From assembly GCA_022813865.1 (NCBI GenBank), contig JALDZX010000012.1, positions 124,001-188,000 of the forward strand: 64,000 nucleotides of DNA. Direction: 5' to 3'. The stretch comes from Xylographa opegraphella. Lineage: Eukaryota. Positions within the stretch are counted from its first letter, which is position 1; the number at the start of each line of letters is the position of its first letter. Below, piece after piece: positions 1 to 64,000 of the stretch. Made by a program: the position numbers and the translations under genes. Under the pieces are notes generated by a model. It was given only the letters and a program-made list of their open reading frames with translations. It was not told the origin of the DNA and ran no database searches.

Positions 1-243
1 TGAATTTGGCTGCTTGGCTTCTGGAGCGGCAGACACATTGACAGTCACACCGAGGTGGAGTAAGGAAGCACTCCGAGCTCTGAAGGTTCAGCATTCACGT
101 AGGCTTCACCAGTATCGGGAAGCTCCTTCCGTTGTGGGCGGTGATGACATCCATCCAATCTTTAGGCAGTTCCTGGGTGCGCTCTCTGTTCTCCAAACAT
201 TGCTAAAGTGAGATTCCCTTTACGCAACACTTTGGTGGAAAAG

Positions 244-1496
244 ATGGCCGTAGCACTAAATCGAAATGAGCTCCGGACATGGAGTCAATACATTCGAGAC
301 ACGTTGATTCCTGAGCTTAAAGATGGGATCGCAGTCGCATTGACCACCAGCATCATAGATGCAATCCGTACCTTTTTGTATGAGCTACGAACCGCACATA
401 TCGATGTTGACGTTCTCCGATACTCGCGCCTTCACACAGCGCTCAAGGAAGTTTGCGTGATGAGTGATAGATGGCCAACGATGATAACATTACCAGCTGC
501 AGCGCTGCTTAAGACGTGGGAGATGAGATATGGGCCTCTGAGCGACATTACAGCGGATCTGTGGGGACCTGGAGGTAGATTAGAGGGTCTGGTTAAGCTC
601 ACGGATGCAGGGAGACTCTCGAATGATGGTACATCCAGAAGGGTTTCATCACCCGTAATGACGACGATACGGCCAAAGAGTACGAAATCTTCTTGGAGTG
701 TGGAAGGAAGCAATGGACCGTTCTTCGCTATGAAAACAGGCCATAATGGCTTCAGCGTCGGAGAGTATGTAAAGCACAGAAAGCAATACCCCTAGTTGAT
801 TTTGTACTGATTGACGAGGAAGCTGGTGGATTAAGCCCGCGGCTGCTTACCGGGATGGGATCATACATGGGTCGACCAACGGGATAACAGCAGATATGGA
901 TGGAGCATACGCCATCTTGATGACTGACATGGAAGAGGTGGAAACTGGTGAGGAAAACATTATCCGTTACTGGGCATCACGAAAAGACCCCGGCTGCCTC
1001 CAGCTAATGAAGAATGTGCATTCGCGCGAAATGGTACGGGTGCTCCGTAGCTGGCGGCTCTGCTCTCGATTGGCGCCAAAGGCAGGTTTGAGATACGACG
1101 GGCTGTGAGTAGGCCAGCCTCTTTTCAATCATTGAGCTGGCTAAACCTTTGCGTAGATATCGCGTATCGGGCTATGGAGTCAAATTGGCAGTCAACCTCC
1201 TTGGCGAGGACGAGTGGCAATACACTTTCGTCCTCGAACGATATCATGACCAGATGAAGCTCGAGAAAGCGCTTTGCCACCCTACTGCGGACGAGATGGA
1301 CGACTGGAGAGCTTACAAGCAGACCAGAGACAGCATCTCGGACAATAGCAATGATGGACCGTCTCCAGCATTTCAAGACGGCGACAAGAAGGTTATGGAT
1401 TGGATGCAAAACAATGCAGGCCAAATCGACGATGGTAGTTTTAAGAAGCCGAACGAGACTGAAGCACGAACAATAACAGAATGGCGGTCTGAGTGA
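244..1496 (+). CDS. SRA-YDG domain protein (putative methylcytosine reader), 3 exons
   Basis: Introns 765-822 (GTATGT..AG) and 1105-1156 (GTGAGT..CTAAAC..TAG) join ORFs 208-795, 896-1108 and 1149-1496. The spliced product reads GFSVGDWWIKPAAAYRDGIIHG..GI..DGAYAILM..VRVLRS..LAPKAGLRYDGLYRV, typical SRA motifs. Start taken as the ATG at 244. Confidence 0.8.
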
Positions 1497-1835
1497 TTGC
1501 GGCCAGTGGCCGAAGCAAGCAGCTGCGTATCGAAAAAGCAGTCAAAGAAGATAGCGGAGAGCGAAAGCCATTCCAAGCCGTTCCAAGATCCGAAGCCTTT
1601 TCGGGAACTGTGTGTTCTTTCGGCATGCGATGTTGTGTTAGCACCTGCGTTGTGTGCTATTGGTGACTGGAAGCAAAGCGCAGAGCAAAGGTGAAGGCGG
1701 TTGGGCCGTTTGGCTTCAATTGCTCCGACATGCGCAGCAGGACTAGGACCTAAGCCCCTCGCGGTTAGTGGGATTAACTGGCCGTCGCAGGGGCTTAGTG
1801 CGCCCACATCTGAAGAGCCGAGGCCACTCCTGCTG

Positions 1836-1879
1836 CGCTGTGTCGCTGTGTCGCTGTGTCGCTGTGTCGCTGTGTCGCT
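1836..1879. repeat. Tandem octamer repeat (CGCTGTGT)x5.5
   Basis: Read directly: cgctgtgt cgctgtgt cgctgtgt cgctgtgt cgctgtgt cgct. Confidence 0.95.
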
Positions 1880-4004
1880 TGTTAACCACCTCAAGATGCG
1901 AGTATATTCAAGATGGATAGCCTTGTCTAGGTTACAAGAGACCGATTTTGATGGAATTAAGCGACCTTTGGAGTTCGCCAGTTTGAGGCATTAGCAAATG
2001 TCACCAAAAACTTGATTTAGAAAACAAACAAAACCCTCCCAAAGCTTATGGCAATTATGCTCACATAAAATTATGAGAAAATTGGCTGCTTCCACACTTA
2101 ATATTAGTCCTTGTCTTTCAGGCCAGAATCTATCGCCCGTAGGACTTCCCAGACAATCCCAGCGTATCGTGTCCCGAGCCGCAGAACGACCAGGAAGTGA
2201 TGGCTCAAACGAAAGACACAGAGATACCCGGTCAATTTATGAGCACGAACTTCTTAGTATATACTTATCTTCCACAGGTTTATGAGATTATACTGAAATG
2301 GTCATCTTGCTGCTTTCTCCTGCTGACTGTCAGCTGCGAGCAGAATAATTACGTCTCTTATATGGTCGAAGACTCCTCTTCTCTTGCAAGCTGGCAGTAA
2401 GATCTACCCGGATGAATAGGGCAATCATCGCCGAGGGCCGTAGATAGGAGATAGCTTTGGCGCAAGTTTTACGAGTGCTACATACGTGGCCCTCAAAAGG
2501 ATCTTAACCATCTTCCACGGTCGTACAATCCGTGGTCCCGATGCCGCTTCCATTCAACTCTGCTACCTTCCGTGGTTGTGATAAAGCTAGAGACAGGGAT
2601 GACGGCCATGTTCTTAGTGGCAACAGTGATCTAACCAGGATGTCTACTTGTAAACGTCTGTGACTCAATGATTACATTTGGGGAAGTACGGTTCTGTCAT
2701 CGGAAGATGTGTTGTCGCTAGGCGCGGAGAAGGCATTATCCCGCTGTACTTATCACAGACAGATGATATGACTGAGATCTAGGGTGAGTAGCAACAATAC
2801 GAAGTGGCGATATTCACAGTCGCTCCGCACATTCGAAGTCCGGGAAACAGCGATACTTGTTCTTGCCGTATAATACTACCAGGTCACTTGCCTTGATCAA
2901 AACGGTCCTTCATCCGCCTTGGCCGGAAAGTGCAACTTTCATTTCGGAGGCCGAACTCTTTCGGCGATGCTGTGATATGAGATAAAATTGCGACATATGG
3001 CCGACACTGCCTGCGCTCAAGCGTCGTCTGTACCTGTAATTCTTGCCATGATGAAGGCGAACACAAACCCAAGTACTGCATCCTTCACAGCTGTGTTTTA
3101 CGTCTTGTCATATGATGTTCGTGAGCGGTCGCAGCAAGCCAACATCTGATCCTCCTGTTTGCTCATCGGATCAGAAAGACCGGATGAGATCGAAGGAAGG
3201 CTTGTGATTGGGCTGTTGCGGCAGTGCACCAGAACGCGCTTAAATTTGGGCGAGAACGTCGGGATCCACCCCCTAAAAGCTGCCCCTATTCGGCTGGCCT
3301 CCGGGCCGCTCAGGGGGACTTCCAGGGGAGGAAGGTATCGCCCAAGATGGAACGTTTCACTACTCTAATTGGCTTTCCAGTAACCCCCAACCATACCGCT
3401 TCCACCCAAGGGCCGCGGCTCGGGTGTTGTTGTTTTCTCAGCTTCGCTGCTCCGGTTGGCTCGAGGCAGACTTCCACCGCACGCTTAGAACGTCTTCGGC
3501 CAGAGGGCAAATCGATGAAACGCTCCTGCGCCTTACGATTGGTCGCTGCATCTCTCGAAGCGCAGCGTGGACTCAGTGACATCGTGGAAAAAATTCCTCC
3601 GCTCAGCTCGTGATGCGTGCCCTGCCCTCCACACCTCCTGACTGGGTCCTAGTCGTGGTGCACCGAGGCAGACGCCGTCGGTGGGATGTAGTCCACATAT
3701 ATAGACTTACCCCCCTCCTCTGTCGAAGCTTTCCCTTGCTGGTGGAATAGCTTCACGTTTTCGTTTCTTCTGTTTCTTTTGCTCCAAGTGCTGAGCACTT
3801 CGTCCCTCATTTTCGCGATTGCTGTCTATCACACTCCTTGACTTGCTGCACAGCGCGCTCACAATCTTTGATAGAACGGACCACAAGCTTCTACAGCTCA
3901 AAATATCTTCTTGAGATCAACAATCATTGACAAAAGCATTTCCCCTATATTTCCAAGACTATAGACCATAGAAAAACATCTTCTACCAGAACCCGTCAGA
4001 CAAG

Positions 4005-5132
4005 ATGTTATATAGCTCCGTACGTGATCGGCTGAACTCCTTATACGATACATATCTTCTGACTCTTCAACAGCGATCTCTTGCGCTCTCCTTTTTCCTT
4101 GTCTCTACGGGACTCGCTCTGCCTGTCCCGGTTCCGCAGAACACAGGTAGCTGTTCCAACGAAGGTGCTTTCTCCTGCATAAATGAAGCATCCTTTCAGA
4201 TATGTGGGAGCGGCCAATGGTCAGTTCCGTTGGCCATGGCCGCCGGAACTACATGCTCCGAGATATTCGGAACTGCTGGCTCGTCGACAGTAGCTCCTGC
4301 AAGCAACCCTTCGCCCGCTACCAACTCATCGCCCGCTACCAACTCATCGCCAGCGTCAAGTTCATCACCTGCTCCTACGCAATCCCCTGTTCCAGCACCA
4401 GCTCCGGCTCCTGCACCAGCTCCGGCTCCTGCACCTGCTCCGGTTCCTGCACCCGCTCCAGTTTCTGCGCCCGCTCCGGTTGTCCCTGCTCCCAAGCCGG
4501 CTACTCCAGCTCCAGCTCCACCTACTACCACCCCTAGCAACGAGCAGTCCACTCCGGTCTCGGCTCCCACCCCAGGTGTTTCAGCAGTCTATTCTGGCCC
4601 CGCCTCGAACTTCCCTCCAGCATCAGCCTGGCAATCCTTCTCCGCGCTCTGGGCACTGAACCTTCCCGCGCTCCACGTAGTAGACAACGACGCCGACATC
4701 GCTTCCATCCAATCCTCCATCCAAGAAATTTCCGCCGAAACCAACGGCCTCCAGTACGGCCCTATCGACCCGCGCGTTATCCTCGCCGTGATCATGCAAG
4801 AGTCGAGCGGCCAAGCAACCGTCGGCGCTACGAACAACGGCGTCAGCAATCCCGGGCTGATGCAGAGCCACGACGGCGTCGCCTACGATTACGCCGATCC
4901 GGCAGGGAGCATCAAGCAGATGATCCACGACGGAGTCCTGGGCGTCCTCACTCCGGGTGGTGGGGACGGGCTGTATAATACGACGGCCGAGCAGAACGGC
5001 AGTATCTGGGAGGGGATCCGCAAGTACAATAGCGGGAGTGTTGATGTGACGGACCTGAGTAAAGGGTTGGGGTCCACGAACAGCTACTGCAGCGATATCG
5101 CGAACCGGTTGATGGGAGCGAAGAATACTTGA
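4005..5132 (+). CDS. Secreted protein: signal peptide, CBM19-like Cys module, Pro/Ala/Ser linker, C-terminal lysozyme-like (SLT/GH23-like) domain
   Basis: A 54-nt intron at 4020-4073 (GTACGT..CTGAC..CAG) gives the signal peptide MLYSSRSLALSFFLVSTGLA. Then CSNEGAFSC..FQICGSGQW..MAAGTTC (CBM19-like), a (PA)n linker, and ILAVIMQESSG, GLMQ and YNSG motifs. Confidence 0.8.
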   Translation: MLYSSVRDRLNSLYDTYLLTLQQRSLALSFFLVSTGLALPVPVPQNTGSCSNEGAFSCINEASFQICGSGQWSVPLAMAAGTTCSEIFGTAGSSTVAPASNPSPATNSSPATNSSPASSSSPAPTQSPVPAPAPAPAPAPAPAPAPVPAPAPVSAPAPVVPAPKPATPAPAPPTTTPSNEQSTPVSAPTPGVSAVYSGPASNFPPASAWQSFSALWALNLPALHVVDNDADIASIQSSIQEISAETNGLQYGPIDPRVILAVIMQESSGQATVGATNNGVSNPGLMQSHDGVAYDYADPAGSIKQMIHDGVLGVLTPGGGDGLYNTTAEQNGSIWEGIRKYNSGSVDVTDLSKGLGSTNSYCSDIANRLMGAKNT

Positions 5133-6219
5133 TCGGGCACGGGGCTGGTCCTCTTGTGGAGACTTTATGGGGATTTTGGGGATGAGGGAGAGTTCACTTC
5201 TTGGCTTGTAAATATTGGGCTGTCGGGTATGATATAAATCTACATGAAACGAAACGCGTTTGTCGTGCTCCGACCCTATTTGCCTGCGAACTCGATCCGT
5301 GCAATCAAGGTTTATGTTGGCAAGTCTCAATTGGTGTGATGCATGGCTGAGGACTCCCGTCCATCGAAGATCGAAGAAGCATAGCCAGTCCAGTCGAGCT
5401 ACTGGCTACTTCACTACTCCGCCTAGCAATGGTAACAGAGCTCATGGCCAGGAGGAGCCTTGGAACTCTCATACCCGGTCAGCTCCAGGGCTCCTATCGG
5501 CCTTCCTATCATTACACCATATACTACACCCAGATGCTCCCCACATGAATCCGGTTCTTCGTAGCAAATCAAATTTCATAGTTCTTCCACATATCTCATA
5601 TCATCACTAACTCAGCAACGCAGTCAACAGAACCAACACTGCGCTCCACGCCCATTTCCCGCTCGCTCGCCACGGCATTTCTATCTCATCTCCATCTCCA
5701 TCCCCACGCCTGACCATTCCGCGGCTTCGCTCGACGGAGTCTTTTCGTCCGGTTCTGAGAAAGGACTTCACATTCTTTCCTCGAGGACATTGAGCGGTTA
5801 CGCTTCGAGCCCGGGATACATGTGTACAATGGGTTCAGGGGCGGGATTAGTAAATACAGCACATGACGTGGCCGTTTCCGAGCTCGGGATACATATGGAC
5901 GGCGAATACAAGGGGTGGTGTAGTGAAATACAGTATATGAAGTGGCCGCTCCCGGCCTAAGCAATAGGAAGAGATACACGAGACAAGAAGAACTGTTGAT
6001 CTTGTCCTTTTCTCGCATGCATGCTGTTTTCACAAACACAGACGTAGCGTCTTACGCCCATATGACCCGTGGTACCCATGGATTGACGGCCCATTCTCGA
6101 TGGCCTCGAAAGCGTGCAGGGTACGGGTATATCTTCCTCCAGCGGGCTGCGTTCTCGACCATAGTACCGATTAGGATGATTGCACAAGCCTTGATACTGC
6201 CCCCAAACAGCGTTCCGCA

Positions 6220-7235
6220 TCAAGCTCCTTCCATGGCCTCCAGAAAGCCTCTCACAAGCTCACCGAACCTCACGGGGTCCTCCCAGTAGCACCAATGCCC
6301 GCCCCAGTCGACCACCACCGCCCTCGCGAACCCTCCTTCTCTCGCCCCCACCGCATCCCACTTCCCCTCATTCACCAATCCCACCACCGCAAGCGGGCCC
6401 GCCGGTGGAAAGCACCCACTCCGCTCACTCGCCACGACCAGCACCTTCGTCGTGCTTCCACAGCCTGGCCCGAAAGCGTGCGCGATACTATCCCGCCAGT
6501 CCAGCGCCGTGTGATCGGCCATCAGCTTCCCGTACCACTCGGGCCTCCCCTGCCTCGCGATCTCCACGAAGAACGCCTCATCATCCGCCGCCTGCTGAGC
6601 CGCGACTCTGTCCGTGGGCAGTGGATGCGACCGGTACGCCAAACACGCCGCCACGGTCGCTCTATACGCCTTGTCCGGATCCGTCGCTAGCGTCGCCTGC
6701 ATCGCAGCCAGCGAAGCGGCGTCGTTGCACCCACGATTCCCGTACGCAGCGCTCCAGTCGAGGGCGTAGTTCTGCAGCGGGGCCTGGTCGACGAAGACCA
6801 TGTGGGAAAAGGCAGCGGGGGTGAACAGTTCGGCGTAGGACCAGAGAATGGCGCAGCCGAGAGAGGCGCCGATGGCGGCTATACGGCCGTAGTCGAGTGA
6901 GAGATACGATATCAGGTTGTGAAGGTCCATGGCAAGGCGGGCGACGTGGTAGCCGCTGGCGGGCTTAGCAGAGGCGCCATGCCCGCGGAGGTCGGGGACG
7001 ATGAGGCGGCGGTGAGGTAGGTGCGGGAGGAGGGGCGAGAAGACGGCGGAGGAGCCGGTGAAGCCGTGGAGCTGTTTTGGCGGAGCGGTCAGCTGTGGGT
7101 GACAGGGCCCGGGACTGAGCGTTTGATGGATGGGAAGGCGATGAGAGATGTTACCAGGATTAAGGGAAGAGCATCCCGTGGGCCCTTGTCGTGATATGCC
7201 AGGGCGATCCCATCGTTGGCCACGAATCGCTGCAT
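6220..7235 (-). CDS. Alpha/beta hydrolase (non-heme haloperoxidase/perhydrolase-like), 2 exons
   Basis: Exon 1 MQRFVANDGIALAYHDKGPRDALPLIL, intron 7072-7154, then LHGFTGS..VPDLRGHGAS..GYHVARLAMDL, the GASLG nucleophile elbow, FVDQAP and GGHWCYWE (catalytic His). Confidence 0.85.
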
Positions 7236-7912
7236 GCGGGAGGGACAGGAAAGTGTATCAAATGGATAGGATATTCCTATATCGATATTGCCTGTCGGAC
7301 CTTAGTATAGACCACTGCTATTTTGTGGTGCTACTTCTGTAGACTTTGTTTGTGCCGATTCGTAGAGACGATACATAGGGGTCACATTGGGCTGGTTGAA
7401 GTCCAGAAAAAGTGACTTCGGCGCAAAGCAGCGGCTTTTTTTGAGTCACGAAATGGACAGTCCAACAAACGCCGTCACTGCATACTCTACTATGTCACAG
7501 GTGGACAGGACCCCTCGACAGAGACATGGCGTTGATAAGGAATAATAATTGTTCATGGAGGCCTTGTTCGAGATTAAGCTCGACGCTTTGTTGACACAGC
7601 AGCTTCCAAAGGACACAACTCCCGTTCGAGCCACACACTGTCTATCTTATATAAGCTTGACGTTACAAGCGAATTCACTATCAAAAGATTGCACTTTAGT
7701 ACTCTATACCTGCCGCGTCCCTAGCGAGTTCTGGTATCCTCTACAGCTTTCGTTAAATGTAAGTGATCGGACTAGTAGAGTCCGCTTCTTGTTCTGTGGA
7801 GTGGAATCAAGAGGCATTTGACTTGGACCTTAGCCCATCGACCATAGAACTGCATAGTTCCATGAATTGATTGTATGCATACGCAGCCGGTCAACTAGGT
7901 GTTCTTAAACTC

Positions 7913-8990
7913 CTAGATTTCATACTTGAGTCCGCTCTCTTTCCGTACCGCTCCATAAATACTAGCAATATCACCTTTCGAGCCTTGAACTTTTTGTACA
8001 TCTGCAAGATGAGCATCAGCGACCTCCACATCTCTCATCTTAACTCCGCAAGACTCAGCAAGGCTCAAAGCGTGCTTGGCATCTTTCCGGGCCAGATCCA
8101 CGCCGAAAAGGGGCTTGACCATCGTTAGCTTTCAGCTCAGTGATACATTCTAGTCTAGTGAAATATACCTCGTCTCTTTTGTAATAATCACCACCCATTA
8201 GCCGGCCAGAGTACGCAGTATACGGTCCTGGAAACATGGCTTCAATGAAGCTATGAAGATTCTCGCTACCAAGTCCGCTCTTCTCCGCTAACGCATGGCC
8301 TTCCGATAAGGTCTCTACCATGTTGAGGACAAACGTATTCCCTATGATCTTCAAGTGTGTTGCTTTACTCGGGGCTTGACCACTGAAGTCAATCTCTGCA
8401 CGGCCCATAACTCCTTTGCAGTATGGCTTCACTTTATCAACGAGAGATTTTTGGCCCGCGAGCACACAAACGAGCTGGCCTCCTTCGGCCATGGCGGGAG
8501 CGCCAAAAACTACACATTCACGTTGTCAGCAGCGCTCTATATGTAACTCAGCGAGAAAAGACTACCCGGGCATGCTACAAAATGGGCACCGTGCTCTTCA
8601 ACTATTTTGGCAAGCTTGCTCGTCGTGTCTGGGTGGACTGTTGAGCAGTCAACAAACAGCTTGCCCTTCACGTCGCCCTTCACAGCCGTGGAAAGGGTAT
8701 CAGTTATGGCTTGGTCATCCCCCAAACACGTGAATATTATATCCGCTTTCGCAACACCTTCACCGAGCTCTTCAACCACAGTACTTTTTCCTTTGGGGAG
8801 CTTGGCTTGTAGGTCTGTTGCGCGCTTCGTGGTGCGATTGAATATGATCAATGGCTTGTCCAGATCGCCTTTTTCTACCAGATTTTTACACATACCCTGA
8901 GATTCATTAGATGAACAACAGCCAAGCGGGACAATAACTCCGTACGCGGCCCATGTTTCCAAGACCAATCCATGTTAGTTGAGGTGCCAT
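7913..8990 (-). CDS. 3-hydroxyisobutyrate/6-phosphogluconate dehydrogenase family NAD(P)-dependent oxidoreductase, multi-exon
   Basis: Exon 1 MAPQLTWIGLGNMGR (Rossmann GxGxxG), then FVDCSTVHP, ACPVFGAP, LKIIGNTF and LARKDAKHAL across ORFs 8537-8968, 8055-8492 and 7913-8122, separated by GT-AG introns. Confidence 0.9.
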
Positions 8991-9536
8991 GATTGTTTTC
9001 TGATTGTGCAAGACTTTGTGGTGACTGTCTTTGGGTGAATAATCAGCTTGTATTGATTGTTGAGGAATGATCTTTGTAGAAGTAGGGGGGAAGTATATCC
9101 TATCGTCACATATTCACCTCTTTGACGGTATGACGTGGGAGTCTCCACCATAACTTCTGCCGGTTGAACGAGACAACCTAAATCCCGACTACTGGCTGAC
9201 TTCGGGATTTGAAGGCCTATGATTTGATTGGATCATTTCTGGAAACTTTCTACGGATTGACAAACTTGACAACGTAGGAATGACGGTAGGCCCCCAGCAA
9301 TGGAAAACATTCCTATGTCCAAGGCTCTAAATTTTTGACATCTGACGCTAGTGTTATCGCATAGGCTTGTTTCTTATCGTGTCTTGGCACGTTTCCCCAG
9401 ATTTGACGAGTGTGCAATGGGACATTTTCCCGCTGCTTTCTGCTAACTATTACTTTCCATACCCAGTCGCTTTCTAGAAAACTTTCATGCATCAATACTG
9501 CTCATTAAATTCGTCCTTCCTGGCGAAGGACGAAAC

Positions 9537-11872
9537 ATGAATGTCTATGGGGCGGCCATAATCAGACGCATTAGGTTGAGCAAGGCAGCTGTCAGTTCTG
9601 AAGGCCGAGTCGACCATTGCCAATACTAATCAGTGTTTACAGCGTGATCGTAAAGGCTGTGATTGGTACATAGCGCAGCACGTATGTGGGCTTGCTACTG
9701 AATCAGTAAACTGTCCTGCACGCCCTTCAGACGCGATAAATCTGCCGACGAATGGAGATCTACATCTACCTTTACAAGATCATACGGGAGGCGCACGACC
9801 AAACCAGCATAATGAGAGGGTACAAATTCCCTTTAATGTTCGTAAGGACCTTTTTATGCTAAGTGCTCTAGAATTTCTTTCTAGATGTCCTCAGCTCCAC
9901 TTCGGGCAAGAGAGAGGCCAAAGCATATTTATCACGGTTCAAGCCGCCCAGCCCTCAAGTCAAGAATGGACTCAATTCAAAGCATAGTAGGATCAAGAAG
10001 ACTGAGAGTCATCAAATAAGCGGCGTGAATCTAGGTGGTCTATTTCTTACTGCAAGGGCGGTTGATGAAAGCCCTATTTTCAGTCAGGATACAGTTCCGA
10101 GAACATTTGTCGACATCTCCTCGGAACCCTTGCATGTTGCTCTTGTCGGTTTCAAGTCACCTCAATTGATTGATGATCACACTCTGCAAGGGATTGGGCT
10201 TACACTGTCACAGTTGGCTAAATTGGGACTCAATTGCATTGTCGTGGTAGATCTTCAAGATGAGGGTGCTCAGAAACTCTCCTCGGAGCAGCCTCTACTT
10301 TGGAGATCTAAAGTCATTGAGCAAGCAGATCGTGTAGTATCTGCGATAGAACGCCAAGGTGGGCGAGGAGCGAGGCGATTAGACAGTGTCATTGGCATTT
10401 CACCAACGAAAGATGAACTTACACCTTCAGTGAAAATCCGTGGAGACGTGCGGGTCATTCACCGGAACCTCCTCCTTGCACCACTTCGAAGGGGCGTTGT
10501 ACCTGTCGTGGTGCCTGTCGGATACACCTCTCTTGATCAGAAGGTCGTTGCCGTCAGTGCTAAAGATGCGATGCTTGCTCTAACACGAGAACTCGCCGGC
10601 ATAGTTCGGTGTTCCACTCCAGAAGATGACCCGGAACATCTTTTGCAGAGTATCTGGAGAGCGCAAAGAGGGGTTTCACTAGATCGAATTATTATTCTGG
10701 ACCAAATTGGCGGTATACCCTCAACAAGTAACATGAAAGACTCACATATTTTCATCAACCTTGAACAAGAATACGAGGCAATCTGTGATGGACTCGTAAG
10801 GCTCAGGGACAGTCCCAAGACCAAGATGCAAGACGAAGTCGCGCACCGGGCTTCCAGGCTGCCTACTCTTGGAACGGGCAACCCACGATCGGAGTTTGAG
10901 AAAGGCGAGATCGTACCTGCATCAATGCAAGCACTGAAAGATCGTCAATCCGCTATGGATATCATCATCGAGAACCATTTGAACAGCCTTGAGCTCGTTC
11001 ATGACGCACTAGCTATACTTCCCACGTCGTCTTCAGCGCTTTTGACCACCCCGCAAGAAGCTGCCAGTTCGAGTGGTCACTCTTCTCTTGCAAAAATGCC
11101 TGGAGTCGGTACACGACCGTTTCGCAACCCTCTCATCCACAACCTTCTGACCGACAAACCTATCTTTTCATCCTCCTTACCACGCGCCCGTCTCTTACAA
11201 TCAACCAATTCTACCCCAAATCCTTCTACGCCGGCCACATTTATCAAACGTGGCATGCCGTTGACCTTCCGGCCGGATCCTCGTATCGAGGCGTGGAAGC
11301 CGCCAACGCCTTTGTCTCTGCCACCTCAGCTTTCCGATCCACAAATCGACCTTGCACGCCTGGTTCACCTCATCGAGGACTCTTTCAGTCGTACACTAGA
11401 TGTGCAACGCTATATGGCTCGTGTCTCGCAAAATTTAGCAGGTATCATTATTGCAGGCTCCTACGAAGGTGCCGCTATCCTCACCTGGGAGGCTCCGCCC
11501 AACCTCCCTTCATCCGTACTTCCAGGCACGCCAGCTTATGCCGCTCGTATGGTTCCATATCTTGACAAATTTGCTGTGCTCAAACGCAGTCAAGGTGCGG
11601 GAGGGGTTGCCGACATTGTTTTCAACGCCATGGTGCGTGATTGCTTTCCGAAAGGGGTTGTTTGGAGAAGTCGAAGGGACAATCCAGTCAACAACTGGTA
11701 TTTCGAAAGGGCGAAGGGTACGTGGAAGATCCCGATCAAAGAACAGGGCACGCAAGGCTGGACGATGTTTTGGACCACGGAAGGAGTCGACGGGGAGAAA
11801 TTTGATGATTACGCGAGTGTCTGTAGGACGGTGGAGACGAGCTGGGCTGATGGAAAAAAGCTTTTGGACTAA
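9537..11872 (+). CDS. ARG2: Mitochondrial amino-acid N-acetyltransferase (N-acetylglutamate synthase)
   Basis: Two 5' introns (~9591-9642, ~9820-9871) lead to FFLDVLSSTSGKREAKAYLSRF. Later motifs: RNPLIHNLLTDKP, YLDKFAVLKRSQGAGGVADIVFNAM, WRSRRDNPVNNWYFER. The 5' exon positions are less certain. Confidence 0.9.
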
Positions 11873-12129
11873 GCACAGAAGTGCTGTGAGGGAGTAATAT
11901 TTTTGCACGGAGATATTGTAGTCGATTCGATAGTGACTCGAGGATTCTCTAGTAAACTCTGATCAAATGAAATGGAACAGACTACTTCACAGCTATCCGA
12001 ACTGTTCTTAACTCGCAGTATGGAAAATCGATTATGCTATCTTACATGGGCTGAGCCCAGCCTTCTAGATTCTCGACTAAGGCTGACTATACTAGTATCA
12101 GAGGAGTTTCTCAGAACTCAACAGAGCGC

Positions 12130-12400
12130 TGGGGGTGCTTGCTACCACCAGCGTTCGTGCAAACTTTACCAAACAGGTCGGGAGCCTGCTCGAGGAGATG
12201 AGTCCAGATGGTTGAAGGGGATTGGTCGGACCTTTCTCGAACCAACTTTGATTGACACCCAAGAACTTCACCTTTGAAGAACAAGAGACAAACCGTGACA
12301 TAAGAGGACGAAAGCTGTTCATTGAATTGATGAAATGTTTGCCACAATGGCCGCCCGAAGCCCGTAAGACGGCCAGAGAGCCGGTCAACCTCCAATAGCT
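12130..12400 (+). pseudogene. Decayed C-terminal fragment of an SRPK-like/CMGC protein kinase
   Basis: The frame from 12252 reads LTPKNFTFEEQETNRDIRGRKLFIELMKCLPQWPPEARKTAREPVNLQ*L. This resembles kinase subdomain XI (LFL.FM..ML.W.PE.RKTA.ELL..PWL). There are in-frame stops upstream and TAG at the expected Trp position. Confidence 0.5.
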
Positions 12401-13291
12401 GACGCGTTCGTCACATAAGTTGCAAAATTTTGCTTGCAGGAAGATCTCCAAAGGTCATTTAATTCTCTTGCACAGTTTCCAAGTGGTATCCCGAGGACTC
12501 AGGTCACGGCGCATAAGGAGGAAATACTTGGTCAAATTCATGCCAGTGAAACATTCTTTGCGACGTCAAGAAATTTAGATAATATGCTGATCAAGACGAG
12601 AACGATGTGGGACTGATTATAAACAGGAGTGGTACTCCTACCGCCAGAAATTGTCAGAGATCAAGAATCTTAGTGCTAGAGCAAATTCCAGACAGCAAGA
12701 TGTAGCATTGTTTATTGCGGCTGTCGGCTCAAATGTGGTAATGGTGCCAAAGTTTTCAGATAAGAGACAGCAACATGAAGCCCTCTGATAGCTGAGTACC
12801 AGATCAACTGTATCCAGTAGCCATTGACACAGCAACGATCCGTACGGCCCGCCTCATGCAGCCTATGGATTCGTTCGACGGAAGCTTGATACCGAATCCT
12901 TAAGTTTTGGTTCCCTTTCGCCTTTGTCAGTCCCACTTCAGATGCGGCGCAGAATCGGTTTGTTTACGGTTGTAGACTTGTCACCTTCTTTGCTTCCCAA
13001 GGAATTAGTGAAGATACGCTCGCGATTATTGAACTCTCAAAATTCCCAGAATCATATGTAGGAAAAAAGACTATTCTGGAGCCGGCGGCGGTGACGGTGG
13101 GCGTGCGACTATCCTTCAAATGGTTGCAACACAGTCGAATCGTTAACTCATCTCAGATATGATTTAATCAGGCTTCAATTGCACTATTTCAGGCCCGGAA
13201 TACTAGCTCAAGTAATCACCATGGTGGAGCGACCCAGTCCTGTAGTTTCGGGTACTGCCGGGGGAAATATGCCCCAGCTTGATCACTCGGA

Positions 13292-14130
13292 TTAGATGGC
13301 GAGTAGGAAAATAAGCATAGTGGCAATGACGCTTGATGACATTGTGCTATCAGGCCAAACTTTGGCAGCTAGGTGTAAGGCTGCAGAAGAAGGAGTGGCC
13401 AACGTAGAGACAGAAGGAATGACCGTTTGACAGGTCATTTGTGAGTCTATTTGAGAGGTCGCTTGAAGCGACGATTGTGACATGCTTTGGGATGTAAATT
13501 GTGACGTGGACTGGGACATGAATTGAGACGCAGACCGGGTAGTTAACTGCGCAGAGGGAACTGAGGAGATGGGGACGGATGTGGTAGAAAACGTGGGATT
13601 TGCTGGTAGTTGTATGGAGATTTCTTGAGTGGTCGCCAGAATCGAGCTTTGCGTCGGAGAGGCTGCCGGGTATCCAATAGTAGTAATGTTTGTGGTAGTT
13701 CCTAGGTTGAAGACATTCCTGCTGTCGCTGCAGCAACCTGTACTCCCGTCGTAGCAGCAAAACAAATCACTACCGCAGGAAAGCATAGGGCTCCCACTGC
13801 TTGAGTATTCTGAGCATTGTGTTAGCACTTTGTCTTGCTACGTGGAGGCTTTGGGAATCACCTACCTGTTCTGCAGAAGGAAGGACAAAACGGCGAGTTC
13901 CATAGTGGATCTGTACAGCTGCCCCGATTTACTGGAAATGGATTGGGTCCAGGTCCAGCAAGACAGAGATTATTGGACGTGCAAACTTGACCGGTAATGC
14001 AGCAGGCTCCCATTTTATCGGACGCGCATGGTGAATCTGGCGAGATTGTTCCATCTGGAAAATAGCAAGTCGTTGCTAGAGACTGTAAAGGCAAGAGATA
14101 GTATAATAATGTGTAACTAAAGGTGTACAT
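13292..14130 (-). CDS. Secreted Cys-rich, Ser/Thr-rich, probably GPI-anchored cell-surface protein, 2 exons
   Basis: Signal peptide, then CYFPDG..CC..C..N.LC..RGSCTDP.W.SP.CP.FC; intron 13810-13865 (GTAGGT..CTAAC..CAG); S/T-rich stalk; hydrophobic C-terminus. Confidence 0.8.
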
Positions 14131-14511
14131 AGGCCTTATAGTAGTGTTTCGAGAAAATAACTAGATATCACAAAACGATTTTGGAAACGCGTGATGCCAG
14201 AACTGGAGAAGATATCCGCGTTGCTTTTCTTTTTACAATTAATATCTGATTATCCCAAGGTAGTGCCTACTCCGCATTTATTAGTACATGGCACAGATTA
14301 CCTTAGCCACCAGCCTCAACCAGCCTCAAGTTTCATAGGATCTAGTTAGCTCGAAGCTATTCGGCAAGTGCGATACGGGGTAGTTTTAGGATATTTGTGT
14401 CTAGCGCGGGTCCGGACGCCATACACGCTCCGACTAGACTCCTGGAACCACAATCTTGAATCTCAACGTCGCAAATGTTGCTTCACGAATCAGAGCAATG
14501 GGATTCGCAAA

Positions 14512-17232
14512 ATGATTTCAAACCCAGCTCCGAACGCGTCTCACAAACGTAAGCAGCCTGCATCAAATTCTCACGCCTCGAGTACAAAACATAATGCCAA
14601 ACGCGTTAAACTATCATCTGCGCGTGCAATTCTTGCCCAATCTTCAGAGAAAGCTCTGAATACAAATGGCGAGCTCGACGTCTCTGCATTTGTCAAGGCG
14701 CGCGAATATGAAATTAAGTCTTTGGAGGCCAGCATGGGGTCGTCCAAGAAGGCTCTGACTACAAGGGCATTCCAACAAGTCCCTAGAGAGCTGAGGCGGC
14801 GGACAGCAAGCCACAATGTCAAAAGAGTGCCAAAGAGGCTAAGGACTCGAGCGGCAAAGGAGGTAAGAACGAACTGAAAGCATACTTCGTTCCCCTGGGA
14901 AGCACACAGCGTTGATGAGGCAGCGGAAGGGGTTTAGATGAAGGTCGACAATACCCCTACAATTACGGCTCGAAGCCGTAATCTCACATCACAGAAACGT
15001 CTCCGCATCCGGGAGGCAAAGAAGCTTCAAGGTATTGCAGCCAAAGTGCGAGAAAAGCGAAAAGCCGCGCGTGCCCAGAAGACCGTAGGTGGAGACGAGG
15101 ATAAGCAGGACCTGCCATCAGCAATTCCTACCAAGGCTACTACAGGTACTCTGGCTAAAGCCCCAAAGGTAGTCTCGAAGTTTCGTAAAAGACAGATCCA
15201 CAAGGCTTGGCTACCCACCCACCTATATCATGCCAAGAGGGCACACATGACTCCTCCGAAAGAACCGCTCTGGAGATTTGCGGTTCCCTTGACGCCCACC
15301 CAGAAGAGCTACAGGGCTACTCATCGCGCAGGATCGATGAGGGGTTGTGTTTGTTGGGATATGAGCTATATGAGTATCCTGGGGGTTGAGGGTGTCGAGG
15401 CAAGCTTACTTGGCGTGCTACGATGCCTCGGAGTCCCAAGGGACATGCTGGTAGATTCCAAAGGACGCAATTGGAGACGAGGCACTAGATCGTGGAAAGG
15501 CTGGATCAGAGAGAGGGATGGAAATCAAGCCTGCATTGCCAAGGTTGATGTGTTTTGGTGTGTTCAGGAGGGGAATTTCAAGACTTCAGATCTCGCGGAC
15601 GAAATAACCAATACAAAGAGAGCAAACGAAAGAAGGAGAATGTTTCTTCGGGTCCATCCCTCGTCATTTATGCAACTCTGGACGGAGATTCTCAAAGTGG
15701 CTAAAATGCAACGGCCCCCGGCATCGGTCGAAGACTTGCGGTTCGAAATTGGAAGCATAGAAGTCATGGGACCAGACGCTACTGAAGCACTCGTAGGTGC
15801 TCTACATCCTGATGGGTCAGCGGATGACGAACTTGTTACTCCTGATCATCCTAAGAGTATATGGCCATCTCTTGCTGCAGTGACAAATCCGGCTGCTCTT
15901 CCAGCAAACGCTCTTCTTGGCTTCAATGTCTCCGACCCTCGTCTCCATCATCCCCCTCGGACTGTTATAAAGCCACAGTCCTTATCGGACAACGAAGATC
16001 TTCTTCATACTTTAGCTATCTGGCCTCCAGACAAAGGCCAGTATGTACCGATCCTTTTTGATCGAGCTGCACGATTGACAGCCTCAAGATTGTTATCCAG
16101 TCAAAAGTCAATAAATCGTCGAAAAGGCGCTTCCATGCCTGGCTCATACCCATCTCCGCTTCCTACGGACCCTCAAATTCCCATTCTTCTTCAGGCATCC
16201 CGGCCAGAGACTAAGAATGGTGGGCAAGGATCATGGACTCTACTACTTCCCTGGAAATGTGTAGTTCCTGTCTGGTATTCCCTTATGTACTATCCCTTAT
16301 CTACTGGCGGCAATCCTCGTTTCGGCGGCTTGCGCGAGAAACGGCAGATTTCTTTCGAGCAGGGCATACCGTGGTTTCCCGCTGACTATCCAGGCACAAA
16401 GGCTGGCTGGGAATGGGAGCTAATGGAAAGGGAGAAGCGGAAGGCGGACTGGGCGAAAAGACCCAAAGGCAAGAGGATCGAGTGGGAAAGTGTGGACCTT
16501 GGTGAAAACAGGAAAGGCGAGATCGGTTCTGGATGGGCGTGCGACTGGGAACGACTCTTCAGCGGCGGACCTGCCACAACAGTTCCAAACACGAATGACG
16601 TACAGAACAAAGACGACTCATCTGCACAACCTGAGGTCACTTCCGATAAACCTGCTTCTTTCAATATCCACCATGTACGGGACCCCTATTTGTCCGTATT
16701 TTCAGCAGACAGAACCTCCTCCGCAATAGCCCCTGTATCAATCTCCCTGCTTCACCGTGGCGTCCCCACCACCTGCGCCCGTATCTACCGTCTTCCTTCC
16801 AGCAACCACTCCCGACTCGCTCAGTGGCTTGCACTTGCCTCGTCTCCTTGCACGAAGTCCCACAAAACATCCAACGCTTCATTCAGCAAACCTTTCAGAA
16901 ACGCTGCTTTACGCGAGAAGCGCGCTGCTCTCGCCGCCTCCCTCCTTGGCCCTCCATCACACGATCATACCGGACCACATACGGCAGTCGTCAGCGCGGA
17001 ACGTTTTGAGGCAGGTGATCCACGCTACCCTGTTGTTCCGGATGAGGAGGATCTTGTTGGCTTTATCACGACGGGGAACTTCAATCTAGGCGAGGGTCGT
17101 GGAACTGGAATCGGAAATGTTTTTGTGGGACGAATGCTAAATGGGATGGGGAAGGTGGAGAAGGAAGGCTTATGTATTGTTCGAGAAGCGGGAAGTGGGA
17201 TCGGGCGGCTTGCGCGATGGGCTTGGGCGTGA
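14512..17232 (+). CDS. POP1: RNase P/MRP protein subunit Pop1, 2 exons
   Basis: RAFQQVPRELRRRTASHNVKRVPKRLR; intron 14863-14937; WLPTHLYHAKRAHM, WDMSY, GGLREKRQISFEQGIPWFPADYPGT, LVGFITTGNFNLGEGRGTGIG. Confidence 0.95.
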
Positions 17233-17499
17233 ATGATTGATATCTATAGTCACGTATGTGGTTTTCCGCTCTGCAAGTCGCAGGTCATGATAGTAATGTG
17301 AGGGTGATTGAGATGAGACATTCCAAATCCGAGACTTGGCGTCTATACTAGGCCGTATCGTACAATAAAAAATAGTGGTGGTGGTGGTCAGAGTGGAGGG
17401 AGCTCCTTTTCAACAACCAGTACTGTAAAATGGAACCAACACGCAAATCGAACCGCGTCACAATTGCCGCCCAATTGACTCTTGTGTCCGGATTCCGGC

Positions 17500-17865
17500 T
17501 CACGTCTCCTGAGTGTGTCTCTCCTGTAAATATACAAGGGTTTCACCGCGTTCGATTTGACGTTTAGACTTCTCTAGCATATCCCTGACCGGGTTTGGCT
17601 GGTCCGCAAGAGTCTTCCACGGTTTGGTAGTGTACTTCTCCATCTCCTCCGTGCGTTTAACCACAGCTTCAATGCGCTCCAGCACATCCTTCGCTCCCCT
17701 CATGCAGCTCTCAACACACTCCAGAGCATCTATTGACCTCTCTAGAACTTGGCTTGCATACTCGGAGCCACAGATACCAAAAGTGATGCCATGTCTCTCA
17801 CGTCTCGGCAGTTCAGACTCGCTTTGGATGGGCGTTTCGGATGACGGGGGAGGCTGGCCTTCCAT
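17500..17865 (-). CDS. Hypothetical small helical protein
   Basis: 121-aa ATG-started ORF with plausible charged, amphipathic composition; no recognisable motif. Confidence 0.3.
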   Translation of the reverse strand: MEGQPPPSSETPIQSESELPRRERHGITFGICGSEYASQVLERSIDALECVESCMRGAKDVLERIEAVVKRTEEMEKYTTKPWKTLADQPNPVRDMLEKSKRQIERGETLVYLQERHTQET

Positions 17866-20504
17866 GTACGTGTCTGAGTCGTATGTGCATTAATCAGTGG
17901 TATAATGGCGGCTGAAGAAGTGGTGGGAGACTCAGAAAGTCGACTGTTGTGTTTGGAGTGCCCATGTCAAATATGGTACGCAGCGTGATGATAACCGGGT
18001 TGTGGATTGGGTGACTGGGGAGAGCAGAGCAGTACGGCTGTTGAGAGATGCATGCTTGTGGACGTGATTGTACAGTCTCGGGTTTGATTATGAGTGCTTT
18101 TCACTTGAACCCACTGCTCGAATGATAGCAAAGAAGAAAATTCATAAGAGGTACAAGTACGCGGAATGAAGCGTCAGAGTTTCCAAGCTAATACGGCATG
18201 AAGTAATTCTACAAGATTCTCAACATTTAGATTGTTTCATCGCCTGTGTCGTTGGAAGCTGAGATGAGAGTCGGCTATAGCAGCTCGCTAGTCATAGTGG
18301 CTCTGAGTCCTAACCGCCTTGAATATGATGGTGAGTGGTGTCCAATTTTCAAATTCTCCATGCCTTGGATAAAGTCCCTTAATTGAAGAGGGTCCGCAAC
18401 CCTTGGAGGACATAGGATTCCGATATAGAAGCCGGTTTAAGAATCACACACTCAGCATCCGGAGTTAAGTGAGGCGAATGATCTGACGTTCTCGGAAACA
18501 ATATTTCCTACCGGCCATTTTGAACCCCGCTGCTCCATATTGACTATAAATAGAAGTGTAGACCAGTGTTCGAGGGTTGGAACGTTCTCTTCATTATGTA
18601 CCAGACCCGTTATAACATAATTTCACCTATCAATCTCGGTAAGCATGACAGCAGAACGCGTAAATCCCCAGACATAAAGAGTTCTCAATACTGAGTCAAC
18701 AAGATCGGGCGTTGCAGGTGCGAGTAAGTAGATATCATGGTCATTCAACTGCCAGTCTCAGGGTTAGGTCCGTGGGACAGTATCAGTCCTTAGAATACTA
18801 GAGCATAAAACCATCCAGGTTACCAGACTTCGACGTGAAAGATAGAGTCTGCCATAGGTAACAGTGGCATTGCCTTGTCTCAATTCTCCCTCGTTTTTCC
18901 ATACCAAATTTGTATCCTGAATAAAGATTCAGAACGTTATATTGTAAATTAGGTTTCCAGATATTGCGGCTATTCTCGCCATGAAATATGGTCATTTTGT
19001 CCAGTAACAACGGAGTTATCGTCTCCACTGCTGCTTATAAGGAGGTATCGCGAAGGTAATTGAGTCGTTCCGTAGTTACATCAGTGAAGGACGACATTGC
19101 AAACATGCCGACCTTCGAGGCCAATCAAGAACACTCATCATTGAGGAGCGATTCGAGCGGATCCAGAGCATGACGAGATAATAGTAGTCCGCATCCAAGT
19201 GAACTCAGAATAATAGACCATTGTGGCCTGATGAGGCTTCAAGAGCAGATATATTGGCCTTGCTGTTTGCGAAAGATGCGATGACGTTGTCCAGTCCAAC
19301 TCCGACAGGCAGTGAGTGACTGGAAGCTGAGTGGCCCAATGTTATGATAAGCCGTTTCAACAAATCTCTTCGCACAAGGGAATCTTCAATATGTCACTCT
19401 AAACCAAAATGGTAAAACAGAAAATTTTATGGTAGTAGTGACAAAAGCTCTTCTAATCAATAGTATGTTGACGACAACGTCGCCCGAATGTGCAAGTAAC
19501 AAGCTCCAGTGCTGAGCATTCCCAATCCTGAGATGTAAAGTCAGTCCAAGTTAAAATATCCGAGTCTTGCTCATATATGACGTGCTCATAGTAACAGTGT
19601 TTGATGTTTGACAAACTCGAAGAGCGAAATTATTAGGGTCTTTCTGGGATTATATATGCTTTCGCACTTCTGTAACAAATTTTCCTAGTCTTGTAACTTC
19701 ATCTTCCCGCTTCTGTCAGCATGTCATGAGTATTACTGCACACGGGTCCGCGTGTGTTTGGGAGAAAGGGAAGCTCTAGATAGACCAGGAATTAGCAACC
19801 AATGAGTTCCTGCGCAACCTCACAACACAGCGGAACACCATCGAAGCTTGGGCACCGAAACCTTTGGGCTCGCAACAAAAATGGCAATAGCACTAGCTAT
19901 TATCCCTCATCGGGCCCGGGTTGATGCCTTGGATGTCAACTATGTGCTTGGGAGTACTGCAGAAACGGGCCTCGATGTCCTAGAAGAAAGCCTTGAACCG
20001 TCGAGTATTATGACCCCTGAGGCCCTAAGCAGGGCCGTAGTCTACGTATGCTCAGCTTCGGAACGTGACAGAGCGGTGGTTCTTGGACTTTGTTAAAGCA
20101 GCAATCAGCGTGCTCATTCTCAATAACTTTGATAAGAGGTTCATGGTGGCTTTATAATGTTTTAGGAATAGGAGACTTATCTCCTAATTCTTTAATGCTA
20201 ACTCATGGCATTCTATACGCATAAACATTCCACATCAACAAGGCATGAAGGACAGAGAAGAAACATTCACTGCGGGCTCTAGTTCTGTACAGGAGCTATC
20301 GGAAATGCTCGTATTCATCATACTATTGTTGCCAATTTTTGAAATAGCTATATGACTGCGCGGTTTATGTAACTAGCCCACCACGCTTAACTTCAAACGT
20401 AATGGATCACAAGGCAATATAGCTCGTTTTAATATATTGTACAAGCTGAAAATGCTAGTATGCACATCATGATATCTGGAGAACGAACAACCACGCCCTT
20501 TTCC

Positions 20505-21413
20505 TCACCAACCTCTGTTCCGCATGTCCTGAACCTTCGCCACGACAGCTCGAAAGCCCTCCTTGAACCTTTTCCTCCATCTCTCGCTCTTCAGCCTCTT
20601 ACGCTTGAGACCCGGCCGTTCATGGAACCTTTGCCGTGCCACGTCCCCTCTGACATTATTATAACTACATTTGGTCTCTAGCTTCTTTAGCGCTCTGCCT
20701 AAATCCAATCCCCTGTCCGGGTCCACCTCTTCACTTCGGCCAATGAAGGCGTCGAGGCGAATAGGAGGCGGTACAGGCCGTATTGAAGGCACGACATCAG
20801 CCCGATGGCCTATTCGCTGATCCATTATGTCATATCTTCCATCGGAATTATCCCCCAAATCCAAAGCATTGGCTATTCTACCTTGGTGCTGATTGAGATA
20901 ACCTCTTGTCCGTTGGTCGTCTTGATTGGCCTTTCTGAAGCGATCCGCGGATGTCTGCTGAGTAGCGCTACTATCGACGGTGGCGGTATATGTAGACGCG
21001 ACACGTGGACTGTTTGTCCGCAGCTTGGGTCTATTGCTGTTGATTATAGACGCTGTGAGTGACTGTACAGCATCGCGCTTGGCAGGTCCTTGTAAAGTAG
21101 ATTCTCGTTGTGATTGTTGTGGAAAGTCTTCATCGTCATGTTTGCTAGCAGCTGCTGTCGAGGCATGCAATGGCGAAGTCTTTGTCGCCAAACATCTCAG
21201 ACTTGTCAATGACTGCAAGCGAACAGAGGGTGAGGGATGCCTCAGCGGAATTGATGCACATGTCAACGGTGATACCGAGGGCGCGAGAAATGAGAGCAGA
21301 AGTGGTGACGGGCCAGATCTGAGGAGTGCATCACCAATACGCCGGGCTCGCATGACACCTATACTGAGGTCAGTAACACAGGTTCAACAGCACGTTAAGA
21401 TATACTCACTCAT
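20505..21413 (-). CDS. MRP21: Mitochondrial ribosomal protein S21 (bS21m)
   Basis: A 4-nt first coding exon (ATG A) and intron 21359-21409 (GTGAGT..CTGAC..TAG); Arg/Ser/Leu-rich presequence; C-terminal RALKKL..NNVRGD..RQRFHERPGLKRKRLKSERWRKRFKEGF. Confidence 0.9.
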
Positions 21414-21753
21414 GTGGGTGGCGGCTTTGTCAGATTGTCACAACTAGAAAACCGCCATCGGAGAACTGAGGTTTACCTTGCTGCGACAAAAAAAACCAGA
21501 GCTAATGTCCAGTACCGAGGATTAAGCTAGGGCTCGCACTAACCCAGCGAGAGCCAGTCCCTTCAGCCCTACCAGACGTGTAGCAGACTTTCAGCAGTCA
21601 AATAATAATGTCTGAAGCTTGACAAGCTACTTGTTCAGGCACAACTGTCACTACGGGCCTCATCTACTACACTCAGGAGTCGCTTCATTGTATTGATCTT
21701 TTGAGCCCGAGACTCTTCTCTGTTGACAACAAGAGCATTGAAGCAAAGATTCG

Positions 21754-24334
21754 ATGTACAATTATCCAGGTAAACATTTTTCACTATCAGGTTTATCATA
21801 TGATGAAAAAACAGATCTTGTTCTGTTCGAGATGGTTAGTACTAAGTTTAGCCACAGGAAATACTCCTTATGGCCGGCCTCCGGGGTTTGGGGGCTTCCC
21901 AGGACAACCAGGCGGCCCACAGGGAATGGGAGCACCACCAAGCATGGGCAGGTCAACTTGTGTCATATTCGTCTCGCAGTCACTTATGATAAATAGGTCC
22001 CCCAGGAATGTCTGCGCCCGGTGTAGGCCTTCCACCCGGTATGTCACAGATCAACGCGCAACAGCCAGGTCGACCTGGCGGGTTTCCTCCAAACTCCCAG
22101 CCATTCGCCAACATGCCGAACATAAACTTCTCTGCACCTGTTATACGCTTAGGTACTACTGGCCCAACAAAACCTTCAACTCCGCTTGGAGGAGATTTAA
22201 ACCGGAGGGACACCAATATGGAATCAAGATCTGCGCGCCCGGGACTGGGTGCTGGGCAGAGCATGGACGCACAACGTCAAGCTGTACGCGACAGTATGAT
22301 GCAACTCGTACCACCGACTAAGGAAGAGATAGTTCGGACAATATTTATAGGTGGTATAACCGAGGGTGTAGGAGGAGACGACGGGATTGAAAGAATATTG
22401 CGATGTGCAGGCAATCTACGACGTTGGACTCGTGCTGTTGATGCGGAAAACAAGGCATGCAGATTTGGGTTTGCCGAGTACGAAGATCCAGAGAGTCTTG
22501 CTACAGCAATAGATGTGCTGAAAGATGTGGAGGTTCCCGTCAAGCCGCAACGTGCTTCTGTTGTCAAAAAAGAAGAAATCGAGGAGGATGAGAAGGTTGA
22601 GAAGAGTGCTTTACTTGTGAGAAATGGTAGTCATCATCTTGTCTGTTATGCTGACATGCGTTTATAAGATCCTTATTGACGATGGTTCGTTAAATTACCT
22701 AGAGCAGTATCAAGCTTCTCGGGGAGACCAGGACCCCATTCAAGCTCAATTACGACTAAACGCTGCTAAGAGCGCCCTTGCAGGAGTTTTAGAAGACCTC
22801 ACCCATCCTACCGTTGCCGTTCAAACGAACGACCTCTCCAGTATTGATCGTGATGGAGACGTTCCCATGCAAAATGGCGAGGAAAATCAAGAAGCCGAGG
22901 TTGTCACAATACCTCTTACTATTGACGATGAGCTCTCCGACATTCCCGCAGAGATGCGTGAGACGGTCGCTAAGGAGATTGCAGCTTTCCGAGATCGAAG
23001 TAATCGTCGAGATATGGAGCGCCTCAAACGCGAGGAAGAGATAGAAGCTCTTGAGAGGCAAAGAAATATGGGCCAATCAAGACCTAGTCGACTCGCATCC
23101 CCACCTGCTGCTGCTCCAAGTGGACCAGCGGGTGGAGCCAATGGCATTCCTATCGGTCCTAGAGGAGTTCCTAACGCACCTGCCGGACCGAAAGGCTACC
23201 AGGGATCACAGATGCCACGGGACTATCAGAGAGGTGTCGCTTTCGTGAATGGTACCGGTATAAATGGTGCAAGTGCAGGGTGGATTAACCGTGAAGACGA
23301 GGATAGCGATGCTAGCGATGAGGAGTTGGAGCGAAGGCGAATCGAAAAGAAAGATGCAGAGCTTGAGAAGATATACCTTGATCAAGAGCGGAGATGGCTC
23401 AATCGAGAACGAAGCAGAACTGCAGCTGTTGAGAGAGAAAAGATTCGCGACAAGGAAGATGAGGCGCAACGAGAGGTAGAGAAAGAAGCGGTAGCGAAAC
23501 GGTTACGAGAATGGAACGACGATGTCGAAGCCACTCGAAAAGTCGAGGAGTATTATGTGGACCGAAGCTTATGGATTCGCAATCGGGCGACGTTCAGATC
23601 TCGAGAGGCAAACCTTGATGACCTGGATCGGGCAGCAGAAGAGCGGGAGAAGGCGAAAGATACGCAACAACAGAATCAAGCCAGAGGTATGGCAGATGAT
23701 TTCTTGAATCGTCAGGCCATCGAGTTAGAGTCGAAATCGCAAGCGCCCCGTGAGCCACAACGATTCAAACTTTCCCTTGGCGCCGCCGCACAGAAAGCTC
23801 AAGCCGCTGCTACCACTCGTCGGACTGTCGCAGAAGTTGAAGGCCTTCTAGAGGACGAAGAGGAGGCCGACACCACTACGAAACGAACACTCATTCCAAT
23901 CAAATTCGATAGTGCCGCTGAAGCATCCGGTTTGACGGATGAGGAGCGGGCACAGGCTGCGAGACAATTGGCTGCAGATATTCCTTCAGAGAAAGATGGT
24001 TTGTGGAAATGGCCAGTAAAGTGGGACTTTGTGGACGAGACTGTGCTAAGCGAGCAGCTTAAGCCGTTTGTTGAAAAGAAGATCGTGGAGTATCTCGGAG
24101 TACAAGAGCAAATGTTGGTGGAAGTTGTCGAAGAGCATATTCGGAAGAGAGGGGGGCCACAACAACTAGTTGAGCAACTGGAAGGAGTAAGTACCCTCTT
24201 CTGTTTGGCTCTTTTGTTGGAACTTACTCATATCGTTCTAGGCGTTGGACGACGAGGCGGAAGTCTTGGTTAAGAAACTCTGGCGCATGATCATCTTTTT
24301 CTCCGAGAGCGAGAAGCGAGGCCTTTCGGGTTAG
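21754..24334 (+). CDS. SNU71: U1 snRNP-associated protein Snu71/RBM25 (RRM + PWI), 5 exons
   Basis: Introns 21770-21857, 21948-21996 (GC-AG), ~22617-22668 and 24187-24241. RRM motifs RTIFIGGI..CRFGFAEY; R/E-rich coiled coil; PWI domain LKPFVEKKIVEYLGVQE..LDDEAEVLVKKLWRMIIF. Confidence 0.9.
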
Positions 24335-24712
24335 TTCAGTGGATGATCTAGCTCCAACAGCTAATAGTGCCTGTCCACTCTCTGGTTCTTTACCAATATC
24401 ATCGACCAGAGTCAATAGGGACTGCTCTGTTCTATACTATGAATGTTTTCAAACATGCCGAACAGTACAAGCCCCTCTTCCCGTGACGCTTCTTGCTTTG
24501 CACGACGATCGTGTACCATAGCTAGGACCAAAAATCATGCTGATAGAACTCAGTGAAGATTCGGGACCACATGATGGCTCTGGAGCAAAATTACCCTATC
24601 AATATACATTGAAAATCCCACAGCCCCAAGAGCAATTCCGTCATAACAAAACCCACTGATGAAACGCCTAGACAACAAATCTGATCCGAAGAAACCTCAT
24701 CGCATACCCATC

Positions 24713-25710
24713 TCACGCCAGCCACACCACGAGTCCTGTAACGAGCATTCCGCCCATCAACCCCACCCGCATCCCATCTGTTCGTCGGCATCCCGCCTCG
24801 GCTGCAAAACGTGCTCCACTACTTGACGCACTGCTTCCCGGACCACTCGCCCCACTGCCTCTTACCCCTCCGTTCCCTCCATACCCAGCACTCACGCCCG
24901 TCTCTTCCGCGCACCCGTAATCCTCCGTCACCGTCACACTCACCGTCGCGTTCTCCATCCAGGTCCCGTTTGCGCCGCCCGTCGGATACGGCGCTGCCGT
25001 TCCTGTCCTTGCCCCAGTTCCCACAAATCCTGAACTAACCTCACCCGTAGCCGAGGCGGACGCAGAACTGGCGGTCATGATGCAGGCTGAGCGGGGCGTG
25101 ATGGAGCTCGTACTAGGGACGATGGGACCCATGGCGGAAGAGGTCGGGGGGTTTTGGCTGGTTTGGCTGTCGGCCGCGGAGATGTAGAAAGGACCAGCGT
25201 AGTTGGTGCTGCCGGATTGGATGATGGCCAGGGCGTATTCGCCGACGGGGATACTGATGGAGGGGGTCCAACGGTAGGAAGGGGAGGGGGCGTTGACTGG
25301 AAGGGAGGGAGGTCAGTTGGCCGTGGGGCGAAGCGAGAGAGGAGTGAGATAAAGAAAACGCAAGTCAAGGGGTGGAGACGATGCTGGTTGTCTTGTGCTG
25401 TTTGATCATAGCATGCTGGATATGGATTGAAAGTAGGAAACGTACTCGCTATAGCTGCGACGGGGATGACGTTCGCCGGGCTGCCGTCGACGAGAGTGAT
25501 GTTCACAGGCTTGGAGGATACATTAGTGTACTGGGCTGGCAGTTCCGAGGCAAGAGGGCTTACTGTGCCGTCTCCGCTCCAGGTGAGGTCGAAGGGAGAC
25601 CCGATGGTGATACCGTAGTAGTTGTTATCTGTGAGCGCGACGCCTTGGACCAGGGAATGGGCCGATAGCCAAGTCAGCGCTACATGAGCGACGGGCTTGG
25701 ACGGAATCAT
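24713..25710 (-). CDS. GPI-anchored Ser/Thr-rich cell wall protein with Kre9/KNH-like N-terminal Ig-like domain, 3 exons
   Basis: Signal peptide; GSPFDLTW..PVNITL..SYRWTPS..GEYALAIIQ..NYAGPFYI after removing introns ~25511-25564 and ~25297-25445; S/T/G-rich stalk; hydrophobic C-terminus. Confidence 0.8.
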
Positions 25711-27012
25711 ATTTCTTTAAAGTAGCCATGCGAAAATGTCCATTTGATTGATGGGCTTTATCTCTAAGTAGCGGTCACTTGTGGTATGCACTTTTGTAAA
25801 CAACCGAAGACGCAAGCAAGGGATATAGCCAATTGACATTCCACCCGATCAGACCTGTATTATTGTTGCATCCGCTCTCTGATTCTCCGTGCTCCCTCTC
25901 TATCTCCAGCTCCTCAAGCCAATACCTTTTCCCTCGACTGCTGCCGTTCACTCCTCTCCGAGCTCTTTGCGCAATTGTATCATAGTAGCTTCCAGGTCAT
26001 CAACCCGCTCGCGCCATGCTCATTAACAATCTCGATCATCTCGTCGGTGGCGGCGGCAGTATCACGCTTCTCATTTTCGATGGTGACGGCCTTGTCCCCT
26101 TCTCTTCTGATAGTGTGGTCCGGTCCCTCTCTTTTTGGATGCAGGGGCTTCTGTCCTCGTCTCCATTGATGGCGGCGGCCTTGTCACTCTATGGAAAGAA
26201 CGATACCCATACAGGATGTATCAAGATATAGCCATTCCGATAGGTCTTTGGTATGTGTTAGAGGGTCGTCCTTTTGAGATGAAGAACACACGTTGATCTT
26301 GAATAACGTGTGAGCAATTGGAACTCATGGAAGTGAAGATTGTAAAGAATGCAAGCTACAAAAGTTAAAGCGTTGGGTCACACTAAGTTTCTTCGTATCT
26401 TCATGTAAACCTGGAGCTTGAGAAGATCAAACAAAACAGTTGCAGAAAGTATACGTGGTGGATCCAAAGCCACCAATGTCCTGACTCGCCTGATTGTACT
26501 CCGTAGCCTCGCAGATGCAGACAAATTGAGAGATGCGTGCTGGAGACTCTGGAGCTTTCAGTACCTGTAAAACGCGGGGAAGCGGCGGAAATATCTCCGC
26601 ATGACACTAGACTAAGGTAGGATGTCCTAGACAAGGGTAAGGTTCCTTAGGCAGCATTTGGCCGAGCTCTTCAAGTTTCCCCGATGCGGCAACCTTCATC
26701 ACGTCACTCCCAGCTTCTCAACTGACTGAAGGCCTCCAACGATGTAGTGGGATGTTCGAGCAGTGGTACATAGAGAGGAATGCCTTCATAAATTACGATC
26801 GGATTCCTTCTATTGTAAAGCTTAGCAATGCGAGGTCATTGGAGAATGACGGTCATGATTTACACTGTTGGCAAATGGCTGGCTTCCTATTGACTGGAAG
26901 TCACTTGCGGGACGCGGTCAGATGATCTCATTGTCTTATGTGAATCGCAGTACTTCGTACGTTCGTGCCACACTCTACTCTTTGCTGAAGACTTCTACCC
27001 GTCAAGAAAAGA

Positions 27013-28776
27013 ATGAACTTTCTGCTGACTCGTACTTCCCTGTGCACTCATAAATCATCGTGTACTTTTACTGCTGCTATCCGTGTCTTTACCCACAATC
27101 CATCTCCAAAAGCCTTCCAAGCACACCGCTCCGCAATGGCAACTATGTCCCAGCCCCAGCATTTTATGAATACATCTGGAGAGCTCGATGCCGTCTGGAT
27201 TCACAAAGAACCATATTCTAATCGGCCTCACTTCTCAAAATTGAACAAGGACATCAAGGTTGACGTCTGCGTGATTGGAGCTGGGATTGCCGGCGTCTCC
27301 ACGGCTTATGAGCTAGTTTCACGCGGCCTGAAGGTCGCCATGATTGAAGCACGAGAGGTTCTGTCAGGTGAGACAGGAAGGACAAGTGGGCATCTTTCCA
27401 GTGCCCTAGACGCAAGCTATGTCGACATAGCGAAGAAGCATGGTAAGGACGCTGCGAAGAATGCGGCATCGAGTCATCAATGGGCTCTCAAGCACGTTGG
27501 TGAAATCTCCAAGCAGCTAGGCATCGAGTGCGAATACAAGGTGATTCCTGACTACGAGATCTCCCAGTATGAGAAATCAGACCCCAAGCATGAGGACGAA
27601 ATGAAAGAGATTCAAGAGGACCTCAAGATGGCGAAAGAACTGGGACTGCCTGTGTCATACAAACCAGACTATGCCATCAAAGGATGGGATGGCAAGGTCG
27701 ACCAGAGAGATGTTGGTATCTACGAAGAGCAAGCGACCTTCCATCCGACAATGTATTTGGTCGGTCTCTTGAAGTGGCTTGCTAAGCAGCCCAACTTCGA
27801 ATGCTATACGCACACGAGGATGTTGAACATCGAAGAGAAGGGACTCCTGACCACCAAAGAGGTGCAGGTTAGCACTTTAGATGGCAACACAATCACTTGC
27901 AATGATGCTGTCGAGGCTACTTGCATCCCTCTCCAAAAGCTGAGCATCGTTGCTCAGATGGAGTACTTCCGCACTTACTGCATTGCCATTCGAATCCCTA
28001 GAGACAGCTACGAGGATTGCCTCATCAACGACCAAGCCGACCCTTACCATTATATCCGTTTCACAGGTTGCGACGATAAGGACGATTACCTGGTGATTGG
28101 TGGCGGAGATCACAAGGTTGGACAAGAGGAGGAAGCCGGAAGGTTCGCTGAGCTTGAATCGTGGGTTAGGAAAAGATATACACAGGCAGGATCCGTTGAC
28201 TACAAATGGTCCGGGCAAGTCAACGATTCCGTCGACCTCATGCACTTCGTTGGCCTCAACCAAGGAAAGAGCCACACCTATGTGATCACTGGTGATACTG
28301 GCCACGGTCTGACGATGGGTGTCCTTGCTGGTAAGCTGGTTGCAGACGAGATTCAAGGCATCGAGAACCCATGGAGCTCTGCTTACAATCCGAAACGTCT
28401 ACCCCCCCTCTCATCCATCCCCAGCATGGTCGCTCATGACGTCCAAATCAACATGCAGTACAAACGCTTCGCCCAGAGCGACATACCGGATATCGAGAGT
28501 CTGGCAATTGGCGAAGGAGGTATTCTGAACCCGAAAACGAAGAAGCCTCTCGCGGTTTACAAGGACGATCAGGGCAAGGTGCATCAATTCTCGGCGCTGT
28601 GCCCGCATTTGCAGGGCGTGGTATGCTGGAACAAGACAGAGAAAAGCTGGGATTGTCCGATTCACGGAAGTCGGTTCAGCAAGGATGGCGTGCAGATTAT
28701 GGGGCCTTCGAAGGCGGGCTTGTCGCCGGCAGATGAGAATGGCGAGGCGGCGCAGCAACAGGCAATCAAGGCCTAA
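27013..28776 (+). CDS. FAD-dependent oxidoreductase (DAO family) with C-terminal Rieske [2Fe-2S] domain, YhfW-like; intronless
   Basis: DVCVIGAGIAG FAD-binding motif, SGETGRTSGHL, ITGDTGHGLT; Rieske ligands CPHL..CPIHGS. Alternative start at 27136. Confidence 0.9.
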   Translation: MNFLLTRTSLCTHKSSCTFTAAIRVFTHNPSPKAFQAHRSAMATMSQPQHFMNTSGELDAVWIHKEPYSNRPHFSKLNKDIKVDVCVIGAGIAGVSTAYELVSRGLKVAMIEAREVLSGETGRTSGHLSSALDASYVDIAKKHGKDAAKNAASSHQWALKHVGEISKQLGIECEYKVIPDYEISQYEKSDPKHEDEMKEIQEDLKMAKELGLPVSYKPDYAIKGWDGKVDQRDVGIYEEQATFHPTMYLVGLLKWLAKQPNFECYTHTRMLNIEEKGLLTTKEVQVSTLDGNTITCNDAVEATCIPLQKLSIVAQMEYFRTYCIAIRIPRDSYEDCLINDQADPYHYIRFTGCDDKDDYLVIGGGDHKVGQEEEAGRFAELESWVRKRYTQAGSVDYKWSGQVNDSVDLMHFVGLNQGKSHTYVITGDTGHGLTMGVLAGKLVADEIQGIENPWSSAYNPKRLPPLSSIPSMVAHDVQINMQYKRFAQSDIPDIESLAIGEGGILNPKTKKPLAVYKDDQGKVHQFSALCPHLQGVVCWNKTEKSWDCPIHGSRFSKDGVQIMGPSKAGLSPADENGEAAQQQAIKA

Positions 28777-30581
28777 CTACACAACTGGCAGGGCGGAAGC
28801 TGCATACAATAAAAAGTATTCGATCTGTGTGGACGTACTGCTTTCTGCGAACATCGATATTTATATCGAATGCTTTTGCTAGGAATTTCAGAACGTCCTT
28901 CACTATCAAAGGTTGCCTGTATTCGTGACATATTCTGAAGTTGCCTTGAAAAAGTGATGGGCTGTTGTTGTAGCTGCGCTTAACTGACTGGACCAGCATT
29001 GAGAAGTCCCGCATTACTGACTCACACTGTTAGGACTATCACAGTAGGAAATCAAATCACATCGACCAACGATTTTCGTTGTATATTTCTTAGTTGTTTA
29101 ACGTCGTCCCATAAGCCTGCGATGCTACCAGCCACTTGATCACTTTTTGTAGAAGCTCACTTATTTCAGATATTTGCAAAATCTGCCTGGATAGATTATT
29201 GACACACGTACGTTACGTCGCCGAGCAATATGAAGCTTCGGTCCTGTTCGCAGCAAAGGATGCCTCACGCAATCTATTGTGCGTCCCGAGCTGCGGCCCA
29301 ATAATGCGCCACAGCACTGTATTCATCTCCCATGAGGACTTGCTATCATTGGTACTAGCGATCCAGACGTTGCGCCGCTGCGCACACAAGCACATATCGA
29401 GTTTATTCGAGATAGGTTGCCTTGAAAGTCTGATACTTGGCCCAGCCTCGTGTGGACTGAATTGCTTTCAGGAACACTGCCCCAGGCTGAATTGCATAGA
29501 GCGGAGGGGGGGTTGGTTTTTTCGAGGTTTGAAATATCAGCTATCTTGCTTGTGAACTGCCTGTTAGAAAGCACATATATGGGAACGCTTTCGTTCTTTG
29601 AGCATGATTTGATCTTTCGTTGTTTCTGAAAATTTTCTTCTGCAAGACAGCGCAGTCTGTTGAGTAAACCTAGCTGTATCGACCGTCCAAGGTTTTTGAC
29701 GTCGCAGAGCAGCATGTCGGAGAAAGCTCAGGAGAGACCAGGCGTGGCTCTTAGAATTCAAATAGAGAAAGTGGGAAATCTCATGCGAGCAAGGAAAGCT
29801 TTGGCAGCTTCTACAAGTGATGGGCGATTAGTTTCCAAGCAACGCTTCTTTCCCACTACACTGTCTGGCTTGGGGCAGCTTCTATCATTCGACGGTGGCT
29901 CTATTGCGATGGGAGGGGACAGCTTACGAAGCATGGCGGTGAGAGATGAGTGGAGAGGGATAGCACCATACAGACCGAGTGAAAAACCCCCAGAGACCGC
30001 TGTCAGCTCTAGTCTTAGTATGACGGGACGAGGCGAGACGAGAGAATGGGATACGCACGCAGGCTGGCGCCCTTGTGAGGCCGACACGTACATACATACT
30101 AAGCCCATATACGCACGCGCACGCGTAGAGGGAGAGAAAGCGATAGTAAGACGGCCAAGCGATCCCTCAACCAGCCATTCGTCGGTGTAGTAGATCTAAT
30201 CTAGATATCTAGCTCCCTCCCTACACACATATATCACCCCCCAATAAAGCCAACTCAACAGCCATACAGGTTGGCCACGGATGTAATTATATCGTAGACC
30301 TTCACTCATCCGGCTCCGAAAAAATAAACGGGAAAAAACGATAAATTAAAATAAGAACAATAAGCCAACCTCAAGCTTGCGGCGGCGGCGGTGGCGGCGG
30401 GGGTTAAAGATCCCAATGGATCTCGATCTGCCCCCCCCTCCCGCGGCCAAAAGGTCGCTTCGCGTGGCTCACGCCGAATCGATGGGTACACACATATCCA
30501 CAAATGAACAGCAATACAAGATGCGTGCCCATCATACCGCATACCACATCCCCACCCCCCTCGCTCCCCAACCCCCCCTCA

Positions 30582-33500
30582 TCAACCCATCCGATCCAAC
30601 CTGCCCAGCACGCGCTTCTTCTCCCTCTCCCTCACCAAGACACTAACCGCCCTCTCGAAATCGACACTGTTGCCACTATCCGTCTCCGCCAACGCGCGCT
30701 TGGCCCTCCCCTCCTCGAAGCCCATGGCCGTGAGCCGCTCGACGGCGACATCGACGGGGTCGCGTACCTGCGGGCCGCTAGGCACGGGCGCGGGCGCGGT
30801 GGTGGGTGGCTTGTCGTGGCTGCGCTCGCTGGCGGCGGAGGAGGAGGCGAAGGACTCCTGGGACGCGTTGACGCGTGCGGCGGTGGTGGTGGTGCGGGAG
30901 GATCTTTTGGCGGGGGAGGTGAGGGGCGAGGAGGAGGTGGAGGTGGAGGTGGGTTTGAGTTTCGATTTCGGGGTCGAGGAAGGGAGGGAGACTTTGGGGC
31001 GGCGCAGGGAGAGGCGGGCGGCGAGGGAGGGCAGTTTGGGCACCGGGGGCGCGGCGGTGGTGGCGTCCGAGGTGGCGAGGGCGTCGAGGCGCGCGAGCAC
31101 CTCCGGGTAGTTGCTCATGGGCCGCTCGTCCGAGACGGGCACGTCCTTGTAGGCCGGGTCCTTGCGCTTGGCTCGGATCTCGGCCGCGTGCGCGGCGCAG
31201 CGCTGGCGGGCGAGGAGGGTGGCATCGGGGGAGTGGGGCGCCGAGGGTTGGGGCGCCGAGGCTACTTGGGGAAGGGTGGAGAAGACGGAGCGGGAGGATG
31301 ACGGTGGAGACGGGCGCTGGAGGGACATTTTCTCCTCATACACGCGCGACACGGCTTCTTTGAGGAAGGTGGAGTGCGAGGAGCCGTGCATGGGCGGTGT
31401 CCAGATCGTGTAGCCGGCGGAGCGGGCGGTGGCGAAGGTGTCGCTCGTGGGGGAGGTAGGCGCGTGCACGGAGAGGACGGTGGCGGGCGCGAGGGTGAGG
31501 AGGTGGTAGGTCCATTCCTCTGGTAGGGGAGGTTAGCACGAAAGAGCGGACAATGGTGGACAACTGTCTTGCTTACCGATGGCGGCGTTTTCCCGCTCGA
31601 TATCGCCAGGGGCGATGTTTGCCCCGGCGAAAATGCCATATTCCCGAGCTTGGTCCCGTTTCCCTTGGTAGCCTCGGACCAGAACTCCGAGACACGTCCA
31701 GATTTCCGTCATATCGTATAGCTCCTCCGTGGTCAGCCCATTTCTGTTGCCCCTTGCAAATCCTGCAGGCGGGTTGAACAGCACGCTGTTCATGGCGATC
31801 CCGTCATTGAAAGCCAGAGTATTGGTGTCGGTGCTTTGCTGCTTCGCCAGAATGCCCCCCCTCAACCAATCCATCTGTCCAACGATATCGTCTTCCCGGC
31901 CCCTTCCACAACCGAATATTTTGCAGAAGGTCCAGACACGCCAGAATGCATCGTCTATAAACGGGGACCTGGCCGTTTCCCCCGCCAACCCGGAGATTGT
32001 TTCTACCCGGAGGAATGATTTACAGTGGTCGAGTATCATGCTTTTGAGTTCCACCATGGTAAGCAGATCTCTGGTATAATGCCTCAGGTATAAGCTAGGT
32101 TTGTAGTCTGTTGCTCCGCTCTCCATCTCGGCGAATGGTATGCTCACTTCGCGGAGTTCCCACGCAGCCGGCGACATACACCACAGAGCGTTCTTGATCA
32201 GCGAAAGCTCGTGTCGCTTGAAGGTCCGGTAAAATCCTCTGCTGACTTCTGCCGCGGCAAAAAGATCCTTCAGGTTCTCGAGACTTTGGAGGATTCGTAG
32301 GAGAACGCGCTCAGCAGCGTCAGCCGAAATGAGCTGTTCGACTTCCTCAGGTGTCATCGATGGTCTGTTCTTGCCCTCCGATGTTGGGATCGAAGCATAC
32401 AAGTCAGGGATTTCAGACATTGCAAGCGATGCCAATGACCGGCACTTCACCGATCGTTGGGAGTGTAAGGAACGGCCAGCGACTGAAGCTGTGGTAGAAG
32501 TTGGTGACAGTTCGTCCTTGCGACCTCGACGCTCGAGTGGGTGAACGTCGCTCTCTGTTGGAGAGACCATTGCTGGAGGCTGTGGACTTGGCGCCGCAGC
32601 AAGCTCAACCGGTAGCGGTCGCGAAGTGTCTGCGAGTTCGACAGGTGAAGGAGCTCGATTACCTTCGAGTTCCGCAATATGTATTGGATGTTGTATTTGT
32701 TGAGATTTTAATGGTATTCGAGGTATGTCGTTGGCGAAGCTATTTTGCTTTAAGATGAGTAGTTTTTCGTTCGAACGGGAAGCGTTCCGTTGGTGAAAAG
32801 CGAGAAAGGTAAGGGATGGATCGTCTTTGGGACTCAAGAGCTCTAGTCTTTTGCGAACCTCTTCGAAATGTGCGTCAGGGATACTCGATTGTTCGGATTC
32901 TGCTTCGGGACTTTCATCCCCGGACATGACCGGGCTGGTGGAGTTTGTGTAATTCTGCGGGGATTCCTTTGAGCTCCAGATGGATTCGTAACTAGCTTGT
33001 CGTTCCATCCTCGGTGGTGTAGCAGTGTTATTTCTGCCGAGGATCCTATTAGCCTTACTGCTTGACCCACCCACCGCCGTTGACGCTCTTCTCGTATGCC
33101 CTTCTCCGGATCGCATTTGTGTGATAACATGATTGCTGCTCGCAGAACGCATCATAATCCTCCGTCGCGGCTCATGTCTATCCTGCTTATCCTCCAATGG
33201 GGATGCAGTCCGAGGTGGAGGTGGCGGAGCAGGTGCTCTTCGTGATGGTTCCATGCGCATGGGCCCACGACTGATTTGTAGTGGATCTCTGCCTGAAGCG
33301 ACAATGACGGACTGATTGGGAGAATCTTCCTTGATGGTGTCCAACTGACTTTCCAAGGCCAGGGTGACTTGACTGAGGGTGGGTGTGGAGTTGTTGGCAT
33401 ACGAGTAAGATGGTTGGTTATGCGACGGAATGTTTCTCTGGAAGGCATCGTCAAGAGCATCCAAATCCTTAGGCGTGTATTTGGATCTGAGGATCGTGGA

Positions 33501-34916
33501 TGCTTTGGAAGGTCGCCGCGACAAATTCAAGGCGCTGACTGGAGACTCCCCGTTGAAGTTCTGCGGAGGTGGGGCTCGCTGTCGCATTGTCATTGTGCTC
33601 GATCGCGATGGCGACAGGCCTGAGAAGTTCAACGGTCGTACATTTGCCTGACCTGGTTCGGGCGGTAAAGGTTTGTTCTTGTTCGCGGTGCTGAAGTTGC
33701 TGCGCAGAGAAGCAGTACTCGCCTTGTCCTTGAGAGTTCTCGAAGGGGAATTAGCCAACGAGGTGTTGCTCTTCATGTTCGTCGGTATCCTGGGCGCTAA
33801 ATTGCCAGCGCCCGGAGCTGACACCGGATGGGGAACGCTAGGAGCTCGATCCTCGGGAGGCTTGGGTAGTCCTGTCTCTGAATTCATGCTTGACATGGAG
33901 GAACTCGGACTATGGCAAGAGTGTGGTGATTTTCCGTCCTGTTCACTGGCATCGGCGGATGAGTTCGATGTTGCCGATTTCGTTGCTGGCGGCGACGTCT
34001 GCGGCATGCCGGCGGTCATGCCTTCGAGTGACAGCGCAGAGAACGGCCTCCTTGGTTTCGGCATTTCCACAACGGAAAGCGGCGACACGATGGAGAGTTG
34101 AGCGGTGGCCACGCCGTTAAAAGGCTTGTTTGGGCGAGTGGTGGTGGATGTTGATGGGGGTGAGATGGTGCTCGGAGTTCCGAACAGCTGATTGTTCTTC
34201 GTCGGAATACTGACAATCGTGGCACCGGTCGCTTGCGACTTGCTGATGGGGATTGATACTTGCAGCTCTGGTCGTCTGTCCTTGGCAAATTGTATGGGCA
34301 CATCCATTTCCTCGTCCGATTCCGGCGGCGTCATTGGATTCCCCATCTCAGCCGTGTGTATTCTACCATTCTCCTCAGTCGCCCCTGTCTTTTCCATCGT
34401 GATCCCGAATGCTTTTTGTAAGAAATCGTGGTCGAAAAGATCTTGGTTGGTGGTGGTGTCGATGCGATACTCCGGTAGACCTTGAAATGGATCACTTGCT
34501 TTCGTCGCAACCTCGGCCGCGAAAGCTTCCTCCACATGCTCACTCCCTGTTGACGGTCGTCGTGAACTTCCAGACACAACGATCAGATCGTCGACGGTAG
34601 CCACTAGCCGGACGGGTTGCTTAACATTCCCCAATGTAACTTCGGTCGGTGCCGCATTGACGCCTTGCATTGACGTCGAAGATTCCCCACTCTTGTCCTT
34701 CCGGTGGAAGCTTCTCATTTTCCCAGTCTTCAAGAAGGATCGGGTTGAGAGGAGAGAGGCTTGCATGTTCGACGGTGCTGAAGTCGCCGTACACGCTGGC
34801 TTGTTGGGCTTGGGTGGATGACCGACCAACCTTAGAAGATCTTTTCTCAGGGTGCTGTTACTGCGGTCGATACCAGACCCTAAACTCTGGAAGGTTAGGG
34901 GAGTTTGAGAGGCCAT
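30582..34916 (-). CDS. Large, mostly disordered protein with an F-box-like motif and a C-terminal UBA domain, at least 2 exons
   Basis: ORFs 31533-35018 and 30582-31469 are joined by intron 31520-31576 (GTAAGC..CTAAC..CAG, giving AIEEWTYHLL). F-box-like AAERVLLRILQSLENLKDLFAAAEVSRGFY; UBA VERLTAMGFEEGRAKRAL..FERAVSVL. The start codon is uncertain. Confidence 0.75.
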
Positions 34917-36241
34917 GAAACCGTGCTCGTAAGGCGAATCGTTCTGTTCCAGCGGAAATTGGTGGTCTAATAATGTTGGCGGCGCAGCGTCAGCATGAGG
35001 CACATCGCAGCCGGCCACGCAAATCGACCGGACTATGTAAAGGAGCCGATACCTCGGGGATCACGAAATGATCTTGCTCAATTACTCACGTTCGCGTTTG
35101 CGGTACGATTGCGGTAGTCTATCAATTGCTCTGTGCCATCAAGGCCGTGGCTGGTCTGGACGCGAGATCGGAGATTTCATCCATTCTTCTGGGCTCAGTC
35201 ATGGTGGAGCTTCCAACATGCCAACAAGCATATGCGATGATTCAGGACCGGTGAGTATCAGTGAGCGGGGAGGCAAGAAAAAGCTCGTTGGAGAGTGTCA
35301 AGTAGAATGCTACGGAATGTGCAGCGCTGAACAGCGGGCACCTGACTACGCCAGTGTTATCAGTTGCGACAGATGGCTGGTGAGAAGCGCAGATCTGAGC
35401 TTTGGCCGTTTGGCCTCTGTCGCATCGATCCTCGTAAAGTAATGAAACATGCCGACCACATGGGGGGGGTGTGGGAAAGCCTGGCGGGAATGTCGTAGTC
35501 CTGCAGGACTAAGAGCAGGCTACCAGGCACATCCGCCCAGTCAGAGAGCGGTGCTTTGCGGCAAAGCCGCCACTCGACGCTCATCTCGCTGCTGACTGGC
35601 TGAGCAGATGGGTTCGAGAGGCAGGATTGGGAAAAGGCCGTCGGTGTCGGGGTGGCTGTTGAAAGCGATGGTGAGCGGCACGCAAAACCTTGGAAAGGTC
35701 TGGCGTGAGAACGAGCCGGAAAGCCGACGAATTCGCTGTGGTACGTACGGAGGTACTGGTGTACAACAACCACTAAGCATCGGTGGCTGTCCTTTTCGCA
35801 CCAATCGCCCGCGCGACAGGCTTTGGATTATCGAGAAGATCAATTACTGTATTGTTGCTCCTGCTGGGCCAGAATTGGGGCTGAGAAGGTACCGACAATT
35901 CAAGCATAAATTCAACAGCGAGCGGGACTTCCGTCCGGAGTAATAAGCTTGTCTCTGATCCCGCCATCGCTCTCAAGTAGTAGGTACAGAGCAGCATACC
36001 GACTCTCACTTTCACTGTATCCTTCTCGACGTCTTCCATGCGCAACGGGTGCAGCGGTTAGCCAGGGAGTAAAACGTTGTTCGCATGGCCATCCACGCTT
36101 CGGGGCGGCTTTCGGAGCGGAGAGAAAGGTTCAGCAGCCAGCGATTGCGGGCAGGTCATCAATTGCCGAGCAAGAAGACCACGGCTTAAGCAGGAACGGT
36201 ATGAGTAAGGTAGTGTAGATGGTAGTGCATGCATTAGCTCG

Positions 36242-36313
36242 GTGAGCAGTGAGCAGTCAGCAGTGAGCTGGTACGAAGTAAGATAGTGCGCAGTGAGCTG
36301 TGAGCAGTGAGCA
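36242..36313. repeat. Degenerate GTGAGCA/CAGTGAG heptamer cluster in a long intergenic region
   Basis: gtgagcagtgagcagtcagcagtgagctg ... gcagtgagctgtgagcagtgagca. Confidence 0.6.
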
Positions 36314-39300
36314 AGGCCGACTCTCTCTCCACGTCGTGATCGGCGGCATCCGATGAGGTCACACTGCTGGCGAGCAGAATCATATGAATACATGCCTGCA
36401 TCTCAGCTTTGTTTCTGGCACTCTGGTGATATCTACCTTGGAGCATGAATGCCCAACAAAATGGCGGCGATTCTCACGAGAATTGTACGCAGTGACTACC
36501 TATGCTGTACCGTCCAACAAGCCACGACTGATGTCCCAGTACACGATTTTCTCCCACTCCTGCACTTCCCTGCGGGGCATCATTGTGTCGATAGCGAGTG
36601 TGACCAAGCGATCTGTAGGGAGGAATCTACTGTTACTCGTCCCAATGCTGTAGTCCAAGTACTGGCTACAACAGCCAATGCTGATCGTCAGCGGTGATGG
36701 GTGCGTGACCGCATCCAGCTGAAAAGGCTGTGCGAGGTGTCACGACTTGCAGCAGTCGTGATGATCCGATCATTCCATTCCACTCCACTCCGTTCACAGC
36801 CCACTCGACGCACTTGCGTCCTCTTGCCGGTAGAGTTGGAGCGAAGTCGAGCCGGACCGCCAAGCTTCCCGCTGCTGGGAGACCCAACAATGAGGATGAG
36901 CTTGGTCCAGTCCGGTCGAATGTTGACAGCGTTTAAACTCGACATTCCAAGCTGGACCGTCTGCGCTGGCCGGTTGGATCCGACGGCCGATGGCCCATGT
37001 TTAGAATTGAATTGACGCCGATGATTGGCCTCGATCGTGCAACAGTTGGACTTTGTCAGCACCTTGACTCCAGCGATTTGCCACGCGAGCATTTTCGACC
37101 TGGCCGGGACTGGAACACCGATTGGGCTTCGGTTCTTGCATTCGCCGCCTCCCCACATGCTGATGTTGATCATGGGACTGGTTACAGAAACTTGAAACCG
37201 CCCATCGCGCGATCGTCAGGCTGTCGAAAAGTAATTCGACCTCGATCTCAAAAAGATCAGCAGTCGTCGTCGGTAGGCCATTGCCGGCGGGGGCACAACA
37301 ACCAATGATGAGATTTATCCGGTGAAGCCTTGACGATGCTGTTGAGTGCTCTTATCATGATCGGGTGCAGAGTACCACGACTGCCCACGCTTACAGAAAG
37401 CCGTCCGTGTCTGATCGATGCAAAAGGAATCCTACCGACCCAAGTTATCTGCATGGGTAGATACCTTTTCCCCAACCGTGCCTGACTGATTTCGTGGCCC
37501 GTTGCCACCGTGCCCCAATCGCTTGCACACCCGCCCCCCCCCAATCCCTCACCACGACCCGCATCCATCACACCCTCCCCCAACTCGCGACGACGGGATT
37601 TGTCCGAATGGAAAAGACTTATCATGCAGGATGCCGAATATGCAGGAACGAGGGGGCACGTTTCGCCCCGGCTTGCTTCGACACGCCAAGAGCCAACGTC
37701 CGCATTGGGAGCATTCGACAGCGAATACGTGCCTCGGAGCTGCGTCTTTCGAATCCTTCAACATGGACACTGGCCTTCTGCACGCTTACCCAACGCACAG
37801 CATTCGGATGTCACTGCACACTGAGATCCTGGCTGCCAGATGGGGAAGAACGCCAAATTGCTTTTTCCTTCGAGCGTCGATGCCGCACCCAGGACCACCA
37901 CGAACTAACGCACCCACACAAGCGATGTTACAAACGGCAATGCTGCGCAGAGGCACACGATATGTCGGAAACCATATGCGGGGAGAGCAAACCGCTTCCC
38001 AGAATGTCAAGGGCCGGCTTTTGTCGAGCCTCTTTGCTCCAAGCGTGCGAGCTTGCTGCTGACGGATGCATTTTGGTGTCTTCCAATGTAGCCAGCCCTA
38101 CAGGTCTGAACCACGACTTCGACCACCGCAACCTATGGAGCAACCCGAGCTATTGCACACAGCTCGCAGTTCACAGTTCACACTGTCGAAGTATTGTCTT
38201 CCATGCGATCCAGCCAACAACCCCTCATTTCCTCCCAAGTCGAAAGCCTCCTCGTTGTATGCGCAATATCTCCACCATGCCGTGAATCATTTATCGTTAC
38301 AGGGGCAGTGCGTCTCCCAGACGTGTACTTCACATGGCTTCTCTCTTTTCTGAAAGTCAATCAGCTCCTACCATTTCTTTACCCGTTCTTCGCAAGCTGC
38401 TACCCTCTCAAGCCCTTTCACCCCCTTTTCTATCCCATCCATTTCTCACCTGCCATCTGTAACGCCGCCCAAGCTCCTTCGAATCTCCATAATGATATCC
38501 TATCTCTCCCCTCTCCACGAATCAAACCTCCGAAACATTCCACCCCGCTCTCCACCACCTCTCACCGTCAAACGACACAGCCTGAGCAACTATCATCACA
38601 TCTACCCCTCTCCCAAAATCCACCACGTCACAACCACCAGCCCAGACACCCCCCTTCCTCTCCTTCCCCTAACCCAAACCACCCTCCCCCTTATCCCATC
38701 CCAACCCCCCCCAACCGGAGCCTCCCCCCCAACCACACACCCTAAACCCCACTCGAGCGCGCCCTCCACGATCTCTCTCGCTCTCTCTCACTCCCCGACT
38801 ACGGACCGAGACGTCGTGCGCGAAACACACTTCGCCAATGCCCCCTTTCCGGGATCATTCACCGGGGTTCCATTAGATGCGGCATCGAATAAAAAGACGA
38901 GCGTGAAGATGGTGCCGACACTGCATCTTATGAATAGATTCCCAGCCTGATGAACGGGTCACGCTTGGCTGTATCATGTGGAGCCGCTGTGCTGGAGAAT
39001 GGGGATGGGGATAGTGTCGTCCTTACAGACTCCGTACCGTATCGAGCGGTCGGCATTCCCAGCCGGATGAGAGTGGACGATCTGCTTGCCACTGTTCTTG
39101 TGTGCACACCGTGGTTCTATACCTCATGCAATGGTGTGTTTCTTGCAGATTTGATATTCGATCTGCGTCCCCATCCGACGTACGATCGGGACGGCATAGA
39201 CTACCCAATCCCGAAGAGAAGCGCGGCACTCATAACGATGGATCGTTCCACACAGCCAAAAGCCTAAAAGTTCCCCGAATTGTATTTCCTGTAGGATTTC

Positions 39301-39520
39301 TAATACAGGTCCAGCCTTACTGCTGATAGGATTTTGCACAAAACAAAGCAGCTATGGATCTAACCCCGCTAAATACTATATCTACCCATTCGGAGCAAGC
39401 CAGGCCCTCACAAACCAGATCGCTAGCCATAAACGCCCTCGGCACGATCGATCATATTTTCCATTCCCCAAACGCCCTACAACATCGTTGCTCTTGCACC
39501 CAGAACCCCGACGCCGCCTT

Positions 39521-41428
39521 TCAAAACCCACCTTTGGCCTGCAATTTCTTCGCCATGCCCACTGCGCCCTTGACCCAGCTCACCGGCGGCGCCGAAGTCT
39601 TCGTCGCCCCTTCCGCCTCGCGGCCGTGCTCATCGCGCCACACCCCGTCTTCCTGGCTGCCGCGACCATACGCGCCGGTGTTCTGGTTGCGCTCGATGCC
39701 CTCGCGCCACTTGCGGCACGTCGGCGCCGAGTCGATCATGACGTTGATCTCCTGCGAGTGGTACCAGCTCTGGGTGTCCTGGTTGCCGGAGCCCTGGATG
39801 CCGACGTGGCCGTCGGCGATGAGCAGTTTGACGTGGCAGGCTCGTTGGCTGAATTGGTGGTGGATGGGCCGCGACTGGTCTTTGGCGGTGTACCAGTGGA
39901 CGTGCAAGCGCGTGCGTTCCTGGGGGGTGAGCTCCTTGTGTAGCTTGGCGGCGAAGGTTTCGTTCGTGCCGCCTTGGCCGGGCATCATCTCGCCGGCGTC
40001 GTTGTAGCCGAGGCAGACGTAGTATGTGATCTCGATGCCGCGCTTGACGGCGGCGGCGAGGGCAGGGAGGAGCTGGGAGGCGTTGAGGTCGGGGGTTTGG
40101 ATGAAGATGGACTGCTGGGCGTTGCGGATGCAGGATAGGAACGCTTCGTTCTGTGGAACAAAGGCGTCTGCGTTGCTGGGTGAGCCATGAGGCCGTCGGG
40201 AGACTAGGGCCATCGGCATGTCCTCTCTCTCGTGTGCGATGTAAGGCGTAAATTCGGATCCAGGCTCTGGTTCCGGCGCGGTAGGTTTAGCGTTGCTCTT
40301 GCTCGTGAGGTTTAGATGTCGGTTGATCGCCGACACACGACTCTCGCCAGGTCTAGGGGAGTACATGGCCTGTACTCGAGTGATTTCTGCGGCTAATGTG
40401 TCGTCGTAATGAGGGTCGCCTGGATTGTGTGGTGCCAGATGTTCCTTCGCTGCATTTCCATCTTGTACGATGGCTTGTTGCTCACGCGCATTGCCGTGGT
40501 TGAAGAGCTTTTGAAAGGAAGGCTCATTCGAAGTACTGAACCTGCCGTTGATTGCAGGAGAATTTCGGGATGGCAAAGGTGGATTCAGGGCTTCGTGCCA
40601 GGTAATCAGGAAGGAGTCGTAGAGCGAATCGACAACCGGCCCCTCCAAATGTGTCATCATCTCCATATTAGCATTGTTCTCCATATTATTGCTCTCGACA
40701 ATGCCGATTTGTCTGTCGACGACCATGAACTTGGCGTGGAGAGTGCCGAGTAGCGGTACATGTAAGCTAGCGACTTCGAGGTCAAGATTCGGAATCTCAT
40801 CCGGATGCGGGAGTTTTATCTTTTCGCCCGTGTAAACCTCCACGGGGACTTTCTGATGCGGGTTGACGAATTGCTTCGGCCCAGCTTTGTCGAAGATTAT
40901 CTTCACAACCACCCGCTCGCCTCTTGCGCCTGCTCTTCGAGAAAGCTCTTTGAGCGCATCACTCATGAGATCGATGGCATCCGATGCTGACCAAGAACAT
41001 GTCGCGAAAAGCACCTCTTTCCTCGCTCTCACAATGACATTCGACATGTGTCGGATCAAGTCCACGAGAGGAGCAATCACGCTCAGTGGTATGGAGCCAT
41101 ATGTGCCTATGAGCGCCGGCGACACCACGCTGCACGTCGGGTCAGCTTCAAGGCAACATAGAACGTCGTGGTATACGCGAAGGAAAAGCTCTCCAGGCCG
41201 TGTCGGTCCCCATCGCCCACAACTGAAGGCCAATTCGAGGTCTTCCTTGGACGCGGGCCTCAGAACATCATCAGCATCGCTGGAGGGCTTCCCAGTCTTT
41301 TCCTTCTTCCCAAAGAGCTTGGTCACCGCTTCCCCGGGACTCAATGATGGGTCCTGCGCAAGCAATGAGCTCACGGTCTCTTCGGCTTGACAATGTTTCA
41401 CCACTCTTGGCGTGACTTGGGGCTGCAT
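39521..41428 (-). CDS. Phospholipase D superfamily protein (two HKD motifs); intronless
   Basis: LHAKFMVVD..ESNN and CHVKLLIAD..GSGNQD..SQEIN. Likely start is MQPQV at 41428; there is an in-frame upstream ATG at 41614. Confidence 0.85.
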   Translation of the reverse strand: MQPQVTPRVVKHCQAEETVSSLLAQDPSLSPGEAVTKLFGKKEKTGKPSSDADDVLRPASKEDLELAFSCGRWGPTRPGELFLRVYHDVLCCLEADPTCSVVSPALIGTYGSIPLSVIAPLVDLIRHMSNVIVRARKEVLFATCSWSASDAIDLMSDALKELSRRAGARGERVVVKIIFDKAGPKQFVNPHQKVPVEVYTGEKIKLPHPDEIPNLDLEVASLHVPLLGTLHAKFMVVDRQIGIVESNNMENNANMEMMTHLEGPVVDSLYDSFLITWHEALNPPLPSRNSPAINGRFSTSNEPSFQKLFNHGNAREQQAIVQDGNAAKEHLAPHNPGDPHYDDTLAAEITRVQAMYSPRPGESRVSAINRHLNLTSKSNAKPTAPEPEPGSEFTPYIAHEREDMPMALVSRRPHGSPSNADAFVPQNEAFLSCIRNAQQSIFIQTPDLNASQLLPALAAAVKRGIEITYYVCLGYNDAGEMMPGQGGTNETFAAKLHKELTPQERTRLHVHWYTAKDQSRPIHHQFSQRACHVKLLIADGHVGIQGSGNQDTQSWYHSQEINVMIDSAPTCRKWREGIERNQNTGAYGRGSQEDGVWRDEHGREAEGATKTSAPPVSWVKGAVGMAKKLQAKGGF

Positions 41429-42057
41429 TCTTATTGGGAGAAGCTCTCGTTGATAGACGGTCAAGCTTTTTTGCCAAGAGGTCAAGGAAAGGTTCTGGAA
41501 CAATGCGGACCTTGAGCCAAGATATGGAGGTGCGGCCTCTGACGTCACCGCGAGACGAGTGTAAACAGGCTCGACAGGGCAATGGCTGGTGCATGTGAGG
41601 TGTATTGAAACCATTGCTTTGCCTTCAGTGCAGTCGATTACCAGGTAGAGTACAAGATCAAGATATAGTCGGATATGAGATTCTGTTCTTCTGCATTGTT
41701 ATCTATCATTATCTTGAATGTTGGAGCAATCTAGCACAAAGTCATCACTGATGGTCGCCGACTTCATGCATCATATTCTCTAGATCATGTATGAGTTGCC
41801 GCGAGTGATCGCCGGCTCTAATCAGCTATATTTCTACCGTTCAGATTGTATTTTTGAGAGGTCAATTGAGACTACCGAATGAATGATATGATAGCTAAAG
41901 TATTGGCTCGCCCACTGGCATACGGTGTTTCGTGAATGCGCAGTTCTTTATCGATACGCGCGATTGACGGTTCACTTTGAAAAGCTACGGAGGAATGTTG
42001 CATTGTCTACACTTGCTTAAATAGAATAGAGGATATCCATCTGACACTACAGCAGCA

Positions 42058-44072
42058 ATGCCACAATCAACATGCAAAATCTGCAATGGCTTGAAGCAGC
42101 GCCTGATCGACGAAAGTGATACCACACTGCAATTTGATAGTCCATTACAAGAACTTTATCAGATGGCAGAGTGCTGCAGAGGTATATGTGCACTATTGCT
42201 CGGTGCCGTCGTTGGGATGACAACCCCCGAAGACCAGGCCCGGACACGGGCAGTCTTGTTTGCCGGTGGACGTGGCTCCCGGTCTCTTCTTCGAGTTTCA
42301 GGCGCCTCGATAGACTATGAGGACTTCACATTCAACCTAGAATTCTACATAAACCAGAACTGTATTTCACATTTCTCCATCAGTAGGATATCATGAATGG
42401 CACTTGCTGATATCACATAGGCGACTCGTGGCCAGAAGCCCTGTTTCTAGAAGGTCGAAGTTTTCCACAAACTCCTTCTGACCTGATCTGTATGAAGCAG
42501 ATGTCGCAGTGGTTAGATCATTGTACTTCTCACCACCGGTACTGTCGTTTGCCTATGCCACCAGCGTCACCGGAGTTGCGCATGCTTGACATCAGCTCGT
42601 CAACTAGTTCGGATTCGGCATCCATTCGTCTTGTTGAAGGAGTTGAGCTCACGGCACGTTTCGCGGCCTTGAGCCATTGCTGGGGAATGGCACAGCATCT
42701 GGTCACAACGAAATCATCTCTTAATGCGCACAAAACCGGTATCTCATTGACAAGTCTTTCCAAGACTTTTCAGGACGCCATCACAGTATGCCGCTTCCTC
42801 GGAATAAATCACCTATGGGCGGACTCGCTCTGTATTCTCCAGGACGACGAGGAAGATTGGAAGAAAGAATCACAGAAGATGGGCCATGTTTATCGGTATG
42901 CACATTTGGTAATATCAGCAGACGCTGCAGTAGACGGATCCGTTGGGTGTTTTACTCCACGCGAGGTTTCTAAATCTTTCGTGTCCTCATCCGCTGGACT
43001 AAGTAAATCCACTGTACAGATCTATGCTCGCACTGCGATAGAGCACTCTCAGTACGCGAACACACTTGCTGATCATGAATTCCGCGATCCTCTCTCTTAT
43101 CGAGCTTGGGTATTGCAGGAATGGCTTCTCGCAACACGTACTCTTCACTTTAGCAGTCAAGAACTTGTTTGGGACTGTAGAACGAGCTTCCACTGCGAAT
43201 GTGGCGGCTTCGACAGACTTACTGATGAAACAGCATCCACAAGCCATGGAAATGTTCCAGATATGCGTGGCCTACGTGGCGAGGTTTCAAAATGCCTGAA
43301 CCAGTCTGCAAGTGCAAGTATGACTACCGCAGCACGTCTCAATCTGTGGCTTGATGTTGTTGAAGAATATACAATGCGTCAGCTTACGAAGACCTCGGAC
43401 AGAATGATTGCAATTTCTGGCCTGGCGGATGAGATTGGCGCCTCTGATCCTGGCTTAGGGGCCCACAGTTTTGGGTTATTTCACTACAGACTCATAGAGC
43501 AACTGCTATGGAGTCGCTACGCAACCGACGGACCCCCCGGGCAAAGAAATAATCCAAGTTCAGCGCCGACGTGGTCTTGGGGGTCGATTAATCAGCCTGT
43601 ATCGTGGTACGAACGTTCATGGTTGAACAGTGAAGCGCCCGGTGGGCATTACAACGCTATCACGTCTATCTCTCTCGGAAGCGAAAGCAAGGATCTTTCT
43701 CGACAGAGTACCAACAATCTCCTGTCCGTCACTGCGCCATGTATCGAAGCAAGCATCCCGGCCTCAACCTGCCTGTCCTATGGCCAAGGTATCGTTCAGG
43801 CAAAGGGTACCACGGCGGTAGACGTGCAAGAAGCGTTTTTCTCAATTGACATCGATCTCTCAGAAGAGCTCCGCAAAGGGGACCTCGAGGTCGTATGCGT
43901 CAAGATCTTAGAAACACATGCAGACGGTGACCAAGACCACAGCTGTGGGTCCCTGATCTTGATGCGATCAGCAAATAATCCCAATCAATGGACTAGGATT
44001 GGGTCGGATGCTGACCAGATCCCACTGGAGTGGTATAGCGGAGCTGAGAATAAAACTCTGGTGATAATTTAA
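42058..44072 (+). CDS. HET-domain (heterokaryon incompatibility) protein, 2 exons
   Basis: N-terminal CKIC; intron 42362-42420; FAALSHCWG, KTFQDAI..LGI.HLWADSLCILQDD..DW..ES..MG.VY, PLSYRAWVLQEWLL, DRMIAISGLA, APTWSWGS. Confidence 0.9.
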
Positions 44073-44380
44073 GTTAATGCGTTCTGTTCCCATGCCTTGG
44101 TCCTCACTGACCCATAGTATCCAAATCTTTGAATAGTCTCCATTGTTCGACTATTGAGATTTTCATTAAAGCTGTTTTGTCCAGAGGTTACACGACCTGC
44201 CCGTACATATTTTAAGGTATGTAGCGAGATCTCCGACCTTCCTTCAACATTCTTCTAATCATGATAGCAGCCGTGATATGACTCGGCATCAGAAAACAAC
44301 CTCGTATCCTGTTCAAATTATCGCATCCGCCTTCCCCTATAATTTTATCCCCAAATCACCATGCCGACCAACCATACATC

Positions 44381-45538
44381 TCAATCTCTTTTTCTCAGGA
44401 ACCCCACCACAGCCTCGTTGAACGCATCTGCTTCCTCCCATGCAAACGCATGCCCGCCCTTCACGGCCTTCCACTCCGCGCCTTCAATCCCTTTCCACAA
44501 GTCTCTGCTCAATGCCACAGGAATCAAGATATCCTCCTCCCCTACCAGCACCAGCACCCTCTTCCCCTCCCCACCCAGCTCCCCCAGTCTTTGCCGCGAA
44601 TCGAACGTTTGGATCACTGCTAGCTGATAGGCGGTCCCGATTTAGCAATGCATCTTCCAGAAACCAAGTCCCCTCCAAAAATACCTCTCTAGCCACACCT
44701 GCCTCACACAGACCTCCCAGAAACGCATTACGCAACCCTCCACTCCACCTATAAGGAAATAAAACCTCGGGAAGCACTCACCTGCGCCAAATACGCCTCT
44801 ACACTCTGCACCGCCCCCTGCGCCGCCGCCTCCATCTGCACCAGCTCCGCCTCCCGTTCACGGTAGAACCGCTGCGTGAAGCACCACAGGTCCGTATCGC
44901 GCCGCACGAACTCGAGGCCGGTAGAGCGCGCCATATCGGCCCACAAGGCGAACATGCGCGAGCAGAAAGGCCCCGGCGACGCGTAGGTGCACGCCAGCAC
45001 GAGGCTGAGCACGTCGGCCGGGTAGGCGAGGGCATAGGACTGGGCGATCATACCGCCCATCGAGACGCCGACTGTAGTGGAGGAGGGCGGTGATTAGTAC
45101 GAGATAGGGGAGCTGTGTGAAGGGGAGGGGGATGCTCGGTGTGATGCGAGGGGGGTTCAATAGCAGCACAACAAGCACAAGTGCATAATAATTTCTTTCT
45201 AACATAGTCCCATATAAAACACCGCGAATCTCAAAATCACACCGTAGGAAGAACCCACCGAGATGAAACCTCTCCAGCCCCAGCGCCCCCACAAGCGCCT
45301 TCGCGTCGTCCGCCAGCACCTCCGCCGTGTACGGCCCAGCGGGCTGGTCGCTCAGCCCCACGCCGCGGTTGTCGAAGCGCAGGACGCGGAAGCCGGCCGC
45401 CAGGAGCGCGGGCAGCTGCAGGCTCCAGGACGACAGGTCGTCGGCGAGGCCGTTGACCAGCACCACGGTTTCAGCGCCGGAGCCGTGCAGGGCGTAGTTG
45501 GTGGTGAGGTTGCGGGAGGGGAGGTGCATGAGGGGCAT
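44381..45538 (-). CDS. Alpha/beta hydrolase (3-oxoadipate enol-lactonase PcaD-like), 3 exons
   Basis: VVLVNGL, LRFDNRGVG; introns 45072-45258 and 44624-44781; VGVSMGGMIAQ nucleophile elbow, GEEDILIP, GGHAFAWE. Confidence 0.85.
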
Positions 45539-45704
45539 GGCTGGTTGTGGGGTAGTGGGGAGAAGGGGGGATGGAGTGGTCTGATCTTTATGCAGTGGTT
45601 GTGCTAAATGTTGATTGGTATTTGAGTTGGGATTGGGGGTGGATGGGCGTATGGGCGGTTGGTCTCCTGCGCGTCATGGCGGGTACCTGATTGGGGCCTC
45701 GGCT

Positions 45705-45733
45705 GGGTAAGCGGGTAGGGTTAGGGGTGTGGG
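45705..45733 (+). promoter_or_regulatory. Canonical G-quadruplex-forming motif upstream of the alpha/beta hydrolase
   Basis: GGGtaagcGGGtaGGGttaGGGGtgtGGG: five G-tracts with short loops. Function is not shown. Confidence 0.4.
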
Positions 45734-46057
45734 CTAAGGTGCGGCTTGCGGACGGATGGCATGGTATTTGCTAGATCTAAGGCGATTATACTGGAAGGAC
45801 AAAACAGACGTAAGGTATTCAGTAGACTTGGTGATAATTTGGCTGTACTGATTGTGAATCTTCATCGGTGTCAAGAGCATTGCATCCAATACCCCATCGC
45901 GACATGATCAAGCGAGTGGTGAGTAATGAGAATGGAGCTTACTTTGTATCAGATTTCTTTGATGTTGAGTTACCAAAGATTCTATACTCCATTATAATAT
46001 CGGGCACTGCATTTCTAATGATACCGCAAAATTTGATCACTCTACACTATAATACCC

Positions 46058-47685
46058 CTAAGCCAGTAGCATACATGAACCGCCGAGCAAACTCATCAGG
46101 GTGACAAGACTAATAATTATGAAAGTGGCACTCTGTGCAGAAAGTTGCTGTCCCGGACTCGCAGCGGAGCTCATTGTGGCAGAAACACTGCTACCTGTCG
46201 CAATTGCCGATCCGCCCGTTTTGGCGGTTGCAGAGCCAAGCTTGAGGGTTGGTGTGACGGACTGTAAGGAAACAGTTTTGGCAGTAGCAGTTGCCAAAAT
46301 CTGAAGTGGGGCACTTGTACCTGTCGCTGACGGTAATGCAGTAACAGTGACGGTAGCCGAGATAGTGGTGGCACCAATTCCAGAACTGGCTGCGAGGACA
46401 ACGATATTCGACTCAGTGGTGTTTATATTGGCTTGAGCCATGCTGATAATGGCATTGTCAAGGTCAAAAACGAAGTAGCCAGCAGTCATGAATATGTCGC
46501 CTAGTATGGCGAACGGAAGAGGTGCATTGGATACTTGAACCTTGCAAACTGGGTTTCCATCTTGATCAACCTGTGCGGAACCATCGGCGAGTAAAGCAGG
46601 TTTAAGAAAGTTGGACAGAGGGACGGTAATGACAGCGGTAGGATCGTTGTTGAAGCCGAAGGTGAAAGCGTCTCCATACGTTCCCAGATCACAATTGACA
46701 AGTAGCGTACCATCATCTTGAGGGTGAAGTCCCAGGCCGTCGACCAACTGTGTTGCGATGTCTGCTGGCAGAGACATTGCGGTGCTTCCACTATCAAGAA
46801 GAGCGCCTGTTGCTCCAGAGTATAGAGTTACATTGCCATCCTCTGAAGTGTAGTTGAGTAATGTCCATGGTATGATAAAACGGTCGAGTAGTCCACTTTC
46901 TGGGTCGTTTACCATCGGCACAGATGCTAGACTGCCGCTGTACTTGGCAGTGTCGATCCCTCCAAAAAGTATTGAACCAGCCTGAGCATCTATGCCGAGT
47001 AATCAATAGCTGATAGACAGAGAAAGTCGAGACACTTACTAGGATCATTGAGCCATACACTATACGCTTGTACATTTATAAGGCCTTGCGATTTCATCTG
47101 CTGAACAACACTGGGATATCTGATCTGGCCAGCTTTAGTGGGCGGGAAACCCACACCCATAATTGGAATGATACTGGCGTTGTTCGGATTATAGGTTGAC
47201 TGCGTAAGACCAAAGGTCTGGTTCATGATGCTCATACCGTTAAAACCGACAGTATCTGCAAGCCATGTCCCGGAATCGGTGTTACCGCCCCCATAACTGT
47301 TCGAGAAGTTGCCGAGCGTAGAAGTGAGATCCTGAGTCGTGTTGGACTTGGTTGGGTCGAAAAACTGAGGCAGGATTCCAACCGAAGCAGCAAAGGCAGG
47401 ATTGCATAATGCGGTGGAATCCGAACAAGCGCTGTTCCCAAGAAGTACCAAATCGGAACTCCCGGTATCGAACTGAACGGACATGTATTGAGGAGGATTT
47501 CCCACACTAATGTTGACAGCATAGGCGCTGTGCTGAAAATTAACAGCAGTAAGAGAGAGAGTATCTGCAGCGGCTTCCTGGCGGGCAATGTTCATGTGGA
47601 CGACCTTCGCTGCCGGTTCTGCAAATGTGAGTCCCGACCACAGAGCCATTACTACCAACAGGCTATTTCGACATGGCGATGTCAT
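46058..47685 (-). CDS. Yapsin-like A1 aspartic protease, secreted and GPI-anchored, 2 exons
   Basis: Signal peptide; catalytic motifs FDTGSSDL and LLDSGST; intron 46990-47039 gives YSVWLNDPNAQAGSILFGGIDTAKY; ILGDIF; S/T-rich tail with hydrophobic end. Confidence 0.9.
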
Positions 47686-48754
47686 TTCTAAAGTAGTCGC
47701 GAGTGGTTCTTGAGCAGAATAGTTATGATGGGAAACGCTATCACGATTATGTGTCGAATAACGCCAGTTGCAGACAGTAGACAAAACGTCGGAAAAAGCA
47801 GGAGCATTGAGCACAAGATACCGAAAAGGAATTTGAACAGTATGGACGCAGCGCCACCCATGTCAGGCGGTGGAATACACACTCCGTCTGACTTCAATCT
47901 CGGTTTTGATGGGTAGCAGCATCGAATGGAAACGGAAGCCAGTTTTTCAGTTGAACCAACTCGTCTCCACTTTCTCAATTAGATCTTTCAGCCTTGTCAA
48001 GAACCCATGGACGCGCCCCGTGAGTCTGCAGGCATTGTGTTCAAGCATTAACATTCCTTTACGGCATAGTACGTAAGAACCACAGCTGATCTCCTTGCAA
48101 GTAATGTGGCGTATAGAGCGGAGTAATAGAGGGAAATGACCGATTGAACTTCACCATTGGGTACCAGACAACACACACGGTAAAGTTGTGCCCATGTATC
48201 GTCTCTGGTCTTGCTGATAACGCTACCAAGATCGATGGCTCGGAGGAGGAGGACAAGCTTAGGATAATCAATGACGAAAGAGCACCCGAGTCTCAACATT
48301 CGCAGTCATACGGGGCGATCACCCCCGACTCTACACCGTCACAGGAGAAACTTACCTTAAGCATCCTCACTTCTGAGGCTCTGGTGATCAGCGGCTTCAA
48401 TTAAGCGCTAGTGGCATAAATAGCCTCGTTTCAGCTTCAGCCCTAGAACGAGCTGCCCCGGTGCGCACAAAAGCCGCCATGCCTTTCGGGGACTAGTTGA
48501 GGTCTGAGATATTCACGCAACCGTACTGTGGTATATCTGAGTGCTGGATAATGATAGCCTTGAGAGAATCCCTTGCTGACGTAGATTTTCACCTCCTCCA
48601 ATACGGGTATTGCGATTTAGGGACCAATTGATACCAATTGATAATATATGTGCCACTGAATTCATTCGAAATTTGACGGTTGTTCCAAGTTTGGAGTTCT
48701 TATACAAAGACATAGCTAGTGCTACAAGGCAAGAAATCTCTTTACAAAGAAAAA

Positions 48755-50295
48755 ATGGCAGATTCGAAAAGTCCAGCTTTGTCTCTTGAGATTGTTGCGC
48801 GATGCTCGGTCAGTGATTTTGTAGACCGATAGCATTTCCTCATCGCATTGCTAAAAAAGCCTAGACCACCAAGGCCCGAGCTTCTCTTCTGACTCTCCCT
48901 CATGGGCCAGTATCACTGCCAATATTCATGCCGGTTGCCACTCAAGCATCTCTCAAAGGTCTTACTCCCCATCAACTGGCCAAAACAGGCTGCAAGCTCT
49001 GCCTCAATAACACCTATCATCTTGGTCTCAGGCCTGGACAAGACACTTTGGACATCATCGGGGGTGCTCACCGGCTTCAGGGATGGAATGGCAATATACT
49101 TACTGATAGCGGTGGGCAAGTCGACGATGAATGATTTTGTTATCGGGTAAAGTACTAATACAGATGTAAAGATTCCAAATGGTGAGCCTGTTGAAACTGG
49201 CTAAAGTCACAGAAGAGGGAGTGCGGTTTTTGAGTCCACATGATGGCGCCCCTATGTACGCCATACCCTAAGATCTTGGGTGCTCTGAATTTGACTGGAT
49301 GACCCTTAGGATGCTAACTCCGGAGCATTCAATTTCCTTACAAAACTCAATTGGCTCAGATATTATGATGCAACTGGACGATGTGATTGCTACTACATCA
49401 CCCGATCTAGAGAGGCTACAGGAGGCGATGTATAGGTCTGTCAGGTGGCTAGACCGCTGCATTGCCGCACACAAGTTCCCGGAGAAACAGAATCTGTTTT
49501 GTATCATCCAGGGTGGGCTTGACCTAGACCTACGTAGGATCTGCTGTGAGGAGATGGTAAAAAGAGACACGCCTGGTATCGCTATTGGGGGACTATCCGG
49601 TGGCGAAGCAAAGGATGAGTATTGTAAAGTGTAAGTGGGTTTTACTTACGTGCGGTAGAGCTCTAATATTCTTCAAGCGTTCAGACCTGTACGAGCCTTC
49701 TTCCCGAAAAGAAGCCGCGGTACGTCATGGGAGTTGGGTATCCTGAGGACTTAGTTGTCTCGGTCGCCCTCGGAGCCGACATGTTTGATTGTGTTTGGCC
49801 CACTAGGACCGCTGTAAGCCCCTCAATCGTCTGTTAAATATGTATGCAGCTAAAAACAACACAAGCGCTTTGGTAACGCTATCACTTCGATAGGAACACT
49901 GAACTTGCGAAACGCTGCTTTCGCGGAGGATTTCAGTGCCATCGAACCTGGCTGTGGCTGCACCTGCTGTCGATCCGAAGACGAAGGAGGTTTAGGTATA
50001 ACGAAAGCTTACATCTATCATGTAGCTTCAAAAGAAACAGCTGGAGCCCATTTGTAGATAAGACAGAATCTCTCTAGAAGAGTCCCGCTAACCACTGCGT
50101 AGGTTGACAATGCACAACGTGCACCACCTCCTACACCTCATGGGTCAGGTGAGAACAGCAATCATTGAGGATAGGTATCCGAAGTTCCTGAGAGACTACT
50201 TTCGCCGCCTGTATAAAGGAGACTCATCCAAGTTTCCGAGCTGGGCGGTATCAGCATTGCTTCGAGTTGGGGTGAATCTATTGACTGGTTCTTGA
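48755..50295 (+). CDS. QTRT1: Queuine tRNA-ribosyltransferase catalytic subunit, 7 exons
   Basis: [30 protein letters not shown] (split by GC-AG intron 49116-49171), [42 protein letters not shown], Zn ligands CGCTCC..HN. Confidence 0.95.
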
Positions 50296-51613
50296 GTGGG
50301 ATGCTCCTCCGTCCGCTGAGTGAGTGGTACAAGCATGGGACACTATCGCAGGCCGTGATGCTACGACCCCTCCCGCTTTCTTTTGTGTACCAGACCATCT
50401 TCGGTCTACGCTTGAGGTTCTGCGGTCCAATTCTATTGAGTGCATTACGACAATGGTGCCACAATCATACCGCCGAAAGACCTCATCGGTGCCTGAGAGA
50501 ACTGCCTTAGAAAGACACGATGCTTGCACTGTAAATACAAATCCCATGACGATGTTTGTTCGAGATGACCGGAACGAACATCTGAAGTCTATGAAATTGG
50601 ATGGAGGAGCGGCTTTCATCACTACTAGCAATCCACTTCCTGTCCCTATCAGGGTCCGCGGACGGCTTGTCTGGCGTTTAGCACCAAGCATAAGAATGCA
50701 TATCGAGCATAGTAACCTCCATCTTCGGCACACCGTCATGTGTGCGCATTAAGATTTACTTTTGGGATGGCTGCCCTCGTGGAAATGAAGTTAGTGGACT
50801 GTATATCATGGGTGATAACAAGCTACGGTTATAAGGCCCAGAGTAAACCTAGGAAGTCCAAAAGCAGATAGACGGTTAGAAAACAGGAATCTTTGGAGTC
50901 TAGCAGTGCAGGGACATTCTTCTTGTCTCGTCTGGATAAGTGGTGGTAGCACGCATAGATTAGCTAACAATTAATGAGAAGCGAGCAAGATTCAAGCAAT
51001 CGGTGACAACGTGTAATGACCAGATATCTGCAGCCTGCAATCAAAGTTGGTTGACGAGTAGTTGTGCCATCTTGAAGTTGCTGAGTTTTCGTCACAGAAT
51101 TACAGAATCAAATAGAGAACAGGGAGACATGTCTAGGTAAAAGAGAAACATAAGAGAATGTAGCTTCATCCAGGTTCAAGCTTGTGCGAGTCGTCAGCCT
51201 AGACCTCAAACATAATGAATTGTGACTCTGCCGAATAGGACGATTGAACATGGAAAAGACTGTTGGCAAAATGCTGACTTGCGTTGGAAGACTGAAAACT
51301 GGCTACAGATTGATTATTAGCTCTTGAAGCATTAGCTAAGTGCTTAATTATACAACGGGGAATGATCAAAAGGAGGGCTGTACGTAATGTATGAAGCCCC
51401 AGAGAACTAACAGCCAAATTTTGTTGAAGTGTTGGGACTACTGGAGGTGAAGCCCTAGTGCGATATCGCGTAGGTAACGCGCCAGCGCGTAACCCAAATC
51501 AGCGACTCGTACGACATGATGGTGCCCTCCAATAAGCTATTTCCGCTCCAACAGAGGGGGCTCTGCGAAGTGCTCTGCCAGCGATTGCTGGCGGCAGCTT
51601 TGGCGCATCCAAA

Positions 51614-54600
51614 ATGGAAGACGATGCGATGCTGGACAGCTCGAGAAACGTGGCGGCGCCCTCCATACCTACATTCAAGTCAACAAAGCCAACAGGTGAA
51701 ACAATCTCTGCTACCATGAGACGCCTTTCATCAAGTGCAGCAGCGTTGACTGCCCTTCCTCCCTCATCTCCAGTCCAGTCTCCTACCGTCTCAAATGTTC
51801 AATCGCAGATTCCGTCGGATCGTCTAAATGTTACTTCTCCAGCTCCTTTTCAAAGAACCTCGACGTCAAGCTCAACCGGATCTACAGAACGATCGTTCAC
51901 ACCCACTTTGAACAAAAGAACTTCGTTGAGCTCTCTGAAAGGAGGAAGCGGTGTTACACCTCCCAGATCTCCAGTGATAAGACGAGTACCATCCAACCTC
52001 TCTTCAACGACAGCCATGACATCGCGATCCTCACTTCCAGCGCCTGCCGAAGAGACCCTTCAATCTCCTCTTATAACTTCGGCTACAGTGGCAAGAGAGC
52101 ACTTTCAGCAGGAAATGCGGTCGTCTGATCAATGTAAGGATTCCGAAGTCGTTGTAATCTTACATGATGCTTGTTATGGACACCGCTTTGCGAGACCAAG
52201 AACCTCCAAAGCCAATCTTAATACGATTGTTGAACGTCCAGAGCGAATCCAGGCTACTGTTCTAGGAGTATCTACAGCTTATGTTCGCTTGGGTGGACGA
52301 CATGCAGAAGGCCACAAACCGCCTGGCCGAACATTATCACATGGTTTTGCACCCAATGCCCCTTTCAGAATCCAAAAAAGCTCTCGAGCGGTCTCCTTAA
52401 TCTCACCAGTGGTTACTCAAGTACATGGCACAAAATGGATGGCAGAATTGAAGACAATGTGCGAAGGAGCAGAGTCCAAACTAGCATTTAATGGTAAAGA
52501 ATTAGTTCGCCCTCTTTCGTCTCTTGACGACCACGAAGAGAGACCCAAGCTACATGAAGGAGACCTATACCTATGTGCAGAGTCATTGAATGCGCTTGAA
52601 GGCGCTCTAGGTGGTGTCTGTGACGCTGTGGATGCTGTATTTGCCGGCACTGCCACAAAACGCTGCTTCGTGAGCGTACGGCCACCAGGGCATCATTGTT
52701 CCGCAAGTTACCCCTCTGGATTCTGCTGGGTTAACAATGTGCATGTTGGTATATCGCATGCCTCCATGGTACACGGCTTGACACACGCTGCAATAATTGA
52801 TTTCGACTTACACCACGGGGATGGGTCTCAAGTAATCACTTGGGCCCACAATGCCAAAGTAGCTGCTCTTCCCAAAAATGTGCCAGTCTCCAAGAAGACT
52901 TCCATAGGCTACTTCAGCTTACATGACATCAACTCGTATCCCTGTGAATGGGGCGATCAGGAGAAGGTACAGAATGCGAGTCTTTGTCTCGAGAACGCGC
53001 ATGGACAAACCATATGGAACGTGCATTTACAACCATGGAAAACTGAGGCTGAGTTTTGGTCATTATATGAAAGCCGTTACTCGGTATTACTTCATAAGAC
53101 AAGAGCCTTCCTTCGAAATCACTACGACAAAATTCGTTCTTCCACCCATTCCCCAAAACCGGTTGGGGCTATCTTCATATCTGCAGGTTTTGACGCAAGC
53201 GAGTGGGAAAGTCCTGGGATGCAACGGCATAAAGTCAATGTGCCGACTGATTTTTATGCTCGCTTCACTCGCGACATTGTTGAGTTGGCAGATGAGGAAG
53301 GACTGGGTGTGGACGGCAGGGTCATAAGTGTGCTTGAGGGTGGTTATAGTGATCGTGCACTCACAAGTGGTGTATTGGGCCATATATGTGGACTTATCGG
53401 TAATACTGAAGCGGCGAGTCCAACAGAGGCGCGCAATAGTTTGGGTCTTGAGATGGGTCTTCGTTTGGGTAAGTTGACCCTAGGAGAGTCAAGCCAAAAT
53501 ACTCAAAAATCCTTCAAACCAACGTCTGCCATGGTTGATTCGCGTTGGTGGTCGTTGCCGTTTCTTGAACAGCTAGAGGCAATCGCAAATCCTTCTGCTC
53601 CTACAGGTCCTCCAAAGAAGGCTCGTACTGGTACAACAACTTACAATTCGCCTACTCAATCATTTACGGCCAAGATGGTGGCCCCAGGTATCGCGCGTCG
53701 CTCCTTCTCGGGTTCTGCTTATGGTCAGAGGTCATCTTCAAGTGCTAGCTCCAGAGCCCCCACTCCACCCCTTCCTGACGTAGATTGGATAACGGCCGCT
53801 CATGAGCTGTGTAAGCTTCTTATACCGTCAGATCGACAAGTGGATAGTTGCAAAGCCGAGGATCTTAATGCCGAGGCTACACGTGCTCGTCGCGTTCGCC
53901 AGTCTGGTGTTGGTCTTTCTCAGGAAGCGCCTTTATCAGATGTCGTGCCCATGCAGCTTCGAGACCGGAAGGCAAAAGGACCCAGTGTCAGGACAGAGAG
54001 CGACGAAGAAAAAGCACTGCAAAGGGGCAGTCGCAGAAAGACTATTGCTGGAGCTGCTCTTTCAAAACCAAATAACTCAGTAAATGAAATTTCGTCCACC
54101 CAAGCAGGCTTTCGCCCAATTCGACGTCGATCAAGCGTTGCATCTACGGTGATGTCAATAGAAAACAAGGGACATGCAATCAGTGAAAAGAGTTTCCACG
54201 AAGATCAATCGAATGGCCAGCTCGAGGCAAGTGGTAGTAGGCCGCCTAGCTCCTTGAGCATGCGCCCTGGTTCTTCGTTGAGTACGATGCCGGCATTGCC
54301 GCTACCAATCATCAAGAAAGTGCGGGTGCCTAGCAAACCTAAACAGCCACAAGGTAACATGACCAAGAAGCAGCCGGCTAAAGCTACTGTTGCCCGTGTT
54401 CCATCAGTATCAGCCGCTCCAGAATCGTCTCTGCATGGGGATACTTCAATATCGACCACTGCTTCAGAGTACAAACCTGTTTCAAAGGTGCAGCCAACTA
54501 CGCAACCTGATCTTGATCATCTTGCCTCCGGGATGAAGAAGATGAGCATCAAACTCAACGTAGCCCAACGAGATGATACCAAGCCGGGAGAAGGAAAGCC

Positions 54601-55324
54601 GAAAGCACCTCCAAGACAGCCGAGGAAGTCAAATGTGGGAAGACCAAAGAAAACGCCGCTCGAGCGCCCAAATTACACAGCCACGCCTACGGATGAGCAT
54701 GCGCAGATCGTGGCAGCTAAGGCAAATTCGGATTCGATTGCTGAGCATCAACCTGTGCCCAGCATACTGGAAGAATGTCCTCAGCTCCATCTCTCCCAAG
54801 CCGAGCCTCCAAATGGACAGCCTCAAGCAACGTCAGCCGAACCCACCACACATGATCTGCCATCTTCATTCGTACCGCCTAATCCTGCAGCCGTTCCGGC
54901 CCCTACAGATGTCCCAGGACTTCCCAACATAAATGCTGCACCAGTATCAAACCCCTCTGCCAATGTAACTCAAGAGTTTTCCAGCGCAGTACCTACCGAA
55001 ACTCAACCACCAGACTCCTTTCCACCTTCTGCATTCCCAGCCCAGACACCCTCGACCCCGAAGCACACAAAACAAGTACTCCCCACATTCACGTCCACGT
55101 CGCCCATCATCTTCGGGAAGCCCAGCTTGCCAACAAACATGATCGATCGAATCTCTGCCGAGCGGCCTCCAGTATTTCCACGCCACGGAACAGATACCGC
55201 GCCCCGTCTCGAGCAGATCCAAGCTCCCAGTAATCCCACAGCCACGCCTGCAGCGCACGTGCATGGTCGCGACCAGCATCAAGATCAGCCGGTAGATATC
55301 TGGAGCGTGCCAGACACACCGTAG
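51614..55324 (+). CDS. HOS3: Histone deacetylase Hos3; intronless
   Basis: IVERPERI, LHEGDLYLC, VRPPGHH, GFCWVNNVH, IIDFDLHHGDG, SLHDINSYPCE, ISAGFDASEWE, VISVLEGGY. Confidence 0.95.
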   Translation: MEDDAMLDSSRNVAAPSIPTFKSTKPTGETISATMRRLSSSAAALTALPPSSPVQSPTVSNVQSQIPSDRLNVTSPAPFQRTSTSSSTGSTERSFTPTLNKRTSLSSLKGGSGVTPPRSPVIRRVPSNLSSTTAMTSRSSLPAPAEETLQSPLITSATVAREHFQQEMRSSDQCKDSEVVVILHDACYGHRFARPRTSKANLNTIVERPERIQATVLGVSTAYVRLGGRHAEGHKPPGRTLSHGFAPNAPFRIQKSSRAVSLISPVVTQVHGTKWMAELKTMCEGAESKLAFNGKELVRPLSSLDDHEERPKLHEGDLYLCAESLNALEGALGGVCDAVDAVFAGTATKRCFVSVRPPGHHCSASYPSGFCWVNNVHVGISHASMVHGLTHAAIIDFDLHHGDGSQVITWAHNAKVAALPKNVPVSKKTSIGYFSLHDINSYPCEWGDQEKVQNASLCLENAHGQTIWNVHLQPWKTEAEFWSLYESRYSVLLHKTRAFLRNHYDKIRSSTHSPKPVGAIFISAGFDASEWESPGMQRHKVNVPTDFYARFTRDIVELADEEGLGVDGRVISVLEGGYSDRALTSGVLGHICGLIGNTEAASPTEARNSLGLEMGLRLGKLTLGESSQNTQKSFKPTSAMVDSRWWSLPFLEQLEAIANPSAPTGPPKKARTGTTTYNSPTQSFTAKMVAPGIARRSFSGSAYGQRSSSSASSRAPTPPLPDVDWITAAHELCKLLIPSDRQVDSCKAEDLNAEATRARRVRQSGVGLSQEAPLSDVVPMQLRDRKAKGPSVRTESDEEKALQRGSRRKTIAGAALSKPNNSVNEISSTQAGFRPIRRRSSVASTVMSIENKGHAISEKSFHEDQSNGQLEASGSRPPSSLSMRPGSSLSTMPALPLPIIKKVRVPSKPKQPQGNMTKKQPAKATVARVPSVSAAPESSLHGDTSISTTASEYKPVSKVQPTTQPDLDHLASGMKKMSIKLNVAQRDDTKPGEGKPKAPPRQPRKSNVGRPKKTPLERPNYTATPTDEHAQIVAAKANSDSIAEHQPVPSILEECPQLHLSQAEPPNGQPQATSAEPTTHDLPSSFVPPNPAAVPAPTDVPGLPNINAAPVSNPSANVTQEFSSAVPTETQPPDSFPPSAFPAQTPSTPKHTKQVLPTFTSTSPIIFGKPSLPTNMIDRISAERPPVFPRHGTDTAPRLEQIQAPSNPTATPAAHVHGRDQHQDQPVDIWSVPDTP

Positions 55325-55810
55325 CAGCGCATGAGTTGAGTGAAGCATGGAACAACCCAGAGCGAACGGACTGACACACTGCATCCTCAATGGATAATGT
55401 GGAGCAATTTCTTTCGTCGTTCTCCTATGTAGTGGCCTGGTTGTAGGATATGGTTTTTTTGATACCCCCGATAGAGAGTCCTTTCTGGAGTTTTGTTTAG
55501 TTCACGTCTCGGCTAAGTTTAGTTCATGCGATAATCTGAATATCGGAAAATTGTGCTTGCAACGCTTCACTATAACGTGTTCGATGATATGGCAAGGACG
55601 ATTCGATGGTGTGATTGTTTCATCAGTCAAGGGACATCTAGTGACAGCCCAAGTATATAAGCCCCTGCTCGGCCTGTGCATATATCCCCAGAATGCCCTC
55701 GAAATACCCAACCACGATGACCAGAGAGTCCCTCGCTATAAAAATTTTACCCAGAACATGACCCCCTGACTATTGTATCTCCCTATAGCTCATCCCCGCT
55801 CCTCACGACC

Positions 55811-55953
<143 letters not shown>

Positions 55954-55972
55954 CCCCGCTTCCCCCTCCCTT

Positions 55973-58900
55973 CTACCCTTTACTCCGCCCGCCCAACGAG
56001 CTCCCCAAACTACTCCCGCCCAACCAGCCCGACCACGCACTAACCCTACTCCCCGTATCACTGACCCAATCCGGGACCTTCACATTCCGCAAACTTATCT
56101 TCATGCGCCCCTCCGCCACCATATGCACGATATTGATAACCCCAAAGGCGCTGCTGCCCAGCGCCCGGAAGAGCGCCAGGCCCGCGACGCTCCACAGCAG
56201 GAACTTGAGGTAGAAGTTGCTGGTGACGTTCGTGCTGTCGTAGGCCTCGCTGACGGCCATGGCGAGCACGGCGTTGGCGACCATCCACGCGACGACCATG
56301 TACGTGCGCACAGCGCGGTAGTAGTCTTCCTGCTGCTGGGCCTCGCTGACACCAGGGACGGACACCTCCAGGCGGTCGCGGAGGTTGCGCAAGGCCTCGT
56401 CGTAGCCGGAGTCGATGTCAAGTTGCTCGGATGGCATTTCGAGGGAGACGGTGTTGCCGGCTTTGCCGACCGCGGCGCCGAGGTCCGTGTGGATGACATT
56501 GTCGCCTTTGGTGCCCCAGGTGACGTCGTGGGTATTGCAGAAGGCGTAGACCTGCAGGGTGCAGATGTAAGAGGGCAGGAGAGCGAAGTATTGGGCGGAT
56601 GAGGTGAACATGTGCCAGGGGTCGAGGTACAGGAAGGACATGAGGAAGTAAAAGCCGACGGTGGAGGCGGTGCTGACAATCAGGTTGGTGAAGATATTGT
56701 CGCCGAGCACGAGGACAGTCAGGGGATTTTTGAGTTGTGAGATGATGATATAGAGCGAGCAGAAAAAGGTGTACGCCATGATGACGGAGTAGACGATCAT
56801 ACTGGACAAGAACATCCGTTTCGCGCTGTGGACATGAGAGGGTGATTAGCAAGAGTCAGGGCCATGGAGATGAGATGAAACGTACCCTTGGGGACGATTG
56901 CCCATGGAAAGGATAAACTGAGTGCATATCAAGAGAATACAAGCGAAACGAAGGAGCACAAATATGTATAGGCCTAAGCTATGGCCAAACGGGTCAAGCT
57001 TAGGATCTGACAAGGACCCAGCGATGAAGTAAAATGTGAGGTAAAAGTTAGCCTTTTGGATCATGTTAGCAGGCAGGACACGGTGGCTGGAATGGGATCC
57101 ATACTAGGGAGAAATATGTAAACATCAAGCTGACGAATTGGTACACAAATTCAATATGCAGCAGAACTTTTCGACTTATGGTGTGATCAGTCTTCCAGAT
57201 CTGTCGGAAGTGTATCAAAGAATAAACAGCCGCGAAAAATGCTCCATTAAGCCATCTTCGCCTTTGGGATATAAATTCGGGGACAGCGTCTATTAGTGTT
57301 AGCTTTGTAGCGCTTGAGCATTTTGAGGAATTGTACCTGGAACGTCGGTTTCGCCAGTTGCACTCTTGACGTATTTCAAGACCCACCGCTCGTCCCTTTT
57401 CGCGACTAGCTCCCAGCAGAGAATTCTATCTTCAGCGAGATACATATTGGCCGTGAAGACGTCCGCATTTTGTCCATGTAGCGTTTCACCCTTGAAATAC
57501 TGGGAAAGTGGGCCATGGCCAGTCGTATCATTCTGCAAAGCATAATATCTGTAGGCACTCAGAGCACCTGGTAATACCGTAATGTAGCCAAAGACAGACT
57601 CCAAAGGCTTGTCGAGGATATTTGACATCTTGTACTCGAAGTTCTGAGATGCTACCAGAGGGTTGAGGAGACCTAGCCATGCTTTTCCTTTTCCGGCTTT
57701 AATTTCACCGCAGGCGCCCGCAACATTTGAGTCAGTATCAAAGGCTTTCCATAGATGATACAACGAATCTGGTCCGGGCTTAGTACCAACATCCAGCAAG
57801 ATGCATACGTTTGGGCTCAGAGCCTTTCCAAATGCATTGAAGAACCAGCGATGAGAGTTGAGTTTCTTTTGATTCTTCTCCTTCAGGCAAAAAATCATCT
57901 GACAAGGCACTATACCCTTCTCAGCTCCCTTGAACTTCAAATCCGGATCAAGGGAGACCTGTGTCGTGTATTCGTATACGTGTGCCTTCACTTCTCGCTG
58001 ATTGACCAGATTCTTGGCAATCCCGTCCTGGTAAATACCCATTGCTGCGAGTGCGTCCAAAGTTCTCGGATGCACCTTTTGTCGACCGTCGGAGACTATA
58101 CAAACGACAATTTTTTCCCAGCCATTTTTACCCCATGTCCGGGATTTCGAGCGTGAGCAGAAGTGGGCAATATTCCTCATAACCCCATGCATAGTCCTAG
58201 TGAAGTCTATCTCATTCTCGTTGTACATTGTAATGCAGATGAAAAGTTCGGTCTCCCTGGAAGGGCTGCAGATGTTCTGCCGTAGCTTGTATCCATTCAG
58301 GACAAAATCGTCAGGATCGCATGTCACGGCAGTATATCGCATATGGGTAAATTCGATTTGATCCCGTCGAGGTAAGAAGCTGTAGAGGATTGTAGGAATC
58401 TTACACTCAAGAATAAGCTCTCCATTGATCAAGCGGACTTCCTTCTTCGCCATTTGAGCTTGCCGTGCGCCTCTCCTTCTTTCTTGCTTTCCATCTGGTG
58501 CAGGACCATAATGTTCATCTTGCGCACAGAGTTCGTCAGTAAATGTAGATTGTGATTGAAAAGAATCTTGTGACTTGAGATTGGCTCGAGGATCTTCAGA
58601 CGATGGACCAAAAACATCGTCTACGTCGTCGATGGGGATTGTAGTATGTTCTGAAAGACTTTTGGATCCTCTGCTGGTGCTTTGAGGACCTGAAAACAAA
58701 GGTGCTGGAGGAAGTGGCCGCCGTGGACTCCCACCGAACTTGGATGAAGGTGTTCCCGGTCGGGGACTTCCATTAAGATCTGCCGGCTCATAGGCTATGG
58801 GAGACACGGGCCGCCTTGAGGAGTTCGAAGACGTCCGCGATGGAGTCCACGAGTTCGTGCGAGATGTATGGCTTGGAGAATATGGCGCGTATTGGGGGGT

Positions 58901-59415
58901 ATCTCTAGGTGGTGGAAGATTCGGAGCTGTGTCTAAAATCGAAGGCGATTGAGGTCGTGGCGGAGATGCTATCGAAGGTTGGTAGGATCTCTGAGGAGAT
59001 ATTGGTCTGTTTGAGTTTTGGGGTAAGCTTTGTTTCTTGAATGTTACTCGCACTGTTGGATGACGCTTAGGAGGCTCATGGTTCTTGCTAACATGGGCAG
59101 TAGATGACCATTCAGAAGGCGCAGAGCTTCTCTCATCTTCGTCAAAAGATTTGTCTTACTCAAAGTGCTCGATAGCTCTTGCTCTGTCTGTTTCTGGACC
59201 AATTTGCGCTTGGGGATGATATGTGCTTTTGTGGACAAATAAAGAAAAGGAACATACGGGCGCTGCTCAGGATTCTCCACTGGAGTCAATAAGCGCATTG
59301 ACGATCCATTGTTTGGCATATTCGTCGGTGTGCCCTCATTTGGGGCCTCGAAGTATGAAGGAGGACCTCCAGAGTAATCCGGAGGCCCATTGGAAGGGGT
59401 TGAAAGTCGATTCAT
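55973..59415 (-). CDS. CHS2: Chitin synthase, class II (ChsA/Chs-2 type), about 5 exons
   Basis: [66 protein letters not shown]. Introns at ~59007-59257, ~57290-57336, ~57053-57103 and ~56827-56885. Confidence 0.93.
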
Positions 59416-59889
59416 GACGAATGAAATGTGACCAGTTGGATCAGCTAGGGCGATCGAGACTATTGAATTCGCAGTTGAATTGAACGAGACAGCTTCTTAC
59501 GGCATGACTGCGGGACCCCAATACATTGGCAGCTTGAAGTCAAGAAGACGCAGCTTCTGCTTTCATAGGTTTCCTATTTCGGAAGAAGGTAAACAAACAC
59601 ATTTCTCGCTTACGGCCTTGTTACGTAGTAGCTCCTTGGCCGCTCGGCATTCATCCGACGCTAGCCCCTTTAGTTCGTCCATCAAAGAGACGTCATTTGC
59701 AGCAGTTCTTGACTGGTCGTCCTGAGATCTCCCTCTGTTGATCATGTGATGAATTTTGTTTCTACGAGATCAGGCTCGATTCCAGTAGTTGACAGATATA
59801 GCCTGCTCAGCAAGAAGATACCTAGGACACCAGGGTAAACCCAAGAGTCCGTAATAGTTTGTGCAAAGCTGGTACACCGTGTTTTACAT

Positions 59890-60807
59890 CTACTTGCCCT
59901 TCCCGACGTGCTCCTCTACCCACTCAGCTATACTTGTCGCCTTTCTCCCTAGCAGCCACTCCAATACATTCGGGCTCCCTACCAAACCTCTCCGATTGTA
60001 GTACAATAGCATCCTCTCCGCTGCGTCCCTTGTGTAAGGATCCTCCTCCGAGCCTCCAGACATCATCTTCATAAATCCGTCAGTTGCTTCTTGCAGTCCC
60101 ACCTGCTCGACCACCACCTCCTTCCCTATCTTCTGCCCCACAATCCTCATAACCTCATTATAGGTTACCGGCCCCGTCCCACAGATCTCATAACTCGCAC
60201 TGTAATGCTTTGCCCCCTGCCGTAGCACTTTAGCCCCAGCTTCTCCAAAGTCCTTTAGCGCCACGAAGCTGAATCCCACGCTAGGATCCCATTTCACCGG
60301 GAACACCACCTTGTCTCCCTGCTCCAGGGCCAACTCTACAGCGGGTATCATCTCCATGAAATGCGTGGGTTGCAGAATCGTGTAAGGCACCCCGCTTTCC
60401 AGAAGAGCTTCCTCAACGTACCGCTTGCAGTCATGGTTGAGCATCTTACGGATGGAAGAGTGCAGAACGCTGCTGTAAATGAAATGACGGAAGCGACCAT
60501 TGCGGGTGTGACGTTCTGCCGAAGCGGCATACACAAGCGCAAGGCCAATGGTTGTTTCAAAGGGGTGGAAGGGGGGCCCAATGTGATAAAGCGCAGTGGC
60601 ATTGTGGAGGATTGAAGCGCAAAAGGAAGGAGAGCAGAGATCTCCTACAAGAACTTCGGCCGCGGGATATGCAGAGCGGAGGCGATCAGCGGAAGATCCG
60701 GAATGGCAGATCAGACGGAGCGAAAGAGATGGAGGGAGGAAGGGCAGGAGCTGCGAGGCTTGTTTGCCGCTGGCACTGGTGATGACAAGGAGGTCTGATA
60801 GTGATAT
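59890..60807 (-). CDS. NmrA-like NAD(P)-binding protein; the apparent start codon is ATA, so it may be a pseudogene
   Basis: Open frame ISLSDLLVITSASGKQASQLL..AEVLVGDL..LYHIGPPFHPFETTIG..HFIYSSVLH..KRYVEEALLESGVPYTILQPTHFME. No in-frame ATG precedes the Rossmann motif. Confidence 0.75.
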   Translation of the reverse strand: MSLSDLLVITSASGKQASQLLPFLPPSLSLRLICHSGSSADRLRSAYPAAEVLVGDLCSPSFCASILHNATALYHIGPPFHPFETTIGLALVYAASAERHTRNGRFRHFIYSSVLHSSIRKMLNHDCKRYVEEALLESGVPYTILQPTHFMEMIPAVELALEQGDKVVFPVKWDPSVGFSFVALKDFGEAGAKVLRQGAKHYSASYEICGTGPVTYNEVMRIVGQKIGKEVVVEQVGLQEATDGFMKMMSGGSEEDPYTRDAAERMLLYYNRRGLVGSPNVLEWLLGRKATSIAEWVEEHVGKGK

Positions 60808-61398
60808 GCTGGGAACTCAGATGGTCGTCGCTGATTTACTGGTGTTACTGACCGCAAGTGGAAAAGCATACGAGGGAGTCAGCCATATATGGGCAACTTC
60901 GGTCGTCAGCAATTAAATCGATCATCAAAGCGGAGTGTCACGTCATCTTGACACGGTCAGTCCACGCTTCGACCAAGCGCATCATCCGATCGGAGTAGAG
61001 CCGAAATCGTCGTCCTCACATTAGGTTCTCAGTATGCAGCGAGAGAGGTCTTTAGCTGTGGCCAGCGGTGTGGTTCACAATTTGCCTCGCTCCAATGAAG
61101 TATGGAGCTGCAGAGCACCAACAGCGACCGCCAAGCTCAGTTTTTCTTCATGCTTTACTCCGTACGAGACTTGGGATAGTCGAAAGTATGAAGCATTTAC
61201 ACCACCTTTTGGACGATGCTCCATTTTTGAGTTGTAAATTTATAATTAGGAGGCTCAATAATTCTTGCTTGCAATTGCTCTAGAAAGTCTATATGCCCCA
61301 ATCCACTCCTCATTCCAGATCGGTGTCCATCTTCTCACAAGCGCCGAACTCCTTGATCATCTACGCTCGGGTAAAAGAATCGTGTCGATATCAATATA

Positions 61399-62629
61399 TC
61401 AGCGGAACCTATCGGCGAAATTGGTAGGTGCCTGTGTGGACGGCCCATCAGGGGTAACGTATGCCTTGATATACTATAAGTACCTGTCACGGTGGAGAGT
61501 ATCGAAAACCAAACCTTGGTCATGCCACCATCAACGATGAAATCCTGTCCATTAATAAAACTACTCTCATCGCTAGCGAGAAACAGTACGGCGTAAGCCT
61601 GTTCGATAGCTTCGCCAAAGCGGCCAGAAGGAAAGTGGATTTCGCGGCGATGTCTCTTGGCAGCATCATCTCCCAGCCAGTCCTGCAGTAGGGGCGTACT
61701 ACGTTCTCTGTCAGCTCTGAAAATTTGGAATGTCAAGGAGTCTTAGGTATTCTCACTTTAAGGGTGCTGGGCACAGTGCATTGAACCTAAAACCCTCCCG
61801 TGCATGTACGATCGCCAATTCTCTCGTCAAGGCAAGAACCGCGCCCTTGCTCGCCGTGTACGCTAGCTGAGGAGTTGCACTACCGACCAGAGCGACTACA
61901 CTTGCCGTGTTGATGATACTACCTTTCGTCTTCTTGTGCTTCCTCATACTGAGGACGGCATGCTTACTACCGAACCAGACCCCCTTCACATTGATGTTAT
62001 GGGTGAGATCCCAAATTTTTTCTGGGGTGTCTATAGCATCAGCATCATCGGCATGCATAATGCCAGCGTTATTGAAGATGATGTCAACCCCGCCCCATGA
62101 ATCCACGTGAGCTACCATAGCAGCGATGTCCCCCTCTTTAGAAACATCACACTTGATAGTTTCAAGACGAGCATGATATGGAATGATTTCATGGATTCTG
62201 GCGGTTGCTTTGCTCAAGGCAGTTTCTGAAATATCCGCCATCAGGACCGAAGCTCCCTCACGTAGGAAGAGAATGGTGGTCTCGAGACCAATGCCACTAT
62301 GAAAGCAAGGATATTCAGACTTTGGCAAGAAAGGGTAACTCGGTGAAGGACTACTTTAGATAACGCGCAAACCAGAGTTGAAAGCACAAACGCAGAAAGC
62401 TCGACAAGTGAATGATAAGAGTTTCGCAGTTGAACTATTAGAGCCGAGAAGCATGCGGCCAGCAACAACGTATGGCATGAAAATTTGCATAGATTTTCGT
62501 AACAGACATGGGCATCCAGATGAGTGATCAACGAGCACGAGAACGATAATCAGGACTCACTTACCCAGCTGCTCCAGTAATGATTGCATTCTTGCCTTCT
62601 AGTCGACCTTCACGACCAATGCTACCCAT
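61399..62629 (-). CDS. Short-chain dehydrogenase/reductase, 4 exons
   Basis: TGAAG|GIG across intron 62297-62564; NNAG; IINTAS; YTASK catalytic motif; [33 protein letters not shown]; last exon [11 protein letters not shown]. Confidence 0.92.
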
Positions 62630-63371
62630 GGTGAATATCTTCTTGAAACAAAGAAGAGCCTCGGGTAGGAAATGGATGCTGGCGCTCGAGACGGGAGACG
62701 GGGAAAGACGAAGACGAGAGGTAAAAAGATGAAGCGGAAGGGAGATGTAATCCCTTGCTTGAAGACAAAAGTAGGACTGAAAGCTCACTTTTACTTGAGT
62801 ATCTGCTTGTTGAAAGCCGAGGAGGTTACAAGAAAATTCAGCGAGGACAGCTTTGTTGTTTGGTCGTGCGTGTCATCGTGCTATTGCGGGAGCATTCCCC
62901 TGGTAGTCGCTCCGTTATCGTCACCCGGTTAGTCACCGCCATGCTCCGAAAGCGTTGCTTGGCGCTTCTGGAGCTTAGTAGGTATGATCGGCACATGGAG
63001 CTCCTGAAGGTACGGAGTACTGAGCGGTGACAACTACATCAATAATTCAGCGCAGTATCTTCATTGTAAAGCATTCCAAAGCATAGTCAGCTCGAATAGT
63101 ATTGCACAAGAAAGAAAGACGATCACCTTGGAAGGACTTGGCTCGGCGTTTGGAGTTTCCCCGCCCGTAAACTAACTAGGACCTAATCAGATTCAGTAAC
63201 TGCTATCACTAACTGTCGAATCGCCTACGCGTGAAGTCTTAATTGAGTTCGGCGGAACGCAGACCCTCTTGTTTGTAAGGTCGTACATTGAAGTCATTTA
63301 GCTCTGAAAGGTCGCCTAGCGACTCAGGCTTCTCTTTCGTAGTTTCTTCTGATAGGACATCGCCTCCTGTT

Positions 63372-64000
63372 ATGGCACTTTCTAAAGGTCCAACTTCGAG
63401 CGAAATCACTACGGAATCTCTACCAGATCTTCTCGAGGATGACAGCAAAGTAAAACTTGGAGGCTTCGACATTGATGGCATCATCCGCGGCAAACTCATC
63501 TCCAAGAAAAAGTTTCTGTCAGTCGCCAAGGATGGCTTCGGCTTCTGTTCGGTCATCTTTGGCTGGGACATGCATGACCAGACATATTTCAAAGAGCTGA
63601 AAATTAGCAATAAGGAGAACGGCTATCATGATATCATCGCAATCCCAGATCTGAGCAGCTTCAGGAGGATTCCCTGGGAGGACGATGTACCCTTCTTTCT
63701 TGTCAGCTTCTTCGATCCTGACACTCATGAGCCTGTCAGCGCTTGTCCAAGGGGACTACTGAAAACGGCAATGGAAAAGTTGGAAAAACAGGGTCTAAGC
63801 GCAATGGCTGGCGGTGCGTGTCATAGGCCAGCCTAAATATTTATGGAGACTTGAGCTAACAAGCAATCTATCATAGCTGAGTACGAATTCTTCCAATTCC
63901 GCGTACCGACAGACACGCATATTCCCATCTCCGAACGTAATTCGTCTGCTACGGCGAAATTTCTCAAGGAGCATCCCGTGGACAGTCTTCCAGCTTTGAC
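63372..64000 (+). CDS. Glutamine-synthetase-like gamma-glutamyl ligase (GlnA4/FluG C-terminal-like), truncated by the window edge
   Basis: DIDGIIRGK, GFGFCSVIFGWDMHD, NGYHDI.AIPDLSSFRRIPW, CPRGLL; intron 63814-63877, then AEYEFFQF. Confidence 0.88.

Follow-up and report, generated by a model that had tools for sequence, protein, structure and literature searches.

The right-hand end of the window, i.e. the whole 64-kb stretch of DNA from the lichen fungus Xylographa opegraphella analysed here, carries two genes in head-to-head arrangement: a short-chain dehydrogenase (SDR) gene on the minus strand and a gene for a glutamine synthetase (GS)-like ligase on the plus strand (Table 1). The two are divergent, with start codons 742 bp apart, in agreement with the initial annotation, which had placed such a pair about 740 bp apart. 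The intergenic region contains 3 HGATAR sites, where 2.5 are expected. A total of 171 was counted in 26 orthologous intergenic regions, compared with 105.7 predicted by mononucleotide shuffles only, in intervals which take in SDR exon 1 and intron 1. This is a weak hint of GATA-factor control of the pair, too weak to be used here.

Table 1. Features of the SDR/ligase locus, in window coordinates
Feature	Position	Strand	Content	Basis or remark
SDR gene, four exons	complement join(62629..62565, 62296..61757, 61698..61515, 61464..61399)	minus	284 aa + stop	
SDR exon 1	62565..62629	minus	[22 protein letters not shown]; TGxxxGxG dinucleotide-binding motif begins	donor GTAAGT
SDR exon 2	61757..62296	minus	GIGLE...NALCPAPL	Pfam adh_short 1.2e-35, adh_short_C2 8.5e-39
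SDR exon 3	61515..61698	minus	last base of N202 codon to K263	spliced translation
SDR exon 4	61399..61464	minus	A264-R284 + TGA stop (61401-61399)	tblastn with P0121
Divergent intergenic region	62630..63371	.	presumed shared promoter	742 bp between start codons
GS-like ligase exon 1	63372..63813	plus	residues 1-147 + one base; FGWDMHD	70-91% identity to PF00120 proteins
GS-like ligase intron 1	63814..63876	plus	63 nt (GTGCGT...CTAAC...TCATAG)	splice signals, tblastn
GS-like ligase exon 2	63877..64000	plus	AEYEFFQF...; cut by window edge	family alignment

The SDR gene is interrupted by three introns of 268, 58 and 50 nt, all of the GT..AG type; those flanking exon 3 read GTGAGA..ACGTAG (58 nt) and GTTTGG..ATCAAG (50 nt). 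Its spliced translation is identical to the Xylographa carneopallida protein MMC34_005250 (P0121) at 274 of 284 positions, with 97% identity over exon 2, and position 61399 is the final base of the stop codon. A motif string initially read from this gene (..NALCPAP.NTPLL..) was reproduced after removal of intron 2. The product is a classical SDR of the Pfam families adh_short_C2 and adh_short: TGAAGGIG spans exons 1 and 2, and exon 2 provides NNAG, ..NTASV.., the catalytic Ser and YTASK, of the YxxxK form, along with an Asp after strand beta2 (..LMADIS..). In SDRs, an Asp after beta2 is a sign of NAD+ use, and so of an oxidative role. Exon 3 adds the C-terminal substrate-loop part and the ..DGGMTK end of the Rossmann fold. 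Source annotations name the SDR glucose/ribitol dehydrogenase or levodione reductase.

The ligase gene starts with the ATG at 63372 and runs off the window, which holds 188 of its approximately 483 residues; 171 of these 188 match the Xylographa proteins P0003 and P0002. Exon 1 encodes the N-terminal beta-grasp domain, FGWDMHD motif included, and its relatives are PF00120 proteins of about 485 aa, 70–91% identical, spread across Pezizomycotina. The N-terminal 147 aa, taken alone, gave no Pfam match, and the family was assigned via orthologs, about 483 aa long with PF00120 as sole domain, and via PDB matches, the best being 5dm3, 8wwu and 11zs. As the window covers no more than 39% of the ligase, statements on its catalytic domain are drawn from the 91%-identical Xylographa ortholog P0003 (PF00120 at 2e-81). 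In source annotations, these ligases are named 'glutamine synthetase' or 'Type-1 glutamine synthetase 2'.

The ligase ortholog has the metal, ATP and glutamate ligands of the GS catalytic fold. Residues E149, E151, E227, H283, H285, R345, R363, E383 and R385 of P0003 are invariant, as judged in alignments A2 (32 relatives) and A3, and only E149 and E151 lie in the window. The flap, in contrast, departs from that of true GS, in which ..PGYEAP.. is found (chains 4lnf and 7tdp); P0003 has ..ENFWAP.., with a Trp (W351) in place of Glu. A Trp at the flap Glu has been described for gamma-glutamyl ligases, PA5508 and FluG (PMC6478659, partial text). As far as that description goes, the ligase resembles FluG of Aspergillus nidulans and plant NodGS both in this replacement and in its GSI-like ligase domain; FluG, however, has an N-terminal amidohydrolase domain, whereas the present ligase begins at the GS beta-grasp domain. 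A FluG/NodGS fusion was rejected, the amidohydrolase domain being absent from the 742 bp upstream and from the orthologs. The ligase had been described from the start as GSI-like and free of such a domain, and this description holds.

Among NCBIfam models, the top match of the ligase is TIGR00653 (GSI), with 214.8 bits, and NF045547 (gamma-glutamylputrescine synthetase) matches weakly, its 163.9 bits being far below the cut-off of 650. Both the TIGR00653 match and the names in source annotations would suit a true type I glutamine synthetase, serving as a second ammonium-assimilation route next to an incidental SDR. We regard this as very improbable: the TIGR00653 score is far below the cut-off of 429.15, the flap Glu has become Trp, the nearest bacterial relatives are found in amine-catabolic operons and not in glnA contexts, and fungal glutamine is made by GSII enzymes, which is general knowledge and is found also in PMC8229676 (partial text). 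The fungal ligase is, judging from its sequence, most likely of the gamma-glutamyl-amine ligase type, not a true GS.

The closest prokaryotic relatives of the ligase (39–45% identity) fall within its own clade, and the operons in which they lie combine a permease, the ligase, an iron alcohol dehydrogenase (Fe-ADH), a peptidase C26 and an aldehyde dehydrogenase (ALDH): the set is complete in 6 out of 14 annotated loci and partial in 5 more. Operons of this type were found in Bacteroidota, Burkholderiales, Bdellovibrionota, Waddlia and others; no paper naming them was found in our search. Their permease passes the cut-off of TIGR00908, 'ethanolamine permease', in all 4 cases tested. Structure 5dm3 is that of a Chromohalobacter protein attributed to an ethanolamine pathway; this protein is less closely related to the fungal ligase than the Fe-ADH-operon ligases are.

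The GlnA4-type ligases of bacteria, which are linked to SDRs, are 26–31% identical to the fungal one and belong to the other main clade; in a quick LG+G4 tree, 23 SDR-linked ligases split from the fungal and Fe-ADH-operon ligases with SH-aLRT 97. Membership of the GlnA4-type clade was rejected on these two grounds, and the ligase, initially called GlnA4-like, is not so by descent. Its family has a pan-fungal distribution, and the gene is ancient in fungi rather than part of a transferred operon.

For the SDR, the search of 18,950 NCBIfam models, 205 of which matched, gave NF004713/PRK06057 as top model (270.7 bits, the runner-up scoring 207.5); the score is below the PRK06057 equivalog cut-off of 404. 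In the family defined by this model, a GS-like ligase adjoins the SDR in all of the 20 Actinomycetota loci fetched. Considering all bacterial loci with the closest SDR relatives (41–58% identity), a GS-like ligase is found within about 6.5 kb in 39 out of 41: 20/20 and 15/17 in Actinomycetota, 1/1 in Pseudomonadota and 3/3 in Bacteroidota. The two Actinomycetota misses are contig ends. The genes are laid out as ligase-(C26)-ALDH-SDR or ligase-SDR-ALDH. Close relatives of the SDR are rare outside Actinomycetota, being found in 1 of 301 Pseudomonadota genomes and in 3 of 251 Bacteroidota genomes.

A quick LG+G4 tree, with a small outgroup of 11 rows, joins 8 fungal and 38 bacterial SDRs in one clade (SH-aLRT 99), without the 11 other SDRs, and the fungal proteins nest inside the bacterial ligase-linked clade (SH-aLRT 99); two rows, L225 and L226, are labelled as ligase-linked, yet no ligase is seen on the truncated contigs they come from. 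The tie of these relatives to GlnA4 is by cluster layout, matching that in PMC6529630 (partial text). The best model, the linkage in Actinomycetota and the clade all bear out the assignment of the SDR to the subfamily of the GlnA4 cluster, which the initial annotation had made.

Fungal loci obtained from one metagenome scan form 59 non-redundant groups, 34 of which are informative, with an upstream stretch of 2.3 kb or more before the ligase. An SDR ortholog (61–83% identity) lies beside the ligase in 29 of the 34: in 25 groups the genes are divergent, at 0.5–2.6 kb, and in 4 they are on the same strand, at 0.4–6.9 kb. The other five groups have no SDR within 10 kb of the ligase. SDR and ligase also carry adjacent locus tags in Xylographa carneopallida, Sarea resinae and Emergomyces africanus, and share one 20-kb contig in Lecanoromycetidae sp. 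Uapishka_2; the conserved linkage that had been postulated is supported. The pair is present, and mostly linked, in Lecanoromycetes-, Eurotiomycetes-, Dothideomycetes-, Leotiomycetes- and Sordariomycetes-like loci, with conservation between fungal classes of 70–91% for the ligase and 81–97% for the SDR. Beyond the pair, genes vary between fungal loci: the other neighbours in the window, a NmrA-like gene and a chitin synthase, recur in 0 of the 59 groups.

The two genes might be functionally unrelated, their adjacency reflecting a shared bidirectional promoter or a slow decay of gene order. Head-to-head pairs can persist for regulatory reasons, the linkage is lost in 5 of the 34 groups, and the names given to the SDR in annotations (glucose/ribitol dehydrogenase, levodione reductase) would fit a separate function. 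We consider this explanation quite unlikely. The linkage outlives changes of orientation and spacing, as seen in the four same-strand groups, while all other neighbours change; moreover, three bacterial phyla show an independent association of this SDR clade with GS-like ligases, counted in 39 of 41 loci, which a chance promoter arrangement in fungi cannot account for.

Of the five functions of a glutamylation cluster (ligase, dehydrogenase, ALDH, gamma-glutamyl hydrolase and transporter), only ligase and dehydrogenase are present in the window, and a complete five-function ethanolamine cluster was rejected for this stretch. An ALDH had been predicted nearby; across fungal loci the prediction is unsupported, since an ALDH is found near the ligase in 3 of the 59 orthologous locus groups (3 of 80 loci). 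The ALDH adjoining the pair in loci L038 and L050, 82% identical, is a candidate for a co-occurring enzyme. Peptidase C26 was found near the ligase in 0 of 80 loci, and no ethanolamine permease was seen in the fungal loci. A gene of the dienelactone-hydrolase family lies downstream of the ligase in 7 of the 28 groups with at least 2 kb of downstream DNA, and in Teloschistales gene models it is fused to the ligase. In the nearest lichen-like locus (L052) such a gene lies about 1 kb downstream, and one is accordingly predicted to the right of position 64000 here.

Ligase and SDR together look like the initial two enzymes of a bacterial-style route for which no fungal description was found. We propose that they may catalyze the first two steps of a route in which ethanolamine, or a small amino alcohol much like it, is glutamylated, a reading to which we give an even chance. 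The GS-like ligase would join glutamate to the amine, in an ATP-dependent reaction, to give gamma-glutamyl-ethanolamide, the hydroxyl of which would be oxidized to an aldehyde by the NAD-type classical SDR. The aldehyde would then be converted to gamma-glutamylglycine, and this to glycine and glutamate, by genes which, in most fungi, would be unlinked. Against this reading, the fungal loci are without the rest of the bacterial pathway, and ligase and SDR trace to different bacterial operon types. The unusually high conservation of both proteins would be as compatible with a core function as with an optional catabolic role. A Magnaporthe mutant in 'MoGLN3' (MGG_02538), possibly a member of the ligase family, has no growth or virulence defect, according to the partial text of PMC8229676. 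For bacteria too, the partial text of PMC6529630 presents the SDR step as a prediction and not as demonstrated.

The same glutamylate-then-oxidize chemistry could, however, act on another substrate or for another purpose. A candidate substrate is a secondary amino alcohol, e.g. 1-amino-2-propanol, which would yield a ketone and require no aldehyde dehydrogenase; other possible purposes are the detoxification or homeostasis of amines from phospholipid head groups, and the synthesis of a gamma-glutamyl metabolite or signal, as proposed for FluG. Such a different use is possible, if somewhat unlikely. It would agree with the lack of a linked ALDH, hydrolase or permease in most fungal loci, and with the dienelactone-hydrolase-family gene, rather than a C26 amidase, following the ligase in 7 of 28 groups. 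The very high conservation and the pan-fungal ligase suggest a core function, and FluG is a fungal GS-like ligase in a non-nutritional role (PMC6478659, partial text). In contrast, an ALDH occurs in all the bacterial contexts found for both protein clades, which implies that the intermediate is an aldehyde and the alcohol oxidized therefore a primary one; where a transporter occurs, it is either an ethanolamine-permease equivalog or a homolog 61% identical to it.

The initial annotation had seen in the pair a bacterial operon kept as a fungal cluster. This fails for the ligase, which belongs to a pan-fungal family and whose bacterial kin lie in another operon type than those of the SDR; the interpretation as a whole is partly supported. 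The pairing has no direct bacterial model either, since 0 of the 80 closest bacterial ligase loci carry a fungal-like SDR. More tentatively, and with some doubt, the route for ethanolamine in filamentous ascomycetes, and perhaps in fungi at large, might be a hybrid of two bacterial operon types: an ancient pan-fungal ligase, kin to those of the Fe-ADH operons, would have been combined with an SDR of the GlnA4-cluster type taking the place of the iron dehydrogenase. The C26 amidohydrolase may be replaced, in some lineages, by a Cys-type enzyme of the dienelactone-hydrolase family.

With Fe-ADH-type operons the fungal pair shares the closest prokaryotic kin of its ligase and the ligase-then-alcohol-dehydrogenase logic, the dehydrogenase being in their case a Fe-ADH and not an SDR. 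As in the E. coli Puu pathway, where PuuA is the ligase and PuuD the C26 hydrolase, glutamylation of the amine would precede oxidation; the Puu oxidation step, however, is carried out by a flavin oxidase, not by an SDR. In GlnA4-type clusters, as in fungi, the ligase adjoins an SDR of the fungal SDR's clade (41–55% identity), and the proposed order is the same, ligation and then oxidation of the gamma-glutamyl amino alcohol. Unlike the fungal locus, these clusters are co-directional and include an ALDH and often a peptidase C26, a regulator and a permease, and their ligases are those of the other major clade (26–31% identity). In the Streptomyces coelicolor ethanolamine cluster (SCO1610–SCO1615), experimental proof extends only to the GlnA4 ligase step, according to the partial text of PMC6529630. 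For Phaeobacter sp. MED193, an ethanolamine gamma-glutamylase, a gamma-glutamylethanolamide dehydrogenase, an aldehyde dehydrogenase and a gamma-glutamylglycine amidohydrolase have been described, and the ethanolamine proteins are induced on phosphatidylethanolamine (PMC10132767, partial text). This is the same four-step route, the likeness to the fungal pair being by pathway description only; unlike the fungal pair, the MED193 genes form a bacterial operon with a TRAP transporter.

In the literature searched, papers on the glutamylation route deal with bacteria only and no description of it in fungi was found, as the initial annotation had surmised. Ethanolamine is set free from phosphatidylethanolamine, which is very abundant in membranes, and amine oxidases are the usual candidates for its breakdown or buffering in fungi. 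The comparative evidence makes the SDR/ligase pair a directly testable two-enzyme hypothesis. If correct, it would be the first gamma-glutamyl amine catabolic pathway of a eukaryote, would assign a role to two orphan genes that are very strongly conserved and occur in many pathogens and model fungi, and would provide an example of non-orthologous replacement, an SDR substituting for an iron alcohol dehydrogenase with the pathway logic otherwise kept. It would also suggest a likely role, that of gamma-glutamyl amino-alcohol dehydrogenase, for the bacterial PRK06057 family. The NCBI name of this family is '3-oxoacyl-ACP reductase'.

A divergent pair of genes, a short-chain dehydrogenase (SDR) and a glutamine synthetase (GS)-like ligase, lies at the right end of the window, with 742 bp between the start codons. 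The head-to-head arrangement proposed in the initial annotation is borne out by the gene models reported in the Table, only 39% of the ligase falling inside the window. The SDR gene contains three GT..AG introns of 268, 58 and 50 nt and encodes a 284-aa classical short-chain dehydrogenase, identical at 274 of 284 positions to Xylographa carneopallida MMC34_005250. Of the 188 visible ligase residues, 171 are shared with the 483-aa Xylographa orthologs P0002 and P0003, in which a single Pfam domain, Gln-synt_C, is found. The window comes from a chromosome of a lichen-forming ascomycete, its top protein matches being from Xylographa species, and the rest of it contains housekeeping genes (POP1, histone deacetylase, chitin synthase and others).

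Table. Coordinates of features in the window and in fetched loci (L-numbers)
Feature	Position	Strand	Description
SDR gene	window, complement join(62629..62565, 62296..61757, 61698..61515, 61464..61399)	minus	four exons
Ligase gene	window, start 63372; intron 63814-63876 (63 nt)	plus	continues past window edge
Ligase insertion site	window, about 63910-64000		P0003 residues ~160-185; columns 186-205 of the ligase-relative alignment A3
NmrA-like NAD(P)-binding gene	window, 59893-60816	minus	immediately left of SDR
FAD-dependent oxidoreductase (DAO) domain with C-terminal Rieske [2Fe-2S] domain	window, 26989-28773	plus	one long ORF
1175-aa open frame	window, 31536-35060	minus	no Pfam match at E<=1e-5
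Aldehyde dehydrogenase (ALDH)	L038:5478-7129	minus	beyond SDR
ALDH	L048:34-999	minus	beyond SDR
ALDH	L050:5704-7399	minus	beyond ligase
Dienelactone-hydrolase-family gene	L017, L033, L045, L052, L058, L059, L074		downstream of ligase
Phosphatidylserine decarboxylase gene	L041:7384-8337	plus	directly upstream of tandem SDR and ligase
Region of fungal-like ligase (Mucilaginibacter)	L090:8113-9847		without the iron alcohol dehydrogenase operon
PLP-dependent enzyme and two glycine-cleavage P-protein genes	L214:5441-9406		downstream of ligase-C26-ALDH-SDR

When metagenome contigs were scanned once with 14 aligned fungal ligase orthologs, 80 fungal loci were recovered; they fall into 59 non-redundant groups, of which 34 have 2.3 kb or more of DNA upstream of the ligase and are informative for linkage. 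An SDR ortholog (61-83% identical) is present in 29 of these 34, divergent in 25 groups (0.5-2.6 kb away) and co-directional in four (0.4-6.9 kb); none was found within 10 kb of the ligase in the other five (L009, L015, L035, L045, L074). Judging by the nearest named ligase, SDR-linked loci resemble Leotiomycetes, Dothideomycetes, Sordariomycetes and Lecanoromycetes. Linkage holds in all four named species where the same assembly appeared in both hit lists: the pair has consecutive locus tags in X. carneopallida, Sarea resinae and Emergomyces africanus, and lies on one 20-kb contig in Lecanoromycetidae sp. Uapishka_2. Flanking genes outside the pair are unrelated between loci in Pfam annotation of 150 ORFs (the first of 228 chosen from 23 long loci; 15 loci covered completely, a sixteenth partly), and the NmrA-like gene and chitin synthase are missing from all 59 groups. 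The two genes have stayed together though their surroundings, and sometimes their own orientation, changed.

Among 18,950 NCBIfam models, the SDR best matches NF004713/PRK06057 at 270.7 bits (next model 207.5), a score below the equivalog cut-off of 404. Matches above this cut-off occur in 30 of a sample of 201 Actinomycetota genomes, and in 20 out of 20 fetched loci a GS-like gene lies on the same strand, 1.3-2.2 kb away. As all fetched members sit in GS-like ligase/ALDH clusters, the NCBI name of the family, "3-oxoacyl-ACP reductase", is probably wrong. By Pfam, one locus has ligase, ALDH and SDR in that order, and a peptidase C26 gene lies between ligase and ALDH in L214, where the P-protein genes further downstream would fit glycine as end product. 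The actinobacterial loci share the layout drawn for the Streptomyces coelicolor ethanolamine cluster SCO1610-1615, in which orf2 (SDR) and orf3 (ALDH) precede glnA4 (PMC6529630).

The fungal SDR, used as query, matches the same places in 50 of the 201 genomes at 42-55% identity, a tally including three genomes flagged unpublished, which are excluded from the fetched loci; the ligase is present in 15 of 17 further loci, both exceptions being cut by contig ends. One close relative was found among 301 Pseudomonadota genomes, head to head with a GS-like gene, and three among 251 Bacteroidota genomes (49-58% identity), all in ligase-SDR-ALDH clusters, two also with an ethanolamine permease homolog. 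Altogether, the SDR clade adjoins a GS-like ligase in 39 of 41 bacterial loci. In a quick tree, with a small outgroup of 11 other SDRs and the three Bacteroidota sequences left out, 8 fungal and 38 ligase-linked bacterial sequences (two rows so labelled having no ligase in view) form a single clade (SH-aLRT 99), within which the fungal branch is nested.

The best solved relatives of the ligase are the GS-like chains 11zs and 5dm3 (~1e-41), and against the models for type I GS, type III GS and gamma-glutamylputrescine synthetase it scores well under the cut-offs. Residues binding metal, ATP and glutamate do not vary in alignments of 11 and 32 relatives, while a Trp occupies the position of the flap Glu of true GS, a replacement that, according to PMC6478659, typifies gamma-glutamyl ligases and FluG. 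The replaced residue is one that ammonia-using enzymes need. The Trp is shared with FluG, whose N-terminal domain is absent from the fungal protein. Pezizomycotina ligases feature a ~13-aa insertion (..SPISERNSSATAKF..) right after the EYEF motif, missing in Glomeromycota and bacterial relatives.

The ligase had been likened to S. coelicolor GlnA4, the gamma-glutamyl ethanolamine ligase. By descent it is not GlnA4-like: the SDR-linked ligases share only 26-31% identity with the fungal one and are split from its clade in the tree (SH-aLRT 97). The closest prokaryotic relatives (39-45% identical) belong to Bacteroidota, Burkholderiales, Bdellovibrionota, Waddlia, Turneriella and others, and a fungal-like SDR was found near none of them (0 of 80 loci). 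The series amino-acid permease, ligase, iron alcohol dehydrogenase, peptidase C26 and ALDH is complete in 6 of 14 annotated prokaryotic loci, partial in 5 and missing in 3; all four permeases tested score above the curated threshold of the TIGR00908 model, "ethanolamine permease". In L090, the ligase is instead preceded by a short second GS-like ORF and a gene resembling gamma-glutamyl cyclotransferase (GGACT, PF06094). The ligase family is found in Glomeromycota, Mortierellomycota, Mucoromycota, Chytridiomycota, Zoopagomycota, Basidiomycota and some Saccharomycotina; this pan-fungal spread indicates an old fungal gene, not part of a recently transferred operon.

The nearest bacterial kin of the ligase thus have an ethanolamine permease on one side and an alcohol dehydrogenase on the other, and those of the SDR lie beside an ALDH and a different gamma-glutamyl ligase: two independent, converging lines. 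Both settings follow the logic of the published glutamylation route, in which an amine is converted to a gamma-glutamyl amide, an aldehyde, a gamma-glutamyl amino acid and finally a free amino acid plus glutamate. Of these steps, ligation is demonstrated in S. coelicolor and the others are predicted (PMC6529630); in Phaeobacter, cluster proteins are induced on phosphatidylethanolamine (PMC10132767). The fungal pair appears to be a hybrid between the two operon types, in which the SDR would take the place of the iron dehydrogenase. Given these converging contexts and the hybrid make-up, a coupled ligase-dehydrogenase function is likely, whether it serves glutamylation and oxidation of ethanolamine or the same chemistry on another substrate or for another purpose; ethanolamine, the best single guess, has about an even chance of being the substrate.

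A full catabolic pathway in fungi is weighed against by the rarity of ALDH (3 of 59 groups), by the absence of peptidase C26 from the fungal loci and by the unusually high conservation of both proteins. Measured against its own refuting conditions, the initial annotation stands as to SDR clade, linkage and the lost residue; it fails or weakens as to GlnA4 lineage, an inherited bacterial operon (the ligase is pan-fungal and the pair mixes two operon types) and a nearby ALDH, now unlikely. While the glutamylation chemistry is already known in bacteria, no description of a conserved fungal counterpart of this hybrid kind, nor any fungal report of the pathway, was found in the open-access literature searched.

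The three ALDH genes come from one Dothideomycete-like lineage (82% identity, L038 versus L050), and their differing sides indicate that the trio stayed together through rearrangement. Of the 28 groups whose contigs extend far enough past the ligase, 7 have a dienelactone-hydrolase-family gene (PF01738), with a Cys within a GMCWGG motif, 0.5-5 kb downstream; in Teloschistales gene models (P0057, P0059) this gene is fused to the ligase. It is possibly a third module member in lichen-like and some Dothideomycete-like lineages; that it supplies the missing hydrolase is speculation. In a single case, L041, the pair is preceded by a gene for phosphatidylserine decarboxylase, the product of which is phosphatidylethanolamine.
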